From assembly GCA_038065515.1 (NCBI GenBank), contig JBBTQV010000016.1, positions 5,462-69,461 on the forward strand: a stretch of 64,000 nt of DNA, given 5' to 3'. This DNA is from Patescibacteria group bacterium (GTDB lineage Bacteria; Patescibacteriota; Minisyncoccia; 2-02-FULL-40-12; GWA2-44-9). Positions 1-64,000 of the stretch are shown piece by piece. The first letter of the stretch is position 1. The number at the start of each line of letters is the position of its first letter. The notes beneath the pieces were generated by a model. It saw only the letters and a list, made by a program, of their open reading frames with translations. It was not told the origin of the DNA and ran no database searches. The position numbers and the translations under genes are program-made.

Positions 1-81
1 ATGCGCCTGTTCGTCGTAGGTGAGCGGACCCACAAGCGCAACGGCGGCGGCCACCAACGCGGTCACTGCAAGTGACTTCAA
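1..81 (-). CDS. partial CDS (5' end only, gene runs off the window); hydrophobic signal-peptide-like N-terminus
   Basis: Minus-strand reading LKSLAVTALVAAAVALVGPLTYDEQAH continues past position 1. Possible TTG start at 79-81. No ORF-track support. Confidence 0.2.
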   Translation of the reverse strand, partial: MKSLAVTALVAAAVALVGPLTYDEQAH

Positions 82-225
82 AAATATTTTTCGCGCCTTG
101 CCTTTACGGCCGCGCAACCACGCGAAAGATTTTGTAATCCATGGAAGTGTCATGCTTCTATATTGTACCAAAAAAAGAATATGCTACACTGTTTTCCGTC
201 GTTCATTCACAGAAAGGAAACCGAA

Positions 226-1086
226 ATGAAGCGGTTGCTCGTCGTTTTTGCCGTCCTCGCTTTGTTCGTCGTTATGCCCTCCCCCGTCATCGCGGAAGGA
301 CCGTCGGTGCAGGCATCGTTCAACATGCCACCGCACGACCCGTTCCGAGTACCCCTGAACATCGCGCCGCTGAACTGGGAACGCCACTACCGAATCCTCG
401 GGACTGGGACGCTTGATCGTCCGCTGTCCGGCACCAGTTCTGCGCAACCGACGGACTATACCGGCACTACCATGAGCGCCCAAGTCACGGTCATGGACGA
501 TGGCTTCCGGCTCGCGTTGGACTGGGAGCGCTCTCGGATTGCGTCCGTCCGCATCGACAGCGAGATGCTCTATCAACCAAAACTCGAGACGCTCGACTGC
601 ATCGCCCTGCCCTGTTCTCCGAAGTTGGTACAGCGCATCGATGACCGGACGGTCGCGGATCGCATTCATCACGATGCGTTCAGCCTCGGCATTTCATATG
701 ACCCGCTGAAGGACACCAAGAATTTCGTTCTGGCGCCCGGAATCGGGGTGCAGTTGTGGAGCGTGCGTGTCGTCGAAAACACCGAATACACCAAGGCGCG
801 GATGATATCTCCTGTCATCGGTTTCGGCCCCACGCGACTCGAGATTCTCCAGCACGATGTGAACCGCAACGAGACGACTCTGAACCGCTTCCTGCCGTTC
901 CTCTCGATTGACGGCCAGTGCTGGCCGTGGGGCAAACACCATAGTACAGGACTCGTCCTGCAGGCCCGCTACATCGCAGGTAGCGCATCGCAAGACCCCA
1001 CCGCGTCCTCGCTCACCGAGACATACGCGGTTCCCATCCGACAGAACCACTGGCAAGGCCGCGTCGGCCTCGCAGTCGCGTTCTAG
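226..1086 (+). CDS. hypothetical secreted protein (signal peptide MKRLLVVFAVLALFVVMPSPVIAEG)
   Basis: ORF 163..1086. Start refined to ATG 226 after AAAGGAA. Cleavable-looking signal peptide. No family recognised. Confidence 0.55.
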   Translation: MKRLLVVFAVLALFVVMPSPVIAEGPSVQASFNMPPHDPFRVPLNIAPLNWERHYRILGTGTLDRPLSGTSSAQPTDYTGTTMSAQVTVMDDGFRLALDWERSRIASVRIDSEMLYQPKLETLDCIALPCSPKLVQRIDDRTVADRIHHDAFSLGISYDPLKDTKNFVLAPGIGVQLWSVRVVENTEYTKARMISPVIGFGPTRLEILQHDVNRNETTLNRFLPFLSIDGQCWPWGKHHSTGLVLQARYIAGSASQDPTASSLTETYAVPIRQNHWQGRVGLAVAF

Positions 1087-1092
1087 TAGTAA

Positions 1093-1122
1093 CGACCCCG
1101 CCCCGGCGGGGTCGACTTTTTT
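1093..1122. terminator. rho-independent terminator (bidirectional)
   Basis: cgaccccgcc/ggcggggtcg 10-bp stem followed by TTTTTTA. Sits between convergent genes. Confidence 0.6.
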
Positions 1123-1810
1123 ACCGAGAAGAGTACCGGCGAATCCACGAACCCATGACGACCGCGATAACGACCAACAGGACACCCAGTGCGACCGCCG
1201 TAGTCCATTCCATATAATGATATGCGCGCCAGGATATCAGACCGTCCATACCCCACAGCATGAGCGCCGATGCGGTCAGCAATGATGCCGTCCATGCGCT
1301 ATGTCGGCGCATCGCAATGATCGCACAAACCAACAACAACGCCCCAGCCGCGGCGGCAATAATCAGCTGATCCAGCGGTGCAAGCGCATTATGCGCCACC
1401 AAACCGGAAGCATACGAACCGACGAAACCGAACAACGCAATCAGCGCCAACAACGATAGTGTTCTGCCGAACCAATGGTGCCGCTTCGGCGCGGAAATCT
1501 CGTGATCGGGACCAAGCGTACCGGAGGGCAGTTGCTCCTGCATCCCAAGCGCGCCGGTAGACGCAAGCGTCGCCTCGATGCTGTGTACCCGTGTCGCCAG
1601 ATGAGCGACCATCCCACGCACCTGCGCCAAATCTTCGTGAATCGACGCGCCGGGCGTTGCCGGATGCAAACCGGCGGCAACATCATGCAAAGCGTTGTTG
1701 ATGTCCGACTCGTGCCACCCCGCTTCCATCAGCGACACGCGCAAATTCTCGGCGGTAACGCCTTGTTGAGTCTGCTCCCGAATGTAGTCAACGAGTTCAG
1801 AATCCGCCAT
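1121..1810 (-). CDS. membrane protein with conserved ~40-aa N-terminal cytoplasmic domain (..VDYIREQ..G.T...L...L.EAGW...DI..AL..) and 4-5 TM helices
   Basis: ORF 1121..2098 overlaps the glycosylase gene. True start is the ATG at 1810 (MADSELVDYIREQ). Hydrophobic C-terminal half. N-terminal domain is paralogous to the 7929..8234 product. Confidence 0.5.
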   Translation of the reverse strand: MADSELVDYIREQTQQGVTAENLRVSLMEAGWHESDINNALHDVAAGLHPATPGASIHEDLAQVRGMVAHLATRVHSIEATLASTGALGMQEQLPSGTLGPDHEISAPKRHHWFGRTLSLLALIALFGFVGSYASGLVAHNALAPLDQLIIAAAAGALLLVCAIIAMRRHSAWTASLLTASALMLWGMDGLISWRAYHYMEWTTAVALGVLLVVIAVVMGSWIRRYSSR

Positions 1811-1832
1811 GTACCTTTTTATTGTACCATTG

Positions 1833-2663
1833 TCAGCGCAAGGACCAATGCGGATTGTGCACACACCATGCATGCGCACAGCGAGCCACAAACCCTTCCC
1901 GTTCCAATTTTTCCATAACCACTTTGATTTCTTTGGGTGGCTTACCCGTCGCGGCGGCAATGGCCGAGGCGACCATCCGGGCTTGCGACACCAGAACGCG
2001 GACAACCGCACCACGCAATTGCCTCTGCGAGCCTTCAAACGCCGACTGTCGCGTGTAGTGCTTACTTCGGGTATTGGGATTTTCCGCCTGCGTCGCAAGC
2101 CACGAGCCGTAATCCATCAGCGCGCTGTACCAATCCCTAGGAGAACTGACGGATAGCGAATGGCGAATAACGATTGGGAGAATATCCGAATCGGGAACCT
2201 TTCGCCGTTTCGGAAAGAAGTGGTGGAGATAGACGCGTCGGATATTCGTTTCGATCACCGGCACCGGTCGGTCGAATGCAAACGCCAGCACTGCACCCGC
2301 CGTGTACGGCCCGATGCCGGGCAACGCTCTTAATGCTTCATAGTCGTCCGGCAATTTGCCTTTATATTCATCTGCCGCAACCTTTGCACACCGGAGCAAC
2401 ATCAACGCCCGGCGATTGTATCCCAAACCTTGCCACACCCTCAGCACGGAAGCCGGTGTCGCACGAGCCAAAGCGCGAAACGAAGGAAACGCGCGGAGAA
2501 ACGAACGATAAAAGTCGATAACGCGGATCACCTGCGTCTGTTGCAACATGACTTCGCTCACGAGAATGCGATACGGATCGGTCGTGCGTCGCCACGGCAA
2601 ATCATGCCGACCGTGCCGGTGCCAGTAGCGCATCACCATTGCTTTGAATGTTTTTTCTTCCAC
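1833..2663 (-). CDS. mutY: HhH-GPD DNA glycosylase, MutY-like (A/G-specific adenine glycosylase family), no Fe-S cluster loop
   Basis: Motifs MLQQTQV, WQGLGYNRRA and LPGIGPYTAGAVLAFAF (HhH-GPD). No C-x6-C-x2-C-x5-C cluster and no NUDIX-like C-terminal domain. Confidence 0.7.
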   Translation of the reverse strand: MEEKTFKAMVMRYWHRHGRHDLPWRRTTDPYRILVSEVMLQQTQVIRVIDFYRSFLRAFPSFRALARATPASVLRVWQGLGYNRRALMLLRCAKVAADEYKGKLPDDYEALRALPGIGPYTAGAVLAFAFDRPVPVIETNIRRVYLHHFFPKRRKVPDSDILPIVIRHSLSVSSPRDWYSALMDYGSWLATQAENPNTRSKHYTRQSAFEGSQRQLRGAVVRVLVSQARMVASAIAAATGKPPKEIKVVMEKLEREGFVARCAHAWCVHNPHWSLR

Positions 2664-2708
2664 TCGATGCAGTATAAAAGAGAACAGGGCTCTTGCGAGC
2701 CCCGCGAA

Positions 2709-3173
2709 TCACCGCCACCATGTGTCAGGGAGGTCCAGAATTGCAATGCGCAACTCCCGCCCCCGTTCGCGCTCCCATGAGGCACCGACCGAACCCTGCC
2801 AACCGGGCATGAAGTACATGACATGGATTAAGCGGGTACGGAACAACGGCAGGTAAAACTCATTCAGCAATTGCGCACCGCTGTCACCGCGCTTTGAGTG
2901 CTTTATTTCAAAAAGAGCGTTCTCGAACGGCAACTGGTTGAACACGACCAGTCTTCGGCACCGTAGGTACTCGATGGCGCACCAGAAGTGTGCTAGGTTT
3001 GCTTCAGTGCTCCCCAGCCCGCCCGATGTGATGGGCCCGCACACGATACCCACTGGAGGCGGCATACGCGCCGCAATGCGACAGGCAACCACAGAAAGCT
3101 CCCCAAACTCCGTCGCTTTCTCGACATCTGCGCAGTCTTCTTCCGTCCAGTACGGCTCGAGTGGTTCGCTCAT
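2709..3173 (-). CDS. hypothetical protein
   Basis: 154-aa ORF with coding-like composition. VCGPITSGGLGS motif, no confident family. Confidence 0.4.
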   Translation of the reverse strand: MSEPLEPYWTEEDCADVEKATEFGELSVVACRIAARMPPPVGIVCGPITSGGLGSTEANLAHFWCAIEYLRCRRLVVFNQLPFENALFEIKHSKRGDSGAQLLNEFYLPLFRTRLIHVMYFMPGWQGSVGASWERERGRELRIAILDLPDTWWR

Positions 3174-3267
3174 AAGCTCCCCCTTCCTTCAATGAACAAC
3201 CCACGCAAGAGCGTATCACTACTTCCGCGAAGCGGAAAGTAGGCACGCCCCTTGCATCGGAGCCTCG

Positions 3268-3723
3268 TTGTTTTACAATCGATGTATGAGCGAATCTTTT
3301 TTGCGCGAAAGCTGGCAGCGCGTAGCCGAGCAAGAGCAGGAAGTTACCCCTGAAATGCGTGATTTGGAGCTCTATTTTGACATCCGCGAGCGGAGCGATG
3401 GAAATGAAAAAATAAAAGCAATCATGGATCGCCTCGACCACGATATCGCACAGTACACGGAGGCTCTTTTTCGTAGTGAGCGTGAATGGGTTCGTCGGGA
3501 ACGCGGAAGTGGCGACAACAGCTCCATTGAGGCTTCCGACCGAAACCGTCGAATACTCCACGATTCGCTCATAGATACACTCAATCAACTCTCACGCGCA
3601 TACCGAACGGCGGGACTTGACAACAAATGGCGAAATATGCTAGGATTAGACCGTGACCGCTTAGCACTTTGGGCTATGACGATTGCGCGCCAAGTCATGC
3701 GCACGGAGGAACCACTATCATGA
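3268..3723 (+). CDS. hypothetical protein
   Basis: 151-aa ORF (possible start MSESFLRE at 3286). Its stop overlaps the next start (ATGA at 3720). Confidence 0.45.
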   Translation: MFYNRCMSESFLRESWQRVAEQEQEVTPEMRDLELYFDIRERSDGNEKIKAIMDRLDHDIAQYTEALFRSEREWVRRERGSGDNSSIEASDRNRRILHDSLIDTLNQLSRAYRTAGLDNKWRNMLGLDRDRLALWAMTIARQVMRTEEPLS

Positions 3724-4001
3724 CCACGCAGGAGTTACGAGATCTGTGCCTTACCGACAGTCGCCTCAAGCCATCCTGGCTGAACTTATGGGATGCCATG
3801 CTGGCGGTTGCCGAGGTTCGCACTCGGGTCGCGTTCGCCAAACATGCAAAAAAGCTTCCCGAGCCCATCGATGAGTCGGAACTCGTGCGGTTGATGAAGC
3901 GCTTCCATTCACAGCGCAGCACCTTCATCGACGCCGCGCGACAAAACAACATCTCCACAAAGCCGCCGACACTGGACGAGCTCATTGAGATTGCTACCTG
4001 A
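3720..4001 (+). CDS. hypothetical protein
   Basis: MTTQELRDL... ATG at 3720 overlaps the upstream stop (translational coupling). Confidence 0.4.
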   Translation: MTTQELRDLCLTDSRLKPSWLNLWDAMLAVAEVRTRVAFAKHAKKLPEPIDESELVRLMKRFHSQRSTFIDAARQNNISTKPPTLDELIEIAT

Positions 4002-4013
4002 TTCACCCCGAGA

Positions 4014-4607
4014 TCACTCTCGGGGTTTCGTTTTCTGTACAAAGAATCTCGCAAGCGGTTCGTCGGAGTGGTTCTTCTTCCTTGCGGGTGAGTACATCCG
4101 ACCGTACTCAATGATGCGATAGGTCAGTGCGGGCCATTCTTTTTTTGGGAACAGTTTCATCAAATCGCGCTCGACTTCCGTGGCGTTTTTCCCGGTGCTT
4201 AAGCCCCATTGCCGCGCAAACCGGAGTACATGGGTGTCCACGGCTATTCCCTCCACCACGCCGTACACCGTACCCAGGACGACATTGGCGGTCTTGCGGG
4301 CCACGCCGGGTAGCGTGAGCATTTCCCTCATCGTCCGCGGCAGTTTGCCGCCGAATTTTGTTTTGAGCATCTTGGCAGCAGCCAGAATATTTTTGGTTTT
4401 GTTGCGATAAAATCCGGTCTGATAAATATCGCGCTCAAATACGCGTGGTTTTGCTCTGACATAGTCGTCGAGCGCCCGGTATTTCCTGAACAGCGCCTTC
4501 GTGACCTCATTAACCTTCTTGTCTGTGCACTGTGCCGACAGTTGCACCGCGACCATGCACTCCCACGGGGTACGATACTGCAGCGCCATCTTCGCGCGCG
4601 GAAACAA
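4014..4607 (-). CDS. nth: endonuclease III (Nth) family DNA glycosylase/AP lyase, lacking the C-terminal 4Fe-4S cluster
   Basis: LSAQCTD and LPGVARKTANVVLG (HhH) then VDTHVLR. TTG start. Upstream in-frame AAEILRILKRL also resembles the Nth N-terminus but has no start codon. No Cys cluster. Confidence 0.75.
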   Translation of the reverse strand: MFPRAKMALQYRTPWECMVAVQLSAQCTDKKVNEVTKALFRKYRALDDYVRAKPRVFERDIYQTGFYRNKTKNILAAAKMLKTKFGGKLPRTMREMLTLPGVARKTANVVLGTVYGVVEGIAVDTHVLRFARQWGLSTGKNATEVERDLMKLFPKKEWPALTYRIIEYGRMYSPARKKNHSDEPLARFFVQKTKPRE

Positions 4608-4698
4608 CCGCTTCAGTATGCGCAGTATTTCCGCCGCCCGCCAGCTATTGTCTTTATGCGTCGTATGTGTTATACTTTGTATAGGAGGTTAGTTAGTA

Positions 4699-5003
4699 TG
4701 CCAAACTTAGACAATCTGCGCGACCACAGGCTATACTGCAATCCGAGCTGCAAAGGTCCTGTTCCCGCCACCGAAGCAAAGCGAAGCGGTGTCGCCGACC
4801 GTGAGAGAACCCGCAAGATCGTTCACGGAGCTGTCGAAGTGTTTCTGTCAGCAGTGCTCGACACTCCGGGTGACAAGCCCCTGGATGTGGAGCGACTCTG
4901 GGCCGAGGCCAAGCCCGTCGTCATCGAAGCCGCCCGCGAATATCGCGCCCGCGCCCGACAGCGATTCGCCGAAGACGCGGTGGCCACCGAGTCTCTTGGT
5001 TAG
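4699..5003 (+). CDS. hypothetical protein
   Basis: ATG 4699 preceded by strong SD TAGGAGG. The ORF track's longer 4542 start lacks an RBS. -10-like TATACT upstream. Confidence 0.5.
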
Positions 5004-5051
5004 CCCGCACTCTGTCACCCCGAAGTCCCGCCACGGCGGGGCTTCTCTTTT

Positions 5052-5342
5052 TTACATGTTCTGACCGCGGTCCATATTCTCAACTGGTTCGGGTGTCACA
5101 TCCTTCGGCTCCTGGTCACGCGCCACAGTGTCTTGTGCAGGGTCAATGGGCATAAGAACAACACCGACAATATACGCGAGAACCATCGGCCACCAACCGG
5201 AAAAGAACGCCACCGCGGCCATCAGTAACCGTATAAATATGACATCGACCTGCAGGTAATGCGCCAGCCCCGACCCGACCCCGAATACCAGGCCGTCTTT
5301 CGGAGAGCGGTACAATTTTTTGTTTTTCAGATGCTCAAACAT
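5052..5342 (-). CDS. PspC-domain membrane protein
   Basis: LYRSPKDGLVFGVGSGLAHYLQVD matches the PspC N-terminal domain, followed by a TM helix. Confidence 0.65.
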   Translation of the reverse strand: MFEHLKNKKLYRSPKDGLVFGVGSGLAHYLQVDVIFIRLLMAAVAFFSGWWPMVLAYIVGVVLMPIDPAQDTVARDQEPKDVTPEPVENMDRGQNM

Positions 5343-5352
5343 AATGGCGTTG

Positions 5353-5568
5353 TTATGATTCCGGCTCTTCCAAATCTCGTTTGAGCTCCTCGAATTCGTT
5401 TTCCACCTCTTTCAGACGCCCGCGGAGGTCTTTGATGAGTCCAGCGCCTTCGCGAACCCTTTTCAGGCCCTCCTCGACCTGCACCTCGGACTGCTCGTCA
5501 AACCATTCGATAATTTTCTCAAGTTTGCCCAGCGACTGCGAAATCGTTTCTTTATCTTCTTTTTTCAT
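5353..5568 (-). CDS. xseB: exodeoxyribonuclease VII small subunit
   Basis: 71-aa helical protein with the XseB pattern (LEKIIEWFDEQSEVQVEEGLKRVREG...LKEVENE), immediately downstream of xseA. Confidence 0.6.
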   Translation of the reverse strand: MKKEDKETISQSLGKLEKIIEWFDEQSEVQVEEGLKRVREGAGLIKDLRGRLKEVENEFEELKRDLEEPES

Positions 5569-5724
5569 AGATCTACTGTTTAATAATTTTCATAACGAAA
5601 TGCTAAGATTCTGAGCGAGGCGAAGTAAGAATTCTGAAGCATATCGGTTGATATGTCGAAGAATTATTATGAAGCCGTAGCCAGAATATGAGCATTGGAG
5701 TTGAAAGGTTATTGAACAGTAGGT

Positions 5725-6906
5725 CTATTGTTCAGATTGTAATTCTTTTACTTCGCTTGCGAAAGCCCCCTTTGCCAGACGGGTGTTAACGACCTGTCCG
5801 TGCCGCAACTGACTTGCCGAGCGGATGACCGCGCCTGCATCATCGGTCACGATGCTGTACCCGAGCCGGAGTTGTCGCTCCGGGCTCACCGCGACCAGCT
5901 GACGCTCTGCGGCATCAATTGTTTGCTGTATCTGTCCGATGACCTGTCCCACCCGTTGCATTGCAAGTGCGATGCGCTGTTGCAACCGCTGGCCCGCTCC
6001 CAAAATACGCTGCACAAATCCGTCCAACCGGTGCCACGCACCGTCGAGTCTGCCTTGTTCGGTATCGATAGCCCGCTCCATCGCATACAATAGCGTGTCC
6101 GCCTGACCCGAAATGTTACGAAGCCGATCCCACGATGCGTTGATGAGTATCGCGGTTGCTGTTGGCGTGCTGGCACTCGCATCGGCCGCCATCTGCGCCA
6201 GCGGCACATCGCGGTCATGACCGATGGAAATAATGGTAGGGACACGGGAAGCAAACACCGCCCGCACCACCAGCTCGTTGTTGAATGCCTGCAAATCTTC
6301 CATCGAGCCTCCCCCGCGAATAACCACCAGCACATCGATAGATTGCTTCCTGCGATTGAACGACCCGATTGCGGAGACAACTTGGTTCACTGCGGCCGCG
6401 CCTTCAACGCGCACATCACGGTGGTACACTTTCATGCCCAGCGCTGCCAGATTGCGCCGAAAATCGTCGATGACCGCACCGGTCTTACTGGTAATCAATC
6501 CGACCCGCGCAATGAATTCAGACAGCGCCCGTTTTCGTGCAAACAGCCCTTCTTCTTCAAGCTTTTTCTTCAGTGCTTCGTATGCCTTTTTCAGCGAGCC
6601 CTCCCCCACGGGTTCGAGTGTTTCCACCTTGAATGAGAATCTTCCTTTTGGTTTATAAATGGACGGAATACCACCGACTTTTACCTGCATACCGTCTTCG
6701 ATAACAATGCCCAGCCCCCGGTATGCATACGGACTCATATAGCAATCCATCACCCCGCCCGCTTCCGCATCTTTGAGCGAAAAATACATGCCGGTCGGAT
6801 GCGGCCGTGCACCGATGACCTCGCCTTGTACAAAAAAATCATGCGCTCCGAGAATCTCATTGATGAAATCCAAAAACTCGCCCACCGAGAATACGGCTGG
6901 CGGCAT
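5725..6906 (-). CDS. xseA: exodeoxyribonuclease VII large subunit
   Basis: Start refined to MPPAVFSVGEF (aligns with the E. coli XseA N-terminus). OB-fold then catalytic region GLITSKTGAVIDD...RGGGS. Confidence 0.85.
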   Translation of the reverse strand: MPPAVFSVGEFLDFINEILGAHDFFVQGEVIGARPHPTGMYFSLKDAEAGGVMDCYMSPYAYRGLGIVIEDGMQVKVGGIPSIYKPKGRFSFKVETLEPVGEGSLKKAYEALKKKLEEEGLFARKRALSEFIARVGLITSKTGAVIDDFRRNLAALGMKVYHRDVRVEGAAAVNQVVSAIGSFNRRKQSIDVLVVIRGGGSMEDLQAFNNELVVRAVFASRVPTIISIGHDRDVPLAQMAADASASTPTATAILINASWDRLRNISGQADTLLYAMERAIDTEQGRLDGAWHRLDGFVQRILGAGQRLQQRIALAMQRVGQVIGQIQQTIDAAERQLVAVSPERQLRLGYSIVTDDAGAVIRSASQLRHGQVVNTRLAKGAFASEVKELQSEQ

Positions 6907-6916
6907 ATTGGGACGG

Positions 6917-7921
6917 TTACCGAATAGTGGTTCTTGAGTCATGAATGGCCACTTGATACTGGTTCGAAATATCCACAGGAATTTGGGAAACATCGGCGAT
7001 GCGGCCGCCCGTAACGGTCACCACCAACAACAACCCTTTGCGTGTCTCTTCCGAAAAGTTCTGGTCAAAAACGAAATTACCCAACGAATACGCTATCCAT
7101 TTCCCTCCGTAGCGCTCTACATCTTGTACCACATGCGGATGCGTGCCGACAACAAGATCGGCTCCCGCATCGATAATCGCGTGGTACATCCGCCCTTGCA
7201 CAGCATTATGCAGTAATTCATATTCCGTGCCCGAGTGAACGGAAACCACCACGACATCCGCCATCGTACGCGCCCGAGCTACATCTTCTTTCATCCGCTG
7301 TTCATCCCAGATGTTAGCGCCGGAATGACTGGCGAGAGCTCCGGCGGAAGCGGGCAGCAGATCGGTATACGCGAGATACGCAATGCGCGCCCCTCGCACG
7401 GTGCGCACGACCGGCAAGCGCGCCTCTGCGGCATTTCTGCCTCCGCCGACCGCGCTGATGTCATTGACGGCTAGGTAACCGAGCGTATCGGTGAACGCCT
7501 GTGGTCCGAAGTCCCAGATGTGATTATTTGCCACCGACAACACATCGAAACCGGCATTCACCAGCCCAACAACGGCCTTCGGGTCGGCACGGAAGCAAAA
7601 ACCGCAACCGTTTTTTGCGCCACGGGTCGAAACGGTAGTCTCGAGATTTGCAAACGCGAGATCGGCAGATGCGGTCACTGAAGCGATGCGGGAGAACGGC
7701 CAGAGCCAGTCGCGCTTGGCGTTCATACTGTCACCCACCGAACGCGACAGCATGATGTCGCCTGCAAACAGGAGCATCACCGGTTGCGCGTCGCGGACAA
7801 TCGGCATCGGCGTGGTGCCCGCAACAATCCGCACAGTGCGCGTGCCGAGAGGATACAAAACGACGGCCCATGCGGAGGCCGCCAACAGCAGGACGATCAC
7901 AATTACTTGCCAGTGCTTCAT
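6917..7921 (-). CDS. capA: CapA/PgsA-family metallophosphatase (poly-gamma-glutamate/capsule synthesis protein family)
   Basis: MKHWQ... signal anchor, then DIMLSR, GTHPHVVQ and GNFVFDQ metallophosphatase motifs. Confidence 0.75.
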   Translation of the reverse strand: MKHWQVIVIVLLLAASAWAVVLYPLGTRTVRIVAGTTPMPIVRDAQPVMLLFAGDIMLSRSVGDSMNAKRDWLWPFSRIASVTASADLAFANLETTVSTRGAKNGCGFCFRADPKAVVGLVNAGFDVLSVANNHIWDFGPQAFTDTLGYLAVNDISAVGGGRNAAEARLPVVRTVRGARIAYLAYTDLLPASAGALASHSGANIWDEQRMKEDVARARTMADVVVVSVHSGTEYELLHNAVQGRMYHAIIDAGADLVVGTHPHVVQDVERYGGKWIAYSLGNFVFDQNFSEETRKGLLLVVTVTGGRIADVSQIPVDISNQYQVAIHDSRTTIR

Positions 7922-7928
7922 CCTTGCA

Positions 7929-8234
7929 TCAATAATACGAGAGTAACAGATACCCGATAAAGCCGATTGCGAATGATACTGCGGCAACCGCAATCAGATG
8001 CGGATCATAACTGCGCGGCGCAATGCGTTCTGCCACTGAAGGGCGGGGTGCCACAGGCACAGGTTCGCAGATTACGGTCTCTTTCGGGGTAGTAATTTTG
8101 CGATACAACTCCATTGCATCCTGAATGTCCACCTTATACCATCCCGCCTTGTGCAAGCGCTCAATAATATCGGCGTCGCTTGCGTCACATCCTTTCGCCT
8201 TGCGAATAAACTCCAAAAGCGCGTGATAAGTCAT
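7929..8234 (-). CDS. small membrane-anchored protein with N-terminal domain paralogous to the 1121..1810 product
   Basis: ALLEFIRKAKGCDASDADIIERLHKAGWYKVDIQDAMELY aligns with the N-terminus of the 1121..1810 protein. C-terminal TM helix. Confidence 0.45.
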   Translation of the reverse strand: MTYHALLEFIRKAKGCDASDADIIERLHKAGWYKVDIQDAMELYRKITTPKETVICEPVPVAPRPSVAERIAPRSYDPHLIAVAAVSFAIGFIGYLLLSYY

Positions 8235-8274
8235 ACATCTATCATATCACAGCAAACGCGTATATGATGTGCAC

Positions 8275-8991
8275 ATGCGCATCCAGAAATATATGTCCGA
8301 GCAAAGCATGGCATCCCGGCGTGAAGCCGAACGGCTTATCAAGCGAGGCCTGGTCTCGGTCAACGGCACGGTCGTGCGCGAAATGGGTGTACAAATCGAC
8401 CCCGCCAAAGATACGGTGGAAGTTCTTCCGTTCGCGAAGAAAGAAATGACCGCCAAACAAACCATTGCTCTCTACAAACCCCGCGGCATCGCGTCATCGC
8501 GAGTCCGTGCCGAGGGCACATCGGTGTACGATCTCTTCCCGAAATTTTCCGGCCTCGATATCGTCGGGCGGCTGGATAAAGCAAGTGAGGGCCTTCTGAT
8601 GCTGTCCGACGACGGCGTGATCGCCAAAGCCGTGACCGGTGCGGCGCATGTGGTGGAAAAAGAATACGAGGTTGCGGTGCGCGAAGAGGTCAATGCCGGT
8701 CGTTTGAAGATGTTAGAACCGGGCATTGAACTCGAAGACGGCATGACACTGCCGGCGAAAACGCACTTCATCAACAAGCATCTCTTCCGGATTGTCTTAC
8801 GCGAGGGGCGCAAGCATCAGATTCGGCGGATGTGTGAGTTCCTGCACCTCACCGTTGTGTACCTCAAGCGTCTCCGTATCGGTCCGGTCGTGTTGAGCGG
8901 TCTGAAGCCGGGCGAATACCGCCTGCTTACTCCGCAGGAGATAGCGCTGTTGAAACGGTCAGTTTCTAATTCGCCAAAACCCCGATCTTAA
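8275..8991 (+). CDS. rsuA: rRNA pseudouridine synthase, RsuA/RluB family (S4 domain + catalytic domain)
   Basis: S4 motif SRREAERLIKRGLVSVNG. Catalytic GRLDKASEGLLMLSDDG with Asp. KHQIRRM. Confidence 0.85.
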   Translation: MRIQKYMSEQSMASRREAERLIKRGLVSVNGTVVREMGVQIDPAKDTVEVLPFAKKEMTAKQTIALYKPRGIASSRVRAEGTSVYDLFPKFSGLDIVGRLDKASEGLLMLSDDGVIAKAVTGAAHVVEKEYEVAVREEVNAGRLKMLEPGIELEDGMTLPAKTHFINKHLFRIVLREGRKHQIRRMCEFLHLTVVYLKRLRIGPVVLSGLKPGEYRLLTPQEIALLKRSVSNSPKPRS

Positions 8992-9394
8992 ATCCTGCAA
9001 GTTCGTTTGCAGGTTTTCGCGCACCACCGTGCTGACCGTTGTATAAAGCCGATCCATCAATCCCGCACAGCATCTCAATGGTACCCGCGCCTCCGGAGTG
9101 CGCATTGAAGAATGAGGTAACATCATACACTGCACCGTTGATAGCGGTCCAGCAGCTGGAGCGGGAGTTGTGTGCGGCAACCTGCGCCATTGTGTAATTT
9201 CCCGCAGGCAACGGTGTGGGAGTTTTTGAGACGACACCGCTTGGTGTCGGAGTAGAGGTCGGCACACCAACACCGCTCGGCGTTGGTGTCAGTCCGGTCG
9301 GCGTGGCTGCGGGACCTGGATTCGAACCAAGATATTCACCTCCAGAGGGTGACGGCCTACCGTTAGCCGATCCCGCAAAATGCGCAGAAATCAT
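8966..9394 (-). CDS. cytochrome b5-like heme-binding domain protein with Thr/Pro-rich linker
   Basis: C-terminus HNSRSSCWTAINGAVYDVTSFFNAHSGGAGT...LYNGQHGG matches the cyt-b5 fold with both His ligands. Preceded by TPTPSGVGVPTSTPTPSG linker. ORF-track start 9694 is unlikely; ATG 9394 chosen. Confidence 0.5.
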   Translation of the reverse strand: MISAHFAGSANGRPSPSGGEYLGSNPGPAATPTGLTPTPSGVGVPTSTPTPSGVVSKTPTPLPAGNYTMAQVAAHNSRSSCWTAINGAVYDVTSFFNAHSGGAGTIEMLCGIDGSALYNGQHGGARKPANELAGFKIGVLAN

Positions 9395-9441
9395 ACAACA
9401 AAAAAGACCAGTTTGCAATGGCCAAAAGCAACTCGCTGAAA

Positions 9442-10353
9442 TTATACTCTCAAAAAACGGCGGATGGCGATGAGGGACGAAACTACGCCAAGGCCGATAC
9501 CGGCCGCCAGCGTCATGAGCACGATTTGGATGCCATTGCCGACAAAATATCCGATGAGCGAAACGCCCGGCATAACCAACGCGACTTTCGAGGAAACACC
9601 TGCGGCGCCGAAGTAAAACACGACCAAAGCCAGTACGCCCGCAAAGATGCCGTACAGCGACCCCTCCACCAGATACGGCGAGCGGATGTACCAATTCGAA
9701 CCTCCGACCAGCCGCATAATTTCGATTTCCGACTTCTGGTTGTAGATGGTCAGGCGGATGGTGTTAAACGCGACGAGCACCGCAATGACCGCCAAAATGA
9801 GCGTGACGATGAGCCCCCACTGCTGTGCGGATTGCGAAATGTTCTGCACGCGACCGATGACCGCCTCGTTCTCGTAGTAGTTTATTTTATCGATGGTCGT
9901 GCGCTGTTTGTGCGTCTCCAAAAAACTGACGATAGACGCGTATTGCCCCGTGTCGGTAGCTTTTACATTCAGCGATGCCTGCAACGGATTTGTTTCCAGC
10001 TCGGCAAGTGATTCCTGAATCAGCGCATCCTGTGCGTGCCGTTCTTTGAACTGCGCCAACGCTTCCTCACGGCTGACATATTGCACGCTTTTTACGGTAT
10101 TGAGTGACTCCAAATCAGTCTTCACCGTGCGGATGGCATCATCGCTTGCTTCGGCCTTAAAATAGACGCTCACATCCACTTTGGATTCAAGCGATGTCAC
10201 CATTACGCCTCCCAGAAAATTCACGGCGACCAGACCCAAAAACAGAATGAGCACCAGCGCCATAACTCCGGTGGTGCCGAAGCTGACATAGCTGTTGCGG
10301 CGGAAATTCGTCCATCCCGAGGTGACGACGCGGCGTAATTTTTCTTTCAACAT
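9442..10353 (-). CDS. ftsX: cell-division ABC transporter permease FtsX
   Basis: 4-TM topology with large extracytoplasmic loop. Overlaps ftsE stop. Confidence 0.85.
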   Translation of the reverse strand: MLKEKLRRVVTSGWTNFRRNSYVSFGTTGVMALVLILFLGLVAVNFLGGVMVTSLESKVDVSVYFKAEASDDAIRTVKTDLESLNTVKSVQYVSREEALAQFKERHAQDALIQESLAELETNPLQASLNVKATDTGQYASIVSFLETHKQRTTIDKINYYENEAVIGRVQNISQSAQQWGLIVTLILAVIAVLVAFNTIRLTIYNQKSEIEIMRLVGGSNWYIRSPYLVEGSLYGIFAGVLALVVFYFGAAGVSSKVALVMPGVSLIGYFVGNGIQIVLMTLAAGIGLGVVSSLIAIRRFLRV

Positions 10354-10356
10354 ATG

Positions 10357-11040
10357 TTAGATGATATATTTTCCGTTCTCCACCTGGTCGCGGACAATCT
10401 TCCCCTTCTCCATCGTCACAACTCTGCGGCTTAGGGAATCGACAATCTCGCGGTTGTGCGTGACCAGCACGACCGTCGTACCCAGTTCGTTGATTTTCTG
10501 CAGCAATTGTATCACATCGTGACTGTTCACTAGGTCGAGGTTGCCGGTAGGTTCATCGGCCAGAATGATGCGCGGACGGTGAATGAGCGCGCGGGCGATG
10601 GCCAGGCGTTGTTTCTCGCCGCCGGAGAGCTGGTGCGGAAAATTAGCAGCCTTGTCCGCCAGTCCGACGATTTCCAACGCCTTTGGAACATCTTCTTTAA
10701 TACGGCTGGTCGGAGCCCCCACGACTTCCAGTGCGAATGAGACATTTTCAAACGCGTTCTTTGCCGTCAGAAGCTTGAAATCCTGAAAAATAGTGCCGAT
10801 TTTCCGACGCAGAAGCGGAATGTCATCGTTGGACAGCGCGGCGAGATTGACTCCGTCGATGAGCACCTCTCCCGATGTCGGTTTCTGCTCGCGGGTCAGC
10901 ACGCGTAACAGCGTGCTCTTACCGGCGCCTGCCGGTCCCACGATGGAAACAAACTCCCCTTTTTCAATATGCAAATCAATTTCGTGCAAAGCTACGAAAT
11001 GGTCATCGTATACGCTGGAAATTTGTTTGAGCTCTATCAT
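10357..11040 (-). CDS. ftsE: cell-division ATP-binding protein FtsE
   Basis: Walker [10 protein letters not shown], signature LSGGEKQR, Walker [12 protein letters not shown]. Confidence 0.9.
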
Positions 11041-11765
11041 GAAAGAATGAATTTCGAAAGGTCGCCTTCGAGCACTTTCTCGGGCTGGGATGATTTCACG
11101 CCGGTGCGGTGATCTTTCACCATCTGGTACGGATGTAGCACATAACTGCGGATCTGACTCCCCCAGTCCACTGACCCTGATTTCAGTTCCGGTTTGAGCT
11201 GGCTCAACTCGGATACTTTTGACTGCTCCATGAGCACCGCCAACCGTGAGGTCAGAAGTGTCAACGCCTTTTCTTTGTTCTGCGCCTGACTCCGTTCGGT
11301 CTGCCCGACGACGGTGAGCCCGGTCGGTTTATGACGGACACGAACCGCCGTTTCCACCTTGTTCACATTCTGACCGCCCTTGCCCCCGGAGCGAAAAGTC
11401 TCGTACTCCAGATCCTGGGGATTCAACGCGAAATCCTTCGCAAGAACAATCGGCATGATCTGCACCAGCGCAAACGATGTATGCCGGAGTCCTTTTGCGG
11501 AGAACGGACTCATACGCACGAGCCGGTGCACGCCACCCTCCCCCTTCAGTGTATCATACACCGCCGGTCCGACCACTTCATACGATGCACTCTTGATGCC
11601 TTTCTGTTCCCCGAGCGATTCGTCGAGCATCGTGAATTTCCAACCGCGGGAAGCGGCGTACCGCTGATACATGCGCGCCAACATGGACGCCCAATCCTGG
11701 GCATCCACCCCCCCGGCTCCCGCGAACACGGAGAGCACGGCCTTATTTGGTTCATAGGTAAACAC
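11037..11765 (-). CDS. prfB: peptide chain release factor 2, lacking N-terminal domain 1
   Basis: SPF tripeptide (RMSPFSAK), GGQ motif ([10 protein letters not shown]), [11 protein letters not shown]. Alignment to RF2 begins near E. coli residue ~115. GTG start. Only ~50 bp separate it from the upstream gene. No CTT-TGA-C frameshift site. Confidence 0.8.
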
Positions 11766-11816
11766 GCCTCTGCATCGTACAAAAAATGAGCTCTTCTGTA
11801 CAGAAACAGACCATCG

Positions 11817-12953
11817 CTAACCAAAGGTAAAGGTAAACGCTTCAAGTCCTGGCTTCAGAATTCTGAATTCAATGATATGGGCTTCTGATCGATCGCCTTG
11901 AATGATTTTGTAGAGGCGCGCTTCTTTAATTTTCACAAATGTTTTTCCATCAGAATTTTTGACGATATCCGCTCCCGCTTCGGAGCCAAGGGGCTCTCCA
12001 TCGCGAAGAACCTCAACGACTATTTCGTTGTCTGCTTGAGAAACAAAGAAGACATCTTTTGCGTTGTATTTGTATACAATGCCGGCATTCGGTGAGCCAT
12101 TTTGAGCGGATTCATTTGCAATATTCCAATCACCGGAAAGATACAAAGTATCGGGATTGATTTTGGCGGGGGCGATGAGACTCTTCTGATCTCCGACGAC
12201 ACCGCGTGTCCCATTTCCAAAAAATTGATTGCGGGTAGCGCCAAAATATGTTTCAGGACTTTTGGGGCCGCCCTGAACGGGGATCTCTTTTGTTATCGCT
12301 TTGTCAATCGTCCCATCTTCGCCGAGAATAGCCATCCGCTCTCCCAACGCTTCTTGAATCTTTTGCTCCGTTTCCTCGTATTGCCCTTCTCCGATGTGGT
12401 CATAGACGACATAGCCGTCGATATCAATGAGGTATTTCCTTGGCCAATATTGATTCTTATATGCGGTCCAGGTCGAATAATCGTTATCGAGTACGACCGG
12501 AAACTTGATGCCAAATTTTTCTACCGCCGCTTTGACATTATTGTAATCTTTTTCAAATCCAAATTCCGGAGTATGGATACCGATGATAACGAAACCCTTG
12601 TCTTTATATTTTTCATACCACGCGTTCAGATAAGGCGTTGTTCGCTGGCAGTTGATACAGCTGTATGTCCAGAAATCAATGAGGATAACTTTTTTCCCGA
12701 TAAGACTATTGATGGCGATTGCCTTCCCGTCCGTATTTATATAGCCATCGGGAGTAGTGATTTCTTTGGCTAACTCATAGCGTTTTGATTTCTCTTCTTT
12801 TTTCGTCCCGCTTTGCTCGGAAGACATTCTCGGAACAACCGATATGGCCTCGTCCGATCCTTTTTTGCTTACGCTATTCGCATTGATAAAATCAATCACC
12901 CCCGCAATAACAATGATAGTCGCAATGAGAATGTATGGTTTTGAGACTTTCAT
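11817..12953 (-). CDS. membrane-anchored thioredoxin-fold thiol:disulfide oxidoreductase (TlpA/ResA-like) with extra C-terminal domain
   Basis: N-terminal TM helix. FWTYSCINCQ (WxxxCxxC redoxin motif). ~200-aa C-terminal domain of unknown fold. Lower GC than surroundings. Confidence 0.65.
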   Translation of the reverse strand: MKVSKPYILIATIIVIAGVIDFINANSVSKKGSDEAISVVPRMSSEQSGTKKEEKSKRYELAKEITTPDGYINTDGKAIAINSLIGKKVILIDFWTYSCINCQRTTPYLNAWYEKYKDKGFVIIGIHTPEFGFEKDYNNVKAAVEKFGIKFPVVLDNDYSTWTAYKNQYWPRKYLIDIDGYVVYDHIGEGQYEETEQKIQEALGERMAILGEDGTIDKAITKEIPVQGGPKSPETYFGATRNQFFGNGTRGVVGDQKSLIAPAKINPDTLYLSGDWNIANESAQNGSPNAGIVYKYNAKDVFFVSQADNEIVVEVLRDGEPLGSEAGADIVKNSDGKTFVKIKEARLYKIIQGDRSEAHIIEFRILKPGLEAFTFTFG

Positions 12954-13661
12954 TTATTTGAGGAGTATGTCGTTGAGAAATCCAACATTGGCAATCAGGG
13001 ACAGTTTTTGAGTAAATATGAGAACACCGAGAGCGAGGAGGACGACTCCGAAAACGAAATTGAGATACTTGAGTCCCGTCGCATGACGATTGATAAAGTC
13101 TGCGGCCTGACCTGTAAAGGCTCCCACAGCGAGGAATGGGATGCCCAGCCCCAACGCATAAGTAAGAAGGAGAATGAATGCCGAACCGGGTTGCGTTGCC
13201 GCAAGGCCGAGGATAACCCCTAATGCCGGGCCGACGCACGGCGTCCAACCGACGGCAAATGCCAAACCAAAGAGAAAGGAGGTGGCGTATCGGGATTTGA
13301 ATATTGTCTTTACCCCGAATTTATATTCCTTTTCCAAAAAAGGAATTTTGATGAGTCTCACCAAATAGAGACCGAAGAAGATAATCATCACTCCCCCCAT
13401 ACGAGAGAGCCATGCTTGCACATCATACGCAATCCCCTCAAGGAGCGTGTTCAGAAGCACCCCGAGTAGGGCAAAGACGACACCAAAACCGAGAACAAAG
13501 AACGCGCTGTTGATGAATATCTCTTTGCGCTTCGAACCCGTTTCGGTAGTACTTGCTCCCGCAAGATAAGCGAGAAAACCGGGAATGATGGGGAGAACAC
13601 AGGGCGCAAGAAATGAAACAAGTCCTCCTAAAAATGCACCAACAACAAGGCTTTCTGTCAT
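12954..13661 (-). CDS. ccdA: cytochrome c-type biogenesis protein CcdA (DsbD-family transmembrane electron transporter)
   Basis: LAPCVLPIIPGFLAY and TPCVGPALG conserved Cys motifs. 6 TM helices. Confidence 0.85.
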   Translation of the reverse strand: MTESLVVGAFLGGLVSFLAPCVLPIIPGFLAYLAGASTTETGSKRKEIFINSAFFVLGFGVVFALLGVLLNTLLEGIAYDVQAWLSRMGGVMIIFFGLYLVRLIKIPFLEKEYKFGVKTIFKSRYATSFLFGLAFAVGWTPCVGPALGVILGLAATQPGSAFILLLTYALGLGIPFLAVGAFTGQAADFINRHATGLKYLNFVFGVVLLALGVLIFTQKLSLIANVGFLNDILLK

Positions 13662-13664
13662 ATA

Positions 13665-14618
13665 TTATTGGGCCAAAGCCTTGTTAATCTCCATGTCATA
13701 GCGCTTGTCATCCCATCCTTCAGGTGACTTGAGAATCCTTTGGCCGTTCTTCACGAACACTTTCGTGTGTTGATAGGCCACGCCAAATTCCCTAGCCAAG
13801 TTTTTTTCGTCGACATCGGTTTGATCGTCGTTATAATTCACGCGGAAACCGATTGCTTTGTCCGTGGTCAGCTCCTTAAATACATTCTGCAGTATCGGAA
13901 ATTCGGCCCTGCAGACCGGACACCAGTTTGCATAAAAGTACAGGACAACGAGCTTGTCCGTCTTTAATGCCGCATCATAGTCGGCTTTGGCAAAATCAAG
14001 AAGCGGGGCGGTCTCGCCGGCCAAAACTGTTCCCGTATATTTTGCCATCATGGCTCCGTCTTCCTTTTTCTCCATCATCAAAGCACCCAATGTATCCCTT
14101 GACAGATCGCCACAAGATACGAATGTCTTTATTTCATCTTTTGATTTATGCGCCATCACCGCAAGAGGCAGTTTGCTGTTCAGTGTCTCTAGTGATACAT
14201 CGAGGATGGTTTCCGCTTTTCCGTTCAGCACCGCGCTTAACGGATATCCTATTGCGCCCGGGGTCGAGCATGAGCCCAAGTGGATGTGTGACGGCTGTGG
14301 AATGCCGACGGCGCCGGAAGAAATTTCAACTACCACCTTCGTCTTCCCATTCATGTCGCTTAGCGTCGCCTTACCCGTCTGACCGGAAGCGTTCAGCGCG
14401 TTCATTGCTACCACCGCGCCCTTCTTCTCCATCGCTTTCGTCGCTACCGCATCATCTTTTTTCATAGCATCTTCTGCGGGCTTACCCATTGCCTCTTCTT
14501 TGACCGGGGGCTCTTGTCGCGTTGCATAATAAGCGATCCCGCCAATTGCCACGACCACCGCGACGATTGCCATAGCGAAAGGCATCGCGAAACCTTTTTG
14601 TGAATAATTGTTTATCAT
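13665..14618 (-). CDS. membrane-anchored thioredoxin-like protein with possible CHRD-like N-terminal domain
   Basis: N-terminal TM. Central PSHIHLGSC segment (CHRD-like, tentative). C-terminal YFYANWCPVCRAEFP thioredoxin active site. Confidence 0.55.
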   Translation of the reverse strand: MINNYSQKGFAMPFAMAIVAVVVAIGGIAYYATRQEPPVKEEAMGKPAEDAMKKDDAVATKAMEKKGAVVAMNALNASGQTGKATLSDMNGKTKVVVEISSGAVGIPQPSHIHLGSCSTPGAIGYPLSAVLNGKAETILDVSLETLNSKLPLAVMAHKSKDEIKTFVSCGDLSRDTLGALMMEKKEDGAMMAKYTGTVLAGETAPLLDFAKADYDAALKTDKLVVLYFYANWCPVCRAEFPILQNVFKELTTDKAIGFRVNYNDDQTDVDEKNLAREFGVAYQHTKVFVKNGQRILKSPEGWDDKRYDMEINKALAQ

Positions 14619-14801
14619 GTTTTACATCCTACGCCCACGCAAAATCAATGTCAAGTCACCTTTACATACTAATTGTGGATAACTCTCGCGCTTACTCTTT
14701 CTTTCTCAGTTCCCAATACACGGAATTAACATAATTTCCTCGCACCACGCGATACAGTCCCAGCGAAAGCGCTTCGTCTTTTTTCATATCATCATCCGTG
14801 A

Positions 14802-15350
14802 TTATTTTTCGTTATCCTTTAGTAGTTTGGCAAACTCTTCCTTGACCTTCTGAAGTTTTGGATTAATAACGAGTTCGCAATAGGGTTGTGTCGGATTTTT
14901 CCGATAATAGTCGCGATGAGATTCTTCGGCGACATAAAATGTATCCAGCGGTTTTAATTCTGTCACCACCGGATTGCCTTCGCTGTGCGAAGCATTTATT
15001 TCCTTGATGAAGCGCTCCGCTTCGTTTTTTTGCGATTCGGTCGTATAAAGAATTATCGAACGATACTGCGTTCCGACATCCGATCCCTGCCGGTTTGGTG
15101 TTGTCGGGTCATGGCTCGCGAAGTATACCGTAAGCAAATCCCTGAATGAAATCTGTTGCGGGTCATACTCCACACGCGTCACTTCTGCATGGCCCGTCGT
15201 CCCACTGACGACTTCCTCGTAGATGGGATTCGATTTTGTCCCTCCGGCGTATCCAGGCGAGACCGCTATCACACCTTTCAATATGCTGAAAGTTGCTTCG
15301 GTGCACCAAAAACAACCCCCTCCGAATGCTATCACTTCAATTTTTCCCAT
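14802..15350 (-). CDS. msrA: peptide methionine sulfoxide reductase MsrA
   Basis: GGCFWCTE active site, GHAEVTRVEYDP. Confidence 0.9.
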   Translation of the reverse strand: MGKIEVIAFGGGCFWCTEATFSILKGVIAVSPGYAGGTKSNPIYEEVVSGTTGHAEVTRVEYDPQQISFRDLLTVYFASHDPTTPNRQGSDVGTQYRSIILYTTESQKNEAERFIKEINASHSEGNPVVTELKPLDTFYVAEESHRDYYRKNPTQPYCELVINPKLQKVKEEFAKLLKDNEK

Positions 15351-15354
15351 ATGT

Positions 15355-15633
15355 TTAATACTTAATCCGGCCGTATATACGCCCGATAATTTTTGCCAAA
15401 ATCATCGCACCAAGGGTACATACCATCCAAAAATCAAGTTCGTGCTTGAAGCTTTGGACAACAATGCCGATCACCAAAAGAGCTGCGCCAACAAGAAAAG
15501 CAATTCGACCCGCTATCATCTTATGAAGGCCCTCTCGTTCATCTCTGGAGTTTTCTTTCCAAACAAAGCTTGCGAACACGACAAACACAACAACGAGACC
15601 AAGCACCATCATCATGAAGAGCGCGCTCGGCAT
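15355..15633 (-). CDS. small 2-TM membrane protein (DUF2178-like, partner of the XRE regulator)
   Basis: Two hydrophobic helices. Immediately downstream of the HTH gene in a conserved pairing. Confidence 0.45.
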   Translation of the reverse strand: MPSALFMMMVLGLVVVFVVFASFVWKENSRDEREGLHKMIAGRIAFLVGAALLVIGIVVQSFKHELDFWMVCTLGAMILAKIIGRIYGRIKY

Positions 15634-15709
15634 CCAAAATGCGAATGGGTCTAAAAATAATACAAGCAGAACAATAAGAACTAGGGAGGTAGCGATTTCT
15701 TAAAAAAAA

Positions 15710-15922
15710 TTATTTTTCATATTTAAGGTAAAACACTTCTTCGAGTGGCCTCTTAAATAGCGCGGCAATTTTCAGAGCTAATATCACCGAAGGCGCATAA
15801 TTTCCTTTTTCGATTGCGATAATAGTCTGGCGAGTGACGCCAACCGCATCCGCCAACGCCTCCTGCGTAATGCCGGATTTTATTCGCAATTCGTAAACTT
15901 GATTCGTGATGAATTCTTTCAT
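15710..15922 (-). CDS. XRE-family helix-turn-helix transcriptional regulator
   Basis: [29 protein letters not shown] matches the Cro/C1 HTH. Confidence 0.8.
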
Positions 15923-16066
15923 GCATACGCCTGATAGACTGCAGTATAAGAATTAAATGTCGAGGTGTCAAATATCCTTTACATTACCGCAGCCCCGCTC
16001 ATACGAGGTTGCGTCTTCATGAGCCACCTCCCAGATTTGCACTGGGGACAGATATTTACCTACTGG

Positions 16067-16138
16067 GAGCCGACCCCGGGACTTGAACCCGGAACCCTTC
16101 GCTTACGATGCGAATGCTCTACCATTGAGCTAGGTCGG
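16067..16138 (-). tRNA. tRNA-Thr (anticodon CGT)
   Basis: Manual fold: acceptor GCCGACC/GGTCGGC, D-arm GCTC-AATGGTA-GAGC, anticodon loop ATCGTAA, T-arm CCGGG-TTCAAGT-CCCGG. CCA not encoded. Confidence 0.8.
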
Positions 16139-16143
16139 CATCT

Positions 16144-16587
16144 CTATGCCTTCATTGCGCGAGCCTCTTTGGCCCTCTTGCTCAACACACGAATCCTTTG
16201 ACTATTGCCGCGATTTAATCCCGCATATGTTGGGGTCAGTGCGTCACAATTCGGACACAGCAGTCGCAGATTACCCTCAACATTATTACGCCAGTTCCCG
16301 TCAATATGATCCGCAACTACTGGAACGACACCCGCGCTAGGATTTATCTCAGACCACCCACACAAGCAACACCGGTTGTTATATTTTTCTCGCAAGTATT
16401 TTTTGACATATCTCGAAACTAAACCCAACGACATGAGACCACTTTCTTCGCCATCTCTCCACCTTTGGATATACGAACGGTACTGATGTTCTGCTTGGCA
16501 AGCATTACTACAATATTTGCCATCCGCTTCTCTCACTTCTTTAGAACAAACAGGACAGTGTGCACGAGGCTTCTTTGGGTACGACAT
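16144..16587 (-). CDS. HNH endonuclease with N-terminal zinc-ribbon
   Basis: HIDGNWRNNVEGNLRLLCPNCD (HNH). CPVCSK...CSNAC Cys pairs. Sits between two tRNA genes on the same strand. Confidence 0.7.
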   Translation of the reverse strand: MSYPKKPRAHCPVCSKEVREADGKYCSNACQAEHQYRSYIQRWRDGEESGLMSLGLVSRYVKKYLREKYNNRCCLCGWSEINPSAGVVPVVADHIDGNWRNNVEGNLRLLCPNCDALTPTYAGLNRGNSQRIRVLSKRAKEARAMKA

Positions 16588-16665
16588 ATCCCATCATACC
16601 AACCCGGTAACCATTGTACAGCCAGACAGTGGTACCTAGCATGCATAACGATTTACCATCGAAGA

Positions 16666-16735
16666 GCGGATGACGGGAATCGAACCCGTGTCTCAACCTT
16701 GGGAAGGTCGCGTTCTACCATTGAACCACACCCGC
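16666..16735 (-). tRNA. tRNA-Gly (anticodon CCC)
   Basis: Manual fold: acceptor GCGGGTG/CATCCGC (one G-U), D-arm GTTC-AATGGTA-GAAC, anticodon loop TTCCCAA, T-arm ACGGG-TTCGATT-CCCGT. Confidence 0.8.
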
Positions 16736-16740
16736 AGACC

Positions 16741-17109
16741 CTATTTCCCCCGCACCCAATCGAGCCATTTGCGCCAGCTGGCCCGAGCGTCCCCTTCAGA
16801 CGCTTGCGGCTTGACTATTGTACCAGCTTTTTCGGATTTGTACACGAATACGACCGTTTCACCAGGCAGTTTGTAGTTCAGGCGTTGGCGAGCAAGTAAT
16901 GCCAGCCATTGGGGTTGTTGCATGCGCTGAACTTCCGATGCGAGGCGCGCATTCTCTTTCTGTGCATCTTCAATGCGTGCTTCCAATGCGCTCAATTGGG
17001 ATGCCGCACTGTACCGACGGATGCCGGCCGACACCACCAGCACCGCAAGCCACAGCATGAATGCCGTCAGCGCTACCGTCGTCAGTTTTGAGCGGAAAAG
17101 TGAGTGCAT
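16741..17109 (-). CDS. ftsB: septum formation initiator (FtsB/DivIC family)
   Basis: N-terminal TM, then coiled coil LSALEARIEDAQKENARLASEVQRMQ and LNYKLPGE. Confidence 0.6.
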   Translation of the reverse strand: MHSLFRSKLTTVALTAFMLWLAVLVVSAGIRRYSAASQLSALEARIEDAQKENARLASEVQRMQQPQWLALLARQRLNYKLPGETVVFVYKSEKAGTIVKPQASEGDARASWRKWLDWVRGK

Positions 17110-17257
17110 ACAATTGTCAGGATGCGTTTTCCGCGTTACAGTGAGATTCTATGGCACTGGAAAAACGAACAATGAGAATCCTGACTATCGGAGTCGCAGT
17201 CGTCACCATTCTCGGGATGATTGCGTTCTTGCTCATCCCATTATTTGTGTAGAGCCT

Positions 17258-17743
17258 CTATTGCACAACAATGGTACCGCGCATGGTCGGATGTATATTG
17301 CAGCGGTACTCGTATGTGCCGGGAGCCATATTTGCCGTTTCAAGATCCCACGATGCATTTTGTGGCATTGAACCGCTTTCGAATTTTCCCGTCAGCGATG
17401 TCACGGTATGGTTTGAGGAGTCGAGGTTCGTAAACTGGATCAGATCCCCTTTCTTGACCGTAAGAGTCGTCGGAACGAACGCAAAATTCTGGATGACAAC
17501 TGTGTAAAATTTCACTTCGTTTACAATAAGCCCCGGCGTCGGTGAAGCCGAAACGGGCGTTCCCAGCGGCGTGCGGGAAGGAGTCGGACTGGGAGTTGCG
17601 CTAGGCGCCGGAGAGACTGAACCCACTGCCGATGGTGTCGGCGACACATCTGCGGGAGCATTCGCTCTCTGCTTGCCCCGGTAATACCAAGCTCCTGCGC
17701 TAATAATTGCAGCTACCGCGATAAAAATGAGTAATTTTTTCAT
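17258..17743 (-). CDS. membrane-anchored cupredoxin (type-1 blue copper protein, amicyanin/pseudoazurin-like) with Ser/Pro/Thr-rich linker
   Basis: Signal anchor, then SPTPSAVGSVSPAPSATPSPTPS linker. Copper ligands H...C-x2-H-x2-M in YEYRCNIHPTMRGTIVV. Confidence 0.75.
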   Translation of the reverse strand: MKKLLIFIAVAAIISAGAWYYRGKQRANAPADVSPTPSAVGSVSPAPSATPSPTPSRTPLGTPVSASPTPGLIVNEVKFYTVVIQNFAFVPTTLTVKKGDLIQFTNLDSSNHTVTSLTGKFESGSMPQNASWDLETANMAPGTYEYRCNIHPTMRGTIVVQ

Positions 17744-17755
17744 GCCGTTATTGTA

Positions 17756-19552
17756 TCACTTCTTCAGCATTTTCAAGAACACATCATGCGGAATCTGCAC
17801 GCGACCTTCGGCCTTCATGCGCTTCTTGCCTTTCGCCTGTTTCTTGAGCAGTTTCATTTTGCGGGTCACATCTCCTCCATACAGGTAGCCCGTCACATCT
17901 TTTCGCAATGCGCTGATGGTCTCCCGTGCGATTATTTTCCCGCCCAACGCCGCCTGAAGCGTGACTTCAAACCACTGCTTCGGCAGTACCTCTTTGAGTT
18001 TGGTGACCATCGTGCGTCCGACATACGCCGCCTGTTCTCGCGGCACGATGCGTGAAAACGGTTCCACAAGTTCACCGGCAACCAGCGTGTCGAGGCGCAC
18101 CAGGTCGTATGATTGCACTCCTGCCGGCTCATAGCTCATGGAAGCATACCCCTGCGAGACCGATTTCAACCGGTCGTAGAAGTCGGTGACGATTTCTGAA
18201 AGAGGGACTCGATATTTGAGCACCGATGTCTCGGTACCGATATATTCGGTAGCGATGTACATATTGCGGATGGTACCCATGAGCTCCATGACTGCGCCCA
18301 TATACTGCACGGGAGCTATGACCTCAAGCGCAACGACCGGTTCGGCAATGTCGGTCCATCGCGACGGGTCGGGCAATAACGCGGCGGAGCGCACCAGCTC
18401 GGTACTCCCATCGTTCATTTGCACTTCGTACTGCACCGATGGTGTCGTCACAATGAGCTTGAGCCCGAACTCCCGCGTGAGCCGTTCGCTGACAATTTCC
18501 ACATGAAGCATTCCCAGAAACCCGAGGCGGAAACCGCGTCCAAGCCCTGCGGATGATTCCGGTTCGTATTGCAACGCCGCATCAGTGAGTTTCAACTTGC
18601 CTAATGCGTCTTTGAGCTCATCATATTGCTCACCGTTTTCGGGAAAGAAACTTGCGAACACCATCGGACGAATTTCGCGGTATCCCGGCAATGGCTCAAA
18701 ATGCGCAGGGTCGGTGCCCGCCATAGTGATAGTGTCACCCACTCTGATTTCTCCGGGGTCTTTTAATCCGGTTGCCACATATCCGATTTGTCCTTCATCC
18801 AACCGTTGTGCCGCAGTCAGTTTCGGCGCAAAATACCCGACCTCCAGCGCATCGGCGCGCGTCCGTGTCGCCCACGCCATGATTTTGTCGTTGTGGCGAA
18901 TGGAACCGGATACGACGCGAACAAATGCAAGAACGCCTTTGTACGCATCAAATGAAGAATCGAAGATGATTGCGCGCGTATTCTTGTCATGCGTCCGGCT
19001 TTGGGGCGCTGGCACGATACGGATAACGCTGTCGAGCAATGCCTGTACATTGTGTCCGGTCTTGCCGGAAATCTCGAGTATTTCTGATTCTTCAACGCCC
19101 AACAGATAGGATAATTCTTCCTTCACCTGTGCCGTGCGTGCGGTTGGCATATCGATCTTGTTCACCGCCGGTATGATGGTGAGCCCCTGGCGTTGCGCAA
19201 GATGCAAATTCGCCAGCGTTTGCGCCTGCACACCCTTCGTTGCGTCCACCAGCAAGATAGCTCCTTCGACGGCAGCCAGCGACCGGCTGACCTCGTATGA
19301 GAAATCGACATGGCCCGGCGTGTCGATAAGATTCATCTCGTATTCGGTGCCGTCGAGCGTGTAGTGCATCCGCACCGGCTGCAGTTTAATGGTGATTCCC
19401 CGCTCGCGTTCAAGCTCCATCGTGTCCAGATACTGCTCTTTCATGTTGCGCTTCTGCACGGTGCCGGTCAGCTCCAAAAAACGGTCCGCAAGCGTGGACT
19501 TCCCATGGTCGATATGGGCGATTATACAAAAATTTCTGATGTGGCTGGTCAT
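17756..19552 (-). CDS. lepA: elongation factor 4 (LepA)
   Basis: G-domain AHIDHGKST, DTPGHVDF, NKIDM. Full-length LepA C-terminal domain. Confidence 0.95.
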   Translation of the reverse strand: MTSHIRNFCIIAHIDHGKSTLADRFLELTGTVQKRNMKEQYLDTMELERERGITIKLQPVRMHYTLDGTEYEMNLIDTPGHVDFSYEVSRSLAAVEGAILLVDATKGVQAQTLANLHLAQRQGLTIIPAVNKIDMPTARTAQVKEELSYLLGVEESEILEISGKTGHNVQALLDSVIRIVPAPQSRTHDKNTRAIIFDSSFDAYKGVLAFVRVVSGSIRHNDKIMAWATRTRADALEVGYFAPKLTAAQRLDEGQIGYVATGLKDPGEIRVGDTITMAGTDPAHFEPLPGYREIRPMVFASFFPENGEQYDELKDALGKLKLTDAALQYEPESSAGLGRGFRLGFLGMLHVEIVSERLTREFGLKLIVTTPSVQYEVQMNDGSTELVRSAALLPDPSRWTDIAEPVVALEVIAPVQYMGAVMELMGTIRNMYIATEYIGTETSVLKYRVPLSEIVTDFYDRLKSVSQGYASMSYEPAGVQSYDLVRLDTLVAGELVEPFSRIVPREQAAYVGRTMVTKLKEVLPKQWFEVTLQAALGGKIIARETISALRKDVTGYLYGGDVTRKMKLLKKQAKGKKRMKAEGRVQIPHDVFLKMLKK

Positions 19553-19603
19553 GCGATGAGTGTGCTAATCTAGCAGAAATACTAGAGTAAATCAAGGTTG
19601 AGC

Positions 19604-19632
19604 TTGACTTTTTGTGTATTTTGGAGTATAAT
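19604..19632 (+). promoter_or_regulatory. consensus sigma70-type promoter (TTGACT-17 nt-TATAAT)
   Basis: TTGACT at 19604-19609, 17-nt spacer, TATAAT at 19627-19632. About 25 bp upstream of RBS AGGAGG/ATG 19659. Confidence 0.6.
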
Positions 19633-19658
19633 GGTTGTGTTGATAGGAGGAAGAAGAA

Positions 19659-19997
19659 ATGCAGCTCTTTCAGAAGCTATTTCGAAAGCCCCAAGCCATG
19701 CCCGCGCATGAATTGGCCGTAGTCGACTTCGATCATGGCGGGTGTATCACCATCGCGACGCGTCATCGGCGGCTAGATTTGCCGAGGAAACGCAGGGACA
19801 TCAGACTCCACGATACACTGCTGTCACACGAGCCGTACGCACATTGCGGAGGAAAGGTCATCTACCGCAGACGATTCGGATGGCTCATCTGTGAGTACTG
19901 CGGCCAACTCTGGCTACGGCCTCTGGAGGCGACTACGCTAGGTAGTCTTCTTCAGCATTTCCACGATGCAGGGTTCGCATGCATCTGGAAGTGGTAA
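19659..19997 (+). CDS. hypothetical protein with CxxC...CxxC zinc-ribbon
   Basis: Strong RBS. Cys pairs (HCGGK...CEYCG). No family recognised. Confidence 0.5.
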   Translation: MQLFQKLFRKPQAMPAHELAVVDFDHGGCITIATRHRRLDLPRKRRDIRLHDTLLSHEPYAHCGGKVIYRRRFGWLICEYCGQLWLRPLEATTLGSLLQHFHDAGFACIWKW

Positions 19998-20010
19998 GCG
20001 GTGACGGGCA

Positions 20011-20040
20011 AAAAGGCCACGCGATGAGCGTGGCCTTTAT
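20011..20040. terminator. rho-independent terminator (bidirectional, between convergent genes)
   Basis: ggccacgc-gatga-gcgtggcc stem-loop followed by TTTAT. Confidence 0.6.
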
Positions 20041-22211
20041 CATTTCAGCGTGGCCTCAATTTGCACATCCCGTGCAAAGCCATCATGCAATCGCCAGCTG
20101 TCCGGCCACTCGGTCAATTTCGGCTTTGAACTTGTAACCGAAACAGATACGCTTTTTTGTAGAGTAAACTCAAAATCGGTGACATCCAGCCCGGGCTGCC
20201 GTTGCACCAATAGCTGATAGTTGTCGGCCACAACACGCGCCGGCACTACATATTCAATCTGCACCGCTTCAGTGGTGCCCGGTTCTACGGACATCCAAAA
20301 TGCAAATCCTGTTTTTCCGGATTCTGCGTATGTCACAGCTCCGCGCGTATCTTTTTTATATGTCGCTTCCAGCGCAACTAAATCCGCATCGCGGACAGCC
20401 TTTTCATTTGTATAATCCATCAGCGGACGGTATGAGGGATTCTCATTACCACTGATGCCGCGCAACACCGAGCCTTCCGGTACCAACACGCGTATCCATG
20501 AATGATTCGACTTGTTGTAAAATCCAAAGTCACTGGTCCCCCCGTTGTGCCGACGGGTCAGCGTCAACCGGTGCACCATGGTCCCGTCCTGAAGCCAGCT
20601 CTCCAGTTTCATCGTGGTATCGGTAACCGCATCGCTTTTCGCACCCTTGATGTTGGAAATATCCACCATCAGATAATCCCCGTTCGTTTGCTTCACTCCG
20701 CCGTCAAACCCTTCGGACACAACATATTTCTCCATCGCGTCGTCTTCGAAGTACATTATGATGTCGCGCGCATCCAGACCGTCTTTGAACAATGTCAGCA
20801 ATTGCGCCCACTGCGATGCGGGAGCAGAGCTTAGCCGCTGCATGATCAACGGTGCCAGGTCGACGATAATCTGCTTCGGGTGCGGACTGTTTGTGTCTTC
20901 GACTTCCGACTGCAGTGTTGCAAGAACATTATCCGCAGTGAGCAGTGTATCGTATTTCGGAAGCGACACGGGGCCCGTAATTTTCAGAATACCGGCCAGG
21001 ATATCCGGCTTGATGGTAATGACTCCGTCCACCGCGGCACCTCCGCCGCGCTGCCAGTACGACATCACCTTGCGCGCCGATGCCGGGAAATCTATCCACC
21101 ATGCGGCATCGCGCATCCCCCATCCGGGCGTAATGTGTTGCAACTGCAGCGGCGGCACGACAAGTTCCTTGATTTGGCCGTCCGGATTGTAAATATCATC
21201 GGCGCGGAAATCTTTGACACGCCCCTTTTCGAATGTCAGCAGACCGTAACTGCCGGGGAACCCGCCGGTCGGCCGCAACTCGCTGGAGTTTGTGAACAGC
21301 ACCAGGTACCGGCGCGGACGGTCGGTGCCCGTCAGACTCGACAGAAATCCCGTCATCGAGACGGTACGCCCGACCAGTTCTTCAACAGCAGGCAAACGGT
21401 CGCGGAGCGAGATGAACTGCCCGCTGTATTGATCGGGTAATTCTTGCGGATTGATTCCTCCGATGAGCGCTGATGCTGTATCAACATCTTTCTGCGCCCG
21501 GGCAAGCGCATCACGAAATGGTGCCAACGCATCGCCCAAGGAGGTTTTTTCGACGGAGCCCGCGTCCAAGATGCCGCCGGAAGTGGTCAGCGTATCCAGT
21601 GCACCGCTGAGCGCGATGCCGGCGTCGGAAATAAGCCGTCCTGCATCGAGCAGGTCGCGGCCGATACGCAACGAAGACAGGCCGGGAATGTGAGAAATCA
21701 AATTGATGAACGACGGACCAAGCATGTCCAGCTCACGACTGGCTCCGTCGAACTGTTCGCGTGCCTGGTTCAGGTCTGTTTTCGCGCCTTCGACATCAAG
21801 TTGCTCGAGACTGTCTTTCGCACTCATCAAATATCCGATGGCGGCATTGCCCTGCTGAACAACTCTGTTTTTCACTTTGCCGCCGTATTGACTCACATAT
21901 AAAAGTCCCGCAACAACAATACCGGCACCTAATACCCACGGTACGAGCGTGGCAAGCCCTCGCCAGTTGCGAGAAGCCGGCGGCGCTTTTTGCGGATGTT
22001 TCAGACGGTGCCGGCCCGCGTTCACCCACGCATCAATAGGATGCATCTGCACCGGAGCGAATTGCGCAACGGGAAGCTCGTCAGATGTGCTCTGACGCGC
22101 AACACGGATTGTCTGCTCCAGTTCGCGGACGATATCTTCGGAAACTTCAACGGCGTCCGCGCGCGCGCGGACATCGACAACATCGCCGGAGTATCGGCGT
22201 CGGGATTGCAT
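20040..22211 (-). CDS. DUF4012-like membrane-anchored protein (polysaccharide/cell-envelope locus component)
   Basis: N-terminal TM after ~95 aa, large extracytoplasmic domain (ELRPTGGFPGSYG...YNPDG). Family assignment from memory, moderate confidence. Confidence 0.55.
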   Translation of the reverse strand: MQSRRRYSGDVVDVRARADAVEVSEDIVRELEQTIRVARQSTSDELPVAQFAPVQMHPIDAWVNAGRHRLKHPQKAPPASRNWRGLATLVPWVLGAGIVVAGLLYVSQYGGKVKNRVVQQGNAAIGYLMSAKDSLEQLDVEGAKTDLNQAREQFDGASRELDMLGPSFINLISHIPGLSSLRIGRDLLDAGRLISDAGIALSGALDTLTTSGGILDAGSVEKTSLGDALAPFRDALARAQKDVDTASALIGGINPQELPDQYSGQFISLRDRLPAVEELVGRTVSMTGFLSSLTGTDRPRRYLVLFTNSSELRPTGGFPGSYGLLTFEKGRVKDFRADDIYNPDGQIKELVVPPLQLQHITPGWGMRDAAWWIDFPASARKVMSYWQRGGGAAVDGVITIKPDILAGILKITGPVSLPKYDTLLTADNVLATLQSEVEDTNSPHPKQIIVDLAPLIMQRLSSAPASQWAQLLTLFKDGLDARDIIMYFEDDAMEKYVVSEGFDGGVKQTNGDYLMVDISNIKGAKSDAVTDTTMKLESWLQDGTMVHRLTLTRRHNGGTSDFGFYNKSNHSWIRVLVPEGSVLRGISGNENPSYRPLMDYTNEKAVRDADLVALEATYKKDTRGAVTYAESGKTGFAFWMSVEPGTTEAVQIEYVVPARVVADNYQLLVQRQPGLDVTDFEFTLQKSVSVSVTSSKPKLTEWPDSWRLHDGFARDVQIEATLK

Positions 22212-22217
22212 ACCCGT

Positions 22218-23360
22218 TCAGTATACCACGGAGCGCAGTTGCTGCAGCGTCTGACGGGCAGTATCAGGCCATGAAAATCGCGTAACGCGTTCGTATCCTT
22301 TCGCAATCAGCCGCGACCGTAGCCCTGCGTCAAGCAACACCGCTTCTAATGCGGCGGTAATACCTTCAATACGGTACGGATCCACCAGAAGTCCTGCGTC
22401 TCCGATAACCTCCACAACCGATGATGTCGCGCCAGCCACAACCGGTGTCCCGCACGCCATAGCCTCCAACGGCGGGAATCCGAACCCTTCTAAAAGCGAT
22501 GGGTACGCCAGAACGGATGCCGCAGACAGTATCAGCGGCCGCTCCGCGCGGTCAATCCGGTCGAGAAACTTCACCATACCGGGAGTGCGTGTTGCACGGA
22601 TCGACCGCATCAACTCCTGCTCCATCCAACCGGACTGACCGGCGATAACCAGTTGCATATTCTGCATACCCTCTCTGCGCCGAAGCAGGTTCCACGCCGC
22701 CACGAGAGCGGGAAGATTTTTGCGCGGCTCGCGTGTTCCCAATGCCAGTATAAACGGCCCTTCGATGTCGTGCGATTCGCACCACTGCCGTATGACTTGC
22801 TCCGACGGACGGCGCAGCAGCGGATCCGTACCCGAATGCACGACGGCGATGCGTTCCGGTGCGATGCCGTACACACCGGTGAGGTCGTCGGCCGTCGACC
22901 GGGAAACCGCAATAATGCGGTCTGACGCCCGCACCTGCGCGCGCGGACGCATCTGAATGTCGTGCCAGCGGCGGCGGTGCCACGACAACAACTGCGGCAT
23001 GCGCTCGTACGAGAGGTCATGCCATGTCATCACTCGCCGACATGATGGTGAGAGTGCCCCCAGTAAGAAATGCGGAAAGAAAAACACATCGACGCCTCCG
23101 ATGATGGTATCCAGAAACGGACGCCCGGTGAGCCGCGTCCGCAACCACAGCGCGCGGTTGGACATGCCGGTTTCATACACTTTCACATTGGGCATCTCCA
23201 TCCATGACCGTCGCGTCAACGGCGCACGGCCGCTATAAAACAGTTTCCACTGCACAGCGAACTCCAACGGAATCATGTGCGCCAACAACTGTTCGGTATA
23301 TTCTTCAATACCGCTCGCGCGTCCGGTTCCCAACACCCTGATATCAACTCCAATCCTCAT
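22218..23360 (-). CDS. glycosyltransferase family 4 (GT-B, group 1)
   Basis: EGFGFPPLEAMACGTPVV (E-x7-E motif region). Confidence 0.8.
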   Translation of the reverse strand: MRIGVDIRVLGTGRASGIEEYTEQLLAHMIPLEFAVQWKLFYSGRAPLTRRSWMEMPNVKVYETGMSNRALWLRTRLTGRPFLDTIIGGVDVFFFPHFLLGALSPSCRRVMTWHDLSYERMPQLLSWHRRRWHDIQMRPRAQVRASDRIIAVSRSTADDLTGVYGIAPERIAVVHSGTDPLLRRPSEQVIRQWCESHDIEGPFILALGTREPRKNLPALVAAWNLLRRREGMQNMQLVIAGQSGWMEQELMRSIRATRTPGMVKFLDRIDRAERPLILSAASVLAYPSLLEGFGFPPLEAMACGTPVVAGATSSVVEVIGDAGLLVDPYRIEGITAALEAVLLDAGLRSRLIAKGYERVTRFSWPDTARQTLQQLRSVVY

Positions 23361-23983
23361 CTGTCAATGGGCACCATTGACAGATCGTCGGTGGCGCATT
23401 TATCTGATCGATACTCTTCAATAAATTTCGAGTATCCCGCTCGATCTGGGAACTGGCTAAGAATAATGTCTTTTTCACACCATTCGCCATTCCCCTCCCC
23501 AAAGTATTCCCCACAACTACTCCATTGATACGCTGCTGAATTTTTCACTAGACCATCCTTGCAGGGGTTATTATGTATATATGCCGAGAGATTTTTGAGA
23601 TATTGATTATCTCCGATATTTCTTTGCTTAAATTGGTCTTGGAATATGTGGCCGACTCTTTTGTGTTTCAGATTGAAATATTTTGAATAGCTTGTGCAAA
23701 TTCTCATCATGAGAACGCTCGTAGGAATTTCTTTGTTCTGTCCGATTAATAAGTGAAAATGATTCGGCATGAGACAATATGCGATAAGTGAAAATGCCCC
23801 CACCGGGAGCGAATGCATTCTCCGTGGTAATTTATTACGATCGGGATAAATATTCTGGACAAGTCGGAGTAAAAAGAATTGATAATCAGCGGAATCAAGA
23901 AAAATATCCTGCCTTGCGTTCCCCCGATTATAAATATGAAAATACCCACCCGGCACAGAATCTTTGTAGTCGCGATCATTCAT
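23357..23983 (-). CDS. IS200-like / REP-associated Y1 (HUH) tyrosine transposase
   Basis: YHIYNRGNARQDIF, HUH motif LMPNHFHLLI, catalytic Tyr region YIHNNPCKDGLV...YQWSS. Start likely MNDRDYK. AT-rich relative to flanks. Confidence 0.75.
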   Translation of the reverse strand: MNDRDYKDSVPGGYFHIYNRGNARQDIFLDSADYQFFLLRLVQNIYPDRNKLPRRMHSLPVGAFSLIAYCLMPNHFHLLIGQNKEIPTSVLMMRICTSYSKYFNLKHKRVGHIFQDQFKQRNIGDNQYLKNLSAYIHNNPCKDGLVKNSAAYQWSSCGEYFGEGNGEWCEKDIILSQFPDRAGYSKFIEEYRSDKCATDDLSMVPIDR

Positions 23984-24075
23984 ATGCCCGATACTAGAGT
24001 GTTTTCTGACGCTGTCAATGGTGCCCATTGCCATCTAGGGTAGCTCGTGGCTCATAACAGCGCTAATAGGCCATG

Positions 24076-25152
24076 TTAGCTGTTCAGAAGCGTAGACATT
24101 TTCTTAACAAACACCGGAATATCGAAACGGTCGGCCTGACCCCGGCATACCGTTGGTAGCCACTTCATCCGGCTCGCACGGTCCACGGCCGCCATCAGAG
24201 ACTCTTCGGTTTGTTCATCAAAAAACACGCCGGTGATGCGGTCGATAATCGTTTCCAGTGCGCCGCCGCCGCGGTATGCGATGACGGGACGACCGGAAGC
24301 CATGGCTTCGAGCGGGACAATGCCGAAATCCTCTTCCTGCGGGAACAGCACTGCACGGGCATCGCCGTACAGTACGGCAAGCTGTTCGTCAGTGATCGCG
24401 CCGATAAACTCGATGTTCGGTTTGGCCAGTGCGCGCAGGCGACGCTCTTCAACGCCGGTGCCCACGATTTTCAGCGGCCAACCCAGCCGGTTAAACGCAC
24501 GAATGGCCAAATCAAAATTCTTGTACGCCACCAGCCGTCCGACCATGAGCCAGTAACTTCCCGGCTTATGGCTGACCGCAAATTTCGAGACATTCACCGG
24601 CGGATACACCACAACGGAATCTTTTCCGTAGTATTTAGCGATACGCCGTTTCACACAATCGGATATGGCAATCCATTCGTCCACGCGCTCGGCGGCCTGG
24701 CGGTCCCACACGCGCAGGTACGACAATCCCAACGGCGCGAGCTTGCCGATAGGAATCGGATACCCGAACCGTTGTGCAAACCGCTGGCTGTCATCCCACA
24801 AAAACCGCGGAGGGGTGAGGCAGTAACAAATGTGCCGCGTGTGCGGCGCCGTAATCACGCCTTTGGCGAACGATGCCGATACCGACAGCACGGTGTCGAA
24901 CGCGCCGGTATCAAACTGCTCGATAGCCAGCGGCATCAGCGGTGAATACAAGTGGTGCCACCGCCGTGCAAACGGCAGGCGCTGGAGAAACGATGTTCGT
25001 ATTATTTTGCCGTCGAACACTCCTCCGGTCATCGCGCGGTCGTAGAGTGTGGTGTAGATGGGCGCGTATGGCAACATCGTGCCGAGCACCTGCAGGACGC
25101 GTTCGGCGCCGCCGTACTGATTCAGATATTCATGGATGATAGCGGCTTTCAT
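24076..25152 (-). CDS. glycosyltransferase family 4 (GT-B, group 1)
   Basis: GIVPLEAMASGRPVIAYRGGGALETI. Confidence 0.8.
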   Translation of the reverse strand: MKAAIIHEYLNQYGGAERVLQVLGTMLPYAPIYTTLYDRAMTGGVFDGKIIRTSFLQRLPFARRWHHLYSPLMPLAIEQFDTGAFDTVLSVSASFAKGVITAPHTRHICYCLTPPRFLWDDSQRFAQRFGYPIPIGKLAPLGLSYLRVWDRQAAERVDEWIAISDCVKRRIAKYYGKDSVVVYPPVNVSKFAVSHKPGSYWLMVGRLVAYKNFDLAIRAFNRLGWPLKIVGTGVEERRLRALAKPNIEFIGAITDEQLAVLYGDARAVLFPQEEDFGIVPLEAMASGRPVIAYRGGGALETIIDRITGVFFDEQTEESLMAAVDRASRMKWLPTVCRGQADRFDIPVFVKKMSTLLNS

Positions 25153-25200
25153 ATAAAATTAAACTTCAAGAATCAAATATCAAAATGACAATGAATAAAT

Positions 25201-25578
25201 CTAAATAGTTTTCTTCTTTTTGAGCGTCAAGATACTTGGACCCAATATGTTAGCAATTTCGGTAATTTCAGCGAGCAGGAGAGTTGCTTTTGATTCCGTA
25301 GCTTGCTTGGTGTCGCGTAACAATGCAAGCCAAAGTTTCGATTCATTCGCTGACTTCAGGGAATGGGTGAAGAAATTGATAAAATCCCGACGGGAGCTAG
25401 CCGCCGAAGCTTCGGTATAGTTGGCAATAATACTCGTTCCGCTTCTTAACAACTGCTTCCCCATAACATCGCCAGAAGTACCTTTTGGCAGATGCTCAAC
25501 AAAGCTCACGAGATTGAGAGTCCATTGATAGAGGCGTTTTTTGAACTCGTATTTGAATTTTGATGTGTCATTTTGCAT
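25201..25578 (-). CDS. four-helix-bundle protein (23S rRNA intervening-sequence protein / Avd family)
   Basis: 125 aa. LY.W......V..LPK and C-terminal ..LAEITEIANIL pattern typical of this family. AT-rich. Same family as DGR Avd, but no RT adjacent. Confidence 0.65.
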   Translation of the reverse strand: MQNDTSKFKYEFKKRLYQWTLNLVSFVEHLPKGTSGDVMGKQLLRSGTSIIANYTEASAASSRRDFINFFTHSLKSANESKLWLALLRDTKQATESKATLLLAEITEIANILGPSILTLKKKKTI

Positions 25579-25602
25579 TTTGATATTTTATTTTTGATTT
25601 CT

Positions 25603-26988
25603 CTACACTGCCGAACGGTCCCACAACATCCGCGCGGCGGTGCGCACCATGATGCGAACATCCAGCCAGAGCGTCCAGTTCTCGATATAAAATGTGTCAA
25701 GCGCGACCTCGTCTTCAAACGGCAGGTCACTTGCACCGCTCACCTGTGCGAGTCCTGTAGCGCCGGCTTTGATTGCCAGCACCTTGCGGTGATGTTTTTC
25801 ATATTTCGCGATTTCGTCGGACTGATGCGGACGCGGACCCACCAGGCTGATGTCTCCGGTGAGCACATTCATGAATTGCGGCAATTCGTCGAGTCGTGTG
25901 TGACGGATAAACTTGCCGACTTTTGTGATACGCGGATCGTCGCGCATCTTAAACAGCGGGCCGTCTGCGCGTTCATTGCGCGCTGCCAACAATGGTTTGA
26001 GCTCTTCAGCATTCTCAACCATACTCCGAAACTTATACAGACCGAATGAATGTCCCCGCGACACGCGGTACAAACGCACCAGTACCGGCCCCGCAGTTTC
26101 CCATTTGATTGCAAATGACACGACGGCAAATACCGGCGATAACAACACAAGCGCCACCATACTGCCGATGATATCAATGATACGCTTGAACACCTTCCCC
26201 CACCCATCCAACGCCGTACACCGCAATTCGACGACCGGGATGCGCCCGATGGCATCTACATCGTAGTGCGTGGTGAGCGTCTGATAGATGTTCGGAACAA
26301 ATTTAAAAATGATATGGCGTTCGTGACAAAAGTCCACAAGGCTGACGATGCGGTCCGCCGGATAATCGGGGTTCGCCAATAGGACCTCATCCACTCCCGG
26401 ATTGCCGATGGATGCCGCAATTTCGGAAAGATCCGGATCATCAAGGCGCTTCACGACACGCCAGCCTAAACCGCGGTCTGCGGCCATCGTTTGTTCGAGT
26501 TGGCGGGTCACGCGGTCGTTGCCGATAAGTAGTATACGGTGAACGCCGATATTATACCGGGCCATCAGCCGCCGCTGCACGCTCCGCAAGACAAGCCGTC
26601 CGACTGAAATCATCGCCGTCGCCAATACCCAATAACCAATAACTAAAAAGCGTGAGTTAAACGCCTCCGCGCGTACAAAAATCACAAGAATGACTATCAT
26701 CATCGCCGCACTGGACGCGACGATGATGCGGGCGGTCTCCTGCGGTACGGTCATCCGCAGTTTCATGGCATACAAACCGCTTGCGGCATACATCAGCACA
26801 AACAACACGGAGACCACCAGTACAAGCCACACGAACCTATCCAGCGGAAGTTGCGGCCCGAAAAGCACCGGACGCCACGCATCCAGTACCCGGGTACGGA
26901 GAATATAAATGGCTACACCGGCGGCCACAAGCACCAGAAAATCCAGTGGCACCCGGAGCACATTGAATATAAAATCACCCTTTTTCAT
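25603..26988 (-). CDS. wbaP: initiating sugar-phosphate transferase (WbaP/WcaJ-like bacterial sugar transferase)
   Basis: 5 TM N-terminal region. C-terminal catalytic domain PVLVRLYRVSRG...FKMRDDPRITKVGKFIRHTRLDELPQ. Confidence 0.85.
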   Translation of the reverse strand: MKKGDFIFNVLRVPLDFLVLVAAGVAIYILRTRVLDAWRPVLFGPQLPLDRFVWLVLVVSVLFVLMYAASGLYAMKLRMTVPQETARIIVASSAAMMIVILVIFVRAEAFNSRFLVIGYWVLATAMISVGRLVLRSVQRRLMARYNIGVHRILLIGNDRVTRQLEQTMAADRGLGWRVVKRLDDPDLSEIAASIGNPGVDEVLLANPDYPADRIVSLVDFCHERHIIFKFVPNIYQTLTTHYDVDAIGRIPVVELRCTALDGWGKVFKRIIDIIGSMVALVLLSPVFAVVSFAIKWETAGPVLVRLYRVSRGHSFGLYKFRSMVENAEELKPLLAARNERADGPLFKMRDDPRITKVGKFIRHTRLDELPQFMNVLTGDISLVGPRPHQSDEIAKYEKHHRKVLAIKAGATGLAQVSGASDLPFEDEVALDTFYIENWTLWLDVRIMVRTAARMLWDRSAV

Positions 26989-27044
26989 GAGATGGGGTCA
27001 GGATTCATCTGGCTGGGTATACCACAAATACCGACCACTCTCAA

Positions 27045-27082
27045 TGCAAAACCCTCACTTAATGATTAAGTGAGGGTTTTGC
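27045..27082 (-). terminator. rho-independent terminator downstream of rnpB
   Basis: 15-bp perfect inverted repeat aaaccctcacttaat/attaagtgagggttt with flanking T/A runs. Confidence 0.6.
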
Positions 27083-27091
27083 GCCTGCCTG

Positions 27092-27553
27092 CCGGCAGGG
27101 TCGGTGCGTGCGATAAGCCGAGTTCTGTCCCCCATCATGTCGCCATGGTGGGGGGACCGTCATTTATCTGCGATGTGTGTTGCCACACACCTGTAGCCCA
27201 CCTTCGCTCTTGCGAGCTTCGGCGGACAATAGCGTACGAACTTTTCGCTGTGCCCTCCATAGCTTTAGCGACGGAGGGAATCAACGCTGTACTTGCACTC
27301 CGGTAAGGATTTAGCCGTTTCACCCCCGGTCTTGTTACCCGCGACCGGGATTGAGCGTAGCCTCCGATAGAATCGATGGCCCTGGGTCAGCTCTCCTGCA
27401 CCTTTCGGCGCAGATCGTCTCTGCTCGCACCTCTTGGCTTGCGCCAGACGGGAATTACCCGCTACCATTCTCAGTGCCATGTGGCACCGTAGTGCTCGGA
27501 CTTTCCTCACTCAGCCTTGCGGCCAGGCGCGACAGTCTGCACGCACCGACTCC
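27092..27553 (-). ncRNA. rnpB: RNase P RNA (bacterial type A)
   Basis: Minus strand carries GAGGAAAGTCCGAGC (P4 5' strand) and ACAGAACTCGGCTTATCG (P4 3' strand). P1 pairs GTCGGTGCGTGC with GCACGCACCGAC. GGGGGTGAAACGG J11/12-like. -10 TATACT at 27557-27562. Ends approximate (+/-10 nt). Confidence 0.8.
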
Positions 27554-27647
27554 TGTAGTATAGCACAGTTTTTATAGAAAAGCCAGCACTTGCCGATCTG
27601 GTGCCTACTACAATAATACTAGACTAGCAATTACAAGGGGCTCGTAT

Positions 27648-27676
27648 TTGACATTCCTTAGTTTGTATGCTATGAT
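27648..27676 (+). promoter_or_regulatory. sigma70-type promoter (TTGACA-17-TATGAT)
   Basis: TTGACA at 27648-27653, 17-nt spacer, TATGAT at 27671-27676. GGAGG RBS at 27705 and ATG at 27715. Confidence 0.55.
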
Positions 27677-27714
27677 GAACATAGTTCCATTCTGGAACAT
27701 TTTGGAGGTACGCG

Positions 27715-28239
27715 ATGGGCATTTTCAGTGTGTTCAGCGGTATCAGCCGCGACAACCTGGCCGAGAAGCTCGGGTTGCTGGGTCAAGACCTAGATCGTCG
27801 CATCGACGCCAAGGCCGAAGAGTTTGAAGCCGAGAACGGTCCGAATCCTCTGGCAATCCTAGCCGCCATTAGCCAGGTCGAGTCGGAATTACTGGAGGAG
27901 CACTACACCGGCACGAACATCAAGCAGCTTCACCAGAAGTGGATAGTCATCATGGAGACCATGTACTTCAAGAGGGTCGCGGTGATCAAGGACGATCCGT
28001 CCGTCTTCTTGCACTTCTCCGTGAAGGATGGCATCAGGAAGTTCATCAAAGATCGGTACCGCGAACTAAGCGCAACGGTGGAGTACTCGATGCTCCCCAT
28101 GCTGGCGCTCGTCGATCGGGCCATGCTGGAATGTATGGCCAGCGGAGCACCAAAGGGACAAGACTTTGGCGCTTGGGTCCGTGAGGTCTGCCACTCGGGA
28201 TACAAAGCAAAGGAGGAAGTCCTCAATCATCGTCTCTGA
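27715..28239 (+). CDS. hypothetical protein
   Basis: 174 aa with good RBS and own promoter and terminator. No family recognised. Confidence 0.5.
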   Translation: MGIFSVFSGISRDNLAEKLGLLGQDLDRRIDAKAEEFEAENGPNPLAILAAISQVESELLEEHYTGTNIKQLHQKWIVIMETMYFKRVAVIKDDPSVFLHFSVKDGIRKFIKDRYRELSATVEYSMLPMLALVDRAMLECMASGAPKGQDFGAWVREVCHSGYKAKEEVLNHRL

Positions 28240-28250
28240 ATCTGTCGCGC

Positions 28251-28281
28251 AACGCCCCGGGGTTTCCGGGGCGTTCTTATT
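28251..28281. terminator. rho-independent terminator (bidirectional)
   Basis: aacgccccgg-ggttt-ccggggcgtt stem-loop. Confidence 0.55.
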
Positions 28282-28284
28282 CAT

Positions 28285-28656
28285 CTACTTCTGTGCGACT
28301 TGTCCCGCTAATTTCTTGCCCTCTTCTTCAGGGTCAGCCTCGTCTTCCTCAATCAGAAAAGCTTCTGCTTTATCGTCCTCAATAAGCTCATCCTCTACGG
28401 CATTCATTTCATCCACAATACCGGTTGCCATCGTGACAGTAGCTGCGGCAATATCTTTCTCGGCTTCGGCGATGCGGGCATCCAGTCCGAAACTTTCGAG
28501 CTTCTGCGAGTCCTCGTCGATGCCGGCTGATAGGCCACCGAGTGCGGCCTCATAAAGCGCCAGCTTCTCGCGCAGTTCGTCAGCAAGCTGTTCCAACCCC
28601 CGAATTGCTTTTGCGTCCCGCTTTGTCATGACTTGTTGTGAGTGTATAGCGGTCAT
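28285..28656 (-). CDS. hypothetical acidic coiled-coil protein
   Basis: 123 aa. Start overlaps the stop of the upstream 821-aa gene. Very acidic C-terminus. Confidence 0.4.
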   Translation of the reverse strand: MTAIHSQQVMTKRDAKAIRGLEQLADELREKLALYEAALGGLSAGIDEDSQKLESFGLDARIAEAEKDIAAATVTMATGIVDEMNAVEDELIEDDKAEAFLIEEDEADPEEEGKKLAGQVAQK

Positions 28657-31121
28657 TATTTATTTACTTTAGCTGCAAAGAGGTCTCTGCTTGCCTTAAA
28701 CTTCTTCATCGTGTTCGGTGATAGCCGGAGCTGTTGGTATTTCTGCGTCAGGTCCAATAGCTGCTGCCGTGTCGGAATGCCATCCTGATGCAACCGGGCC
28801 TGCTCGGATGCGACGAACGCAACAAACTCGTCCGGTTTTTCAATCACAAGCTCCACATTGTACGCATTCCATCGCTTCACAAAGTCAGCCGGTTGCCATT
28901 CTTCTGCCATGCGTTGCTCCCTATTGGGCCCCTCGGTCACCGTGGATTGCTCCGGACCCGCTGTCGTTGCAATGCCCGCCTGCGGCGGTGCTTCAACGGT
29001 TGTGCGTTTCGGCCGTGTCAGACCTGCCGCCTCGGGGAATTTCATGCGCTGCGCGATGGTCTTCTGCTTCAGCTCCCATGTATCTATCCCCGCCTGTGCG
29101 CGCGCCAGCGGAGCCCGTGCTTTCGCTACACTCTTATCGGCTTGCGCCTCAAGCCGTTCAAGACTTTTGACCTCCTGCTCAATTTCTTTGATAGCCCGCC
29201 GGGCACGGGAAGACATGAACATCGAACTTCGTTTTCCCGCATCTGCCTTTGCAACTGCGAGCTTCTTAAGCGCATCCTGACGCAACGCCGAAAGATTCTT
29301 CCGAACATCCATTGCTGCGGCTTCTTTGCTTTTCAACACCGTAGCCAACTCCCGGTACGGTTCCAGCTCGCGTTCGTAGCGTTCGGATACCTGCCGTTGT
29401 AAATCATTATGTTTCTCCTGCCAGCGATGTCGGACCGATTCATATTTGTCGACACGGGATTCGCATGTATTCGCATGTTTTTGCCATGCCCGGACCCGAT
29501 TCGCATAAAACAATTTCATAGGCCATCCGGCGTCCTGGGCTGTTGCTTCCCAGTTCGATAACTTGTTGTTCGCCCGATTCAATAGTCCTTGTGTGCGGAC
29601 CTGTTGCATCATGCGCACCTCTGCCATCTGCCGGTGGAATACCGATTCCAAACGCGGGGCAAGTGTATCAAGCCATGGCTTTGTCCCGCTCTTTTCGACC
29701 GCCCAGTCCAGTGCTCCGCGCACATAATCAAACGGGCTGATGTATTCGTGAAGAGGTTTTTGTTCCGGTGCTTCTTTTTCTTTTTGTGCGGGCCGCTCGA
29801 CTGGTTCAGGTGCGGGTGGTTGGGGTTCCTTCAGTTCACTTATTTTCGCTTCTGCCGCTTCGCGCGCCACTTGTATCTCGGGAGACAGCGGTACATTTAC
29901 CCTCTCGGAACCGACTTCTTTTTTCCCCGGTACTTCCGATGGGCCCCGTTCTTGCCGTAAAATATTCAGTGATTCATCGGGTGATGGTGCTACGACTTCC
30001 GGTGAGACCGACAGGGAAGCAGCTTCTTGCTCAAGAAGATTCCTGACCTTTTCCCGCAAGCCGCCGGCCGGAGTTATGTATTGAAGCATTTCCTGAACTG
30101 CCAAAAGATTTCCTTTTTCTTTGCGGAATGTGTCGCGGATGTCTGTGATGTTTCCGATCAGTTCGTCGGCTTTGTAAGGCTTACCGGTAGTGCCGATGAC
30201 TTCCCCTGCCGTGATGAGTAATTCGCGCAACTGATCAAATGACTGCGCTACTGAAAAGTCTGGGCCCTTCTCAATCTTTCCCCTAGGCACTTCAACCAGT
30301 TCGGGTTTTGGTTCCTCTATCGTTTCCATCCGCGGGGGGCGGCCCTCCGCATTGACCTCCAATACACGGGCGCTTACCTTGCCCTCGGTAACGACATCAC
30401 CAACCCGCGAACCAGTCGGATGCTCTGGTTCATTTTTCTCGCCAAATTGGAACCACTTATTTTGTGCTTCTACGGCAATGGCCTGGGCTGATTTTGCCTC
30501 GGGACTGTCCATGCCAAGTCTCCTTTCAATTTCGTACAGCTTTTGAAAAGCTTTCTTGCGTATATCATTCAGACGATCCTTTTCTGGTTCTTCCCTAGCC
30601 TCCTTCTCCTCAAGAGCATCACTGTATTGTTGTGTTAACTTTGTGAGCCGTCGAACTTCTTGCGGTTTCTTTTCGGCTTCGGCGCGTTTCAAGGCCGCCT
30701 CCGCGCTTTCATATTCTTCTTCAATTGAACCGAGCGTTTTCTTTTCACCCGAAAATTCGGCTGCCTTTGCTTTCAGGCCCCTCTCATACGCTATGCGGGC
30801 TTCTTCTATCTCGTTCTTTGCCGTTTCTTTTGCGGCTACATCCGGTGATGGCGTTGCATCAACACGATGCTTGGCGTCTTCGGCTTTCGATTCGACGCTC
30901 CGGTCAATCTGTTCGGGAGTGGACGGCTGTTCTCCGAATTCCTTCCATGATGCTTCTTCCCGTATACGCCATTGCTCTTCACTTTGTCGCGCCTCCTCCA
31001 TATCTTCTTTGTGAGACGACTCTTCCATTGCCGCAAGCCGCACTACCGGACGCGACATGCGGTACGGCGGATGCGGGATTTCAAGTTCTTCGAGAATATT
31101 GTTGGTCATGTTATTATGCAC
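28656..31121 (-). CDS. large (821 aa) charged coiled-coil protein of unknown function
   Basis: Long Glu/Lys/Arg/Ala-rich predicted alpha-helical sequence. No TM, no enzymatic motif. Start overlaps the upstream 90-aa gene. Confidence 0.55.
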   Translation of the reverse strand: MHNNMTNNILEELEIPHPPYRMSRPVVRLAAMEESSHKEDMEEARQSEEQWRIREEASWKEFGEQPSTPEQIDRSVESKAEDAKHRVDATPSPDVAAKETAKNEIEEARIAYERGLKAKAAEFSGEKKTLGSIEEEYESAEAALKRAEAEKKPQEVRRLTKLTQQYSDALEEKEAREEPEKDRLNDIRKKAFQKLYEIERRLGMDSPEAKSAQAIAVEAQNKWFQFGEKNEPEHPTGSRVGDVVTEGKVSARVLEVNAEGRPPRMETIEEPKPELVEVPRGKIEKGPDFSVAQSFDQLRELLITAGEVIGTTGKPYKADELIGNITDIRDTFRKEKGNLLAVQEMLQYITPAGGLREKVRNLLEQEAASLSVSPEVVAPSPDESLNILRQERGPSEVPGKKEVGSERVNVPLSPEIQVAREAAEAKISELKEPQPPAPEPVERPAQKEKEAPEQKPLHEYISPFDYVRGALDWAVEKSGTKPWLDTLAPRLESVFHRQMAEVRMMQQVRTQGLLNRANNKLSNWEATAQDAGWPMKLFYANRVRAWQKHANTCESRVDKYESVRHRWQEKHNDLQRQVSERYERELEPYRELATVLKSKEAAAMDVRKNLSALRQDALKKLAVAKADAGKRSSMFMSSRARRAIKEIEQEVKSLERLEAQADKSVAKARAPLARAQAGIDTWELKQKTIAQRMKFPEAAGLTRPKRTTVEAPPQAGIATTAGPEQSTVTEGPNREQRMAEEWQPADFVKRWNAYNVELVIEKPDEFVAFVASEQARLHQDGIPTRQQLLDLTQKYQQLRLSPNTMKKFKASRDLFAAKVNK

Positions 31122-31386
31122 CGATGCTCGCTTTGATGCGTTCTATTTCTTCCTGTGCACCTGCGGCCTGTTGTGACTTTGCCTGTGCAAGATAATCGAC
31201 AACAATAGCGTCCATTTTGTCGATGGCCAGCTTCGCAAGGCGCTTGCGCTCTTCCAGTGATACCTCCATCGCTGCGCTTCCGGTAACCGCCGGTTTCTGC
31301 GTTAGTTCGTCAAGTTTCGCCAAAATATCGGCGCCCAATGCTTGGGCTTGCGCGCCCACATCCTGAACTGCCGGTTCGTCTGGCAT
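31114..31386 (-). CDS. hypothetical small helical protein
   Basis: 90 aa, Ala/Gln-rich. Translationally coupled to the 821-aa gene. Confidence 0.4.
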   Translation of the reverse strand: MPDEPAVQDVGAQAQALGADILAKLDELTQKPAVTGSAAMEVSLEERKRLAKLAIDKMDAIVVDYLAQAKSQQAAGAQEEIERIKASIGA

Positions 31387-31439
31387 ATGGATACAGTATA
31401 CCCCGCTCTTGTGGCGGGGTCGCGTACCAACTGTGGATA

Positions 31440-32114
31440 CTATTTTAGCCGGAATGCCCCGGCAAGGGTCGCCAGTAAGCCTTTCTTCGCGGATTGAGCC
31501 GGTCCTTTTTGCATCTGCACAATCGCCACATGCGCTACGGCGGGAGCATGCTCCGTGGCATGCGACACCGCCGCCAGCACAGCGGAGCCGACCCGCGCCA
31601 GCCGTTCGTCTTCGACGCGCTGCACGAGCGATGAAAGCGTCGCGATTCGCGTTCGCATATCGCGGCGTTGGTCTATGGTTAGCATGTGTTGGACGGAGGC
31701 ATACGAAACTTTTACGCGATGATGGAGGTCACGGACAGCCGAAAGGTCAATCTGCTGCATTGTGGCCGGATATTCGGTGCGCAGCTTATTGATCAATCCC
31801 ATCAGCGCACGCCGCTCCTTTGATTGGGCCGGTGCCTCTGCCTGTTCATCCAGTTCCTGAAGCTTCTCCTGTGCGGCATCCAAACCATCATGAAGCATCT
31901 GAAGCTTTGCCTTCGTCAATTTGTTCTTCAGCGCAAACTCGAATGCCGATTCAAGAGACACGACATCCGCCAGAATATGCCGGACCTGTTCGTCATAAAG
32001 CTCCAACGGAATCAGAATGCGCGGCTCTTCAGGCGTTTTGACCGTTTGCCATTCAGCTTTCAGCGCTCGTATCTTCCGCTCGATTTCCGATTCGATATGT
32101 TCCGGGCTCGTCAT
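31440..32114 (-). CDS. hypothetical coiled-coil protein
   Basis: 224 aa. First gene of the apparent operon downstream of rnhA. Confidence 0.45.
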   Translation of the reverse strand: MTSPEHIESEIERKIRALKAEWQTVKTPEEPRILIPLELYDEQVRHILADVVSLESAFEFALKNKLTKAKLQMLHDGLDAAQEKLQELDEQAEAPAQSKERRALMGLINKLRTEYPATMQQIDLSAVRDLHHRVKVSYASVQHMLTIDQRRDMRTRIATLSSLVQRVEDERLARVGSAVLAAVSHATEHAPAVAHVAIVQMQKGPAQSAKKGLLATLAGAFRLK

Positions 32115-32129
32115 GATGCTTTCATTATA

Positions 32130-32576
32130 CTACAGCTCAAGTTTCGGGGAATCTTGTCGGTCAAGCGCTTCGTTGACCATGGCATCGGCGTCCTTGTTGT
32201 GCTCGCGGCGGACATGCGTGAACGAAATTTTGGCAAAATCCTGCCGCGCGTTGTACAAATCAACGAATAATTTCTTGAGTCCGGCATCGCGGACTTTGTA
32301 TTCCCCGTTCACCTGACGCACAAGCAATTCGCTGTCTGCCATCACGCGCACATGCGCCGCGCGGGCGCGTTCGGCTCCGATGAGCGTTTTCAGTTTGTTC
32401 AGCGCAAGAATCGCCGCGGAGTACTCGGCAACATTGTTGGTCTGCACCCCTAGGTAGTGTCCTTGCTCGGTCCGGCGGATATCCGGACCTTCAATAACAT
32501 ACCCCGCCGCAGCAGGACCGGGATTTCCACGGGACCCGCCGTCGGTGTATACGGTGTACACAGATATGCTACTCAT
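32130..32576 (-). CDS. rnhA: ribonuclease HI
   Basis: YTDGGSRGNPGPAAAGYV, AEYSAAILAL, HVRREHNKDADAMVNEA (DEDD catalytic residues). Start MSSISVYT chosen; ORF-track start 32636 would overlap the upstream gene. Confidence 0.85.
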   Translation of the reverse strand: MSSISVYTVYTDGGSRGNPGPAAAGYVIEGPDIRRTEQGHYLGVQTNNVAEYSAAILALNKLKTLIGAERARAAHVRVMADSELLVRQVNGEYKVRDAGLKKLFVDLYNARQDFAKISFTHVRREHNKDADAMVNEALDRQDSPKLEL

Positions 32577-33165
32577 ATTTCCGGTCCATGAGCTTCTTGA
32601 AGATTTCGTAGGTCGCACGCGCATCCACAAGCGCATCGTGCCACTGCTGGTTCTTGAGATGAAAATATCTTACTACTTCACGCATACGAAATCCGTCCAT
32701 ATGTGAACGGTACAAGTCGCTGAAAATCATACTCTGCACATCCAGTACCTGCCAATGATACGAGGGCTCGATGCCCACCTGATGAAATGATTTCTTGAGC
32801 TGAAAGAAATCACCGACAACATTATACCCGATGAGTACCGCGCCGCTGACGAATGCATCGAACCGCATCAGCGCCTCTTTCAGCGGTATGGCGTCTTTCC
32901 ATTTGCGCGCAGAATAACCAATGAGCTCCAGTGCTTTGCGGTCACCGTTCTCCATGTGTCGCGGTTTTACCCGCGTCTGCCATTCGCCGATAATTTCAAA
33001 TTTTGGCTGGTTCACCAACACAACACCGATTTGCAGTATCTCGTTGATAGCAGACAGTCCGGAAAATTCCAAGTCGACGAACGCTAGCGGCCGCTCCTTG
33101 ATACGCGTATCCGATACATACCGCAACGGCATCTTTTCTTTTGGTTTTTTTACTTTATGCTCCAT
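32569..33165 (-). CDS. dnaQ: DEDDh 3'-5' exonuclease (DnaQ/epsilon-like)
   Basis: Exo I FVDLEFSGL, Exo II YNVVGDFFQL, Exo III HDALVDARATYEIF. Confidence 0.7.
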   Translation of the reverse strand: MEHKVKKPKEKMPLRYVSDTRIKERPLAFVDLEFSGLSAINEILQIGVVLVNQPKFEIIGEWQTRVKPRHMENGDRKALELIGYSARKWKDAIPLKEALMRFDAFVSGAVLIGYNVVGDFFQLKKSFHQVGIEPSYHWQVLDVQSMIFSDLYRSHMDGFRMREVVRYFHLKNQQWHDALVDARATYEIFKKLMDRKYE

Positions 33166-33168
33166 GTT

Positions 33169-34164
33169 TCATGCTTCATCGTAATACCCAAGTACTTTGA
33201 GCCCTGGTAGCTGTGTGCCCGCAAGAAATGCGAGCATCGCTCCCCCGCCGGTGGAAACAAATGTAAACTTCTCCAGCAGTCCGAGAACATCAACCGCAGA
33301 AATGGTATCACCGCCCCCGATAATCGACAATGCGCCGCTTGCGGCGATGGCACGGGCGATCGCTTCGGTTCCGGCCATGAATCGCGCATCCTCAAAACGC
33401 CCCATGGGCCCGTTCCAAATAATGAGCTTCGCTCCTTCCGCGAGCACCGTAAATGCCCGCGTCGTCTCGGGCCCGATGTCCCGTGCGTGGCCATCGTCCA
33501 TGATAAAATCCGTCGGCAAGTGCAGTCGTGAGTCTTGCGTATTGATATTTGTCATCCCTGCGAGAATCTCATTGGCAGCCACACCGCCGACGGCAACATG
33601 CTCTGCTCGTACGATAAGATGTTCGATGACCGGTATCTTCGTGCTCGCCTTGGCACCGCCGATGTAGACTACTTTCCCCTGCGCGGGTGCATTAATGGCT
33701 TTCACAAGCTGTCGGGTTTCTTCCTGTATCAGCAAGCCGGCATACGCGGGCAAGAGTTTTGCCGCCGCAACAACCGATGCATGCTCGCGATGGCACACCG
33801 CGAACGCACTATTTACATAGAGGTCGCATCCCGCGACCAGCTCGCGTGCAAACGATTCGTCGTTGGTTTCTTCTCCGGGATGCTGGCGCGTGTTCTCCAA
33901 CAGCACTACCTCATCCCCGAATGTAACGCCAAGCAATTGCTCCAATTGCGGTTTGAGCGGTTCAAAACTTGGCACCGCGGAGATGTGTGCCGCCAACACT
34001 ACATGCGCGCCGCGCGAAAGCAGATAGTCCAGCGTTGGCTTCTGCCGCACGATGCGATAGCGTTCGGCAATCGTGCCATCAGTATTCACAGGTACATCAA
34101 AATCCGCGCGCAGAAATACTTTCTTGCCGCGTATATTCCCTGCTTGGTCGAGTGTACGCATCAT
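33169..34164 (-). CDS. pgk: phosphoglycerate kinase (compact, 331 aa)
   Basis: VFLRADFDVP, LENTRQHPGEE, IIGGGDT, STGGGA. ATG overlaps the RT1 stop (ATGA). Confidence 0.9.
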   Translation of the reverse strand: MMRTLDQAGNIRGKKVFLRADFDVPVNTDGTIAERYRIVRQKPTLDYLLSRGAHVVLAAHISAVPSFEPLKPQLEQLLGVTFGDEVVLLENTRQHPGEETNDESFARELVAGCDLYVNSAFAVCHREHASVVAAAKLLPAYAGLLIQEETRQLVKAINAPAQGKVVYIGGAKASTKIPVIEHLIVRAEHVAVGGVAANEILAGMTNINTQDSRLHLPTDFIMDDGHARDIGPETTRAFTVLAEGAKLIIWNGPMGRFEDARFMAGTEAIARAIAASGALSIIGGGDTISAVDVLGLLEKFTFVSTGGGAMLAFLAGTQLPGLKVLGYYDEA

Positions 34165-35150
34165 ATGCTCTCTCGAATATTATAGGTATTTCCGTGTCCC
34201 AACAACCCCCGATATGACTGCCTTGTTGCTTCTACCGGACATTCCCGCAACCGTCTGAACATCCGGCGCTTTGTATTCATCCGCAGTACTCGGTGATCCG
34301 GGAAGTGCGCCCAGCCCAGGAAGTCGATGCCGGAAGCTAGAGTGCGGAGAGAAACCTTGTGTGGATGCAAATCGAGATGAAGTTTTTCCTGCAGAAAGTC
34401 GCCGATACGAGACAGGAGTTCCTGCAAATAAGACTTGTCGCCGTGCAGAATTGCAAAGTCGTCCGCGTAGCGGATGTAGTGTTTCACTTTGAGCGCGTGT
34501 TTCACCCACTGATCAAACTCGTTCATATAGATATTCACCATGAGCTGTGATGTCAGGTTGCCGAGAGGGAGGCCCGGGAAGAAGCTGGAAATAATGCGGG
34601 ACAGAAGCCAGAGGGTATCGGAGTCAGGAATGTGTTTAGCTATGATGTCGTTCAGAATGTCGTGGTCTATACTGGCAAAAAACTTGCGGATGTCGCACTG
34701 TAGCACCCAGCAGGTGCGGGTATGATTCTGGGAGACCCGGTACCCAAAGGCGCGAAACCGGTTTAGTGCACGATGCGTGCCTTTGCCCAGCTGACAGGAG
34801 AAGGAGTCGGCAATGAATTTCCTGCTGAAATAGTGACACAGCACCCGATGCACGGCGTGGTGCAGAAGGCGGTCCCGCACACTTGCTTTGTGGATACTCC
34901 GTGGCTTTGGGTCAGAAATGTTAAATGCTTCGTATGGTGAGTGGTGATATGTTTTTGCAATCAGATCGTTATGGAGCATAACAACATTATCCATTAGGTT
35001 GTGCTCAAAATCCTGCACATCTCTACGGGCCCGCTTGCCGCCCAAAAACTCCTTCCATGCTCCAAGGAGATTTTCCAAAGAAATGATATGCTGAAAGCCC
35101 TCATCAAGCTGAATATGACTCATTCGCCCAATAATACCCCCCCGGCTCAT
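34161..35150 (-). CDS. diversity-generating retroelement reverse transcriptase (DGR-1 RT)
   Basis: RT motifs: LPLGNLTSQLMVNIYMNEFD (DGR-specific SQ in motif 4) and YIRYADDFAIL (motif 5/C). A TR/VR pair is adjacent. True start may be the internal Met at 35123 (MSHIQLDEGF). Confidence 0.85.
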   Translation of the reverse strand: MSRGGIIGRMSHIQLDEGFQHIISLENLLGAWKEFLGGKRARRDVQDFEHNLMDNVVMLHNDLIAKTYHHSPYEAFNISDPKPRSIHKASVRDRLLHHAVHRVLCHYFSRKFIADSFSCQLGKGTHRALNRFRAFGYRVSQNHTRTCWVLQCDIRKFFASIDHDILNDIIAKHIPDSDTLWLLSRIISSFFPGLPLGNLTSQLMVNIYMNEFDQWVKHALKVKHYIRYADDFAILHGDKSYLQELLSRIGDFLQEKLHLDLHPHKVSLRTLASGIDFLGWAHFPDHRVLRMNTKRRMFRRLRECPVEATRQSYRGLLGHGNTYNIRESI

Positions 35151-35508
35151 TCCACTACTCCAAAGCGCAAAAAGCGCTTACGGACTTTGGTATAGCTATC
35201 TTCAGACACTCCCGAAAACCCATCGGCACTCCCTGGGCGTGAGGGTTGATGCGTTATTTATTGAAATCATTGAGACACTCGCAGTCGCGAGTTTTCTGGT
35301 GCGTGAAGAAAAAATCCCTTATGTGCGTATTGCTATCAGAAAAACGGATACCCTCAAAATACTACTGATGGTGCTCTGGGAAACAAAATCACTCGACGAT
35401 AAAAAGTACATCGCACTATCGCTCAAGATAGACGAGATTGGCAGGATGCTTGGCGGATGGAGCGGTCAACTTCAAAAACAAAACTCCCCCACGAAGGGAG
35501 AGAAATGA
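35115..35508 (+). CDS. avd: Avd-like four-helix-bundle protein (DGR-1 accessory variability determinant), N-terminal segment out of frame at a C7 tract
   Basis: ORF-track GTG 35239..35508. The same frame upstream (from 35119) encodes ...AYGLWYSYLQTLPKTHRHSLG, matching the Avd/IVS N-terminal helix, but has no start. ATG 35115 is in the -1-adjacent frame and is joined by deleting one C from the C7 run at 35137-35143. Opposite strand to the RT. Confidence 0.6.
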
Positions 35509-35515
35509 AGAGAGT

Positions 35516-35647
35516 TGCGCGGGGCCAAGAACACCCACCGATTGTCAGGGTACCAGGCATTGTCGGGCTTACCGTAGTTGCTGTTCAACCACCGGTCACT
35601 GCTGTCGTGTTCGACATTGAACACCTTCAGGTAGTCGTCCGAGTCCG
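35516..35647 (-). repeat. DGR-1 template repeat (TR1)
   Basis: 132 bp, near-identical to the target1 3' end. Differs at 14 positions, every one an adenine in TR (coding/minus strand). Lies inside the spurious ORF 35472..35768. Confidence 0.85.
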
Positions 35648-35883
35648 TGTATAAAGGATGCCGTCTATGCCACTGTCCCTCGAATGCTCTTGGGACTGTA
35701 TCGTATTCGGCATCATTAATGCCATAACATCCTTTACCAAGTATCTTCATTTTTTGAAGTTTCTGCATATGTCCTCCATCTCAAACCGTAATCGGAGATG
35801 TTCTCAACATACGGATACTGGATTCGGCAGCGGGAAACCGTAATCTCCCACATATTCGCCTAATACCAAAGTGAGTATACCAG

Positions 35884-35925
35884 AATAAAGAAAGTGGCCG
35901 TACACGCTTTCGCATGCACGGCCAC
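35884..35925 (-). terminator. rho-independent terminator after DGR-1 target gene
   Basis: gtggccgt...acggccac 8-bp stem followed (minus strand) by TTTCTTTATT. Confidence 0.5.
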
Positions 35926-35988
35926 CAGACGGGGCCGAAGGACTAAGGTTCAGAGGTCAGACAGACCAAAGAAACTAAGTGCCGAGGA

Positions 35989-36603
35989 CTAAGTCGTGCG
36001 CGGGGCCAAGAACACCCACCGACCGGCAGGGTACCAGGCATGGCCGGGCTCACCGTAGTAGCTGTACAACCACCGGCCACTGCCGACGTGTTCGACACTG
36101 AACACCTTCAGGTAGCCGCCCGAGTCCGCGAGGGGCTCCATGGCAATCAGGAGCCATTCTCCGGGGGGTTGATCAGGGTACTGCAGACGAAGCTGCGGAC
36201 CGACCTCGGCGGGACAGAGCCGGAGTCCCAACTCCAGAGCACGGGCGTAGATGGTATCGCGGCGAGCGGCCTGGGTGAAGCCCAGATCAGTGCCGGAGAC
36301 GATAACGAGATCGAGCTTGGTCTTCTTGGGGCTCATGCTGTTCTTGGCCAGGATCCGACCGGCGTAGTCGCTGATGCGGAAGCCCGCGGATACCAGCGAT
36401 GCGCGGAGCCCGTCCACGGTCTTGAAGGTACCAAGTGTGATGGTCTTCCAGACCGGGAACTGGGGCCAGGGGTCCTCCTTGCGGAGGAACCGCTTGAAGG
36501 CGGCGAACCACTGGGGACCTTCGGGTCCGGCGAGTTTCTCAAAAAATGCCTTGAACGGTCCGGCCGTCTCGGCCAGAGCGCTTGCGTCGAGCATGATGGA
36601 CAT
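35989..36603 (-). CDS. DGR-1 target protein (204 aa, no signal peptide) with C-terminal variable region
   Basis: C-terminus ...YLKVFSVEHVGSGRWLYSYYGEPGHAWYPAGRWVFLAPR is the VR counterpart of TR1 (N/D/K in TR become Y/G/H/E/A/V here). Confidence 0.75.
   Translation of the reverse strand: MSIMLDASALAETAGPFKAFFEKLAGPEGPQWFAAFKRFLRKEDPWPQFPVWKTITLGTFKTVDGLRASLVSAGFRISDYAGRILAKNSMSPKKTKLDLVIVSGTDLGFTQAARRDTIYARALELGLRLCPAEVGPQLRLQYPDQPPGEWLLIAMEPLADSGGYLKVFSVEHVGSGRWLYSYYGEPGHAWYPAGRWVFLAPRTT
35997..36128 (-). repeat. DGR-1 variable repeat (VR1) at 3' end of target gene
   Basis: Aligned base-by-base to TR1. All 14 mismatches correspond to TR adenines. GC-rich IMH-like end (GGCCCCGCGCA) shared with TR. 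Confidence 0.85.
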
Positions 36604-36672
36604 GGTCGACTCCTTTCAGAAAACGAGGAAAGTGGTTTTTAACGAGCGCAGGGACTGATGTCACCCTGTATT

Positions 36673-37530
36673 TTAATTACACTCCTGTCTTCCTGATTTG
36701 TCAATCCCCTGTATCTCATCTTCTGCAATCTCGCTTGCAATGGTGAGAATCCGCGCAAAATCTTCAGCGCGGACGGACGCCCCGCCGACGAGAACGCCGG
36801 AAATTTCGGAGCGTTGCAAAAACTCATGCGCATTGGCAGGCGTCACCGAACCGCCATAGAGAAAGGCGATGTGCGACACATCGAAATGATCGGCTAACGC
36901 TTCGCGGATGAGACTCATCGACTGCACGGCGCTGGCGGGCGTGTCGGGTTTGGCATCAGGGTTGGTGCTAATGGCCCACACCGGCTCGTACGCTATGATG
37001 CACTGCCCTACCTGTCCGGGCGTCAATCCGCGGAATGTCGCGGCGACCTGCGCTTTGAGCGCATCCTGCCAATCGCCCTCGCGAGCTTGCCCGCCGAAGC
37101 CTTGGCGTAGGCGGGTGCGCTCACCGACGCACACAATAGGCACCAATCCGTTGCGGAGCGCCGCCCGCAGTTTTTCGTTGACCATTTCGTCATCTTCATT
37201 GAGCTTGTAGCGCCGGTCACTGTGCCCAACAATCACATACCGCACGCCGAGTTTTGCCAGTTGCGGACCGCTCACCTCGCCCGTCTGTGCGACATCATCA
37301 CGCGCCGCAATATCCTGCGCACCCAACCGCGCTACATCGGCAAGCACGCCTTCGCCCAACATTGCGGCGACATCTTCCAGAAAAACAAACGGCGGACAGA
37401 ACACAATATCCAGCTGTTGCGCCCCTGCGCCCAGTCCGCGGACATGTTCGTCAATTTTCGCGACAATATCCTGCGCCTCGGCAAGAGTCTTCGGATTCAT
37501 CTTCCAATTCGCGATGATTAACTTTTTCAT
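36673..37530 (-). CDS. tpiA: triosephosphate isomerase
   Basis: IANWKMN, GHSDRR, IAYEPVWAIST, GGSV. ATG overlaps the RT2 stop (ATGA). Confidence 0.9.
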   Translation of the reverse strand: MKKLIIANWKMNPKTLAEAQDIVAKIDEHVRGLGAGAQQLDIVFCPPFVFLEDVAAMLGEGVLADVARLGAQDIAARDDVAQTGEVSGPQLAKLGVRYVIVGHSDRRYKLNEDDEMVNEKLRAALRNGLVPIVCVGERTRLRQGFGGQAREGDWQDALKAQVAATFRGLTPGQVGQCIIAYEPVWAISTNPDAKPDTPASAVQSMSLIREALADHFDVSHIAFLYGGSVTPANAHEFLQRSEISGVLVGGASVRAEDFARILTIASEIAEDEIQGIDKSGRQECN

Positions 37531-38561
37531 GTGGAATAGAGCCACGCAACATTGCGCAATTCCTGTTCTATCTTATACGCATTCCCGTGGCCGAGCAATC
37601 CGAGATAGGACTGGAGCGTAGTCTGGACTGGCCTCTTTACGATGTTACGGAACGCTCGTCGTTTCGTTACTGTTCGCAGAACTTTGTGGGTTGGAAAATA
37701 GGACCATCCAAGAAAGTCGACACCGGATGCCAATGTCTTGAGCGCAATCTTCCGAGGATGCAAGTGCAACAACAAATAGCATTGCAGGAAGTCGCTTACG
37801 CATGGAACGAGCGAGACCAGAAAAACTCTGTTGGGATGCAGTATGACAAAATCATCTGCGTAGCGGATATAGTGAGGCAAACCCATCCGGTTCTTCATGA
37901 AGCAATCCAGCTCATTCATATAGATATTGGCCAGTAGTTGCGATGTCAGATTACCCAACGGCAAACCCCTACCAGGGCTTGCATGGAAACTGCTGATGAC
38001 TTCTTGAAGAAGCCTCATAACCAAAGCATCTGAAATCGTCCGCGCAAGAATGGCCGATAGTCTGACATGGTCGATGCTGGCAAAGAATTTTCGGATGTCA
38101 CACTTCAACACCCAGCAGGTCCGAGTATTGTTTTCGCTTGTCTTGTTGATGAAAGAACGGAATCGCGCTCCGGCTGCATGAATCCCCTTGTCTACCCGAC
38201 AAGAAAATGAATCGGAAATGAATAGATGGTCAAAGATTGGATATAACACTCGATGGATTGCGTGATGGAGCAAACGGTCGCGAACTGTTGCCTTATGGAT
38301 ATGGCGCGGCTTGGGATCGCAAATATGAAAGCTGTGATACGGACCATGCCGATACGCTCCATTGGCAAGCTCGTCGTGCAGGTATAGGATGTTGTCCATC
38401 AGTTCCCGCTCGAATTCTTGGACATCAACCTTGTCCCGCTTGCCAGACACGAACTCTTGCCATGCGAGCAGAAGATTTTCCAGAGAAATTATTTCCTCAA
38501 ACATACAAAAACCTATATGACCCCCCCCCCAACAAGACTTACCGATACTGCAAAAGGCCAC
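37527..38561 (-). CDS. diversity-generating retroelement reverse transcriptase (DGR-2 RT), paralogue of RT1
   Basis: LPLGNLTSQLLANIYMNELD and YIRYADDFVIL. Roughly 60% identical to RT1 by eye. True start probably MFEEIISLE at 38504. Confidence 0.85.
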   Translation of the reverse strand: MAFCSIGKSCWGGGHIGFCMFEEIISLENLLLAWQEFVSGKRDKVDVQEFERELMDNILYLHDELANGAYRHGPYHSFHICDPKPRHIHKATVRDRLLHHAIHRVLYPIFDHLFISDSFSCRVDKGIHAAGARFRSFINKTSENNTRTCWVLKCDIRKFFASIDHVRLSAILARTISDALVMRLLQEVISSFHASPGRGLPLGNLTSQLLANIYMNELDCFMKNRMGLPHYIRYADDFVILHPNRVFLVSLVPCVSDFLQCYLLLHLHPRKIALKTLASGVDFLGWSYFPTHKVLRTVTKRRAFRNIVKRPVQTTLQSYLGLLGHGNAYKIEQELRNVAWLYST

Positions 38562-38874
38562 CGCCGCATACCTGCTCTGGCATGAGTGTCTTCCCCGTTT
38601 ACCGCGATTGACTCGGTTTACCCTCGGCTCAAAAATAGATCGACTCTATCTCGAGACTATCGAATACATGCTCATCGCCGGATATACCGCCCGCGAACGA
38701 AAGCTCGTTATCGTTCAACAAGCAAGCGCCAAACTCGATACGCTCAAGTTTTTCTTGAAAATCGCCTGGCAGGCAAAAGCGCTGTCTCCAAAAAAGTATG
38801 CGGAGCTGTCAGCGCCAGTCGCCGAGATTGGTAAGATGCTCGGCGGCTGGCATAAACAGTTGACCAGCGAATAG
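38517..38874 (+). CDS. avd: Avd-like four-helix-bundle protein (DGR-2), N-terminus out of frame at a C10 tract
   Basis: ORF-track TTG 38608..38874. Same frame upstream from 38521 encodes PPPQQDLPILQKATAAYLLWHECLPRLPRL, homologous to the Avd1 N-terminal region. ATG 38517 is joined if the C10 run (38521-38530) were C9. Confidence 0.6.
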
Positions 38875-39001
38875 ACTTGCGGACTGCGGCGAAACGGTAG
38901 TTCTCGTTCCACTCGTTGTCGAACCAGTTCAGGTTCAGGTTGCGTTCATGGTCGTTCCGGTTCAGATACGCCACATTGCGGTTGTCATTGACCTTGGCCA
39001 C
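38875..39001 (-). repeat. DGR-2 template repeat (TR2)
   Basis: 127 bp matching the target2 3' end with 12 differences, all at TR adenines. Lies inside the spurious ORF 38744..39004. Begins 1 nt after the Avd2 stop. Confidence 0.85.
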
Positions 39002-39236
39002 CATGTGCAGAGTGCCATCCGTATCACTGTCCTTTAGCTATCTTCGGGACTGTATTTTATCCGGAGCCTGTGCTCACCAGCACCCTGCACCAAGTATATT
39101 CATTGGAAGAGAATTGCGATGGCACACTGACGACGAACATGTTCGCAGTCATTCTGTCCGGTCGCCAATTCTAGAATTCGGCCGCCCGAAGCCGTAGCCG
39201 CGGACCGCATCGCCTACTATCCACAGACAGTATACA

Positions 39237-39278
39237 CAAAAAAGAAACCGCCGTGCGAGCACGATGCTCGCACGGCGG
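39237..39278 (-). terminator. rho-independent terminator after DGR-2 target gene
   Basis: 13-bp perfect stem ccgccgtgcgagc/gctcgcacggcgg with 5-nt loop, then T-run on minus strand. Confidence 0.55.
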
Positions 39279-39284
39279 AAGGAA

Positions 39285-39305
39285 CCAAGGCTCCCAGCAC
39301 CTTGG
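39285..39305 (-). promoter_or_regulatory. hairpin immediately 3' of VR2 (candidate DGR target-recognition/IMH-associated stem-loop)
   Basis: ccaagg-ctcccagca-ccttgg. Located about 30 nt past the VR2 end. DGR VRs are typically followed by such a hairpin. Confidence 0.4.
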
Positions 39306-39335
39306 CCAGTGCCAAGAGCCCCAGGTTCCCAGTGC

Positions 39336-39980
39336 TTACTTGCGGACTGCGGCGAAACGGTAGTTCTCGAACCACTCGCTGTCGAACCAGTACAGGTTCA
39401 GGTAGCGTACACGGTCGTACCGGTCCAGATACGCCACATAGCGGTCGTCATGGACCTTGGCCACGGTGCCCAGCGCAACGATGGGAAACTCCAACTGGAG
39501 ACCCGAGTGTTGGATGCCGATCCAGAGCAACTCCAAGAAGGTGGCCGGACGCAGACCTTGGCGGTCCATGTCAGCGATGACCTCGTCCGAGGTCATCCGC
39601 TTGTTGTAGTGGAGCAGATGGACTTCGGCGGTACGGGTGCCGTCTCCGGTACCGAAACTGAAATGCTTGACGATGTTGGAGTTGACCCAGTCGTACTTGC
39701 CGTCGGCGATGAGCTGGACCGTTGTCTTGGTCAGATCCATCATCACGGAGATGGTGCGGTCGAGGAACTCGATGGCGGTACGCTTGGTACCGACGATGAG
39801 TTGGGCAATTTTGCCGCGCAAGTCCTTGCTCGTGAGGATTCGCTCCAGGTCGGCGTCGTTGCCACCCAGCGCGAGCACCGCATCCACGAGGGCCTTGAAC
39901 ACCTCGAACGCCTTACCCCAACCCTTGAGAAACTCACTCTTCTGACGAGCCATAGCTCGCCTCCTTCGTTTGTGGCTCAT
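39336..39980 (-). CDS. DGR-2 target protein (214 aa, no signal peptide) with C-terminal variable region
   Basis: C-terminus VAKVHDDRYVAYLDRYDRVRYLNLYWFDSEWFENYRFAAVRK versus TR-encoded VAKVNDNRNVAYLNRNDHERNLNLNWFDNEWNENYRFAAVRK. Confidence 0.75.
   Translation of the reverse strand: MSHKRRRRAMARQKSEFLKGWGKAFEVFKALVDAVLALGGNDADLERILTSKDLRGKIAQLIVGTKRTAIEFLDRTISVMMDLTKTTVQLIADGKYDWVNSNIVKHFSFGTGDGTRTAEVHLLHYNKRMTSDEVIADMDRQGLRPATFLELLWIGIQHSGLQLEFPIVALGTVAKVHDDRYVAYLDRYDRVRYLNLYWFDSEWFENYRFAAVRK
39338..39464 (-). repeat. DGR-2 variable repeat (VR2)
   Basis: All 12 mismatches to TR2 are at TR adenine positions. Ends at the target stop codon. Confidence 0.85.
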
Positions 39981-40168
39981 TCCCTACCCACGCAGAATAC
40001 GGGGCCCGGAACTTGCCGTTTTCAATGTTCGCAGGGCTTCACCCCTGTATTTTTGTATTATATCAAATCTCAACGATAATAGCAAGGACTCGCTCGGACC
40101 GCCGAATATGGTGATCCGAGCGAAGCGATGGCGGCACAAGGCAAAACCGTACCTACCGTCGCGAAGCG

Positions 40169-41191
40169 CTATACCTTCGTTTCGCGAAGATGCCTAGCAC
40201 AGTCGTCGGGATCGAACGGGTTGATATAGATGGCGGTTGAGAGCTCAAAGCCCGCGGCTATCGGGATGCGCGGTACGACCTCGATGTGCCAGTGATAAAA
40301 ATCGTAATTGATGAGCGGGTCACGCATGACCGGTGCGGTATGGATATAAAAGTTGTAATCGACATCGTCCAGCGCGGCGTACAACTTACGCAAAACCACA
40401 TTCAACATATTGGCGCATTGCGAAAGCGTGGCGTCATCGGACAACTCGAACCGCGGCATCTGCCGTTTAGGGAAAATACGCACTTCGTATCCGCCTTTGG
40501 AGACAAACGGACAGAACGCGATGAACTGTTCGTTCTCATACACAATGCGTTTGTTTTCGCGCAGCTCCCAGTCAATCATTGCCTGATGCACCGGAACCCC
40601 ATGCTGCTGCATGTAGTCATCGGAACCCTGCAGTGAACGGACAATTTCCGGTGGCACAATGGGAGTAGAAATAATCTGCGAGTGATTATGCAAAATACTG
40701 GCACCTGCCGCGCGTCCGTGATTGTGGAATATGCTGATGTAGTCGCCGCACTCATCCTGTGAGATTTCAGTGTATCGGCCCCGGTATACTTGCAGGACCT
40801 CCCGTGTCTGCTCATCGGTGAACTGCGCGAAGTGCGCGTCGTGGTCGCGCGTGATGACCAATTCATGAAAACCGTTCGCCGCATGCGTCAGATACGGTCC
40901 TGCCTGTCGGGGCTCTCCGCATATCCCATGCTGTAACGCGGGAAATTTATTCGGTACCACCACGGTCGTCCACGGACCATTCCAGTCACCATGCCAAGTG
41001 ATGGGTTTGCCGTTGTCATAGACATGCACCGGCGTTTCCTGTGCGCCCATCTGTTCAGGCTCAAAGACGCACTCCTCTTTCGATTGCATAAGGCGTTCGC
41101 GCTTCCCGTCATGCGGCCTCCGGGCACGCAAACTCGAAATAAGGACCCACTCGCCTGAAACCAAATCTTTTCTGAATTCGTTGACTGCCAT
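40169..41191 (-). CDS. galT: galactose-1-phosphate uridylyltransferase family (GalT-like HIT transferase)
   Basis: IFHNHGRAAGASILHNHSQI (H-x-H-x-Q active site). Zn-binding Cys/His N-terminal region. Confidence 0.75.
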   Translation of the reverse strand: MAVNEFRKDLVSGEWVLISSLRARRPHDGKRERLMQSKEECVFEPEQMGAQETPVHVYDNGKPITWHGDWNGPWTTVVVPNKFPALQHGICGEPRQAGPYLTHAANGFHELVITRDHDAHFAQFTDEQTREVLQVYRGRYTEISQDECGDYISIFHNHGRAAGASILHNHSQIISTPIVPPEIVRSLQGSDDYMQQHGVPVHQAMIDWELRENKRIVYENEQFIAFCPFVSKGGYEVRIFPKRQMPRFELSDDATLSQCANMLNVVLRKLYAALDDVDYNFYIHTAPVMRDPLINYDFYHWHIEVVPRIPIAAGFELSTAIYINPFDPDDCARHLRETKV

Positions 41192-41195
41192 CGTT

Positions 41196-41918
41196 TTATT
41201 TATTGTAATCCCCGCGAATGCGTTTGAATCCGACCAGAACGGTTTCCATGAGCACCTTCGGATAGGTCCAAAAATTCACGCGCGTTTCCGGCGGATTATT
41301 CCAGGTAATGGGAATCTCGCGGATACCGAATCCGCGGGCGCGCGCACCTGCCAGCGCATCCACATCGAATCCCCACCCGAAAATGGTAAGCCGTGAGAAT
41401 ATTTCCTGCGCGGCGCGTGCAGTGAACACCTTGAACCCGCGTTGAGTATCCCACACACCCGGCACCGCCCATATCTGTATCCAGAGATTTCCCGCCTTGC
41501 CCAACAATTGCCGCCAGAGCGGCTCCGACCCTCCGCGCACCACTTTAGACCCGTGTACCGCGAGCGAACCGATAACGACCGCAATCCCCTGTTCCAAGAG
41601 CGGCCGCATCGCGTCGAAGTGATCGATGGTGGTGCTGTTGTCGGCATCCATGAACAGACGCACTTCACCCGTACCGAACAGCATGCCCGTTATCACCGCA
41701 TATCCTTTGCCCGGCCGCTTTTCATCGATAAGCCGGATACTGCGAAATTGATGCTGCATACCACGCACAATATCTGCCGTCGCATCCGTGGATCGGTTGT
41801 TGACCACGATAACTTCGGAAACAAAATCCTGCTTCGCCAGCCACGAGCATACGGCCTGCAGTGTCGAACCGATGCGCTTCGCTTCATTGTATGTGGGAAT
41901 GATGACGGAGAGGTACAT
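41196..41918 (-). CDS. glycosyltransferase family 2 (polyprenyl-phosphate sugar synthase-like)
   Basis: VIIPTYNEA...DADNS GT-A DxD fold motifs. Confidence 0.8.
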   Translation of the reverse strand: MYLSVIIPTYNEAKRIGSTLQAVCSWLAKQDFVSEVIVVNNRSTDATADIVRGMQHQFRSIRLIDEKRPGKGYAVITGMLFGTGEVRLFMDADNSTTIDHFDAMRPLLEQGIAVVIGSLAVHGSKVVRGGSEPLWRQLLGKAGNLWIQIWAVPGVWDTQRGFKVFTARAAQEIFSRLTIFGWGFDVDALAGARARGFGIREIPITWNNPPETRVNFWTYPKVLMETVLVGFKRIRGDYNK

Positions 41919-41976
41919 GTTCCCTCTTATAGTATACGAAGCATCAAGTAATGGAAACTACCAACGGAATTGACAA

Positions 41977-42888
41977 ATGGGATTCCCTTCCATATTATAT
42001 GCAGTCTGCATGCCGCACACCGAAATCATCACCATTCGTCCGGATGACGACCGCTATCCCGAATTGCTCAAACGCATCGCCGATCCGCCCGCCCAGCTAT
42101 ATTGTCTGGGCAATATCACGCTATTGAATTCGTTTTGCGTCGGGGTTGTGGGTACCCGCAAGGCCAGCGACTATGGCCGCCAGGCAACTGCGGACATCGC
42201 CGGCCAGTTAGCGCAAAACGGCGTGACGATCGTGAGCGGTCTGGCGACGGGCATCGACTCGGTTGCGCACCGTGCCGCGTTGGATGCCAAAGGAAACACG
42301 ATTGCGGTCTTCGGCACGGGACTCGCTGACGACGATATTTTCCCCGTAGACAATGTACGACTCGCGCACGAGATCGTCGCCGCAGGCGGTCTGCTGATTT
42401 CGGAATACGAAGAAGGCGTGCATGGCCAGCCGTGGACATTCCCGATGCGCAACCGCATCATCTCCGGATTGTCGCGCGGTATCGTCGTGGTTGAAGCGGA
42501 TAAGAAATCCGGCTCTCTCATCACCGCCAAAGCCGCTCTGGATCAAGACCGAGATGTGTTCGCCGTACCGGGCAGTATTTACTGGCCGCGCTCGGTGGGT
42601 TCCAACTGGCTCATTCAGCAAGGCGCTCGGCCCGTACTGTGCGCAGCGGACATATTGGAATCGTACAAAATGCGTCAAATTCCTCTGCCCGAAGCGGCTC
42701 TGTCCACATCCGATCCGGTGCAAGAGAGTATACTGGCACTACTGCGACAAAACGGTCCGACACATCTGGACACGCTGGCCTCGCAGACGGGATTCGACAC
42801 GCCGCGCACGATGGCAGCGATTGCGATGCTCGAACTGTTCAGTGCCATCCAGCACATGGGCGGTGGTATCTACAAAACAACACAATGA
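41977..42888 (+). CDS. dprA: DNA processing protein DprA (Smf)
   Basis: VVGTRKASDYG, SGLATGIDSVAHRAAL, AVPGSI Rossmann-like DprA motifs. TGA stop overlaps the topA ATG. Confidence 0.85.
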   Translation: MGFPSILYAVCMPHTEIITIRPDDDRYPELLKRIADPPAQLYCLGNITLLNSFCVGVVGTRKASDYGRQATADIAGQLAQNGVTIVSGLATGIDSVAHRAALDAKGNTIAVFGTGLADDDIFPVDNVRLAHEIVAAGGLLISEYEEGVHGQPWTFPMRNRIISGLSRGIVVVEADKKSGSLITAKAALDQDRDVFAVPGSIYWPRSVGSNWLIQQGARPVLCAADILESYKMRQIPLPEAALSTSDPVQESILALLRQNGPTHLDTLASQTGFDTPRTMAAIAMLELFSAIQHMGGGIYKTTQ

Positions 42889-44900
42889 AATTAGTCATCG
42901 TTGAAAGCCCTACAAAAGCAAAAACAATCTCCCAGTATCTGGGAGATGATTTTGTCGTCCGCTCGAGCTACGGCCATGTGCGCGACTTGCCGAAATCCGA
43001 GCTGGGCATCGACACCGAACACGAGTTTGCGCCCACCTATATCGTGCCGACAAAAGCGAAAAAAAACCTCACCGAGTTGAAAAAAGAAGCGGCAAAAGCC
43101 GACACTATCGTGCTGGCGACCGATGAAGACCGCGAAGGAGAAGCGATAGCATGGCACCTCTTTGAGGCGTTGGGTCTGGCGAAACTTCAGAAGAAAAACA
43201 AAGAGCTCAAAATCCAGCGCATTGTGTTTCATGAAATCACGAAGCATGCCATCGAAGAGGCCGTCGCGAATCCGCGCGACATCGACCGCCATCTTGTGGA
43301 CGCCCAGCAGGCGCGTCGCGTGCTTGATCGTCTCGTCGGCTACAAACTTTCGCCGGTCCTCTGGAAACGCTACTACCGCGGGCTGTCGGCCGGGCGCGTA
43401 CAATCCGTCGCTACACGGCTGATTGTCGACCGGGAACGCGAAATCGAAGCGTTCAAGCCGGAAGAATACTGGACTATCACCGCGACGCTGCTGTCCGACG
43501 AGCACAAAGACATTCCCATCATCGCGGAGCTGTCGCAACGCGACGGCAAGCCATTGGATAAGTTCGGCATTCCCGACGAAATCACCTCAAAGAAAATCCT
43601 CGCGGCGCTCGACGGCGCCCCCTTTACCGTCGCCGCTGTTGAACGCACCGAAACATCGCGCATGCCGCACGCGCCGTTTACCACTTCCACCCTTCAGCAG
43701 GAATCCAATAAGCGCCTGCACTACTCCAGCAAGCAAACGATGATGTTCGCACAAGGTCTGTACGAGTCCGGTTATATCACCTACATGCGAACCGACTCGG
43801 TCAGTGTGGCCGAACAAGCGCTCGGACAATCGAAAGCATTCATCGAATCGCAGTACGGAGCGAATTACTTCAAGCGTCGCAAATTCAAGACAAAATCCAA
43901 GAGCGCGCAGGAAGCGCATGAAGCCGTGCGCCCAACCGACCCCGCACGCACACCCGAAATCATGGCTTCATCACTCTCGCCGCAACAACTCAAGCTGTAC
44001 GACCTCATCTGGCGTCGCTTCATGGCATCGCAGATGTCCGACGCGGTGTTTGATGCGACTGCCATTGATATCACCGCAAAGAATTTCGGTTTCCGCGCAA
44101 ACGGTTCGGTGCTCAAATTCGACGGCTGGCTCAAAGTCCTGCCGTCAAAGTTCGAAGATAATGCACTTCCGCTGGTGCGCTCCGGGGAAACGCTCGCACT
44201 GCAGGAGTTCAAACCCGAACAGCATTTCACGAAGCCGCCCGCGCGATACAACGAAGCGTCGCTCATCAAAACGCTTGAAAAAGAAGGTATCGGCCGGCCC
44301 AGCACCTACGCCGCAATCATCTCCACCATTGTCTTACGCAAATATGTAGAAAAAGACCGCTCACGCTATTTTCACCCGACACAAATCGGCAAGGATGTGA
44401 ACGACTATCTTGTCGAACAGTTCCCGCGCATCGTAGACCCGAAGTTCACCTCCGGCATGGAAGATCAGCTCGACGACATCGCCGCCGGCACGCGCCAGTG
44501 GGTCCCCACCATCCGCGCGTTTTACGCGCCGCTGGCGTTGGGCATCAAAGAAAAGATGACCGAGGCGCAGGCCGCGAAAGAATCCGAGATCGAGACCACC
44601 GACAAAATCTGCGACAAGTGCGGCAGTCCGATGGTGGTCAAGCGCGGCCGCTTTGGAAAGTTCATTGCCTGCTCAAACTTCCCCGAGTGCAAGAACATCT
44701 TCAAAGAACCAAGATCAACCGCGCCCGTTGAAAAAGTCGGCCGTGTCTGTCCGAAAGATGGCGGCGAGCTCATTTACCGCGTCGGCCGCTTCGGCAAGTT
44801 CATCGCCTGCGAAAACTTCCCGAAGTGCAAACACACGGAGAAGATCAAGAAAGCAAACGACGAACCAGTCACTTCTAAAAAAGAGGAACTGCAAACATAG
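42885..44900 (+). CDS. topA: DNA topoisomerase I
   Basis: MKLVIVESPTKAKTI (TOPRIM), catalytic Tyr region, C-terminal CxxC zinc ribbons. ORF-track start 42639 lies inside dprA and is rejected. Confidence 0.9.
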   Translation: MKLVIVESPTKAKTISQYLGDDFVVRSSYGHVRDLPKSELGIDTEHEFAPTYIVPTKAKKNLTELKKEAAKADTIVLATDEDREGEAIAWHLFEALGLAKLQKKNKELKIQRIVFHEITKHAIEEAVANPRDIDRHLVDAQQARRVLDRLVGYKLSPVLWKRYYRGLSAGRVQSVATRLIVDREREIEAFKPEEYWTITATLLSDEHKDIPIIAELSQRDGKPLDKFGIPDEITSKKILAALDGAPFTVAAVERTETSRMPHAPFTTSTLQQESNKRLHYSSKQTMMFAQGLYESGYITYMRTDSVSVAEQALGQSKAFIESQYGANYFKRRKFKTKSKSAQEAHEAVRPTDPARTPEIMASSLSPQQLKLYDLIWRRFMASQMSDAVFDATAIDITAKNFGFRANGSVLKFDGWLKVLPSKFEDNALPLVRSGETLALQEFKPEQHFTKPPARYNEASLIKTLEKEGIGRPSTYAAIISTIVLRKYVEKDRSRYFHPTQIGKDVNDYLVEQFPRIVDPKFTSGMEDQLDDIAAGTRQWVPTIRAFYAPLALGIKEKMTEAQAAKESEIETTDKICDKCGSPMVVKRGRFGKFIACSNFPECKNIFKEPRSTAPVEKVGRVCPKDGGELIYRVGRFGKFIACENFPKCKHTEKIKKANDEPVTSKKEELQT

Positions 44901-44946
44901 AAATAGAACTGCTCTCGGCACTTCTGTTCCCGCTCCGCCCAGCGAG

Positions 44947-45051
44947 CCCGCCCCGCCTGGGCATACGCAGGGTCGCTTGCTGTGCCAAAGCCAAGCAAAC
45001 AGCGATGACGACGCATGCACCGGGACCCGGCGTATGCCCAGGCGGGGCGGG
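44947..45051. repeat. 22-bp perfect inverted repeat (cccgccccgcctgggcatacgc ... gcgtatgcccaggcggggcggg) enclosing 61 bp
   Basis: Arms at 44947-44968 and 45030-45051 are exact reverse complements. The enclosed segment contains a nested cttgct/agcaa hairpin. Intergenic between topA and rel. Confidence 0.6.
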
Positions 45052-45166
45052 AAGCGCTATCTGAAATGACCCCGCTTTGGCGTTGGCAACTGCGAAGATT
45101 CGGATGTGGAGCAGTCTCTGCACAACAGGTTGAAACCGCCAGAGAATAGTTATAGACTTGCGTCAA

Positions 45167-46906
45167 ATGGAAACCGTGTTAGCAGACATCATTGCCCGGT
45201 TCGGATTATCGGACCAAACGCTCATCGAGCAGGCGTTCGAGTTTGCCCAACACGGCCACGAGGGTCAGGTGCGGGCATCCGGAGAACCGTACATCACCCA
45301 TCCCCTGCAGGTGGCGACATTCTTGGCAGACTTGGGTTTTGATGCGTCCACAGTGGCGGCTGCTCTCCTGCACGATATTCTGGAAGATACGCCCGTCACG
45401 AAAGGAGAGCTGGAACTGCGTTTTGGCAAAGAGGTCGCATTTCTGGTGGACGGGGTAACAAAGTTATCCGCCATCACTCTGCGCGGCACCCGCAAAGATA
45501 AGAAGTCCGCCGACCTGCAGACCGAATCATTGAAAAAGATGTTCTTCGCCATGGCCGAAGATTTGCGCGTCATCATCATCAAGCTGGCCGACCGTCTGCA
45601 CAACATGAACACTCTGCGCTATCTGCCCCCTGCAGACCGTGAACGCATTGCGCGCGAGACCATGGAAATCTACGCGCCCATCGCGGGACGACTCGGTATG
45701 GGCCGCCTCAAGGGCGAACTCGACGACCTGGCCTTTCCGTTCGCCTACCCCGCCGAATACGCATGGCTGAAGAAAACCATCAAGGGAAAATACGAAAGCC
45801 GCCTGCACTACATTGAACGCACCGCCCCGCTTGTGAAGCGGCGGTTGCTGGATGCCGACATCCCGGTCATTGACATTCACGCGCGTGCAAAACGCATGTG
45901 GTCGCTGTATGAAAAACTCCAGCGCTACAGTATGGATCCCGACAAGGTGCTCGACCTCGTCGCGATGCGCATCATAGTGCCGGAAATAAAAGATTGCTAT
46001 GCCGCCATGGGCGTCATCCACGCGCACTATAAACCAATGCCCGGCCGCGTGAAAGATTTCATCGCCCTCCCCAAGCCCAACGGCTACCGCTCACTGCACA
46101 CCACGGTGTTCTGCGAACGGGGCCGCATCGCTGAAATCCAAATCCGCACACCGGAGATGCACGACCACGCCGAGAACGGCATCGCATCGCACTGGGCGTA
46201 CACCGAAGCGGGCAAGCCCCGAGCAGTGTCGGCCAAACAACAGGAGCTCGCATGGGTGAACCAGTTGAAGAATGTCCTGCGGGACATCAAAACATCGCAG
46301 GGCATGGCCGACCTGAAAATCGAATTCTTCAAGAACCGCATCTTTGTGCTCACCCCGCACGGCGACATCAAAGATCTTCCCGAAGGCGCAACGCCGCTGG
46401 ATTTCGCATATTCCATCCACTCCGAGTTGGGCCATCGAACGACCAGTGCGCTGGTGAACGGCCGCATCGTCCCGTTGAGCTCGGCACTGCAATCAGGCGA
46501 TGTGGCGGAAATCATCAAAGGGAAGGAAGCGAGGCCGAGCAAAGGCTGGCTGCACATTGTGAAGACAAACCAGGCCGCCAAACACATCAGGTCGTGGTTC
46601 AATAATTCGGGGCCGCCGGATAAGTCCGAATCTAACTCGGAGCCATCTCATAGCTCACGCCTTTCGACAGGCACTGCACGCAAGAAAGTCGCACGCCCGA
46701 AGACGATTGCGGCTCATGCTTCGGCTATTCTCATCGACGGCCAGGATGGGATGGCATATCGGCTCGGCAAGTGTTGTACGCCGACCACCGCTTCCCCCGT
46801 CATCGGCTATCTCACGCTCACCCGCGGCGTCACCGTGCATGTCGTCGATTGCGCCAACATAAAAACCGCCGATAAACAGCGGCTATTGGACGCTCAGTGG
46901 GAATAA
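45167..46906 (+). CDS. rel: bifunctional (p)ppGpp synthetase/hydrolase (Rel/SpoT homologue)
   Basis: HD hydrolase domain (HDILEDT), synthetase domain (RSLHTTV, YKPMPGRVKDFIA), TGS domain, C-terminal CC zinc-finger domain. No ACT domain at the extreme C-terminus. Confidence 0.85.
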   Translation: METVLADIIARFGLSDQTLIEQAFEFAQHGHEGQVRASGEPYITHPLQVATFLADLGFDASTVAAALLHDILEDTPVTKGELELRFGKEVAFLVDGVTKLSAITLRGTRKDKKSADLQTESLKKMFFAMAEDLRVIIIKLADRLHNMNTLRYLPPADRERIARETMEIYAPIAGRLGMGRLKGELDDLAFPFAYPAEYAWLKKTIKGKYESRLHYIERTAPLVKRRLLDADIPVIDIHARAKRMWSLYEKLQRYSMDPDKVLDLVAMRIIVPEIKDCYAAMGVIHAHYKPMPGRVKDFIALPKPNGYRSLHTTVFCERGRIAEIQIRTPEMHDHAENGIASHWAYTEAGKPRAVSAKQQELAWVNQLKNVLRDIKTSQGMADLKIEFFKNRIFVLTPHGDIKDLPEGATPLDFAYSIHSELGHRTTSALVNGRIVPLSSALQSGDVAEIIKGKEARPSKGWLHIVKTNQAAKHIRSWFNNSGPPDKSESNSEPSHSSRLSTGTARKKVARPKTIAAHASAILIDGQDGMAYRLGKCCTPTTASPVIGYLTLTRGVTVHVVDCANIKTADKQRLLDAQWE

Positions 46907-46911
46907 CACCA

Positions 46912-47469
46912 CTATCGCCTATAGCTATCGCGTGCCAGCTCAACAGCACGGCGCTGCTCGGAGCTCATTCGTTTGAATCGCGGATCAAAAAGCAGGCAGG
47001 TAAGAATCCCCACAGCGCTAGTTGGCGCAGCGGCGGCAGCTTCTGCGAGTTTACTTCCAATCATCTGATCGAGTTTGCTCTTCGGTTCTAATCTCTCTAT
47101 TTCGCCACTGATGTATGCAATGACTTCAGGGTCGTTTTCTCGTAGCGCAAAAGCGTATAAATCATCGAGACCACCTTTTGCATCGGCGCGGGTCGCTTTT
47201 CCTGAAAATCCGGCATCCAAGATTATGCGGGCGGCACGAACCAATTCTTGCGCCCGCTCAATACTGCCGATTCCGGATGTCATATTGACAATTCCCGCTT
47301 GTTGCTCATACTCATTTAACGCATCTTGAGCCTCTTGGACTTTTGGATTTTCCAAATCCAGCGGATTATTAATCCCTTCTTCTTTCAATTTCTTGAACAA
47401 TTCTAAAGCATTCTCGTAGCTACCGAGTTCCGTTTCTTTCTTTTCCGGCGGTATCGGAGGACCTTCCAT
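46912..47469 (-). CDS. hypothetical protein
   Basis: 185 aa with coding-like composition and lower GC. No family recognised. Confidence 0.4.
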   Translation of the reverse strand: MEGPPIPPEKKETELGSYENALELFKKLKEEGINNPLDLENPKVQEAQDALNEYEQQAGIVNMTSGIGSIERAQELVRAARIILDAGFSGKATRADAKGGLDDLYAFALRENDPEVIAYISGEIERLEPKSKLDQMIGSKLAEAAAAAPTSAVGILTCLLFDPRFKRMSSEQRRAVELARDSYRR

Positions 47470-47478
47470 ACTTATAGA

Positions 47479-48384
47479 TTAGCCGATAATCTTTTTAACG
47501 ACAGTGTTGAGGTGCTCCAAATCGGCAAAACGGATAACGATTTGCCCGGTTCGCGATGAAGACCCCTGTGCGCGAATGATGACCGGCGCTCCTAGATGAT
47601 CAGCGAGATTGCGCATCAGATCATCAAACCTTTCATTGTGACGCGCTTTCCGCCGACCGACCGCGGCTTTCGCGGATGATGCGGCGTACTCGAGGTCTTT
47701 TGTGGAAAAACCACCGGTCGCAATTTGCTCGTACGCCTGTTTCTGCGCAGTGGCATCCTGAAACGACAGGAGCGAACGGGCGGCGGTCCCACTGATGCGG
47801 CCATCGCGCGTGGCATCTTTGATGTACTGCGGGAGGTTGACCAGACGCATCACATTGGCAACCGCCTCGCGCGATTTGCCAACCTTATCGGCGATTTCTT
47901 GCTGCCGGAGACCAAACTCTCCCGCAAGCCGGCAATAGGCTTCGGCCTGCTCGATGGGATTGAGGTCTTCGCGTTGGAGATTTTCGATGAGCGCGACTTC
48001 AAGCCGGTTTGATTTTGTCCCGGAACTGCTGGGTGTGAGGTCGTCGCGGATGATTACCGGCACGGTCGGCAGTCCCGCAAGTTGCGCGGCACGCCACCGG
48101 CGCTCTCCGGCAATGAGCTGGTAGGTGACCGCTCTCCCCCGCGGGAGATCTTCTTCCATTTTAGAAACCAGTAACGGCTGGAGCACACCGAACTTGCGAA
48201 TGCTCCGTGCCAGCTCGGCGAGCGCCTCCTGATCGAAATCGGTGCGGGGCTGATCGGGGTTGGGTTGAATCTTTGTGACCTCAACAAAGAAGATACTCTC
48301 GCGGCGGTTGTTCACCGCATCCGCGACGGAGTCGGGAATCAGGGAACCCAACCCTTTGCCTAATCCGAATAATTTTTTGGGCAT
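47479..48384 (-). CDS. parB: chromosome partitioning protein ParB (Spo0J)
   Basis: ParB box [19 protein letters not shown], downstream of parA. Confidence 0.9.
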
Positions 48385-48388
48385 AGTG

Positions 48389-49150
48389 TCAGTGTAAACG
48401 AATTATCTCCTCTGCCAAGTGGCGGTACGCCATGGCGGCTTTTCCGGCGGGGTCATGCTGAAGAATTGTTTTCCCAAAACTGGGCGCTTCCGCGACCGAA
48501 ATAACCCGCGGTATCACCGATTGGAACACGCGCCCCGGAAAATTGTTCATCACTTCGTTGACCACCTGCCGTGAGAGTTGGATGCGCTTGTCGTGCATGG
48601 TGAGCACGACGCCCAGCACGCTCAAGTTTGGATTGATGCCGCCGCGTACCAGATCAATGGTGCGCATCAGCTGGCCCAGGCCTTCCAGCGCATAGTATTC
48701 GCACTGCACCGGAATCAGCACATGATCGGACGCCGCGAGCGCGTTGATGGTGAGCAATCCCAACGACGGCGGGCAATCGATAAGCACATAATCGTAGTTA
48801 TTGCGCAGGTGGTTGAGCGCACGGCGCAGACGATATTCGCGCTCCTCCATGCTCACCAGCTCTACGGTCGCGCCCGCCAGAGACTGTGCGGCTGGCAATA
48901 TGTCGTAGCCGAAAATGGATGTCTTGCGAACCATCGGCAACGGGTTGGCGTCGCTCACCAGCGAGTGATACACATTCTGGGCGGCCGGTTCCACCTCCAT
49001 GCCCAGCCCCAGTGTGGCGTTGGCCTGCGAATCTAAATCAACGAGCAGAACATATTTACCCTGCGCGGCGAGATACGCGCCAAGATTGACCGATGTAGTG
49101 GTCTTCCCCACACCACCCTTCTGATTACAGACAGCAATGATTCTCGCCAT
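48389..49150 (-). CDS. parA: chromosome partitioning ATPase ParA (Soj)
   Basis: Deviant Walker A KGGVGKTTT. Start at second Met (MARIIAV). Confidence 0.9.
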   Translation of the reverse strand: MARIIAVCNQKGGVGKTTTSVNLGAYLAAQGKYVLLVDLDSQANATLGLGMEVEPAAQNVYHSLVSDANPLPMVRKTSIFGYDILPAAQSLAGATVELVSMEEREYRLRRALNHLRNNYDYVLIDCPPSLGLLTINALAASDHVLIPVQCEYYALEGLGQLMRTIDLVRGGINPNLSVLGVVLTMHDKRIQLSRQVVNEVMNNFPGRVFQSVIPRVISVAEAPSFGKTILQHDPAGKAAMAYRHLAEEIIRLH

Positions 49151-49209
49151 GGCCATCCCATTCTATTGGATAATCCAAGATTTGCAAAGAAACAACGCGC
49201 AACCCCACA

Positions 49210-49237
49210 TTGAAAAAATCCTAAACCATGCTATAAT
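49210..49237 (+). promoter_or_regulatory. sigma70-type promoter for tRNA-Leu (TTGAAA-16-TATAAT)
   Basis: TTGAAA at 49210-49215, TATAAT at 49232-49237, about 12 nt upstream of the tRNA 5' end. Confidence 0.5.
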
Positions 49238-49248
49238 AACTTTCACAT

Positions 49249-49332
49249 GCCGCTGTGGCGGAATTGGCAGACGCAATTGACTCAAAATCAATCGGGAGCA
49301 ATCCCATGTCGGTTCGACTCCGACCAGCGGCA
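49249..49332 (+). tRNA. tRNA-Leu (anticodon CAA), class II with long variable arm
   Basis: Acceptor GCCGCTG/CAGCGGC, anticodon loop CTCAAAA, variable arm CGGGAGCAATCCCATG, T-arm TCGG-TTCGACT-CCGA. Confidence 0.8.
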
Positions 49333-49368
49333 CAGAACAAAAAATCCCTAAGGGATTTTTTGTTCTGT
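49333..49368 (+). terminator. rho-independent terminator after tRNA-Leu
   Basis: 17-bp inverted repeat acagaacaaaaaatccc / gggattttttgttctgt. Confidence 0.6.
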
Positions 49369-49492
49369 GGATGCCGATCCTTTTTATTTATGCACACCTT
49401 CAGGCATTGCGCTGAAAATCAACATGCTATCATGCGCGTATCGCGCGGCGTGCGCGGGGGGAGTTACCCTCCGAAGCCTTAGCGAAGGAGGG

Positions 49493-49729
49493 ATGAAACA
49501 ACTACACAAACAAAAACATGAGCGTCAGCGAACGGAACCGCTGCCCGAATCCTATCTGCTCTGTCGCGAATGCGACGGCACCTGGGTCGACAGCCGCAAC
49601 GGCACCTGCACCCACTGTTCAGTGCATACGACAAGCCAGGATTTTCATCTCTGCCTCTCGTGCGCACTGACTGAAAAAAGATGCCAGCACTGTGGTCAGG
49701 AGATGCATGTGCATATAGCCAAGTGCTAA
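49493..49729 (+). CDS. small Cys-rich zinc-ribbon protein
   Basis: RBS AGGAGGG then ATG 49493. CRECDG...CTHC...CLSC...CQHCG. ORF-track start 49367 overlaps the terminator and is rejected. Confidence 0.45.
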   Translation: MKQLHKQKHERQRTEPLPESYLLCRECDGTWVDSRNGTCTHCSVHTTSQDFHLCLSCALTEKRCQHCGQEMHVHIAKC

Positions 49730-49732
49730 AAG

Positions 49733-49762
49733 AATCGCCCGCCACATGGCGGGCGTTGTGTT
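49733..49762. terminator. rho-independent terminator (bidirectional)
   Basis: cgcccgcc-acat-ggcgggcg followed by TTGTGTT. Confidence 0.55.
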
Positions 49763-50210
49763 AGCTGTGCTTGATCAGTTCGGCGCGATACTGTTCTTGA
49801 AAAAACATGAGCGCCCAGTCCTCCGCGCTCCACCCCCGCTGGGTCCAGTGGATCCAGCGGCCACACGCAACCGGCTGTCCGCTGACCCATTCGTACTTAT
49901 AGACAATCTTCCGCGCCCACGATGGCAAGTGGCCCCAGAAAGCGACAACGATTTTTCCAATCTTGGACCACTGATACGAATAAGGGTGAAAACCCTCGTA
50001 ATGGTCCGTATGGATAACACCGTCGAACAGAATTGCGCCTTCCGATGACTCCACCTTGAGGTGATCACCCTCCTCAATAATCGCCAGCGCATCGTACATC
50101 AGATCGGAACCGCACTGGTCTGTATCGACATCCAACACCCAGACCGTGCCTTCACATCCCGTCTCAAAAAAGTCAAACAGGACACCCGTGTACCGTTTTT
50201 CCATGCACAC
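49761..50210 (-). CDS. hypothetical protein
   Basis: 149 aa. No family recognised. Confidence 0.4.
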   Translation of the reverse strand: MCMEKRYTGVLFDFFETGCEGTVWVLDVDTDQCGSDLMYDALAIIEEGDHLKVESSEGAILFDGVIHTDHYEGFHPYSYQWSKIGKIVVAFWGHLPSWARKIVYKYEWVSGQPVACGRWIHWTQRGWSAEDWALMFFQEQYRAELIKHS

Positions 50211-50237
50211 CTCCTCGTATGAACTGCCGACAGGTTA

Positions 50238-51068
50238 TCAGATATGAGTTACCAGCACAATCAGATTCTCCAGTACTGCGGAGACCACCAGCGGACCCAT
50301 ACCACCGGGAACCGGCGTCAGAAGGCCGGCTTTTTTGTGTGCTGAAGCGAAATCAACATCACCGAAATATGCGGTGCCCTTTTTGGCGAATCCGTAATCA
50401 ATAACGATCGCACCCTCGCGTATCCACTCGTCTGTTACGAGGCCGGGCGTTCCGGTTGCGGCAATCACCATCTCTGCCTGCCGTGAAATCTCCGACGGAT
50501 GAGGCGTGTTTATGTCGATGATGTCTACACGCGCACCCTGTTGCGCAAGCCAGTGAGCGACGGGTTTGCCCACGAGCTCACCCGCTCCCACCATCGCAAT
50601 ACGCATATCGCGAATCGCAATCTCGTGCGCGTGCAATACATACTTTAGCGCCAACACCGACGAAGGCACGACCGCACCATGATTTTCATAAAACATCTTC
50701 TGTGTATGCGGCGATAGCACATCCACATCTTTCTGTGCGGGTATCAGCGACAACAGCGCCGCGCTGTTCCACGATACGGGTAGCGGCAACTCCACAAAAA
50801 TTCCGTGCACGCCCTCATCGCCGACTAGATACTGCAGAGTCTGCCGCGCCCCATCTTCATCGTTTGCATCAAAAAAATAACTGGAGAATTCAGCGCCAAT
50901 TGATTGTGCCGCCTTTTGTTTCAGTTTCACAAATGAACGCAGCCCCACATCGTCGCCCACGCAGAGCGCGGCAAGACGCAACGGTTCACCGAGCGCGCTC
51001 AACTGTTCGGCAAGGCCGGTCATCACCACATCCGCAATTGCTTTTCCGTCAACAATTTCCGCGGTCAT
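50238..51068 (-). CDS. folD: bifunctional methylenetetrahydrofolate dehydrogenase/cyclohydrolase
   Basis: GFAKKGTAYFGDV, TPVPGGMGPLVVSAVLEN. NAD(P) fold. Confidence 0.9.
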   Translation of the reverse strand: MTAEIVDGKAIADVVMTGLAEQLSALGEPLRLAALCVGDDVGLRSFVKLKQKAAQSIGAEFSSYFFDANDEDGARQTLQYLVGDEGVHGIFVELPLPVSWNSAALLSLIPAQKDVDVLSPHTQKMFYENHGAVVPSSVLALKYVLHAHEIAIRDMRIAMVGAGELVGKPVAHWLAQQGARVDIIDINTPHPSEISRQAEMVIAATGTPGLVTDEWIREGAIVIDYGFAKKGTAYFGDVDFASAHKKAGLLTPVPGGMGPLVVSAVLENLIVLVTHI

Positions 51069-51105
51069 TTTTCTTTATTCTATTTTCCACTTTCTATTTT
51101 CTATT

Positions 51106-51738
51106 CTAGAGCAACGCTAGTATCTTGTCTGCACGCACAGCACCCTGACGCAATATGCGCGGCACGCGGCCGGAGAGATCCACCACAGTTGACGGCAGAG
51201 AGTCCGGCAGCGGCCCGGCATCGATAATCACATCCGGCTGCGGAACCGTCGCCGTGAATGCGGCGGCGATATGCGCGGCGTCACTTGTCGGTTCCGAGCC
51301 AGACACATTTGCGGATGTCCCCGTGAGCGGGTAGCCTAGGTGACGCAACAGCCCCTGTAAAAATGGGAAGTCCGGCGCGCGAATACCGACAGTCTGCCCT
51401 CCCCCACACATGACGGCCGGCACAATAGAACGACGCGGCAGCACGAATGTCACCTTCCCCGGCCAAAACTGCTCGATAACTTTTTCCTGTTCGGGAGTGA
51501 TGTACGCAAGCTCGCGTGCCCATGACAGATCGCGCACCAACATCGGAAGCGCCTTCACATAACTGCGATGCTTGATGTCGAACACCCGCCCGACCGCCGT
51601 CGGGTCCAATGCATTGCATCCCAAACCGTAAAGCGTATCGGTTGGAAACACCGCCGTGCCGCCGCGGCGCAACACCGCCACAACCCGTTCAATGACCGGC
51701 ATAGTGTCCGCGGCAAAGTCAGTCTTGAGCGTCTGCAT
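51106..51738 (-). CDS. tsaC: L-threonylcarbamoyladenylate synthase (TsaC/YrdC family)
   Basis: FPTDTLYGLGCNA, GTSANVSG. Confidence 0.85.
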   Translation of the reverse strand: MQTLKTDFAADTMPVIERVVAVLRRGGTAVFPTDTLYGLGCNALDPTAVGRVFDIKHRSYVKALPMLVRDLSWARELAYITPEQEKVIEQFWPGKVTFVLPRRSIVPAVMCGGGQTVGIRAPDFPFLQGLLRHLGYPLTGTSANVSGSEPTSDAAHIAAAFTATVPQPDVIIDAGPLPDSLPSTVVDLSGRVPRILRQGAVRADKILALL

Positions 51739-51765
51739 GGCAGGCTCCCTCTTGTCGGTTTCGGA

Positions 51766-52053
51766 TTACTTCTTTTCTTCCTTCTTTTTCTTGGGCTTCC
51801 AGCTCTCCATCTTTGGCCGATCCCATACCTTGTAATTGACCATTAGATTGTTGACGGTCGGGCTGATCTGCGCGCCGTTAGCCATCAAAGCTTCGATGCG
51901 TTCGCGGTCCGCCTTGAACACCTTACCGCGGGGGTCGTAGGTGCCAAGCATTTCTTGGTATTTTCCCTGCGGCTTCTTGGTATGTTCAAGCACAACCACC
52001 TTGAAATGGGCTTGCTTCTTCTTCCCGATGCGTTGCAGTCGGATCATCAACAT
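51766..52053 (-). CDS. rpsP: 30S ribosomal protein S16
   Basis: MIRLQRIGKKKQAHFKVVV matches the bS16 N-terminus. Lys-rich tail. Confidence 0.9.
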   Translation of the reverse strand: MLMIRLQRIGKKKQAHFKVVVLEHTKKPQGKYQEMLGTYDPRGKVFKADRERIEALMANGAQISPTVNNLMVNYKVWDRPKMESWKPKKKKEEKK

Positions 52054-52142
52054 AGTGAACTATCCTACTACATAAGCACTAAAAAGGCAAGTATTTGACT
52101 ATCTCTCACGGTCGTGCCATATTCATTGCGGAGGCTTAACAA

Positions 52143-52478
52143 ATGACCATAGTGCAGCTGTGTGAACAGCTTGGTGCAGCACTCATGATGCGCATTCAGT
52201 ACCCGCGCAATGAGTTTGAGACCTGTGCAGGCACGCATACCTGCTATCTGGACCCCGAACGATGCGCCGTCTTCATAGACGGGAAAAGGAGCCTTCCGGG
52301 ATTCCCGTTCGGAATCGGCTGGAATGAACGGGAAGCGATGACCGATCTGGTCGCGGGGCTGCTCGAATTGCGGAAGCCGCATGGGAAAGCGCCGGTGCAT
52401 AGCATCGTCATCCGCTGCCGGAGTCTCTACGACAATCAGATTCGCGAGATTCCCATCCCCGCGGACCTGACCGCATAG
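52143..52478 (+). CDS. hypothetical protein
   Basis: RBS GGAGG before the ATG. Preferred over the overlapping minus-strand ORF 52068..52565. Confidence 0.4.
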   Translation: MTIVQLCEQLGAALMMRIQYPRNEFETCAGTHTCYLDPERCAVFIDGKRSLPGFPFGIGWNEREAMTDLVAGLLELRKPHGKAPVHSIVIRCRSLYDNQIREIPIPADLTA

Positions 52479-52494
52479 ATAGATTGAGGTAACC

Positions 52495-52890
52495 ATGAAG
52501 AACTTGCGGAAGTTTGTGCACGATGTGTGCCGGCAGACAGGCGCTAATTGCTTCATCGATATCACCTACTTTGCCGGCCCACGGCCGGAGGTGTCCGGCC
52601 CCAACGACATCTTCGTTGCGCGCATGAGGATGCAGATTCTTCTCAACGGAGCTTTTCCAAACATTAGCCTCTGTTACAAGGATGAGCGGCTCACGCGCGA
52701 GTTCGGCAGTGTCTACGGTCGTGGTCGCACCGCCGACAAGGCATTCGCAGCGCTTCTGCGTTCCATTGCCGGCAAAACACTCACCGTGACCATCGGGGAC
52801 ACCACCCATACCATCGATGTGCCGCGCAACATCACTAAAGGAAAGCTCGTCACCAAACCCGACCCCTTGTATTATTCTCGTGGTCGATAA
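52495..52890 (+). CDS. hypothetical protein
   Basis: RBS GAGGT before the ATG. Followed by a terminator. Confidence 0.4.
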   Translation: MKNLRKFVHDVCRQTGANCFIDITYFAGPRPEVSGPNDIFVARMRMQILLNGAFPNISLCYKDERLTREFGSVYGRGRTADKAFAALLRSIAGKTLTVTIGDTTHTIDVPRNITKGKLVTKPDPLYYSRGR

Positions 52891-52895
52891 CACTC

Positions 52896-52924
52896 AGCCG
52901 CCCCTCACCGGGCGGCTTTTCTTA
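52896..52924. terminator. rho-independent terminator (bidirectional)
   Basis: agccgccc-ctcacc-gggcggct followed by TTTTCTT. Confidence 0.6.
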
Positions 52925-53638
52925 TTGCGCCGCACTGCGCCCTGCCCAATGTTTATTCTGTAGAGCATCTTCAGCGGCGGCTTGCTGGGCATCCTGTTTA
53001 CTCTCGCCCTGACCTTCCCCCGCGAGTTCCTTTCCCAAGTACACGGCAATCTTGAACTGCCGAGCATGGTCGGGCCCCCACTCTTCCATGACGCGGTAGG
53101 TCGGCGTGACCCCGATGCGGTCCTGTGCCTCTTCCTGTAGGAGCGACTTGGGGTCGCGGTACAATTTTTTCGAAATGATTTCGGAGAGGTGTGTGAGCAC
53201 AAATTTGGCAACGAATGTTTTGCAAGGCTCATATCCGCCGTCGAGGTACATCGCACCGATGATCGCTTCAATAGCATTGGCAAGAATGTACTGCCGCGCA
53301 CGCCCCGTATCGCGTGCCTCGCCGCGCGAGAGTAGCATATAATCGTTGAGGTCGAAGTCCGCGGTGATTTCAGAGAGGATATTTGCGTTCACCAACGCAG
53401 CCCGCCAGTTGGTCATCTCCCCTTCGGGTGTCTCGGGATACTGCGCGAACAAATACTCGGTAACGATGAGCTCCAATACCGCGTCCCCCAGAAATTCCAA
53501 CCGTTCGTTGTGGCCGATAGGCCAGTCGGGATGCTCGTTGAGGTATGATCGGTGCGTCAACGCTTGCTCCAGCAGTTTGGAGTTTTTGAAGGTATATCCG
53601 ATGCGCTCTTGCAGAGGCGCTAGCTTTTGACTCGACAT
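52922..53638 (-). CDS. rnc: ribonuclease III
   Basis: RNase III signature ERLEFLGDAVLE and C-terminal dsRBD. Confidence 0.85.
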   Translation of the reverse strand: MSSQKLAPLQERIGYTFKNSKLLEQALTHRSYLNEHPDWPIGHNERLEFLGDAVLELIVTEYLFAQYPETPEGEMTNWRAALVNANILSEITADFDLNDYMLLSRGEARDTGRARQYILANAIEAIIGAMYLDGGYEPCKTFVAKFVLTHLSEIISKKLYRDPKSLLQEEAQDRIGVTPTYRVMEEWGPDHARQFKIAVYLGKELAGEGQGESKQDAQQAAAEDALQNKHWAGRSAAQ

Positions 53639-53708
53639 CCCGTGATGCCCAGCCACACATCACGCACGGCGGAGTCTCCTCCGTGCTTGGTCTATGGCCG
53701 GGTGATTA

Positions 53709-54209
53709 TTATTCTCCCGACAGTTCTGTCGGTTGCCCTTCTTTCATTTCTCCGTCCTTCTTGCGCGGCGGCGCATCGTCTTTGCCCGGTTCTCCCATTT
53801 CTTTGTACACAGTCCCGAGTACGCCGTTGATGAATCTGCCGCTGGACTCACCGCCGAACGATTTCGCCAGCTCGATGGCTTCGTTGATAGCAACCTTTGG
53901 CGGCACCGCATCACGATCACCCCACATTAACTCGAAGAGTCCCAGACGCAGAACATTACGGTCAACCATCGCGATCTGGTCGATGGGCCATTGCGGAGCG
54001 GCGGTCTCGATGATTTTGTCGATTTCGTCGATATGTTCCAGCGTTCCTTTGACCAGCTGGACGACAAACTCCGGTTCATCGAGTCCTTCACCGAATTCCT
54101 TGAGCATGTGTTCGAGAATTTCCGGCAACAGGTCATTATTGCGACCTTTGAAATCCCACTCATAGAGGGACTGCATCGCAACCGACCGTGCAAGATGTCG
54201 TGAGGCCAA
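53709..54209 (-). CDS. nusB: transcription antitermination factor NusB
   Basis: [14 protein letters not shown]...NGVLG NusB fold. Acidic/Pro-rich C-terminal tail. Confidence 0.8.
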
Positions 54210-54236
54210 GGAACAAAAACTTAGCGATCGTTATTC

Positions 54237-54437
54237 TTACTTCGCCTGATGCTTCTTCTTCTCCGCTTTCTTCATCTGCTTCGCCAGCACATTGACCACT
54301 TCGCGGCCCTTGTAGTACCCGCAATATTTGCACACCGTGTGCGGCTTGCCCATCTTTTTGCACTGACTGCAGGCGATGAATGCCTGTTTCTTCAACGCCA
54401 AGTGGCTGCGACGGCGCAGCTGCTTTCCCTTGGCCAT
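54237..54437 (-). CDS. rpmF: 50S ribosomal protein L32
   Basis: MAKGKQLRRRSHLAL then CxxC...CxxC zinc-binding. Start at Met 8 of the ORF. Confidence 0.7.
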   Translation of the reverse strand: MAKGKQLRRRSHLALKKQAFIACSQCKKMGKPHTVCKYCGYYKGREVVNVLAKQMKKAEKKKHQAK

Positions 54438-54628
54438 ATGGTGTCGTGGAACTCCCATCGGATAGAATCTAGAAGCTAGGAAATAGAATCTAGTAGTTAT
54501 CGTTACATTGGTAGATTTAACGGTAGCATAAAATCGTCATACTTACAAATCACCAAAAAACGGGTCGGAAAAACAGCCCAAAAACTGTCCACTTTGCGGC
54601 ATGGGCAACAGTGGGCTACAATGCCCCC

Positions 54629-57600
54629 ATGGACCGCCGCCCCAGCCAATTCGACACGCCCCCACCTGGGGGCTTTGTTCACCTTCATACGCATTCGCAC
54701 TACTCGTTGCTGGATGGGCTATCCAAAATAGATGCACTGGTGAAGCGCGCAAAGGAACACGGCATGACCGCCATGGCACTGACCGACCACGGCGTGCTCT
54801 ATGGTGCCATCGAGTTTTATAAGAAAGCGACGAAGGCGGGCATCAAGCCCATCATCGGGTGCGAGATGTACATCACCGACACGACGCGGCACGACAAACA
54901 GCCTACCATCGACACCGACAAACGCTGGCATCTCATCTTGTTGGCCAAAGATGAAACGGGGTACCGCAATCTGGTAAAGCTCGTGACCGCGGCGCATCTG
55001 GAAGGGTTCTATTACAAGCCACGCATTGATAAACAGCTTCTGCGCGCGCACCACGAAGGGCTCATTGCGCTGTCGTCATGTCTCGGCGGAGAAATCTCGC
55101 GCGCACTGGCCGCGGGTGCCGACGAGAAAGCACGCCGCATCGCTACCGAGTACCGCGACATTATGGGGCCGGACAATTTCTATATCGAACTGCAACAGCA
55201 CACCAATATGCCCGAGCAAAACGAAATGACACCCAAGCTCGTTGCACTTGCCCGCGAATGTGGAATACCACTTGTCGCAACCCAGGATTCACACTACTGC
55301 ACACCCGATGATGCCAAAGCGCATGACATTCTACTCGCGGTGCAGACGGGCAACACGATCCATGACGAGAAACGGTTTTCGATGAATCAGGATGATTTTT
55401 CATTCTGCTCCGGAGAGGACATGCGGCAGAAATTTGCTTCTCTACCAGAGGATGTATCGCGTGAGGCATTTGCAAATACGGCTATCATTGCCGACCGGTG
55501 CAATCTCACGCTCGAGTTGGGCAAACTACAACTCCCCAATTTTCCACTGCCCAAAGGCCAGACCGATCCGTCCGAATATCTCACAACGCTGACTTATCAG
55601 GGATTGCGGCGCCGTTTTGGTGCGAAGCCGGACCCGTCAATCGTGGAGCGGGTTGAATTCGAATTGGGCGTTATCAAGCAGGCGGGATTTGCGGGCTACT
55701 TCCTTATCGTGCAGGATTTCGTGAACTGGGCGAAAAATCAGGGCATCTTTGTGGGTCCGGGCCGCGGTTCAGCAGCAGGTTCGCTGGTGTCGTACCTGCT
55801 GAACATCACCAATGTCGACCCGCTCAAGTACAATCTGCTATTCGAGCGGTTTCTCAATCCCGCCCGCATCAGCCAGCCGGATATCGATCTCGATTTCGCC
55901 GATGCGCGCCGCGGTGAAGTGCTCCAATATGTCGCCGAAAAATACGGCAAAGACCATGTAGCGCAAATCATCACCTTCGGCACCATGGCCGCCCGCGGAA
56001 GCATCCGTGATGCCGGCCGCGCGCTGGGATACACCTATGATTTTTGCGATTCCATCGCCAAGATCATTCCGGCCGGCCCGATTCCCGACTATCCGGGCAA
56101 ACGCACCGGCAAACCGTTCCTCCAGCACTGCGTGGAGAATGTGGACGAAGTAACACAGCTCTACAACTCCGACACACAGGCAAAAGCGCTCATCGACGCG
56201 GCCTGCAAACTCGAAGGCGTGGCGCGCCACGCGTCCACGCACGCCTGTGCTGTGGTCATCACACCCAAACCGCTCACCGAATATGTACCGCTCCAACAGG
56301 GCACGCACGAAAATGACATCATCACCCAGTACGAAATGCACGCGGTCGAGGACTTGGGTCTGTTGAAGATGGATTTTCTCGGACTGGCGAACCTCACCAT
56401 CATCGAAGATACGCTTAACATGGTGAAGTCAAATCACGGCACAAGTATCGACATTGATTCCATACCCCTGGATGATGCGAAGACATTCGCATCATTACAG
56501 CAGGCACAGACGACGGGCGTGTTCCAGTTGGAGTCCGCCGGTATGAAACGCTATCTCAAAGAGCTCAAGCCCACCGGCGTAGAAGACATCATCGCGATGG
56601 TTGCGCTGTACCGGCCGGGCCCGATGGATCTGATTCCCGATTATGTCGATCGCAAACACGGACGCCAGCGCGTTGAGTACCTGCACCCCGCGCTGGAGCC
56701 CATCATGAAACCGACCTACGGCATCATGGTATACCAAGAACAGCTCATGGCGGCCGTACGCGCACTGGCGGGTTTCACGCTAGCCGAAGCCGATGTGATG
56801 CGTAAAGCCGTCGGAAAGAAAATCAAATCACTCATGGAGGAGCAAGAGGGCAAGTTTAAGGAGGGATGCGCAACCGCCGGAACGCCACCGGATGTTGCGA
56901 ACAAATTCTGGGAGCTCGTAGAACCGTTCAACCGTTACGCGTTCAACCGCAGTCATGCGGCGTGCTACGCGATGGTTGCCTACCAGACCGCGTACCTGAA
57001 GGCTAATTTCCCGAATGAGTTTATGGCCTCATTCATGAATTCGGAGACCGGCGACATCGAGCGCGTCGCATTTCTGGTGGATGAGGCGCGGCAGATGGAT
57101 ATTCAGGTGTTGCCTCCCGACATCAATGAGAGCGCTGAGCGGTTCACGGTGGTAACGAGTAACGAAAAACGAGAAACGAGTAAGCCGTCGTTGCGGTTCG
57201 GGCTCACTGCGATCAAGAACATCGGCGCAACGGTTGTCGGTGCCATTATCCAAGAACGGCGCGCCAACGGACCATTTGTGAACATTGAAGATTTGATTGT
57301 CCGCGTCCAACACAAAGACATGACCCGAAAATCGCTGGAGGCACTGGCCAAGTGCGGAGCGCTCGACGGTATGGGCGAACGAAATACGCTTTTGGCGAAC
57401 ATCGAGACACTGCTTATCCACGCAAAAGAAAAACAGAAACATTCCACCATGGGACAGGTCAGCCTGTTCGGGGAAGCGATGGAAGCGGAACTGCCGCCCG
57501 TGAAACTGATACCCGCCGAGCCCTCGGCAAAAGCAGACCGTCTGCGGTGGGAAAAAGAACTCATCGGCTTGTATGTCAGCGAGCACCCGTTGAGCGACTA

Positions 57601-57916
57601 TCAGGCGCGCCTTGCGCTCGAGCGGCCCACCGCCATCAAAGACCTCAAGCCCATCCCCGGCTCGCAGGCAAAAATTGCCGGTCTCATCACCAGCACGAAA
57701 AAAATACTCACCAAAACAGGCAAACCGATGCTGTTCTCGCTCATCGAAGACCTCACGGCAAAAATAGAGGTGGTGGTGTTCCCCTCCGTGCTGGAGAAGT
57801 CTCCGAACGCCTGGGCGCCCAACACGGTCGTCGTACTGTCGGGCAAGCTCGACAACCGCGACGGCAATCTCAAACTGCTCTGCGACACCGCAAAGCCCAT
57901 CGCTATCGTGGCATGA
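54629..57916 (+). CDS. dnaE: DNA polymerase III alpha subunit
   Basis: PHP domain VHLHTHSHYSLLDG, palm/fingers motifs, OB-fold C-terminus. Confidence 0.9.
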   Translation: MDRRPSQFDTPPPGGFVHLHTHSHYSLLDGLSKIDALVKRAKEHGMTAMALTDHGVLYGAIEFYKKATKAGIKPIIGCEMYITDTTRHDKQPTIDTDKRWHLILLAKDETGYRNLVKLVTAAHLEGFYYKPRIDKQLLRAHHEGLIALSSCLGGEISRALAAGADEKARRIATEYRDIMGPDNFYIELQQHTNMPEQNEMTPKLVALARECGIPLVATQDSHYCTPDDAKAHDILLAVQTGNTIHDEKRFSMNQDDFSFCSGEDMRQKFASLPEDVSREAFANTAIIADRCNLTLELGKLQLPNFPLPKGQTDPSEYLTTLTYQGLRRRFGAKPDPSIVERVEFELGVIKQAGFAGYFLIVQDFVNWAKNQGIFVGPGRGSAAGSLVSYLLNITNVDPLKYNLLFERFLNPARISQPDIDLDFADARRGEVLQYVAEKYGKDHVAQIITFGTMAARGSIRDAGRALGYTYDFCDSIAKIIPAGPIPDYPGKRTGKPFLQHCVENVDEVTQLYNSDTQAKALIDAACKLEGVARHASTHACAVVITPKPLTEYVPLQQGTHENDIITQYEMHAVEDLGLLKMDFLGLANLTIIEDTLNMVKSNHGTSIDIDSIPLDDAKTFASLQQAQTTGVFQLESAGMKRYLKELKPTGVEDIIAMVALYRPGPMDLIPDYVDRKHGRQRVEYLHPALEPIMKPTYGIMVYQEQLMAAVRALAGFTLAEADVMRKAVGKKIKSLMEEQEGKFKEGCATAGTPPDVANKFWELVEPFNRYAFNRSHAACYAMVAYQTAYLKANFPNEFMASFMNSETGDIERVAFLVDEARQMDIQVLPPDINESAERFTVVTSNEKRETSKPSLRFGLTAIKNIGATVVGAIIQERRANGPFVNIEDLIVRVQHKDMTRKSLEALAKCGALDGMGERNTLLANIETLLIHAKEKQKHSTMGQVSLFGEAMEAELPPVKLIPAEPSAKADRLRWEKELIGLYVSEHPLSDYQARLALERPTAIKDLKPIPGSQAKIAGLITSTKKILTKTGKPMLFSLIEDLTAKIEVVVFPSVLEKSPNAWAPNTVVVLSGKLDNRDGNLKLLCDTAKPIAIVA

Positions 57917-58163
57917 AAAAGCGGGGCCCCGTGGACCCCGCCGCTTGCCCGTTAGGGCGGTGGATCTCTTCCGTCAATCATGACGGCCTCCTCTGAAGAG
58001 TACCAAGCAAAAAAGAGTCGCCGTTTTACATGGTTCCCTCGGCCGTTGCGCGAGAAGCGCGGGGCCCCGAGAGCGAGACTGGAACCAGCCTCTATACTAA
58101 TGATAGCAGGTTATATGTCATTTGTCAATAGTTTCGTAAATGGCACTATTTTGCTAGGATAAC

Positions 58164-59906
58164 ATGATTATGGCACAGAACATCGAACATATCCGACACA
58201 CACTCGCCCACCTGCTCGCGGCAGCCGTGTTGAAGCTGTATCCTGATGCCAAGCGCACCATCGGACCGGCCATCGATACCGGCTTCTACTATGATTTTGA
58301 GTTTTCCGCGCCTATCAGCGATGAAGATTTGCCGCGCATTGAGATGGAAATGAAGAAATTGCTACCGACTTGGACATCGTTCTCCCATAAGGAAGTCTCA
58401 GCCGACGAGGCGCGTGCATTTTTCAGGGACAACCCCTATAAGCTCGAGCTCATCGATGAAATTGCGGCGAAGGGTGAAAAGCTCACTCTGTACACCTCCG
58501 GCGATTTTACGGATCTATGCCGCGGCGGCCATGTGGATGACCCCTCTTCCATTGATCCGGCATCGTTCAAGCTCGACAAGCTCGCGGGCGCATACTGGCG
58601 CGGCGACGAAAAGAACACCATGCTCACCCGCATCTATGGTTTTGCATTTGAGACTGCTGACGCGCTGAACGCCTATACCACAATGATGGAGGAAGCAAAA
58701 AAGCGCGACCATAAGGTGCTGGGCCTCCAGCTCGATTTGTTCACCTTCTCCGAATTAGTCGGTTCCGGCCTGCCGCTGTGGACTCCGCGCGGCACGCTGG
58801 TGCGCAATCTGTTGGATGATTTTGTCTGGTCTCTGCGCCGTGCCCGCGGATATGAACGCGTTGAAATCCCGCATATCACAAAGAAAGATTTATATGAGAA
58901 GAGCGGTCACTGGGACAAATACAAGGACGACCTATTCAAGATTACGACCAGAGAGGGACATGTATTCGCGATGAAGCCGATGAATTGTCCGCACCACACA
59001 CAAATCTACGCCCGCCGACCGCATAGCTACCGCGAACTCCCCCAGCGCTATGCAAATACCACAATGGTGTACCGCGATGAGCAGTCCGGTGAGCTTGCCG
59101 GCATCACGCGCGTGCGCTCGATCACGCAGGACGATGCCCATGTGTTCTGCCGCATGAATCAGGTCAAGGACGAGGCGCTCAAAGTGTGGGACATCATCCA
59201 CGAGTTCTACGGTGCATTCAACATTCCGTTGCGTGTGAGACTATCACTGCGCGACCCCGCACAGCCCGAAAAATATCTGGGCAATGCCGCCAACTGGGAA
59301 GCCGCCGAAGAAATACTGCACGCTATTATCGCAGATAAAAAAGTGAACGCCATTGACGGACTGGGAGAAGCTGCCTTCTACGGCCCGAAGCTCGATTTCA
59401 TGGGACGCGACGCCATCGGACGCGAGCATCAGGTTGCCACCATCCAGCTGGACATGAACATGCCGGAGCGCTTCGACCTCACCTGCACGAATGAAAAGGG
59501 TGAGCATGAACGCATCGTGATGATACACTGCGCAATCATGGGCTCCATCGAGCGGTTCATGGCGGTACTCATCGAGCACACCGCGGGCGCACTTCCGCTA
59601 TGGCTCTCCCCCGTGCAAGTGGCGGTGCTCCCCATTTCCGATAAACATACCGACGCCGCACATGCGCTGGTGCCCGAGCTCCAGCTCGCAGGTATCCGTG
59701 TGCAGATGGACGACGCGAAAGAAACAATCGGCAAGAAAATCCGAGCATCCGAAACGATGAAAATTCCCTATACGCTCATTCTGGGCGATAAAGACATCGC
59801 CGCAGGAGTTGTCTCGGTGCGCAAGCGCGGCGGCGAGGACTTGGGGCAGCTGTCGCTGGACCAGTTTATCTCTCATCTGAAGAAGGAGGTCGTAGCAAAA
59901 GCGTAA
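58164..59906 (+). CDS. thrS: threonine--tRNA ligase (no N-terminal TGS domain)
   Basis: Editing-domain HxxxH (IRHTLAHLL), class II motifs, C-terminal anticodon-binding domain. 580 aa. Confidence 0.9.
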   Translation: MIMAQNIEHIRHTLAHLLAAAVLKLYPDAKRTIGPAIDTGFYYDFEFSAPISDEDLPRIEMEMKKLLPTWTSFSHKEVSADEARAFFRDNPYKLELIDEIAAKGEKLTLYTSGDFTDLCRGGHVDDPSSIDPASFKLDKLAGAYWRGDEKNTMLTRIYGFAFETADALNAYTTMMEEAKKRDHKVLGLQLDLFTFSELVGSGLPLWTPRGTLVRNLLDDFVWSLRRARGYERVEIPHITKKDLYEKSGHWDKYKDDLFKITTREGHVFAMKPMNCPHHTQIYARRPHSYRELPQRYANTTMVYRDEQSGELAGITRVRSITQDDAHVFCRMNQVKDEALKVWDIIHEFYGAFNIPLRVRLSLRDPAQPEKYLGNAANWEAAEEILHAIIADKKVNAIDGLGEAAFYGPKLDFMGRDAIGREHQVATIQLDMNMPERFDLTCTNEKGEHERIVMIHCAIMGSIERFMAVLIEHTAGALPLWLSPVQVAVLPISDKHTDAAHALVPELQLAGIRVQMDDAKETIGKKIRASETMKIPYTLILGDKDIAAGVVSVRKRGGEDLGQLSLDQFISHLKKEVVAKA

Positions 59907-59930
59907 GAAAAGCCCCCTCGTCAGGGGGCT
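59904..59930. terminator. stem-loop terminator between thrS and the convergent membrane-protein gene
   Basis: agccccct-cgtc-agggggct. T-run present on the minus strand. Confidence 0.5.
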
Positions 59931-59931
59931 G

Positions 59932-60480
59932 TCAATGAAAGATTGTCCAGACCGAGAGGGCGCCCGCCATGAGGTAGGCGGTCCGAATCGCGTTCCCAAC
60001 AACGAGAGCGTACAGTCCTCCGCGGAACTTCGTGATGCCCACACCAAGCAGGGCCGGTGACCGCACGCCCCACACTGGATATACACCGACGCCGGAGAGA
60101 AAGCCACACCCCGCCCACTTCGTCATGGTCAGCAAACGACGCCCTTGTCGATGCGCCTGATCGCGTCGGACGCGTAACTCGTCGAAAAACGAGTCAACAT
60201 ACCCTTCTTGGCGAATGAGCCTGGCTGCCTGCTTTGCAACCACGATGAGACGCTGAATGCGGTTCGTGTCCGCGATGAGATCGCAGAGCCACCCCCAGAA
60301 CCAGTATGTCCATGCCATCTTTCCGGTTGTTATCAGGATGACGATGATAGTCGCGGGCACGATTCCGAGTCCCAACCACAACCGCCATGCCTCCGATGAA
60401 AGGATGAGCAGGTCGCCTTGAATTGGGATCGTCAGCACCGCGACACCCAGCGGCCAGAAGTCGACTACATGCCGGTGCAT
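59932..60480 (-). CDS. integral membrane protein (DedA/YqaA-like, tentative)
   Basis: 4-5 hydrophobic helices. Family assignment weak. Confidence 0.4.
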   Translation of the reverse strand: MHRHVVDFWPLGVAVLTIPIQGDLLILSSEAWRLWLGLGIVPATIIVILITTGKMAWTYWFWGWLCDLIADTNRIQRLIVVAKQAARLIRQEGYVDSFFDELRVRRDQAHRQGRRLLTMTKWAGCGFLSGVGVYPVWGVRSPALLGVGITKFRGGLYALVVGNAIRTAYLMAGALSVWTIFH

Positions 60481-60523
60481 CTCTCCTCCTTGCAGTAAAA
60501 GGAACGGTTGGGTATATTATACC

Positions 60524-61471
60524 ATGTTTTATATGAAAGACAATCGCCCACGCATCATCGTTGTTGCCGGTCCCACCGCTTCAGGAAAATCTGATATCGC
60601 GATTGCGTTGGCGCGCCGCTTCAACGGAGAAATCATTTCCGCTGATTCGCGGCAGGTATACCGCGGGATGGATATCGGCACCGGCAAAGTCACCAAACGC
60701 GAGCAGAAACTCGCCCGACATCATCTTCTTGATGTTGCCTCCCCAACCCGACAATACAGCGTAGCTCACTTCAAACGCGATGCACAGCGTGCGATCCGCG
60801 ACATTGTACGCCGCGGTAAAATACCCATCGTCTGCGGCGGTACCGGCTTTTGGATCGATGCTTTGGTGTATGACCTGCAGTTGCCGAATGTGAAGCCCGA
60901 TGCCAAACTCCGCGCGCAGTTGCGAAAGCTATCCATAATACAACTCTACACCCGCCTGAAAAAGCTCGACCCCGTCCGTGCGGCAACTATTGACCGGCAC
61001 AACCCTGTTCGTCTTATCCGCGCACTGGAAATCGTACTCGTCACCAGCAAACCCGTTCCCGCTAAAAAGGTACAAGCTACCAGCTACAACCCTCTGTATC
61101 TGGGCGTATCGCGCCCGATGGATGAACTCAAACAACGCATCGAGAAGCGTCTGGACGCCCGCCTCAAGTCGGGCATGGTTGCCGAAGTGCGCCGGCTGCG
61201 CACATCGGGTGTTTCCTGGAAGCGACTGGAATCGTTCGGCCTTGAATACCGCTGGGTCGCAAGATACTTGCAGGCAGTAACAAAAAACAAGAAACGAAAA
61301 ACGAATAGTTTTTCAGAAATGAGAGCCGGATTGCTGCGTGACATTATCGCCTACGCCAAACGCCAGCTCACCTGGTGGCGAAAAAATTCTGATCTAGTCC
61401 ATATCGCCGATGAAGCTCACGCACAGAGGTTCGTGGCAAAATTTCTAAAGTCTGCTCAAAAAACAAAATGA
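60524..61471 (+). CDS. miaA: tRNA dimethylallyltransferase
   Basis: P-loop GPTASGKS, SADSRQVYRGMDIGT. Confidence 0.85.
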   Translation: MFYMKDNRPRIIVVAGPTASGKSDIAIALARRFNGEIISADSRQVYRGMDIGTGKVTKREQKLARHHLLDVASPTRQYSVAHFKRDAQRAIRDIVRRGKIPIVCGGTGFWIDALVYDLQLPNVKPDAKLRAQLRKLSIIQLYTRLKKLDPVRAATIDRHNPVRLIRALEIVLVTSKPVPAKKVQATSYNPLYLGVSRPMDELKQRIEKRLDARLKSGMVAEVRRLRTSGVSWKRLESFGLEYRWVARYLQAVTKNKKRKTNSFSEMRAGLLRDIIAYAKRQLTWWRKNSDLVHIADEAHAQRFVAKFLKSAQKTK

Positions 61472-61625
61472 GCCACCGATGGTGGTTCATTTTATAGGCC
61501 CCAAGAGCGATAAAGTTTTATTGCACACTCCCCGGCTTCCCCTTACGGTTGGCCTTCTTTCTCTTGGGACCCACCTATAAGGTATTCTTCGCTCTTATTG
61601 CGTCAATATCAGTTATCCACAGGCC

Positions 61626-63092
61626 CTACAAGCTCAACTTTTCCCGCAACATCTGCTCGGCAACTTTCGGGTCGGCTTTACCTTTCGAAAGCGCCATCAC
61701 CTTGCCGACAAGCGCTTTCAGCGCGACTTCTTTGCCACCCTTGAAATCGGCGACAATTTTTTCACTCTGCGCGATAGCGTCTTCGACAAAGATGTTCATC
61801 GATACCGAATCGGACACCTGCGCGAGATCTTTGGCCTTGATGATGTCTTCCGGGTCCTCGCCCGTCTCCCACATCGTCTGCAAGACAACCTGCGCGGCGG
61901 TACTGCCGATTTGTCCCGACGCCACGCGGACGACAAAATCAGCGAACAGTGCGGGAGTGATCTTGGTGTCCTGCGGAATGGCTGAAACGGCATTGAGCTT
62001 CGGCTGCAATTGCGTGATAAGCCAGTTCGCGGCAACCTTAGTGAGTTTTCCATAATCGGTCGCCTCGCCCGTGACGGGACTGTCTTCGGCCTTCAACTCG
62101 GACACGACTTCTTCAAAAAAATCTCCCAGCTCCTTGAACACCGTCAAAATCTCCACATCACCATCGGGCAAACCGTACTCGCGCGCGAACCGTTCACGCC
62201 GCGCCACAGGCAGTTCCGGAAGTGATGCGCGGATGGCTTCAATCTCGGTGTCGGTGAACACGATAGGCGGGAGGTCGGGTTCCGGGAAATAGCGGTAGTC
62301 GGCACTCCCCTCTTTGGTGCGTTGGCTAATCGTCTTGTCGTGCACATCGTCCCACCCGCGCGTCTCCTGAACGAGCGTCCCGCCCGATTCAAGCACTTCT
62401 GCCTGCCGTTTGATTTCGTAATCAGCAGACTTTGCCGCTGAAGAAATTGAGTTGATGTTTTTGACTTCCACTTTCGTACCGTAGTCCTTCTGTCCTTTGG
62501 GCCGTAGCGACAGGTTTACCTCAATGCGCATCTGGCCTTTTTCCATATCCGCATCAGACGCCCCGAGATACCGCAAGATGAGCTGCAGTTCGGATGCAAA
62601 CCGGCGTACCTCTTCGGGTTCAGTGAGGTCGGGATGCGTAACCAACTCCATCAGCGGGACACCTGCGCGGTTGTAGTCGACAAGCGTGACATCACCCGAT
62701 TCGTGTATCAGTTTTCCGGCATCTTCCTCTAAATGGATACGCTCGATACGAATCTTCTTCCCGCCCACATTAAGCACACCTTCACGACAAAATGGAACCT
62801 GAAATTGAGATATCTGGTACCCCTTGGGCAGATCGGGATAGAAGTAATTTTTACGCTCGAAGAATGAATGCTTTTCGATACTGCACTCAAGCGCCAGACC
62901 GGCCGCGATGAGTTTTTCCACCGCACCGCGGTTGATAACCGGCAGTGTTCCGGGGTGGCCCATGCAAATGGGACAGACATTCAGGTTGGGAGTCTTCTCC
63001 AGTGGGTCGTTGGCACAGTCGCAGAACATCTTTGTCTTCGTGTTCAGCTCCGCGTGCACTTCCAAGCCGATGGTGGTCAGGTAGTCGGTCAT
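61626..63092 (-). CDS. gatB: Asp-tRNA(Asn)/Glu-tRNA(Gln) amidotransferase subunit B
   Basis: GLEVHAELNTKTKMFC, YFPEPDLPP, C-terminal GatB/YqeY domain. Start MTDYLTTIG. Confidence 0.9.
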   Translation of the reverse strand: MTDYLTTIGLEVHAELNTKTKMFCDCANDPLEKTPNLNVCPICMGHPGTLPVINRGAVEKLIAAGLALECSIEKHSFFERKNYFYPDLPKGYQISQFQVPFCREGVLNVGGKKIRIERIHLEEDAGKLIHESGDVTLVDYNRAGVPLMELVTHPDLTEPEEVRRFASELQLILRYLGASDADMEKGQMRIEVNLSLRPKGQKDYGTKVEVKNINSISSAAKSADYEIKRQAEVLESGGTLVQETRGWDDVHDKTISQRTKEGSADYRYFPEPDLPPIVFTDTEIEAIRASLPELPVARRERFAREYGLPDGDVEILTVFKELGDFFEEVVSELKAEDSPVTGEATDYGKLTKVAANWLITQLQPKLNAVSAIPQDTKITPALFADFVVRVASGQIGSTAAQVVLQTMWETGEDPEDIIKAKDLAQVSDSVSMNIFVEDAIAQSEKIVADFKGGKEVALKALVGKVMALSKGKADPKVAEQMLREKLSL

Positions 63093-63170
63093 TGCATTGC
63101 CACTGTACCATGAAAATAGGTGGTTATAAAAGACCATCTCCTGATAAGAGATGGTCTTGGTTTGTCAGAA

Positions 63171-63851
63171 CTATCCGATGTCGCCATGGGCCGCACGGAG
63201 CCGCGACCGAAGCTTCTCGACCAGGCCGTCCTTTTCGAAATGGTGCTTGACGCGCTCCAGCACCTGCGGACGGGTCAGTTCGTCCGTATCAATTGCATGA
63301 ATCTTCCACGGACGCTCGGCCCGATGCTTGAGCAGATCGGCGAAACATTCGAACCCTCGTGACACTCGGGCATGAAACTCTTCGCCCCTCGCCTCAATAC
63401 GATCCGGCTGCTTGTTCGGATTGCGCATGCGGACAACCTCTGGCGACGCTTTCAGAACGAATGTGATGTCGGGCACCACACCGCAGGTCGCCAGTTCGAT
63501 CGCCGGAAGCGCGAGAGTCGGATCTAGGCCACATCCGGCAACCTGATATGCGAGAGAAGATAGGGTGGAGCGATCGAGCACCACGATCTCGCCAGCTTGG
63601 ATCGCCGAGATGATTCCTTGTTTCATCAACTGCGCTCGCGACGCCAGAAACAGAAACAACTCCGCCGCCGGAACGATCGGTTGCGAACTGTGCTTGAGAA
63701 TCTCCCGCAATGTCGGACCGAGTGACCCGCTGCCCGGCTCATAGAGCTGCTGCACCGGGATCTCCGGAAACTCCTTTTCGAGCCACTCGGCGAATATCTT
63801 CGCCGTCGACGACTTTCCGCATCCGTCGTTGCCCTCAAATAGTACCAACAT
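63171..63851 (-). CDS. tmk: thymidylate kinase
   Basis: P-loop FEGNDGCGKSS, DRS lid region. Start MLVLFEG. Confidence 0.85.
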   Translation of the reverse strand: MLVLFEGNDGCGKSSTAKIFAEWLEKEFPEIPVQQLYEPGSGSLGPTLREILKHSSQPIVPAAELFLFLASRAQLMKQGIISAIQAGEIVVLDRSTLSSLAYQVAGCGLDPTLALPAIELATCGVVPDITFVLKASPEVVRMRNPNKQPDRIEARGEEFHARVSRGFECFADLLKHRAERPWKIHAIDTDELTRPQVLERVKHHFEKDGLVEKLRSRLRAAHGDIG

Positions 63852-63935
63852 AATTTTCTCCTCAAAGAGCCGGGACCAGCATAGCACAGCAAAACCCCTC
63901 TGCAAGGAGGGGCTTTGCGAAAAACATCAGCCGAA

Positions 63936-64000
63936 TTACTTCACTTCAATGCCCATGCTGCGGGCGGTGCCGGCGATAACTTCCATCGCGGCGTCGACAT
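63936..64000 (-). CDS. rplK: partial CDS (3' end), ribosomal protein L11-like C-terminus
   Basis: Minus-strand frame ends ...AMEVIAGTARSMGIEVK*, resembling the L11 C-terminus. Only ~21 codons in window. Confidence 0.4.
   Translation of the reverse strand, partial: VDAAMEVIAGTARSMGIEVK

Follow-up and report, generated by a model that had tools for sequence, protein, structure and literature searches.

The 64-kb stretch of patescibacterial DNA analysed here (the window), from a groundwater Parcubacterium, encodes a release factor 2 consisting of domains 2-4 alone, hereafter RF2t, as do hundreds of related genomes. Sequence comparisons indicate that this is very probably the housekeeping prfB orthologue of its Paceibacteria lineage, working without domain 1. 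To our knowledge, essentially all textbook bacteria have this domain in both RF1 and RF2, where it is known only to couple the factor to RF3 and to the ribosomal stalk; laboratory deletions have suggested that it is dispensable. Here, an uncultivated clade of very large size would have fixed its deletion in housekeeping genes, and more than once. Our literature search found no account of truncated RF1 or RF2 in the CPR. Naturally truncated housekeeping RF1 and RF2 appear to be new, while the domain-1-less architecture itself was already known from laboratory constructs.

Gene, locus and class assignment

The locus contains the following features:

9304-9377, minus strand: tRNA-Gln(CTG), downstream end of the conserved locus
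9442-10353, minus strand: ftsX, 3 nt past ftsE
10357-11040, minus strand: ftsE, its start overlapping the RF2t stop
11037-11765, minus strand: truncated prfB (RF2t), RF2 domains 2-4 alone, 242 aa, GTG start, TGA stop
11766-11816, minus strand: spacer from the redoxin TAG to the RF2t GTG, 51 nt
11817-16065, minus strand: low-GC redox island, between tRNA-Thr and RF2t, absent in relatives
11817-12953, minus strand: redoxin, last gene of the island, abutting the RF2t spacer
12954-13661, minus strand: DsbD-TM, redox island
13665-14618, minus strand: thioredoxin-like gene, redox island
14802-15350, minus strand: msrA, redox island
15355-15615, minus strand: membrane protein, redox island
15710-15922, minus strand: HTH regulator, redox island
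16066-16139, minus strand: tRNA-Thr(CGT), conserved upstream neighbour of RF2 in the lineage
16664-16735, minus strand: tRNA-Gly(CCC), member of the conserved locus
16741-17109, minus strand: divIC-like gene, conserved upstream synteny marker, TAG stop
17756-19552, minus strand: lepA (EF4), conserved upstream synteny marker

The redoxin gene stops at a TAG (11817-11819) in the same frame as RF2t, and the 51-nt spacer agrees with the gap of about 50 bp given in the original prediction. On direct reading, no other in-frame start codon was seen in this spacer, and it was devoid of promoter-like, terminator-like or frameshift motifs. An AGAGG lies in it only 1 nt from the GTG, and a well-spaced Shine-Dalgarno sequence for this start is absent in the window. 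The programmed +1 frameshift at CTT TGA N is common, not universal, among prfB genes; neither CTTTGA nor CTTTAG nor CTTTAA was found on the coding strand between 11037 and 11900, as expected from the predicted loss of the autoregulatory site. ATGA overlaps had been proposed throughout prfB-ftsE-ftsX. The RF2t stop and the ftsE start do overlap in this way (11037-11040), but ftsE and ftsX are separated by 3 nt (TAA CAT ATG, 10351-10359). TAA, TGA and TAG each end about one third of the window genes, and an RF2 activity is therefore needed.

Pfam detected positions 98-194 of 194 of PCRF and the complete RF-1 domain, and the NCBIfam prfB profile (TIGR00020) matched from position 113 to 348 of 353 with 326.8 bits. 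This late start of the match, with SPF (S86-P87-F88) and GGQ (G130-G131-Q132) retained, confirmed that the 242-aa product of the GTG start lacks all of domain 1. Residues 4-240 aligned with residues 123-357 of E. coli RF2 and 118-353 of B. subtilis RF2, both of solved structure, at 45-47% identity; thus, of the four-domain architecture, only the part beginning at E. coli residue 123 is represented. The AlphaFold model (pLDDT 87) superposed on crystal structures of closed RF2 (1gqe and 2ihr) with a TM score of 0.84. In 50 relatives, S86, P87 and GGQ were invariant, F88 nearly so, and the RHTSF decoding segment (R94-H95-T96-S97-F98) was invariant or nearly so. Counting against an ordinary RF2, the group-A family has derived changes: GGQN in place of GGQH and a two-residue insertion immediately before the WGSQIRSY segment. 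Group A is also variable at the residue that we take to match E. coli E167, which could hint at an omnipotent RF2, but the window protein keeps Asp at this site. When compared with canonical RF2 (E. coli P07012, T. thermophilus, B. subtilis), RF2t shares domains 2, 3 and 4, the SPF, GGQ and RHTSF motifs and the ftsE-ftsX neighbourhood, but has neither domain 1 (about 115 residues, missing entirely) nor the +1 frameshift site.

Such a protein could also be a specialised rescue or quality-control paralogue, with a normal full-length RF2 elsewhere in the genome: the known domain-1-less relatives, PrfH and ArfB, are factors of this kind, and RF2t scores under the curated prfB cut-off of 370 bits. 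The shortfall arises because profile positions 1-112 are missing, and prfB nevertheless ranked first, followed by prfA (209 bits), PrfH (TIGR03072; 92.1 bits, cut-off 166.65) and ArfB (45.6 bits, cut-off 100), the last covering only residues 106-145. PrfH resembles RF2t in being a class-I release factor homologue with GGQ and without domain 1, but it lacks the SPF/PxT motif for stop codons, pairs with RtcB2, encoded directly upstream, and serves in ribosome repair or rescue, whereas RF2t keeps SPF and RHTSF, and the gene upstream of it in the window and the relatives' loci is a redoxin or a tRNA, never RtcB. ArfB/ICT1 has the GGQ domain in common with RF2t, in some members as GGQNVNKV; however, ArfB is a protein of about 140 aa without a decoding domain and with a basic C-terminal tail that it places in the mRNA channel, whereas RF2t has the complete decoding superdomain. 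Moreover, RF2t occupies the prfB locus itself, in the synteny of full-length, frameshifting prfB, and no second release factor homologue was found in the window or in the Parcubacteria loci scanned. We consider a specialised paralogue improbable. The original assignment to housekeeping RF2 rather than PrfH or ArfB, based on prfB-ftsE-ftsX synteny, was strengthened by the SPF motif and by the full-length frameshifting prfB at the sister-clade locus.

Less probable still is a split gene, in which domain 1 would be supplied in trans from a separate ORF. This domain is a flexible helical bundle that folds separately, an established property that is restated in Baranov et al. (2006; PMC1586002), but a profile built from domain 1 of six sister-clade RF2s, which recovered two positive controls at E of about 1e-38, gave no window match with E below 0.02; the best one there, XseB, is an unrelated coiled coil. 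The same search revealed no separate domain-1 ORF near the gene in seven related truncated-RF2 loci.

Conservation, the redox island and ancestry

The housekeeping reading of RF2t was in agreement with its conservation. The best 120 database relatives (68-99% identity) were all called at 214-279 aa, with a median of 242, and the start motif MFxYExNKA was present in 19/19 sequences read, the longer calls among these being alternative start calls. Against relatives, dS was saturated and dN was 0.17-0.30, with dN/dS of 0.07-0.15 where computable; the gene is under purifying selection. Separate assemblies from NCBI, JGI, ENA and Logan data all contain the short form. The locus order (DUF4012)-(MurJ)-lepA-divIC-tRNA-Gly-tRNA-Thr-RF2-ftsE-ftsX-tRNA-Gln was recognisable in 11 loci, some without individual members, and in the relatives L083 and L084 only 2-3 nt separate tRNA-Thr from the RF2t start. 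In a representative library clustered at 50%, the RF2t family collapses to one odd representative; the other short matches there were Chloroflexota gene-call fragments and were set aside.

The redox island has a GC content of 0.43-0.48 versus 0.53-0.58, and no flanking direct repeats were found around it. It had been suspected of having displaced the 5' end of prfB. This was contradicted by four island-free relatives (L082, L083, L084 and L087), which encode RF2s of 242-251 aa with an identical start; therefore, the island was inserted later and is not the cause of the truncation. A local truncation or pseudogene, in which island insertion removed the prfB 5' end in this genome only, accordingly has almost nothing left in its favour. 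The low-GC island does abut the gene, its last gene ending 51 nt before RF2t, and other Parcubacteria do have full-length prfB at this locus. However, the island-free relatives share both protein and start, the best 120 matches are all short, and dN/dS is about 0.1. Since the close relatives are all truncated and the gene is under purifying selection, a local truncation and a pseudogene can both be dismissed. An assembly or gene-calling artefact, with the true start upstream and hidden by a sequencing error, TAG read-through or a missed frameshift, is equally implausible even though the TAG-terminated redoxin gene lies in the RF2t frame: the 17 in-frame codons from TAG to GTG have no similarity to domain 1, relatives have a tRNA gene and no protein gene directly upstream, TAG is a real stop here because that of divIC falls at the same C-terminus as in homologues, and independent assemblies in the four data sources contain the short form.

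The original prediction had also raised the occurrence of full-length RF2 at the same locus in relatives. Such genes exist, but only in a different clade, at about 50% identity. In this sister Parcubacteria clade, full-length prfB with a CTT TGA frameshift stands at the same locus, a state that resembles the ancestral one: domain 1 is present in P0399 and P0414, whose frameshift sites read CAGGAC TGT CTT TGA C and AAGGAC TGT CTT TGA T, respectively, and the motif is present in the sister-clade loci L085 and L086. In L086, full-length prfB lies in the same lepA-divIC-tRNA-RF2-ftsE-ftsX-tRNA-Gln locus as RF2t, and the prfB-ftsE-ftsX order of Southlakia matches the RF2t locus as well. Among the matches listed, RF2 was full length in all the CPR outgroups (Peregrini-, Peri- and Roizmanbacteria). 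The scan of genome contigs gave, among the matches listed, only RF2s of other lineages, almost all full length and about 50% identical, together with a second truncated type (L036); in this second truncated group, P0291 scored 391 bits against the prfB profile. The clade containing both full-length and truncated RF2 was monophyletic in 98/100 neighbour-joining bootstraps, whereas the two truncated groups were joined in 0/100, and their deletion end-points differ. On these comparisons, we judge the second truncated RF2 lineage, in the sister clade, to have arisen independently.

Proposed termination without domain 1

We propose that the Parcubacteria (class Paceibacteria) lineage deleted the first 115 or so codons of prfB, and that the +1 frameshift site went along with domain 1 because it lies inside the deleted segment. 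Autoregulation would thus have been lost through deletion of a whole segment and not by point mutation, which bears on how prfB autoregulation is retained or lost in general. Control of the RF2t level through the prfB frameshift would be gone, and expression would probably come from the upstream element, i.e., the tRNA-Thr gene in relatives and the redox operon here. RF2t is predicted to read UGA and UAA with its SPF region and to use GGQ for hydrolysis of peptidyl-tRNA, as any RF2 does. Without domain 1, neither the L11/L7-L12 stalk nor RF3 would be contacted, and RF2t would therefore leave the ribosome spontaneously.

Close known counterparts are E. coli RF1 and RF2 from which domain 1 was removed by engineering (Mora et al. 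2003), as summarised in Baranov et al. (2006; PMC1586002). These have the same domain 2-4 architecture as RF2t and, as far as that summary describes them, predict that codon-specific release is kept and RF3 coupling is lost. They are, however, laboratory constructs in an RF3-bearing organism, whereas RF2t occurs in nature, where it is fixed and has been conserved throughout a large clade. If our reading is correct, RF2t would be the natural counterpart of the E. coli deletion experiment, a bacterial release factor reduced to its tRNA-shaped core, and would offer a way, provided by nature, to learn what domain 1 does and whether termination can proceed without RF3-mediated recycling. The suggested link between loss of domain 1 and absence of prfC has indirect support from one complete Saccharibacteria genome, whose gene table lists no RF3.

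Truncated RF1 and the wider group

A motif scan revealed a large RF1 family cut at the same boundary as RF2t in Harrison-, Wolfe- and other Parcubacteria. Its members are 234-277 aa long (about 240), the best 120 matches are all short, and in Parcubacteria the locus is rpmE-prfA. The truncated RF1s of Parcubacteria and phages share the domain 1/2 cut with RF2t, beginning M..NKIILEVRAGAGG as against MFxYExNKALLSIYAGAGG, but unlike RF2t they carry the RF1-type PxT motif; the phage-encoded RF1-like proteins are shorter still (173-245 aa), with divergent C-termini. We considered and rejected the idea that a GGQN/GGQY motif shared by the truncated RF1 and RF2 was lineage-specific or due to gene conversion in domain 3, because GGQNVNKV is also found in cyanobacterial, Peregrini- and Roizmanbacterial RF2. 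The domain-3 identity between the two truncated factors is an ordinary 0.44. By protein-accession proximity, no shared prefixes placed both in one genome, and the contig compared for co-occurrence belonged to a sibling MAG (GCA_040961635.1 versus GCA_040961665.1). In GCA_040961665.1, the truncated RF2 is on JBFOMY010000055.1; in GCA_016192685.1, the truncated RF1 is on the 608-kb contig JACPTS010000001.1.

Since RF1 is cut at the same point in related lineages, an entire bacterial group seems to terminate translation with stripped-down factors. On balance, we lean towards the wider reading that a large part of Paceibacteria has both class-I release factors without domain 1, that RF2 was stripped of it on at least two independent occasions and RF1 on at least one, and that prfB autoregulation was abandoned. 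If this is true, termination in these ultra-small bacteria would be minimal, RF3-independent and free of release factor contact with the L11/L7-L12 stalk. A practical consequence is that marker-gene completeness checks and annotation pipelines will list both factors as missing from these genomes, since truncated RF1 and RF2 score under the curated cut-offs for prfA and prfB; such proteins are currently annotated as 'PCRF domain-containing protein'.

Cultured Paceibacteria (the Minisyncoccus and Yanofskyibacterium co-cultures) would provide experimental access, provided that a truncated factor is present in at least one of them. Yanofskyibacterium parasiticum, a cultured member, has a longer RF2 (322 aa, 969 bp) that adjoins tRNA-Thr. 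In the portion read of the gene table of Yanofskyibacterium (a Paceibacteria MAG), there was no prfC, a suggestive finding at most, and the only other entry of this type besides RF2 was a 111-aa RF-1-domain fragment.

The truncated RF2 gene of the window

We analyzed the prfB product of the window, here named RF2t, by profile searches and structure comparison.

11037-11765, minus strand: RF2t (release factor), GTG start, TGA stop, 242 aa

The original prediction described this protein as a housekeeping RF2 of that length and start codon that keeps the SPF and GGQ motifs and lacks the whole of domain 1, and the analyses confirmed the length, start codon, motifs and missing domain. Pfam detected a complete RF-1 domain and, of PCRF, no more than the C-terminal half (profile positions 98-194 of 194). 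The NCBIfam prfB model matched at positions 113-348 of 353 with 326.8 bits, under its cut-off of 370 bits because 112 profile positions are missing. In comparisons with solved structures, residues 4-240 aligned with residues 123-357 of E. coli RF2 and 118-353 of B. subtilis RF2, and SPF and GGQ were found at residues 86-88 and 130-132. The AlphaFold model (pLDDT 87) superposed on RF2 crystallized in the closed form (1gqe, 2ihr), with a TM of 0.84 over the query. Since other release-factor homologues also lack domain 1, PrfH and ArfB were considered as alternative identities. PrfH gave only 92 bits, and RF2t has the SPF motif and no RtcB neighbour; ArfB, at 46 bits, was discarded. The prfA model reached 209 bits, also far below prfB, and the locus is common with full-length prfB. 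RF2t is thus an RF2 orthologue predicted to work like RF2, differing from it by the absence of domain 1 and the score under the curated cut-off. No release-factor paralogue was found elsewhere within the 64-kb window.

When the coding strand was read, the upstream redoxin gene was in frame with RF2t and ended at a TAG (11817-11819), 51 nt before the GTG (about 50 bp had been predicted), with no further in-frame start codon in the gap. A motif search of 11037-11900 detected no CTTTGA, CTTTAG or CTTTAA, in line with the predicted loss of the CTT-TGA-C frameshift site. The ATGA overlaps claimed for prfB-ftsE-ftsX were confirmed between the RF2t stop and the ftsE start (11037-11040) but not between ftsE and ftsX, which lie 3 nt apart. 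The stop codon of RF2t is itself TGA, a codon read by RF2, and ftsE translation may be coupled to RF2t-dependent termination.

A domain-1 profile built from 6 full-length sister RF2s recovered 2 positive controls at E ~1e-38. It revealed no stand-alone domain-1 ORF, a possibility raised earlier, in the window or in 7 related truncated-RF2 loci. The best match in the window (E = 0.02) was an unrelated coiled-coil protein, the small subunit of exonuclease VII.

The short RF2 among relatives and its origin

The window derives from an 85-kb contig of the 0.1-µm fraction of the Hainich aquifer. In a search of 5.8 billion proteins, the best 120 matches to RF2t showed 68-99% identity, and none was called outside 214-279 aa (median 242); where given, their names were Parcubacteria, Paceibacterota or Yanofskybacteria, often as 'PCRF domain-containing protein'. 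The start motif MFxYExNKA was present in all 19 relatives read, and the longer calls among them came from an upstream alternative start codon, with added residues unlike domain 1. Between loci, dS was saturated and dN was 0.17-0.30, with a dN/dS of 0.07-0.15 where computable. The truncation is no local accident.

The gene order (DUF4012)-(MurJ)-lepA-divIC-tRNA-Gly(CCC)-tRNA-Thr(CGT)-RF2-ftsE-ftsX-tRNA-Gln(CTG) was common to four close-relative loci, three loci of a second truncated family, two full-length relatives and one further listed place, with single members absent from some loci. The window has the same tRNAs and genes, plus 4.3 kb of low-GC DNA (GC 0.43-0.48) between tRNA-Thr and RF2t.

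16066-16139, minus strand: tRNA-Thr(CGT)
11817-16065, minus strand: low-GC redox island

The island carries genes for an HTH regulator, a membrane protein, msrA, a thioredoxin-like protein, DsbD-TM and a redoxin with a Thioredoxin_10 domain. The tRNA-Thr/RF2 locus of relatives lacks the island, which is therefore an insertion; no integrase was found in it, and no direct repeats flanking it. The suggestion that it displaced the 5' end of prfB was not upheld, because island-free relatives encode the same short protein. A strong promoter-like site (TTGACA-17-TATACT, 15971-15943) was detected in the island. No site resembling a promoter or a terminator separates the redoxin gene from RF2t, and RF2t is probably read through from the island. 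At 16018-16031 (minus strand), 35 nt downstream of the tRNA-Thr, GGGAGGTGGCTC is followed by ATG; over 12 nt this site matches the 3' acceptor arm of tRNA-Thr in a relative (L083), not that of the window's own tRNA-Thr, and it may be left over from an older tRNA-Thr/RF2t junction or from an attachment site.

In two relatives (L083, 9923-10003; L084, 9924-10003), tRNA-Thr(CGT) ends just 2-3 nt ahead of the RF2t ATG, leaving no space for a 5' leader. A GGAGG lies within the tRNA acceptor arm of L083, 9 nt before the ATG, and none is found in L084. This arrangement suggests that RF2t is co-transcribed with the tRNA in both, as a leaderless or tRNA-punctuated mRNA.

The second truncated family is exemplified by L036, a locus labelled Saccharibacteria, where an RF2 of 255 aa has the same tRNA-Thr, ftsEX and tRNA-Gln surroundings. 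Its members, from Portnoybacteria and other Parcubacteria, are mostly 245-260 aa long, start with MKDLTEKLKGKYD, and grade, at 65-73% identity, into genes called at 329-348 aa with a normal helical domain 1. Upstream of the called prfB start, two loci of these longer genes, L085 and L086, have a short ORF0, ending CAGGAC TGT CTT TGA C and AAGGAC TGT CTT TGA T, respectively. Because both carry the classical site, and L086 has neighbours identical to those of the window, the ancestral state at this locus is a full-length, frameshift-regulated prfB. A full-length RF2 at the same locus thus exists, but in a different clade; the RF2s of close relatives are all short. Among other sampled CPR, full-length RF2 was present in Peregrinibacteria, Peribacteria (with CTT TGA) and Roizmanbacteria, and in the cultured Saccharibacterium Southlakia epibionticum prfB is full-length (1083 bp), essential and adjoins ftsE-ftsX (PMC10633639 supplement).

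In neighbour-joining trees on 242 shared RF2 columns, the window family (group A) was monophyletic in 100 of 100 bootstraps and the clade of full-length and second truncated forms (group B) in 98, and group A and truncated B were never joined (0/100). The deletion end-points also differ: in group A the start lies 2-3 nt after tRNA-Thr (L083, L084) and the protein opens with the first domain-2 strand, whereas truncated B keeps some 13 residues from the final helix of domain 1 and a tRNA-to-start spacing of 28-40 nt, like full-length L086 (39 nt). On these two grounds, two independent losses of domain 1 in RF2 are the economical reading.

RF1 without domain 1

In a crude gene set, the stop codons of the window were about equally used (TAA 25, TGA 22, TAG 21). 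TAG is a real stop, since divIC ends at TAG with the same C-terminus as its homologues, and RF1 activity is thus needed too. Metagenome contigs were scanned with the RF1 motif P-x-T-E-x-x-G-R-x-H-T-S as a DNA pattern, giving at least 120 loci; most of those listed encode a normal RF1 of about 360 aa, and several complete ORFs were short.

Shortened RF1 genes (RF1t, RF1 lacking domain 1)
L273, 5508-6224: RF1t, 238 aa, starts MNSNSIILEIRAGAGG
L235, 114-842: RF1t, 242 aa, on a 258-kb contig from the 0.1-µm fraction of the same aquifer
L330, 10001-10723: RF1t, GCA_016192685.1
L333, 1990-2718: RF1t
L300: RF1, 272 aa, intermediate N-terminal shortening
L257, L326: RF1, about 315 aa, domain 1 shortened, intermediate

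Of the 361 positions in the prfA profile, the L235 protein matched only 112-348 (347 bits, cut-off 423). Its best 120 matches were 70-95% identical, all of 234-277 aa, and named Harrisonbacteria, Wolfebacteria, Giovannonibacteria, Parcubacteria or 'PCRF domain-containing protein'. The family, of about 240 aa, keeps PxT and GGQ, and its genes usually lie directly downstream of rpmE (L31), where prfA is normally located, as on a 608-kb contig of GCA_016192685.1. In related Parcubacteria, RF1 has thus been cut at the same domain boundary as RF2t. One RF1t was found in GCA_040961635.1 and one RF2t in its sibling MAG GCA_040961665.1; protein-accession comparison and genome look-up found no pair in a single genome.

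Among 120 RF1-motif matches listed from viral contigs (IMG/VR, L090-L209), nearly all lay in ORFs of about 150-245 aa (e.g., L125 3087-3797, L143 10002-10691, L090 4434-4994) carrying RWQRVPPTE(K/R)GRVHTS and GGQ(H/N/Y)RNK. These phage-encoded RF1-like proteins lack domain 1, often also the first half of domain 2, and scored 139-203 bits with prfA, far under the cut-off.

Termination without domain 1 and its annotation

PMC1586002 describes domain 1 as the least conserved release-factor domain, touching RF3 and the stalk region. It reports, referring to Mora et al. 2003, that its deletion from E. coli RF1 or RF2 leaves codon specificity and in vitro release unchanged and abolishes stimulation of RF3 nucleotide exchange; RF1 without domain 1 is functional in vivo, and prfC is not essential, small genomes having so far yielded none. 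RF2t fits the prediction of these deletion experiments. It would decode UGA and UAA, free the peptide as RF2 does and then dissociate without RF3. The autoregulatory frameshift went along with the segment carrying it. Two gene tables give limited, indirect support for a background free of RF3. The Southlakia gene table contains no 'release factor 3' or K02837 (PMC10633639 supplement), and that of Ca. Yanofskyibacterium parasiticum, in the part covering at least 864 genes, no prfC; the RF2 of the latter (969 bp) adjoins tRNA-Thr(cgt) and is expressed. As Southlakia keeps full-length RF1 and RF2, RF3 loss, if general in the phylum, would be permissive and not sufficient.

The literature searched, which includes a 2025 prfB frameshifting survey, the Burroughs-Aravind release-factor survey, a CPR ribosome analysis and a Patescibacteria review, gave no account of domain-1-less RF1 or RF2 of this kind, and clade-wide, repeated natural loss of domain 1 in both factors is not on record in the field. 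Because RF2t and the L235 RF1t score under the curated NCBIfam cut-offs (326.8 < 370 and 347 < 423), NCBI names such proteins 'PCRF domain-containing protein' or 'release factor-like protein', and marker-gene pipelines using these prfA and prfB models would probably count them as absent.

Follow-up and report, generated by a model that had tools for sequence, protein, structure and literature searches.

A probable complete diversity-generating retroelement of groundwater Patescibacteria with its template repeat in a predicted conserved, structured RNA

The 64,000-nucleotide stretch of DNA analysed here (the window) belongs to a Hainich groundwater Patescibacteria MAG and carries what is very probably a complete, cellular Patescibacteria (CPR)-type diversity-generating retroelement, DGR-1, in the order target gene with variable repeat (VR), template repeat (TR), avd on the reverse strand, and reverse transcriptase (RT); a second element, DGR-2, adjoins it. 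The first-pass annotation had described a complete element of RT, TR, and target with VR, and all three parts were confirmed, but avd was absent from its parts list. The RT gene (RT1; 34161–35150, minus strand) encodes 329 aa with an RVT_1 match at 2.7e-21, and its stop codon overlaps the start of pgk (ATGA). Translation may in fact begin at the second ATG (35123); homology in related loci begins at residues 4–19. The best solved relative is the Bordetella bRT (8ub7, E 6.2e-42), as compared to ∼1e-18 for group II intron RTs, and GLPLGNLTSQL and RYADD of RT1 align with GIPIGSLTSQL and RYMDD of the Bordetella enzyme, in keeping with the SQ motif and YADD noted at first pass. RT1 is a DGR-type enzyme whose active site is intact; it is 59% identical to the RT of DGR-2 (RT2).

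A repeat finder recovered the previously described pair, TR1 (35516–35647, minus strand; 31 A) and VR1 (35997–36128, minus strand; target residues 159–202), as a 132-nt direct repeat with 89% identity. Read on the minus strand, the two copies differ at 14 of 132 positions, and TR carries A at every one of the 14 (VR: G nine times, T three times, C twice), a pattern with a chance of ∼1e-10 given 31 A in 132 nt (hypergeometric). Re-alignment found no mismatch off the TR adenines, as had been claimed, and the absence of any other mismatch across the pair argues against long neutral decay. In the target frame, all 14 substitutions are at the first or second position of a codon, as are 30 of the 31 TR adenines, and the 13 resulting amino acid changes from TR to VR (D162G, D163G, N169S, D173V, S174G, D176G, N180Y, N182Y, K185E, D187G, N188H, D193A, and N194G) exactly match the strings given earlier. 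The 3′-most 26 nt of the repeat (35997–36022 in VR, minus strand) are the same in TR and VR and G+C-rich, with the final base as the sole A, and the flanks diverge immediately past this end, which fits the description of IMH/IMH* (Wu et al. 2018, PMC5758913) and may function as such.

The target gene, T1 (35989–36603, minus strand), encodes 204 aa and matched nothing in Pfam or NCBIfam. As proposed from its sequence, it lacks a signal peptide and TM segment; no stretch of 19 residues is hydrophobic, the highest Kyte-Doolittle mean being 0.89. Small targets of this kind are the norm among CPR DGRs (Roux et al. 2021, PMC8144416). The structural model predicts an N-terminal helical hairpin followed, with high confidence, by a divergent C-type-lectin-fold domain that holds the variable residues, which bears out an earlier guess of a CLec-like fold.

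Downstream of VR1 lies an array (35927–35988, minus strand) of about eight phased CTTGG-type units (CTTAG, CTCGG, CTTTG, and CTTCG) with a period of 7–8 nt, within which an inverted repeat, GGTC-N5-GACC (35955–35967, minus strand), begins 21 nt after the stop codon. After the stop codons of T1-family genes the array motif occurs at 3.7 per 70 nt against a background of 0.39, with spacing peaks at 7–8 nt, and in the independent T2-family set at 3.6 against 0.47. No other array in the window is as strong as the two that follow VR1 and VR2, and of the 36 strong arrays detected across 744 kb of loci, 26 occur at the 3′ end of a target. Of 84 flanks, 15 contain the GGTC..GACC repeat, for the most part beginning at +21, as compared to 0.8% in background. 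The array is followed, 70 nt after VR, by a predicted intrinsic terminator of the target gene (35883–35926, minus strand; 14–15-bp stem, GAAA loop, and T-run), and most related loci have an equivalent hairpin and T-run 50–85 nt after VR.

The fourth component, avd1 (35149–35508, plus strand), lies between TR and RT on the strand opposite RT, TR, and target. Its 89-aa ORF matches bAvd (PF22296, 2e-5) and DivGenRetAVD (NF033474, 2.3e-9), and extending it upstream raises the NF033474 score from 37.5 to 59.4 bits, covering profile positions 3–102 of 104, both scores being below the NCBIfam curated cut-off. Avd1 and Avd2 are 44% identical, and the N-terminal helix of avd1 is kept in ∼36 related loci. 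Because the frame is open from 35119 and Avd homology begins at ∼35155, while the first canonical start is a GTG at 35239 with none upstream of the conserved first helix, translation probably begins at a non-canonical codon, e.g., ATT at 35149. A canonical avd start is also missing in DGR-2 and several related loci.

TR forms part of a conserved, structured RNA, a predicted unit of ∼390 nt (35474–35866, minus strand) delimited by promoter, structure, and hairpin and consisting of a 5′ structured domain, TR, linker, and terminator-like hairpin. The 5′ domain (35648–35866, minus strand) is 219 nt long with eight helices, and its three-way junction closes a few nt ahead of TR. In an alignment of 38 sequences (A7), 45 of its 51 pairs show compensatory double changes; 97.3% of cells are paired, as compared to 78% in shuffles and 37–48% in slid controls, and double-change cells number 399 against at most 85 in controls. 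Its single-sequence fold has a z of −3.56. These structure tests were run on sequence outside the antisense-avd region, where coding confounds them. In the independent set, an nhmmer profile of the domain detects it in each of the 30 RT-bearing loci; the window has exactly two copies, of which that in DGR-1 scores highest (E 8e-58). No Rfam family, RT-10 included, matched the domain or anything else in 35100–36100 at E up to 10. A 98-aa ORF (35472–35768) inside the unit, the last 2 nt of which (part of its stop codon) fall just past the U-tract, had no family match; the earlier reading of it as TR rather than a gene stands and can be made more precise, the whole ORF being part of the conserved structured RNA. 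An extended −10-like element, TGgTATACT (35874–35882, minus strand), precedes the conserved 5′ end of the RNA by 7 nt. A generic sigma-70 scan did not report it; by inspection, however, a TATAAT-like hexamer, often preceded by TGn, stands 7–8 nt upstream of G(K)UAGUAGGYGAAUAU in ∼20–25 related loci and in DGR-2, and this positional conservation is what suggests that it is the TR-RNA promoter.

The 5′ domain also seems to reach across TR. A box, AAAUGAAGA (35744–35752, minus strand), can form a 9-bp helix with the linker UCUUCAUUU (35503–35511, minus strand), which begins 4 nt 3′ of TR and shares positions with the plus-strand stop codon of avd1, and this helix would clamp the TR 3′ end. Its paired cells reach 94.4%, as compared to 47–56% in slid controls, with compensatory changes in 6 of 9 pairs and 16 double-change cells (at most 7 in controls). 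Directly after the box, UACUUGGU (35736–35743, minus strand) is invariant at seven of eight positions in the 38 sequences, and its C is nearly so. The terminator scan found a stem-loop, CUCUCCC-UUCGU-GGGGGAG, followed by UUUUGUUUUU (35474–35502, minus strand). All 38 related sequences have a hairpin here; its stem comes in 34 distinct versions, some wholly different (ACCCGTC/GACGGGT and CTCCTCC/GGAGGAG), and its inner pairs covary. A T-rich tract follows in most loci, with no clear one in DGR-2, L031, and L045.

The hairpin and U-tract might instead not be a terminator; the RNA would then run on through antisense avd as far as RT, with a spacer like that of Bordetella, and the 5′ domain would have a different role, e.g., as a regulatory leader or in RNA stability. 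All RT-binding and priming elements of the Bordetella DGR are indeed 3′ of TR, and the Avd-binding stem-loops and upstream/downstream duplexes of CPR DGRs were predicted with no more than 40 nt of upstream and 100 nt of downstream sequence (Handa et al. 2024, bioRxiv 10.1101/2023.10.23.563531). In addition, U-tract conservation could partly reflect coding of the Avd C-terminus on the other strand, and DGR-2 is without a clear hairpin plus U-tract. We nonetheless regard this longer transcript as possible but doubtful: no other structure has support approaching that of the 5′ domain, with its 45 covarying pairs, a covarying helix ties it to the TR 3′ end, its start is at a fixed distance from the conserved −10 element, and it accompanies RT in all 30 independent loci.

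With the Bordetella phage DGR as a guide, we infer the promoter, transcript ends, RNP binding, and priming site of the shorter, ∼390-nt TR-RNA as follows. It would be transcribed from its own −10 promoter, starting at ∼35866 and ending at the hairpin and U-tract at ∼35474. RT-Avd would bind both the 219-nt 5′ domain and the stem-loop close to TR on its 3′ side, and the 9-bp helix would hold the TR 3′ end to the 5′ domain, such that cDNA synthesis starts there. RT would misincorporate opposite template adenines, and the cDNA would replace VR1, limited 3′ by the A-free GC-rich end and 5′ by homology. The outcome would be variation at up to 22 adenine-containing VR codons of a soluble lectin-fold protein.

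A working DGR-1 is to be weighed against a recently inactivated relic, its TR/VR differences left by past homing and, e.g., its avd1 start codon lost. DGR-2 demonstrably rewrote its own VR between two strains, judging from a comparison with a sister strain (99.4% identical) in which 13 of 13 VR differences fall on TR adenines. For VR1, no variants were found in a collection of 15 billion proteins, and five further assemblies, from two wells, carry DGR-1 DNA that is essentially the same, with a single mismatch in a single short contig. The sister strain has at the DGR-1 site a decayed cassette with no TR, no avd, and an RT without its catalytic core, so loss does occur, and partial RNA-domain remnants beside orphan targets in other genomes indicate that decay is common. 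On the other hand, the RT reading frame and catalytic motifs, the RNA helices, and the conserved boxes are all intact, the domain score is the highest in the window, and non-adenine TR/VR mismatches number zero. Because the five assemblies probably sample one population, the absence of VR1 variants weighs little, and the missing canonical avd start, being common to the active DGR-2 and several related loci, looks like a clade feature rather than a lesion. We consider inactivation unlikely. A further account, in which part of the target 3′ end was simply duplicated and then diverged by point mutation next to a retron, group II intron, or defence RT unrelated to it, can be dismissed: although the top NCBIfam model for RT1 is a group II intron RT/maturase (128 bits, cut-off 300), the mismatches are confined to one copy's adenines, this pattern recurs in ∼36 related loci, the match of RT1 to Bordetella bRT is better by 23 orders of magnitude than that to group II RTs, Avd is present, and Rfam holds no intron, retron, or other RNA match.

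The cassette as such is of an ordinary kind, already known as common in ultra-small Patescibacteria. It is shared, together with adenine-specific TR/VR differences, by ∼65 related loci. In the family sets, ∼36 T1-family loci have the cassette with such differences, RT and RNA domain occur together in 30 T2-family loci, and avd is reverse-oriented in 33 of 33 avd genes detected in the latter set. Paul et al. in 2017 reportedly made the first survey of CPR/Patescibacteria DGRs. CPR genomes are significantly enriched in DGRs, and B3 is the standard cassette layout there (Wu et al. 2018, PMC5758913; Roux et al. 2021, PMC8144416), the TR-(avd)-RT layout of B3 accounting for 90% of CPR DGRs (Wu et al. 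2018). At the cassette level we see no difference between DGR-1 and these elements (B3 of Wu et al. 2018; clade 2 of Roux et al. 2021): they share host group, gene order, reversed avd, C-terminal VR, a small target without TM segment or recognisable domain, adenine-specific TR/VR differences, and more than one DGR per small genome. The template of DGR-1, however, is part of a conserved, structured non-coding RNA for which we found no description. In the CPR/DGR literature searched we found no mention of the structured 5′ RNA domain, the post-VR array, or the non-canonical avd start, which may be undescribed properties of the whole CPR DGR class.

The phage-borne Bordetella BPP-1 DGR and the cellular DGR-1 are alike in RT family and motifs, Avd partner, and a CLec-fold target with C-terminal VR and GC-rich invariant 3′ end. 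They differ in that BPP-1 has the order mtd-avd-TR-brt, whereas avd in DGR-1 is on the strand opposite RT, TR, and target and the interval from VR to hairpin is occupied by a phased repeat array. In phage DGRs a GC-rich hairpin lies 4–34 bp after VR (Guo 2011); that of DGR-1, at 70 nt, is outside this range and looks like a terminator. T1 shares 10–14% sequence identity with the solved CLec-fold variable proteins Treponema TvpA (2y3c) and Bordetella Mtd (1yu0) and is without the usual C-terminal motif, and it is a soluble protein with a two-helix N-terminal module rather than a phage fibre, lipoprotein, or surface protein. As for the RNA, the stem-loop at 35474–35502 lies where the Bordetella DGR RNA has its Avd-binding stem-loop, and such stem-loops just 3′ of TR were predicted in 207 of 278 DGRs (Handa et al. 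2024). The Bordetella RNP (PDB 8ub7 series; Handa et al. 2024) likewise has a duplex between stretches upstream of TR and downstream of it, but its upstream strand is TR-adjacent, as compared to 96 nt before TR in DGR-1. The conserved RNA 3′ of TR extends ∼45 nt to the U-tract in DGR-1, whereas Bordetella has a 140-nt spacer with primer, Thumb Ring, and RT-binding stem-loop. The RT-10 motif (Weinberg et al. 2017, PMC5737381), by which Rfam represents the Bordetella-type TR–RT spacer, is also a structured RNA on a DGR template with a proposed priming role, but it lies 3′ of TR and shares no sequence or structure match with the DGR-1 domain. Bordetella needs ∼20 nt upstream of TR; DGR-1 has a 219-nt structured domain there.

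The 132-nt direct repeat that links positions 35516–35647 to 35997–36128 (89% identity) was returned for the region by the repeat finder, and its copies behave as the template repeat (TR1) and variable repeat (VR1) of a diversity-generating retroelement, DGR-1. Read on the minus strand, they differ at 14 of 132 positions, each an A in TR1 and a G, T or C in VR1, which bears out the first-pass annotation that mismatches are confined to TR adenines; with 31 adenines among the 132 template bases, 14 of 14 would arise by chance with p ∼1e-10. All 14 fall at codon position 1 or 2 of the ORF at 35989–36603 (the target, T1), whose 3′ end is VR1, and they alter 13 residues, matching the changes spelled out in that annotation; 30 of the 31 TR1 adenines occupy codon positions 1 or 2. 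The last 26 nt of VR1 and TR1 are the same in both, G+C-rich and free of A except for the final base, which makes them a putative IMH/IMH*, and the sequence directly past them differs between TR1 and VR1, each type of flank being conserved across relatives. Both strands of the whole window were searched for further VRs matching TR1, or TR2 of the neighboring element DGR-2, at non-adenine positions, and none was found.

DGRs encode an RT with [I/L]GxxxSQ and, in its catalytic box, YxDD, and about 74% of them also have Avd. The ORF of RT1 (34161–35150, minus strand), the start of which lies 365 nt from TR1, matches RVT_1 at 2.7e-21; its nearest PDB relative is the Bordetella phage bRT 8ub7 (6.2e-42, with group II intron RTs at ∼1e-18). 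The SQ motif and YADD box by which it had been called a DGR-type RT both align with bRT motifs, GLPLGNLTSQL with GIPIGSLTSQL and RYADD with RYMDD. DGR-1 is real, and the RT, TR and VR-bearing target that had been put forward as a complete element all stand; the one part overlooked is avd1, a plus-strand gene in the interval from RT1 to TR1.

The avd1 ORF (35239–35508, plus strand) matches bAvd and the NCBIfam family DivGenRetAVD, and its frame stays open for 40 codons 5′ of the first ATG, GTG or TTG, in an extension that encodes the first Avd helix. Inclusion of the extension raises the NF033474 score from 37.5 to 59.4 bits (E 3.4e-16, profile positions 3–102 of 104), as compared to a curated cut-off of 80, and the PF22296 score, 39.5 bits, is just under its cut-off of 40. 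Avd1 is 44% identical to Avd2, the DGR-2 protein, which is above the Pfam cut-off and whose NCBIfam score likewise climbs with its extension (61.2 to 77.3 bits). Both extensions (35119–35238 and 38521–38607, plus strand) are conserved, open and devoid of ATG, GTG and TTG; the N-terminal helix is conserved in ∼36 related loci, several of which have no canonical start there. We infer that avd uses a noncanonical start codon, for which ATT at 35149 and ATA at 35131 and 35134 are candidates in avd1, and overlaps the 5′ end of the RT gene head to head. The extension does reach into the divergently oriented RT gene at its 5′ end, and a conserved PPPP motif there may be the antisense of the G-rich ribosome-binding site of the RT. 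In public annotations of contigs that are identical or nearly so, avd1 and avd2 are cut to 89 and 68 aa, respectively.

T1 has no Pfam match and no TM segment, the latter as claimed at first pass; although it also has no signal peptide, it might be exported by a non-classical route in an episymbiont. DGRs display their variable residues on a C-type-lectin or Ig fold, and those of T1 lie on a predicted C-type-lectin-like fold, as had been suggested. T1 and T2, the target of DGR-2, are distant homologs (hhalign probability 86%). Among related loci, two (L026:5803–6468 and L039:2639–3295) join a T2-like N-terminal module to a T1-type lectin domain, which indicates that these small DGR targets exchange N-terminal modules. 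The GC3 of both target genes (35989–36603 and 39336–39980) is 0.79–0.80, as compared to 0.54–0.63 for the RTs, pgk and tpiA and a window G+C of 53.8%; codon selection and foreign origin are both possibilities.

A CPR-restricted DGR clade (clade 2) has been described whose targets typically lack TM or other recognizable domains, and which its authors predicted to conceal new C-lectin variants (Roux et al. 2021, PMC8144416). The layout of DGR-1, with TR1 (35516–35647, minus), avd1 (∼35149–35508, plus) and RT1 (34161–35150, minus), is architecture B3, defined as TR-(avd)-RT with avd reversed (Wu et al. 2018, PMC5758913), and a B3-type layout was found in all related cassettes. For comparison we used 79 genome loci with T1 homologs and 80 metagenome loci with T2 homologs, the latter from a scan with a 10-sequence T2 alignment because a 30-sequence alignment was too diverse. 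A Patescibacteria group bacterium MAG has an annotated protein identical to T1, and the DNA recurs, identical, in Hainich groundwater assemblies. All T1 homologs with a taxon name are from CPR, and the genome loci are mostly CPR, with a few MAGs under other phylum labels. Because the same cassette recurs in ∼36 T1 loci (a TR of 121–140 nt, ∼250–410 nt past the VR, with differences nearly all at adenines) and all 33 of 33 avd genes in the T2 set are reversed, DGR-1 is, judged by layout, host and target type, a regular member of this documented CPR class. Departures from the simple cassette were also seen: one locus (L025) has two TR-like copies (6827–6964 and 7308–7441) downstream of a single target, and another (L059) has tandem targets (5067–5552 and 6001–6462) whose VRs both match one TR with adenine-only differences. 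As a DGR alone, DGR-1 matters little, since DGRs are enriched in CPR genomes and its layout is standard and its target typical; its value is that of a clean, compact example with ∼65 relatives, which lets class-wide features be read.

The two elements are interleaved with glycolytic genes, the order on one strand being target2, TR2, RT2, tpiA, target1, TR1, RT1 and pgk. RT1 shares an ATGA (34161–34164) with pgk, its stop lying over the pgk start, and at the 3′ end of RT2 the last 19 nt (37527–37545) are also the beginning of tpiA. These overlaps, together with the one-strand interleaving, suggest that the RTs are cotranscribed with housekeeping genes. Elsewhere in the window, four tRNA genes were found, as was a class A RNase P RNA (27098–27548, minus strand) that scored 105.5 bits over the full model, barely above the Rfam gathering threshold of 100, as might a divergent RNase P RNA from CPR.

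The first class-wide feature is a structured RNA domain that fills what might otherwise pass for spacer between the target terminator and the TR. Its DGR-1 version, the 219 nt before TR1 (35648–35866), aligns well over 36 related loci and DGR-2 (alignment A7, 38 sequences), and RNAalifold predicts from A7 a structure of 51 pairs in eight helices, with compensatory double changes at 45 of the 51. Pairing holds in 97.3% of A7 cells, as compared to 78% in shuffles and 37–48% when partners are slid by 1–3 columns, and there are 399 double-change cells as compared to at most 85 in controls; the window sequence by itself folds into the A7 helices (z = −3.56). Searched with a sequence profile (nhmmer) rather than a covariance model, the domain was present in all 30 of 30 independently collected, RT-bearing T2 loci, always in the orientation of the target, with the target on one side and the reversed avd on the other, and it had exactly two matches in the window, one for each DGR. 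It had no match in Rfam 15 even at E up to 10, and is thus a strongly covarying template-RNA domain new to Rfam. By inspection, the conserved 5′ end G(K)UAGUAGGYGAAUAU has a −10-like hexamer 7–8 nt before it in ∼20–25 loci, and a TG often stands upstream of the hexamer; the DGR-1 instance, TGgTATACT (35874–35882, minus strand), is known from this positional conservation only, as a generic sigma-70 scan reported no promoter for the TR-RNA.

On its other side, the TR gives way to a conserved linker and then a stem-loop, after which most loci have a U-tract. The stem-loop begins 13 nt past the TR and has a 7–11-bp stem; 34 distinct stems, always complementary, covary among its versions. These stems were extracted sequence by sequence, since loop lengths vary and MAFFT with RNAalifold gave only five poorly supported pairs. 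The linker UCUUCAUUU (35503–35511) is the reverse complement of a conserved box in the 5′ domain, AAAUGAAGA (35744–35752). In the resulting long-range 9-bp helix, 94.4% of cells pair, as compared to 47–56% in slid controls, and six of the nine pairs have compensatory changes; DGR-2 keeps eight of the nine, with two compensations. A single-sequence fold instead paired the box within a local CUUC/GAAG hairpin, and we prefer the long-range helix because where the box has changed from G to A, the compensating change is in the linker and not in the local partner. Another candidate, CCAGUA with UACU(U)GG, was dropped, as one side is invariant and there is thus no covariation. This box:linker helix, the second class-wide feature, ties the 3′ end of the template to the 5′ domain. 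On the strength of the 5′ domain, the −10-like element, the post-TR stem-loop and this helix, we read positions 35866 to ∼35474 as a single noncoding RNA gene of ∼390 nt. The 98-aa ORF at 35472–35768, which had been set aside at first pass as the TR and not a gene, lies inside this putative RNA except for the last 2 nt of its stop codon.

The third feature follows the VR. Stop codons of T1-family genes lead into 50–80 nt of short phased units (CTTGG, CTTAG, CTTTG, CTCGG), and after this array, 50–85 nt past the VR, comes a strong terminator hairpin. Array motifs reach 3.7 per 70 nt after T1-family stops against a background of 0.39, the spacing of the units peaks at 7–8 nt, and the pentamers CCCTT and CTTGG are 16- to 20-fold enriched in these flanks. 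Densities in the independent T2 set are nearly the same (3.6 vs 0.47). In the 64-kb window, no arrays are stronger than the two that follow VR1 and VR2; related loci (744 kb) hold 36 strong arrays, 26 of which adjoin a target 3′ end. The array marks target 3′ ends across the class; a description of it was not found in the searchable literature. The structured 5′ domain, the box:linker helix and the post-VR array are real, conserved features, with statistical backing from the related loci.

A GC-rich hairpin of the phage type, with a GRNA tetraloop, is found in 34% of DGRs. DGR-1 has a large hairpin 70 nt past VR1 with a GAAA loop and a 14–15-bp stem, followed by a T-run. Phage-type hairpins or cruciforms lie 4–34 bp past the VR and have stems of 7–10 bp (Guo 2011), and we rejected such a cruciform as the main reading of the DGR-1 hairpin because the hairpin is outside that range, its stem is 14–15 bp and a T-run follows. 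Its distance and T-run lead us to read it mainly as a terminator, for which an added cruciform role is possible. The only inverted repeat 4–34 bp past VR1 is GGTC-N5-GACC, a 4-bp repeat that starts 21 nt past the T1 stop and 29 nt past VR1; 15 of 84 flanks have the more general GGTC-N4-6-GACC, in most cases from 21 nt past the stop, as compared to 0.8% in background. We also observed that UACUUGGU (35736–35743), the most invariant stretch of the template RNA, has the CUUGG core of the array units and is on the same strand as the arrays past both VRs (35927–35988 and 39280–39337). The common CUUGG could be a shared protein-binding motif or could reflect RNA-DNA pairing at the target.

Comparison of VR1 sequences says nothing about the activity of DGR-1, as all of them are identical: the 90%-identity protein cluster holds a single VR1 sequence, and no variant was found in five public assemblies; four assemblies from wells H41 and H51 are 99.9–100% identical over the locus. 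DGR-2, which lies directly upstream of DGR-1 and flanks tpiA (37527–39980, minus strand), is more informative. It consists of RT2 (37527–38561), avd2 (∼38539–38874, plus strand), TR2 (38875–39010), the RNA 5′ domain (39003–39217) and VR2 (39338–39473) in the target at 39336–39980. TR2 and VR2 differ at 16 sites, of which 13 are adenines and the other three are at the 5′ edge. Over 13 kb a sister strain (L080, GCA_964360775.1) matches the window at 99.4% identity, with no difference in TR2, and its VR2 differs from that of the window at 13 sites, all at TR2 adenines, with 68 differences in ∼13,090 nt elsewhere; a short contig holds a third VR2 variant. The 13 differences at TR2 adenines between near-identical strains with the same TR2, in addition to the third variant, are direct comparative evidence that DGR-2 has recently been active.

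The same strain bears on turnover. At the position of DGR-1, L080 has a 227-aa distant T1 homolog (27% identical), which has an array of CTTGG-type units and a terminator of its own, in a decayed locus with no TR, no avd and an RT in which residues 14–63 are fused to 239–329. From 36727 to 32089 of the window, the corresponding sequence (L080:13228–16659) is replaced or only 89% identical (pgk region 89%), with flanks of ∼99%, which suggests a recombination tract or allele replacement. Orphan T1 homologs without an adjacent RT (L022, L010, L039, L055, L032 and L054) keep a partial 5′ piece of the RNA domain downstream; such pieces look like remnants of decayed cassettes and suggest that decay of this kind is frequent. 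In one further locus (L005:3768–4700) the target is directly followed by a TR-type flank of linker and hairpin, as would be expected from TR/VR recombination or assembly collapse. The strain pair, with 13 adenine-site VR2 differences and a decayed beside an intact DGR-1, is a natural snapshot of how DGRs act and turn over in groundwater Patescibacteria.

The template RNA is best understood against that of Bordetella, in which a short upstream segment pairs with the spacer (cPRT Stop) and the further elements are an Avd-binding stem-loop directly 3′ of the TR, a primer adenosine, a Thumb Ring and an RT-binding stem-loop (Handa et al. 2024, bioRxiv 10.1101/2023.10.23.563531). All but the upstream segment of cPRT Stop are within the 140-nt spacer 3′ of the TR. 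For 207 of 278 DGRs with Avd, CPR elements among them, the same study predicts a stem-loop past the TR as well as a duplex of upstream with downstream sequence, so the post-TR stem-loop and long-range helix of DGR-1 have predicted counterparts. Those predictions took in the 40 nt before the TR and the 100 nt after it, and the large 5′ domain is outside the 40 nt thus covered.

Like the Bordetella RNA, that of DGR-1 has a stem-loop immediately 3′ of the TR, where Avd would presumably bind. The duplexes differ, in that the downstream strand in DGR-1 is directly past the TR and the upstream strand 96 nt before it, and the box:linker helix could equally be a template:primer duplex rather than the counterpart of cPRT Stop. 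In place of the 140-nt spacer, DGR-1 has ∼45 conserved nt past the TR, a U-tract and then the antisense of avd; a rival explanation is that the TR-RNA is read through this U-tract into a Bordetella-like spacer antisense to avd. The primer adenosine, Thumb Ring and RT-binding stem-loop of the Bordetella type were not found in the ∼45 conserved nt 3′ of TR1, the DGR-1 template RNA has no RT-10 or other Rfam match, and its conserved structure, unlike that of Bordetella, stands 5′ of the TR. Read most simply, the 5′ domain would supply protein docking and possibly priming as well.

How cDNA is primed in non-Bordetella DGRs, and how the target is recognized and integration achieved in any DGR, are open questions in the field, and the 5′ domain, box:linker helix and array offer concrete, mutable candidates for addressing priming and target recognition. 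We tentatively propose, at somewhat less than even confidence, that CPR-clade DGRs use a rearranged template RNA, with putative docking and priming 5′ of the TR, a box:linker duplex, and the array as the mark of the target. A stand-alone RNA of ∼390 nt would carry the RT/Avd docking elements, and possibly those for cis-priming, in its 219-nt 5′ domain, and the 9-bp box:linker helix beside the TR 3′ end would act as a duplex for positioning or for initiation (template:primer). The phased array of CTTGG-type units past each VR, which has its core in common with UACUUGGU, could be the target-site mark, replacing the cruciform of the phage-type elements.

Follow-up and report, generated by a model that had tools for sequence, protein, structure and literature searches.

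Two DGR cassettes at the stop/start overlaps of a galT-tpiA-pgk operon in a Patescibacteria group bacterium

Results

Gene content of the locus

The window, i.e. the whole stretch of 64,000 nucleotides analysed, holds two DGR cassettes among housekeeping genes on its minus strand. The GT2 and galT genes (40169-41918), which made up the upstream end of the ancestral operon, come first and are followed by the DGR2 target gene, target2 (39336-39953; 205 aa from an ATG preceded by a Shine-Dalgarno sequence, with VR2 at 39464-39338). Behind target2 lies a GC-rich hairpin of 14 bp with a T-run (39278-39248), which may serve as the DGR target-site hairpin, as an intrinsic terminator or as both, and directly after it a candidate -10 box (TATACT, 39234-39229) precedes TR2 (38875-39005). 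The DGR-type reverse transcriptase gene RT2 (37527-38561), for which the ATG at 38504 is the probable conserved start, leads into tpiA (36673-37530), and the C-terminus of tpiA is about 16 to 26 aa longer than in relatives because the gene reads into the promoter region of DGR1 (TTGACA at 36704-36699 and TGTAAT at 36681-36676). The DGR1 target gene, target1 (35989-36603; 204 aa, VR1 at 36128-35997), has a 5'-UTR hairpin at about 36668-36649 and is followed by a GC-rich hairpin of 15 bp with a GAAA loop and a T-run (35926-35893), by a candidate extended -10 box (TGG TATACT, 35882-35874) and by TR1 (35647-35516). RT1 (34161-35150; conserved start probably the ATG at 35123) leads into pgk (33169-34164; 331 aa), and the genes for a DEDDh exonuclease and an RNase H (32130-33165) close the series. 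DGR-free relatives have these last two genes as well; both are ancestral operon members, not DGR accessories.

The initial annotation described all of these genes as co-directional, which is not the case for avd2 (38517-38874; ATG at 38517, called ORF 38608-38874) and avd1 (35115-35508; ATG at 35115, called ORF 35239-35508), two plus-strand genes that run antisense to the TR and RT of their cassette. Pfam matches in the region were RVT_1 twice (E=3e-21 and 5e-20 for the two RTs), bAvd twice, PGK, TIM, RNase_T and RNase_H; a Pfam search of the target2 protein found no domain.

Both cassettes are genuine DGRs, because every TR/VR mismatch sits at a TR adenine, 14 of 14 between TR1 and VR1 and 12 of 12 between TR2 (39001-38875 in this comparison) and VR2. 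Both RTs contain the LGNLTSQ and YADD motifs of DGR-type RTs, each VR ends 6-8 nt upstream of the target stop codon with the GC-rich inverted repeat behind it, and avd, on the opposite strand, separates TR from RT, as in the B3 layout, in both cassettes and at every related locus with upstream DNA. Compared with the 99%-identical contig L166, target2 of the window differs at 13 sites, all 13 of them inside VR2 at TR2-adenine positions; VR2 has diversified recently.

Simple-sequence repeats in avd

Both avd genes are, in the consensus sequence, out of frame at a 5' repeat even though VR2 diversified recently. A C10 tract (38521-38530) in avd2 and a C7 tract (35137-35143) in avd1 each displace the ATG by 1 nt from the frame of the avd body that holds the bAvd domain. 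All 48 loci that have a tract keep the body frame open up to it, and the repeat units there are G, GA, CTGG, TGATTGC and, deduced from HTHTHT, (AC)n; ten tracts are in frame, about 25 are shifted by one and about 13 by two. Between L111 and L113 the sole indel is (GA)12 versus (GA)11 in this tract, and between L136 and L138/L140 it is G10 versus G9. Repeat units not divisible by 3 in the 5' coding region and length polymorphism between near-identical genomes are the marks of SSR contingency genes, and the avd repeat appears to be hypermutable and phase-variation-like. A search of the protein collection found no exact ON avd alleles of this species.

Junctions between the RT genes and pgk or tpiA

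On the minus strand the RT1 stop TGA (34163-34161) shares bases with the pgk ATG (34164-34162), giving ATGA at 34164-34161, and the RT2 stop TGA (37529-37527) likewise shares bases with the tpiA ATG (37530-37528), giving ATGA at 37530-37527 (MKKLIIANWKMN). The overlaps reported in the initial annotation are thus real, and both have the stop/start arrangement of translationally coupled pairs. RT1 ends ...AGC ATA TGA, with a second ATG immediately after that of pgk, and RT2 ends ...TCC ACA TGA. Overlaps of any length occur in 10 of the 43 co-directional neighbour pairs called on the genome and 4-nt overlaps in six; without the two RT junctions the 4-nt background is 4/41 (about 10%), and judged by the genome background the chance of ATGA at both of two specified junctions is about 1%.

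The operon in relatives

The same ATGA lies on the tpiA and pgk starts of DGR-free relatives, with galT and tpiA as the respective upstream neighbours. This speaks against the suggestion that the precise overlaps were made by selection, and it is the outcome that the initial annotation had named as refuting its reading. Since galT-ATGA-tpiA-ATGA-pgk was found in L169/L170 (tpiA 86% identical), L171/L172 (80%), L176/L177 (77%) and L174/L175 (73%), both overlaps are ancestral. L004 (tpiA 62% identical) has tpiA-ATGA-pgk, and more distant Patescibacteria keep the order GT2-galT-x-tpiA-pgk. The ancestral state of the lineage is accordingly reconstructed as a compact operon, GT2-galT-tpiA-pgk-(exo)-rnh. 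That the cassettes split a normally contiguous tpiA/pgk pair was borne out, as relatives have the two genes adjacent and even overlapping; of the expected gap-pgk-tpiA synteny the contiguity of tpiA and pgk was recovered and the order was not, the lineage-typical arrangement being GT2-galT-tpiA-pgk-exo-rnh with no gap adjacent.

The relatives form an instructive natural series of states (no DGR, DGR1 only, DGR2 with a decayed DGR1), in which each cassette occurs without the other. DGR1 is present without DGR2 in L173, as galT-ATGA-tpiA is followed there by a target1 that is 98% identical. Through DGR2 and tpiA, L166/167/168 match the window at 99% identity. Their tpiA-pgk interval has no TR and no avd; it holds a different target-like gene and a stump of RT1 that carries an internal deletion and terminates on the same ATGA. 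In L166 the RT1 catalytic core is deleted and the 105-codon ORF that is left runs in frame exactly to the pgk ATGA, which fits a constraint on the RT1/pgk junction.

The two similar junctions would also arise if an RT-glycolytic gene module had been duplicated, as the initial annotation proposed, and the ATGA geometry and the cassette order are the same at both. The chance of this is close to negligible, given that RT1 and RT2 are only 59% identical with differing C-terminal tails, that the two avd genes share 44% identity while the targets are unrelated in sequence, that pgk and tpiA lack homology with one another and were adjacent ancestrally, and that in relatives either cassette occurs without the other. 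It is also very unlikely that DGRs were ancestral at both sites and were lost from the DGR-free relatives by precise deletion. L004 has an orphan target-like gene between galT and tpiA, with the same 5'-UTR hairpin and terminator and no RT, and L166 demonstrates that cassettes do decay; that single observed case is messy and not precise, however, whereas all four DGR-free lineages (tpiA 73-86% identical) have perfect galT-ATGA-tpiA-ATGA-pgk junctions with conserved galT and tpiA C-termini, and tpiA lies beside pgk in more distant Patescibacteria too. That the cassettes were gained and not precisely lost is a parsimony argument drawn from about ten relatives.

Transcription and translation signals

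The proposal that the whole series is one extended co-directional cluster finds no support, given the antisense avd genes and the terminator-like hairpin and T-run at the end of each target gene, followed by a -10-like box (the two candidate TATACT boxes given above). Internal promoters in the RT 3' ends were indicated for one gene of the two. A perfect TATAAT (34184-34179) in the last codons of RT1, 14 nt upstream of the pgk ATG, is a candidate internal promoter for pgk, of the kind that the initial annotation had listed as its other refuting observation, and no -10-like box was found within 15 nt of the tpiA start. No promoter belonging to tpiA itself could be recognised, so this gene probably depends on transcription, and perhaps translation, coming from RT2. 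A usable Shine-Dalgarno sequence is absent at both junctions, where the anti-SD duplexes are weak (-1.5 and -4.1 kcal/mol); most genes of the genome are without one, and 27% of its genes, pgk among them, have a -10 box 4-15 nt before the start codon.

These observations bear on the possibility that the overlaps were selected, translation of tpiA and pgk depending on ribosomes that terminate at the RT ends, so that the retroelements would be hard to lose (addiction by operon embedding). The missing Shine-Dalgarno sequences, the missing -10-like box of tpiA, the in-frame stump of L166 and the ATGA at both RT junctions against a background of about 10% are in its favour. We nevertheless consider it unlikely, though worth keeping in mind: the ATGAs are older than the DGRs, Shine-Dalgarno sequences are rare genome-wide and boxes close to the start codon common, and RTs overlap the downstream gene in about 7 of about 48 related loci, a share that does not exceed the genome background. 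Moreover, L166 lost RT function, TR and avd while the junction stayed, so the element itself is not protected, contrary to the claim that coupling stabilises it. Exact ATGA in 2/2 RT junctions is somewhat above the roughly 1/3 per junction expected with a random RT frame relative to an inherited TGA, and the L166 stump stays in frame up to the junction, so that some selection for translation running into the start codon may act.

Genes downstream of related RTs

In a survey of 80 related RT loci, avd was always divergent from RT, and a co-directional housekeeping gene typically lay at most 60 nt 3' of RT or overlapped it. More than 20 Pfam families were represented, including TatD, PheS, AlaRS, Mur ligases, FtsA, H+-PPase, Adk, Fur, RNase H, signal peptidase and ribosomal proteins. 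Past the GHGN motif the RTs have C-terminal tails of about 5 to 36 aa, and ATGA overlaps between RT and the downstream gene also occur in L121, L125, L136 and L157. If mutagenic retrohoming were functionally tied to glycolysis, e.g. with shared expression adjusting DGR activity to carbon flux, this would account for the two glycolytic genes downstream of RTs here and for pgk (L102), iPGM (L133) and PPDK (L148) elsewhere. We regard it as extremely unlikely, since most downstream genes in the clade are non-glycolytic and CPR genomes largely consist of such housekeeping genes. As same-clade RTs abut so many families, the RT link is not specific to glycolysis.

Discussion

The locus is probably best explained by two standard CPR DGRs having inserted into an older galT-tpiA-pgk operon precisely where its stop and start codons overlap, the apparent fusion of the RTs to glycolytic genes being inherited operon punctuation and survivorship. 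The cassettes sit at pre-existing ATGA junctions, and the arrangement is thus not a new coupling device. We infer that the operon, in which galT overlapped tpiA and tpiA overlapped pgk by ATGA, would have gained two independent CPR-type cassettes, each bringing a promoter, a target gene with a C-terminal VR, a hairpin, TR, antisense avd and RT. The two junctions would be the only places where insertion spares every gene; at the insertion sites no clear target-site duplication and no recombinase were seen. The upstream genes would then have acquired new stops, a TAG in galT and a read-on into the cassette in tpiA, and RT, as the last cassette gene, would run into the pre-existing TGA within the ATG-A of tpiA (ATG AAA) and of pgk (ATG ATG). 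Cassettes would have persisted where tpiA and pgk were still expressed after the insertion. After each target terminator transcription may restart at the -10 box before TR and/or RT and read through RT into the housekeeping gene; tpiA probably relies on such read-through from RT2 with reinitiation at the overlap, and pgk may have an extra promoter in the TATAAT of the last RT1 codons.

Among known systems, gap-pgk-tpiA is a bacterial glycolytic operon, and pgk-tpiA was the order in most non-CPR loci compared. The genes pgk and tpiA are neighbours there and in the lineage of the window, which differs in having tpiA before pgk, GT2-galT before them, exo/rnh after and no gap adjacent. Translational coupling via a stop/start overlap (ATGA or TGATG) is known from trpE-trpD and trpB-trpA of E. 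coli. The window shares with these the 4-nt ATGA and the lack of a Shine-Dalgarno sequence before the downstream start; unlike them it has a retroelement gene as upstream partner, replacing galT or tpiA, its coupling is a prediction from sequence, and the many leaderless-type promoters of its genome could make coupling dispensable.

The DGR of the Bordetella phage BPP-1 is the prototype DGR (introduction of PMC5758913). This mtd-avd-TR-brt system has adenine-specific TR-to-VR transfer, the Avd accessory and an IMH followed by a hairpin in common with the window. It differs in being carried by a phage and in having a co-directional avd upstream of TR, and host housekeeping genes are not known to follow its RT. 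The avd repeats resemble the SSR contingency loci of Neisseria, Haemophilus and Campylobacter (PMC5084427, PMC8355987) in the 5' coding homopolymer or short repeat with a unit that is not a multiple of 3, in length polymorphism between near-identical genomes and in alleles in all three frames. They differ in the CPR host and in that the gene they would switch encodes the accessory protein of a mutagenic retroelement instead of a surface structure.

The closest known system is the B3 DGRs of CPR/Patescibacteria (Wu et al. 2018, PMC5758913; 'DGR clade 2' of Roux et al. 2021, PMC8144416), whose TR-(avd)-RT architecture makes up 90% of CPR DGRs (PMC5758913). The domain-less target with a C-terminal VR, the GC-rich hairpin after VR, TR, the reverse-strand avd, an RT with LGxxSQ and YADD, the chromosomal site and the groundwater CPR host are common to these and to the cassettes of the window. 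Nothing essential differs, and the two-cassette locus is an ordinary example of a known CPR DGR kind; what is particular to it is the tandem placement of the cassettes at two stop/start overlaps of one housekeeping operon.

Organisation of the two cassettes

The window derives from an 85-kb contig of Hainich groundwater, and its minus strand carries GT2 (41918-41196), galT (41191-40169), target2 (39953-39336), TR2 (39005-38875), RT2 (38561/38504-37527), tpiA (37530-36673), target1 (36603-35989), TR1 (35647-35516), RT1 (35150/35123-34161), pgk (34164-33169), a DEDDh exonuclease gene (exo, 33165-32569) and an RNase H gene (rnh, 32576-32130). Pfam assigns RVT_1 to both reverse transcriptases (RT), TIM to tpiA, PGK to pgk, RNase_T to exo, RNase_H to rnh and bAvd to avd2 (38517/38608-38874) and avd1 (35115/35239-35508). 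Both avd genes lie on the plus strand, antisense to the template repeat (TR) and RT, and the cluster is thus not entirely co-directional as the initial annotation had stated. In all related loci fetched with a profile of RT1 and RT2, avd is likewise divergent from RT. TR1 and the variable repeat VR1 differ in 14 positions and TR2 and VR2 in 12, all of them TR adenines (14/14 and 12/12), and the motifs LGNLTSQ and YADD are found in both RTs. Both cassettes are genuine diversity-generating retroelements (DGRs) of the ordinary CPR type. Further remote targets of TR1 or TR2 were not found within the window, and the known RNA families matched there, RNase P and four tRNAs, all lie outside the cassettes. 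An alternative code with TGA read as sense was rejected, as table 11 leaves the long ORFs unbroken and the genes downstream are in different frames.

Each target gene is followed on the minus strand by a GC-rich hairpin of 14-15 bp with a T-run (39278-39248 after target2, 35926-35893 after target1) and, 3′ of this, by a −10-like box (TATACT at 39234-39229 and TGG-TATACT at 35882-35874). Because of these elements the cluster looks like several transcription units, predicted to be target2, TR2 to RT2-tpiA, target1, and TR1 to RT1-pgk-exo-rnh, with the avd genes read the opposite way. A separate, conserved hairpin, ACAGGG..loop..CCCTGCG, is located at the extreme 5′ end of the target-gene transcripts directly 3′ of a strong promoter (window 36668-36649 and ~40047-40031; relatives L004 ~8480-8505 and L166 ~8840-8865). 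The L004 copy has a compensatory change, CAAGG...CCTTG, and the hairpin is without Rfam match. Elsewhere in the window (25201-25578 and 23357-24034, both minus strand), a free-standing 23S_rRNA_IVP/Avd-like four-helix-bundle gene is found among glycosyltransferase genes, beside an IS200-type Y1 transposase. The stop of the transposase gene forms an ATGA overlap with the GT4 gene that follows it.

The stop/start overlaps predate the retroelements

The RT1 stop and pgk start share an ATGA at 34164-34161 and the RT2 stop and tpiA start another at 37530-37527 (minus strand), so that both overlaps are real. The initial annotation ascribed their repetition to duplication of an [RT-glycolytic gene] module or to selection for coupling, and named such overlaps in relatives lacking DGRs as evidence against its reading. 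The same ATGA overlaps are present in DGR-free relatives, retrieved through tpiA, in which GT2-galT-tpiA-pgk has a 4-nt overlap at both junctions (galT/tpiA ...AAAGC ATGA AGAAG; tpiA/pgk ...CACGC ATGA ATACG). The tpiA identities of these relatives are 86% (L169/L170), 80% (L171/L172), 77% (L176/L177) and 73% (L174/L175). ATGA already served as stop for galT and tpiA before any DGR, and its context is intrinsic to tpiA and pgk since the second codon begins with A (ATG AAA in tpiA, ATG ATG or ATG AAT in pgk). The DGR pair is an ordinary one for CPR, and its RTs took over overlaps with housekeeping genes that the invaded operon already had.

Five states of this one operon were found: no DGR, DGR1 only, DGR2 with a decayed DGR1, both cassettes as in the window, and an orphan target. 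DGR1 without DGR2 is represented by L173 (tpiA 89%), where galT-ATGA-tpiA is followed by target1. In L166/167/168 (99%) DGR2 is intact with RT2-ATGA-tpiA, and between tpiA and pgk there are a different 227-aa target-like gene and an RT1 stump, TR and avd being gone. The stump of this sister population in L166 (9829-10146 in GCA_964360775.1, the counterpart of window 35150-34161) consists of 105 codons in which an N-terminal fragment is joined in frame to the last ~85 residues, and it ends in a junction, ...GAGAGAGCAT ATGA TGCGT, identical to that of the window. The occurrence of DGR1 without DGR2 in L173 and of DGR2 without intact DGR1 in L166 led us to reject the proposed duplication of an [RT-glycolytic gene] module.

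The orphan state is that of L004, the nearest GTDB species representative (identity 77% for galT, 62% for tpiA and 55% for pgk), with the order GT2-galT, a target-like ORF with hairpin, tpiA-ATGA-pgk and rnh, RT and avd being absent. The orphan gene (L004 8566-9132), located between galT and tpiA, has a VR-like C-terminus, a 5′-UTR hairpin as in the window targets and a hairpin terminator, and could be what is left of a DGR2-like cassette, or else a target that an RT elsewhere serves in trans. It was rejected as a target2 homologue, the only match being weak and VR-like (E=0.05). The order GT2-galT-x-tpiA-pgk is kept in more distant Patescibacteria; in most other bacteria pgk is followed by tpiA.

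The cassettes would have inserted exactly at the two overlap junctions, the sole gene-sparing positions in a gap-free operon. At the borders galT gained a TAG (GTA TAG instead of GTA TGA), and tpiA extends 16-26 codons into the target1 promoter region of the cassette; no convincing target-site duplications were found there. The PGK (33169-34164) is 331 aa long with a Pfam match in two parts, the canonical length being about 390-400 aa. As relatives also have a short PGK (331-361 aa), the protein is reduced throughout the lineage and was not damaged by the DGR.

Genes downstream of related RTs and the frequency of overlaps

Among related RTs with 43-69% identity, the next co-directional gene lies at most 60 nt away or overlaps, and it belongs to many families: methyltransferase, GT2, adenylate kinase, TatD, DUF4012, M50 protease, FAD oxidase, PAP2, PheS, 2-hydroxyacid dehydrogenase, DnaE, iPGM, Mur ligase, YqeY, Fur, signal peptidase, RNase H, H+-PPase and FtsA. 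PGK, AlaRS, S1, PPDK, MurB and others follow at larger distance. Pfam typing of 30 downstream genes gave >20 families, and a glycolysis-specific association was discarded on this ground. The overlaps described in the initial annotation are confirmed, and its interpretation of them holds in part. The exo and rnhA genes were considered as DGR accessories (RNase H beside RT) and rejected, as relatives lacking a DGR also have them downstream of pgk; they are ancestral operon members.

The conserved neighbourhood of dprA and GT2-galT-tpiA-pgk-exo-rnh bears DGR cassettes at lineage-specific junctions (also in L154 and L091), namely before GT2 (RT then GT2-galT, L145), before pgk (RT then pgk, L102), before rnh (RT-ATGA-rnh, L157) and next to dprA (RT beside dprA, L111/L113). 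It may be a recurrent DGR landing zone.

In the genome, 6/43 co-directional neighbour pairs have a 4-nt overlap, two of the six being the RT junctions, which gives a background of ~10% once these are excluded; overlaps of any length occur in 10/43. Within the RT clade the RT overlaps the next gene in ~7 of ~48 distinct loci, by ATGA in L121, L125, L136 and L157 and by 11 nt in L116, L134 and L135. The C-terminal tail of the RT after GHGN varies from ~5 to 36 residues, and the RT ORF therefore readily ends at whatever stop comes next. Where the start codon already contains a TGA, an RT needs no more than the right frame to end there, and there is no need to invoke a new coupling device by selection. 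Selection for ribosomes reaching starts that lack a Shine-Dalgarno sequence could have made a modest contribution.

Expression of tpiA and pgk

A Shine-Dalgarno sequence is absent at both RT junctions. In the genes of the whole window together with L164 and L165 from the same genome, strong Shine-Dalgarno sequences are confined to the target genes and some small ORFs, and a TATAAT-like hexamer is found 4-15 nt before the start in 15/55 genes as compared to 2.6% for random positions (p about 1e-11). This enrichment suggests that promoters giving leaderless or short-leader transcripts are widespread and sit within the 3′ ends of the preceding genes. No promoters were detected in the RT 3′ ends by a sigma-70 two-hexamer scan, which needs a −35 element, and the scan was replaced by the −10 enrichment test because the promoters of this genome are mostly −10-only.

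A perfect TATAAT, one of only 16 in 128 kb (both strands), is formed by Tyr-Asn codons of RT1 at 34184-34179, 14 nt 5′ of the pgk ATG. It is absent in DGR-free relatives and kept in the L166 stump, and the 3′ end of RT1 probably provides pgk with an internal promoter. Upstream of tpiA there is only a TATAAG, 41 nt away, and tpiA most likely depends on transcripts that continue from RT2. The suggested coupling of the glycolytic genes to RT expression is probable for tpiA, at least in transcription, and questioned for pgk by its candidate internal promoter. That such coupling stabilises the retroelement is weakened by L166, which is without TR, avd and the RT catalytic core yet has kept the junction; protection would extend to no more than the final few hundred bases of the RT. 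The two glycolytic genes, tpiA and pgk, are probably now expressed from promoters that the cassettes brought in.

Recent activity of DGR2 and possible exchange of DGR1

The window and L166, whose genomes are from different Hainich wells, are 99.1% identical over 7.4 kb. No differences are found in galT, the VR-TR spacer, TR2, avd2 and RT2 (~2.8 kb), and VR2 (window 39464-39338, L166 6530-6656) has 13 substitutions in 127 nt, 13/13 at positions templated by TR2 adenines. The clustering of these substitutions in VR2, all at TR2-adenine positions, argues that DGR2 has been mutagenic very recently. VR2 has changed in this way even though neither assembly has avd2 in frame.

In the comparison with L166, identity falls from 99% upstream to 88.7% over a segment with pgk, exo, rnh and the 3′ end of RT1 (window 34437-32083, L166 9870-12242) and recovers to 98% beyond. 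In L173, target1 (2232-2639) is 98% identical to that of the window though tpiA is only 89%. These alignments indicate a mosaic produced by recombination, with the DGR1 cassette at its centre, and suggest that the cassette has been exchanged between strains.

A simple-sequence repeat at the 5′ end of avd

A poly-G tract (poly-C on the avd strand) occupies the region where avd and RT diverge with their 5′ ends, G7 at 35137-35143 and G10 at 38521-38530. A G6-G14 tract is present at the same place in 58/72 related loci (among L084-L163), and in other loci it is replaced by (GA)11-13, (CTGG)11 or (TGATTGC)8; database Avd homologues with HTHTHT at this site imply (AC)n. The frame of the avd body is open back to the tract in 48/48 tract-bearing loci, and natural in-frame alleles encode an Avd of 117-143 aa with a tract-encoded Pro-Pro(-Pro) just before helix 1. 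The ATGs of avd1 and avd2 in the window (35115 and 38517) are both 1 nt out of frame, and removal of one C restores a full-length Avd in both genes, with the Pfam match reaching the N-terminal helix (profile positions 14-104 and 12-106; scores of 39 instead of 25 bits and 60 instead of 51 bits). Over all loci, 10 have the avd ATG in frame with the body, ~25 have it shifted by one and ~13 by two, and ~60/110 database Avd homologues are called N-terminally truncated. The tract is the sole indel between near-identical contigs, being (GA)12 versus (GA)11 in L111/L113 and G10 versus G9 in L136/L138. Exact ON alleles of avd1 and avd2 were not found in the protein collection. The L167 assembly of this locus is interrupted precisely at the homopolymer between RT2 and avd2, and its contig opens with a long, artificial run of C (position 1-55), which fits assembly trouble or tract-length heterogeneity.

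The repeat has the hallmarks of a contingency locus, namely units not divisible by three, a 5′-coding position, length polymorphism and the use of all three frames, and it looks, from these sequence features, like phase variation of a DGR accessory protein. Programmed slippage or frameshifting are alternatives. Under each of these mechanisms the accessory protein of the DGR would be controlled by the repeat, which may also act on the promoter or the N-terminus of the RT. If the repeat is hypermutable, the mutagenic machinery would itself be phase-variable, and this could matter more than the RT overlaps. Papers linking DGRs to such repeats were not found in the searchable literature, a scope that did not extend to the main CPR DGR study (Paul et al. 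2017, Nat Microbiol 2:17045). The avd repeat is the item most worth following up.

Implications and relation to known CPR DGRs

A retroelement gene that overlaps a housekeeping gene by 4 nt in a compact CPR genome is by itself no sign of functional fusion; in the operon studied here, the overlap is older than the retroelement. The novelty of the RT/housekeeping overlap is low. Of some value is the series of operon states, a useful natural series of how DGR cassettes enter and erode within an essential operon.

A joint reading of the data, which we consider rather unlikely, is that the DGRs of this clade are operon-invading modules at the stop/start overlaps of essential genes. The RT would then replace the displaced upstream gene by providing a promoter and terminating ribosomes, its 3′ end would become indispensable to the host and outlive the element, with the L166 stump as a fossil, and mutagenesis would be switched by the avd repeat and not by transcription. 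In their architecture both cassettes of the window, with avd antisense to TR and RT, are of the B3 type, TR-(avd)-RT, which accounts for 90% of CPR DGRs (Wu et al., PMC5758913).
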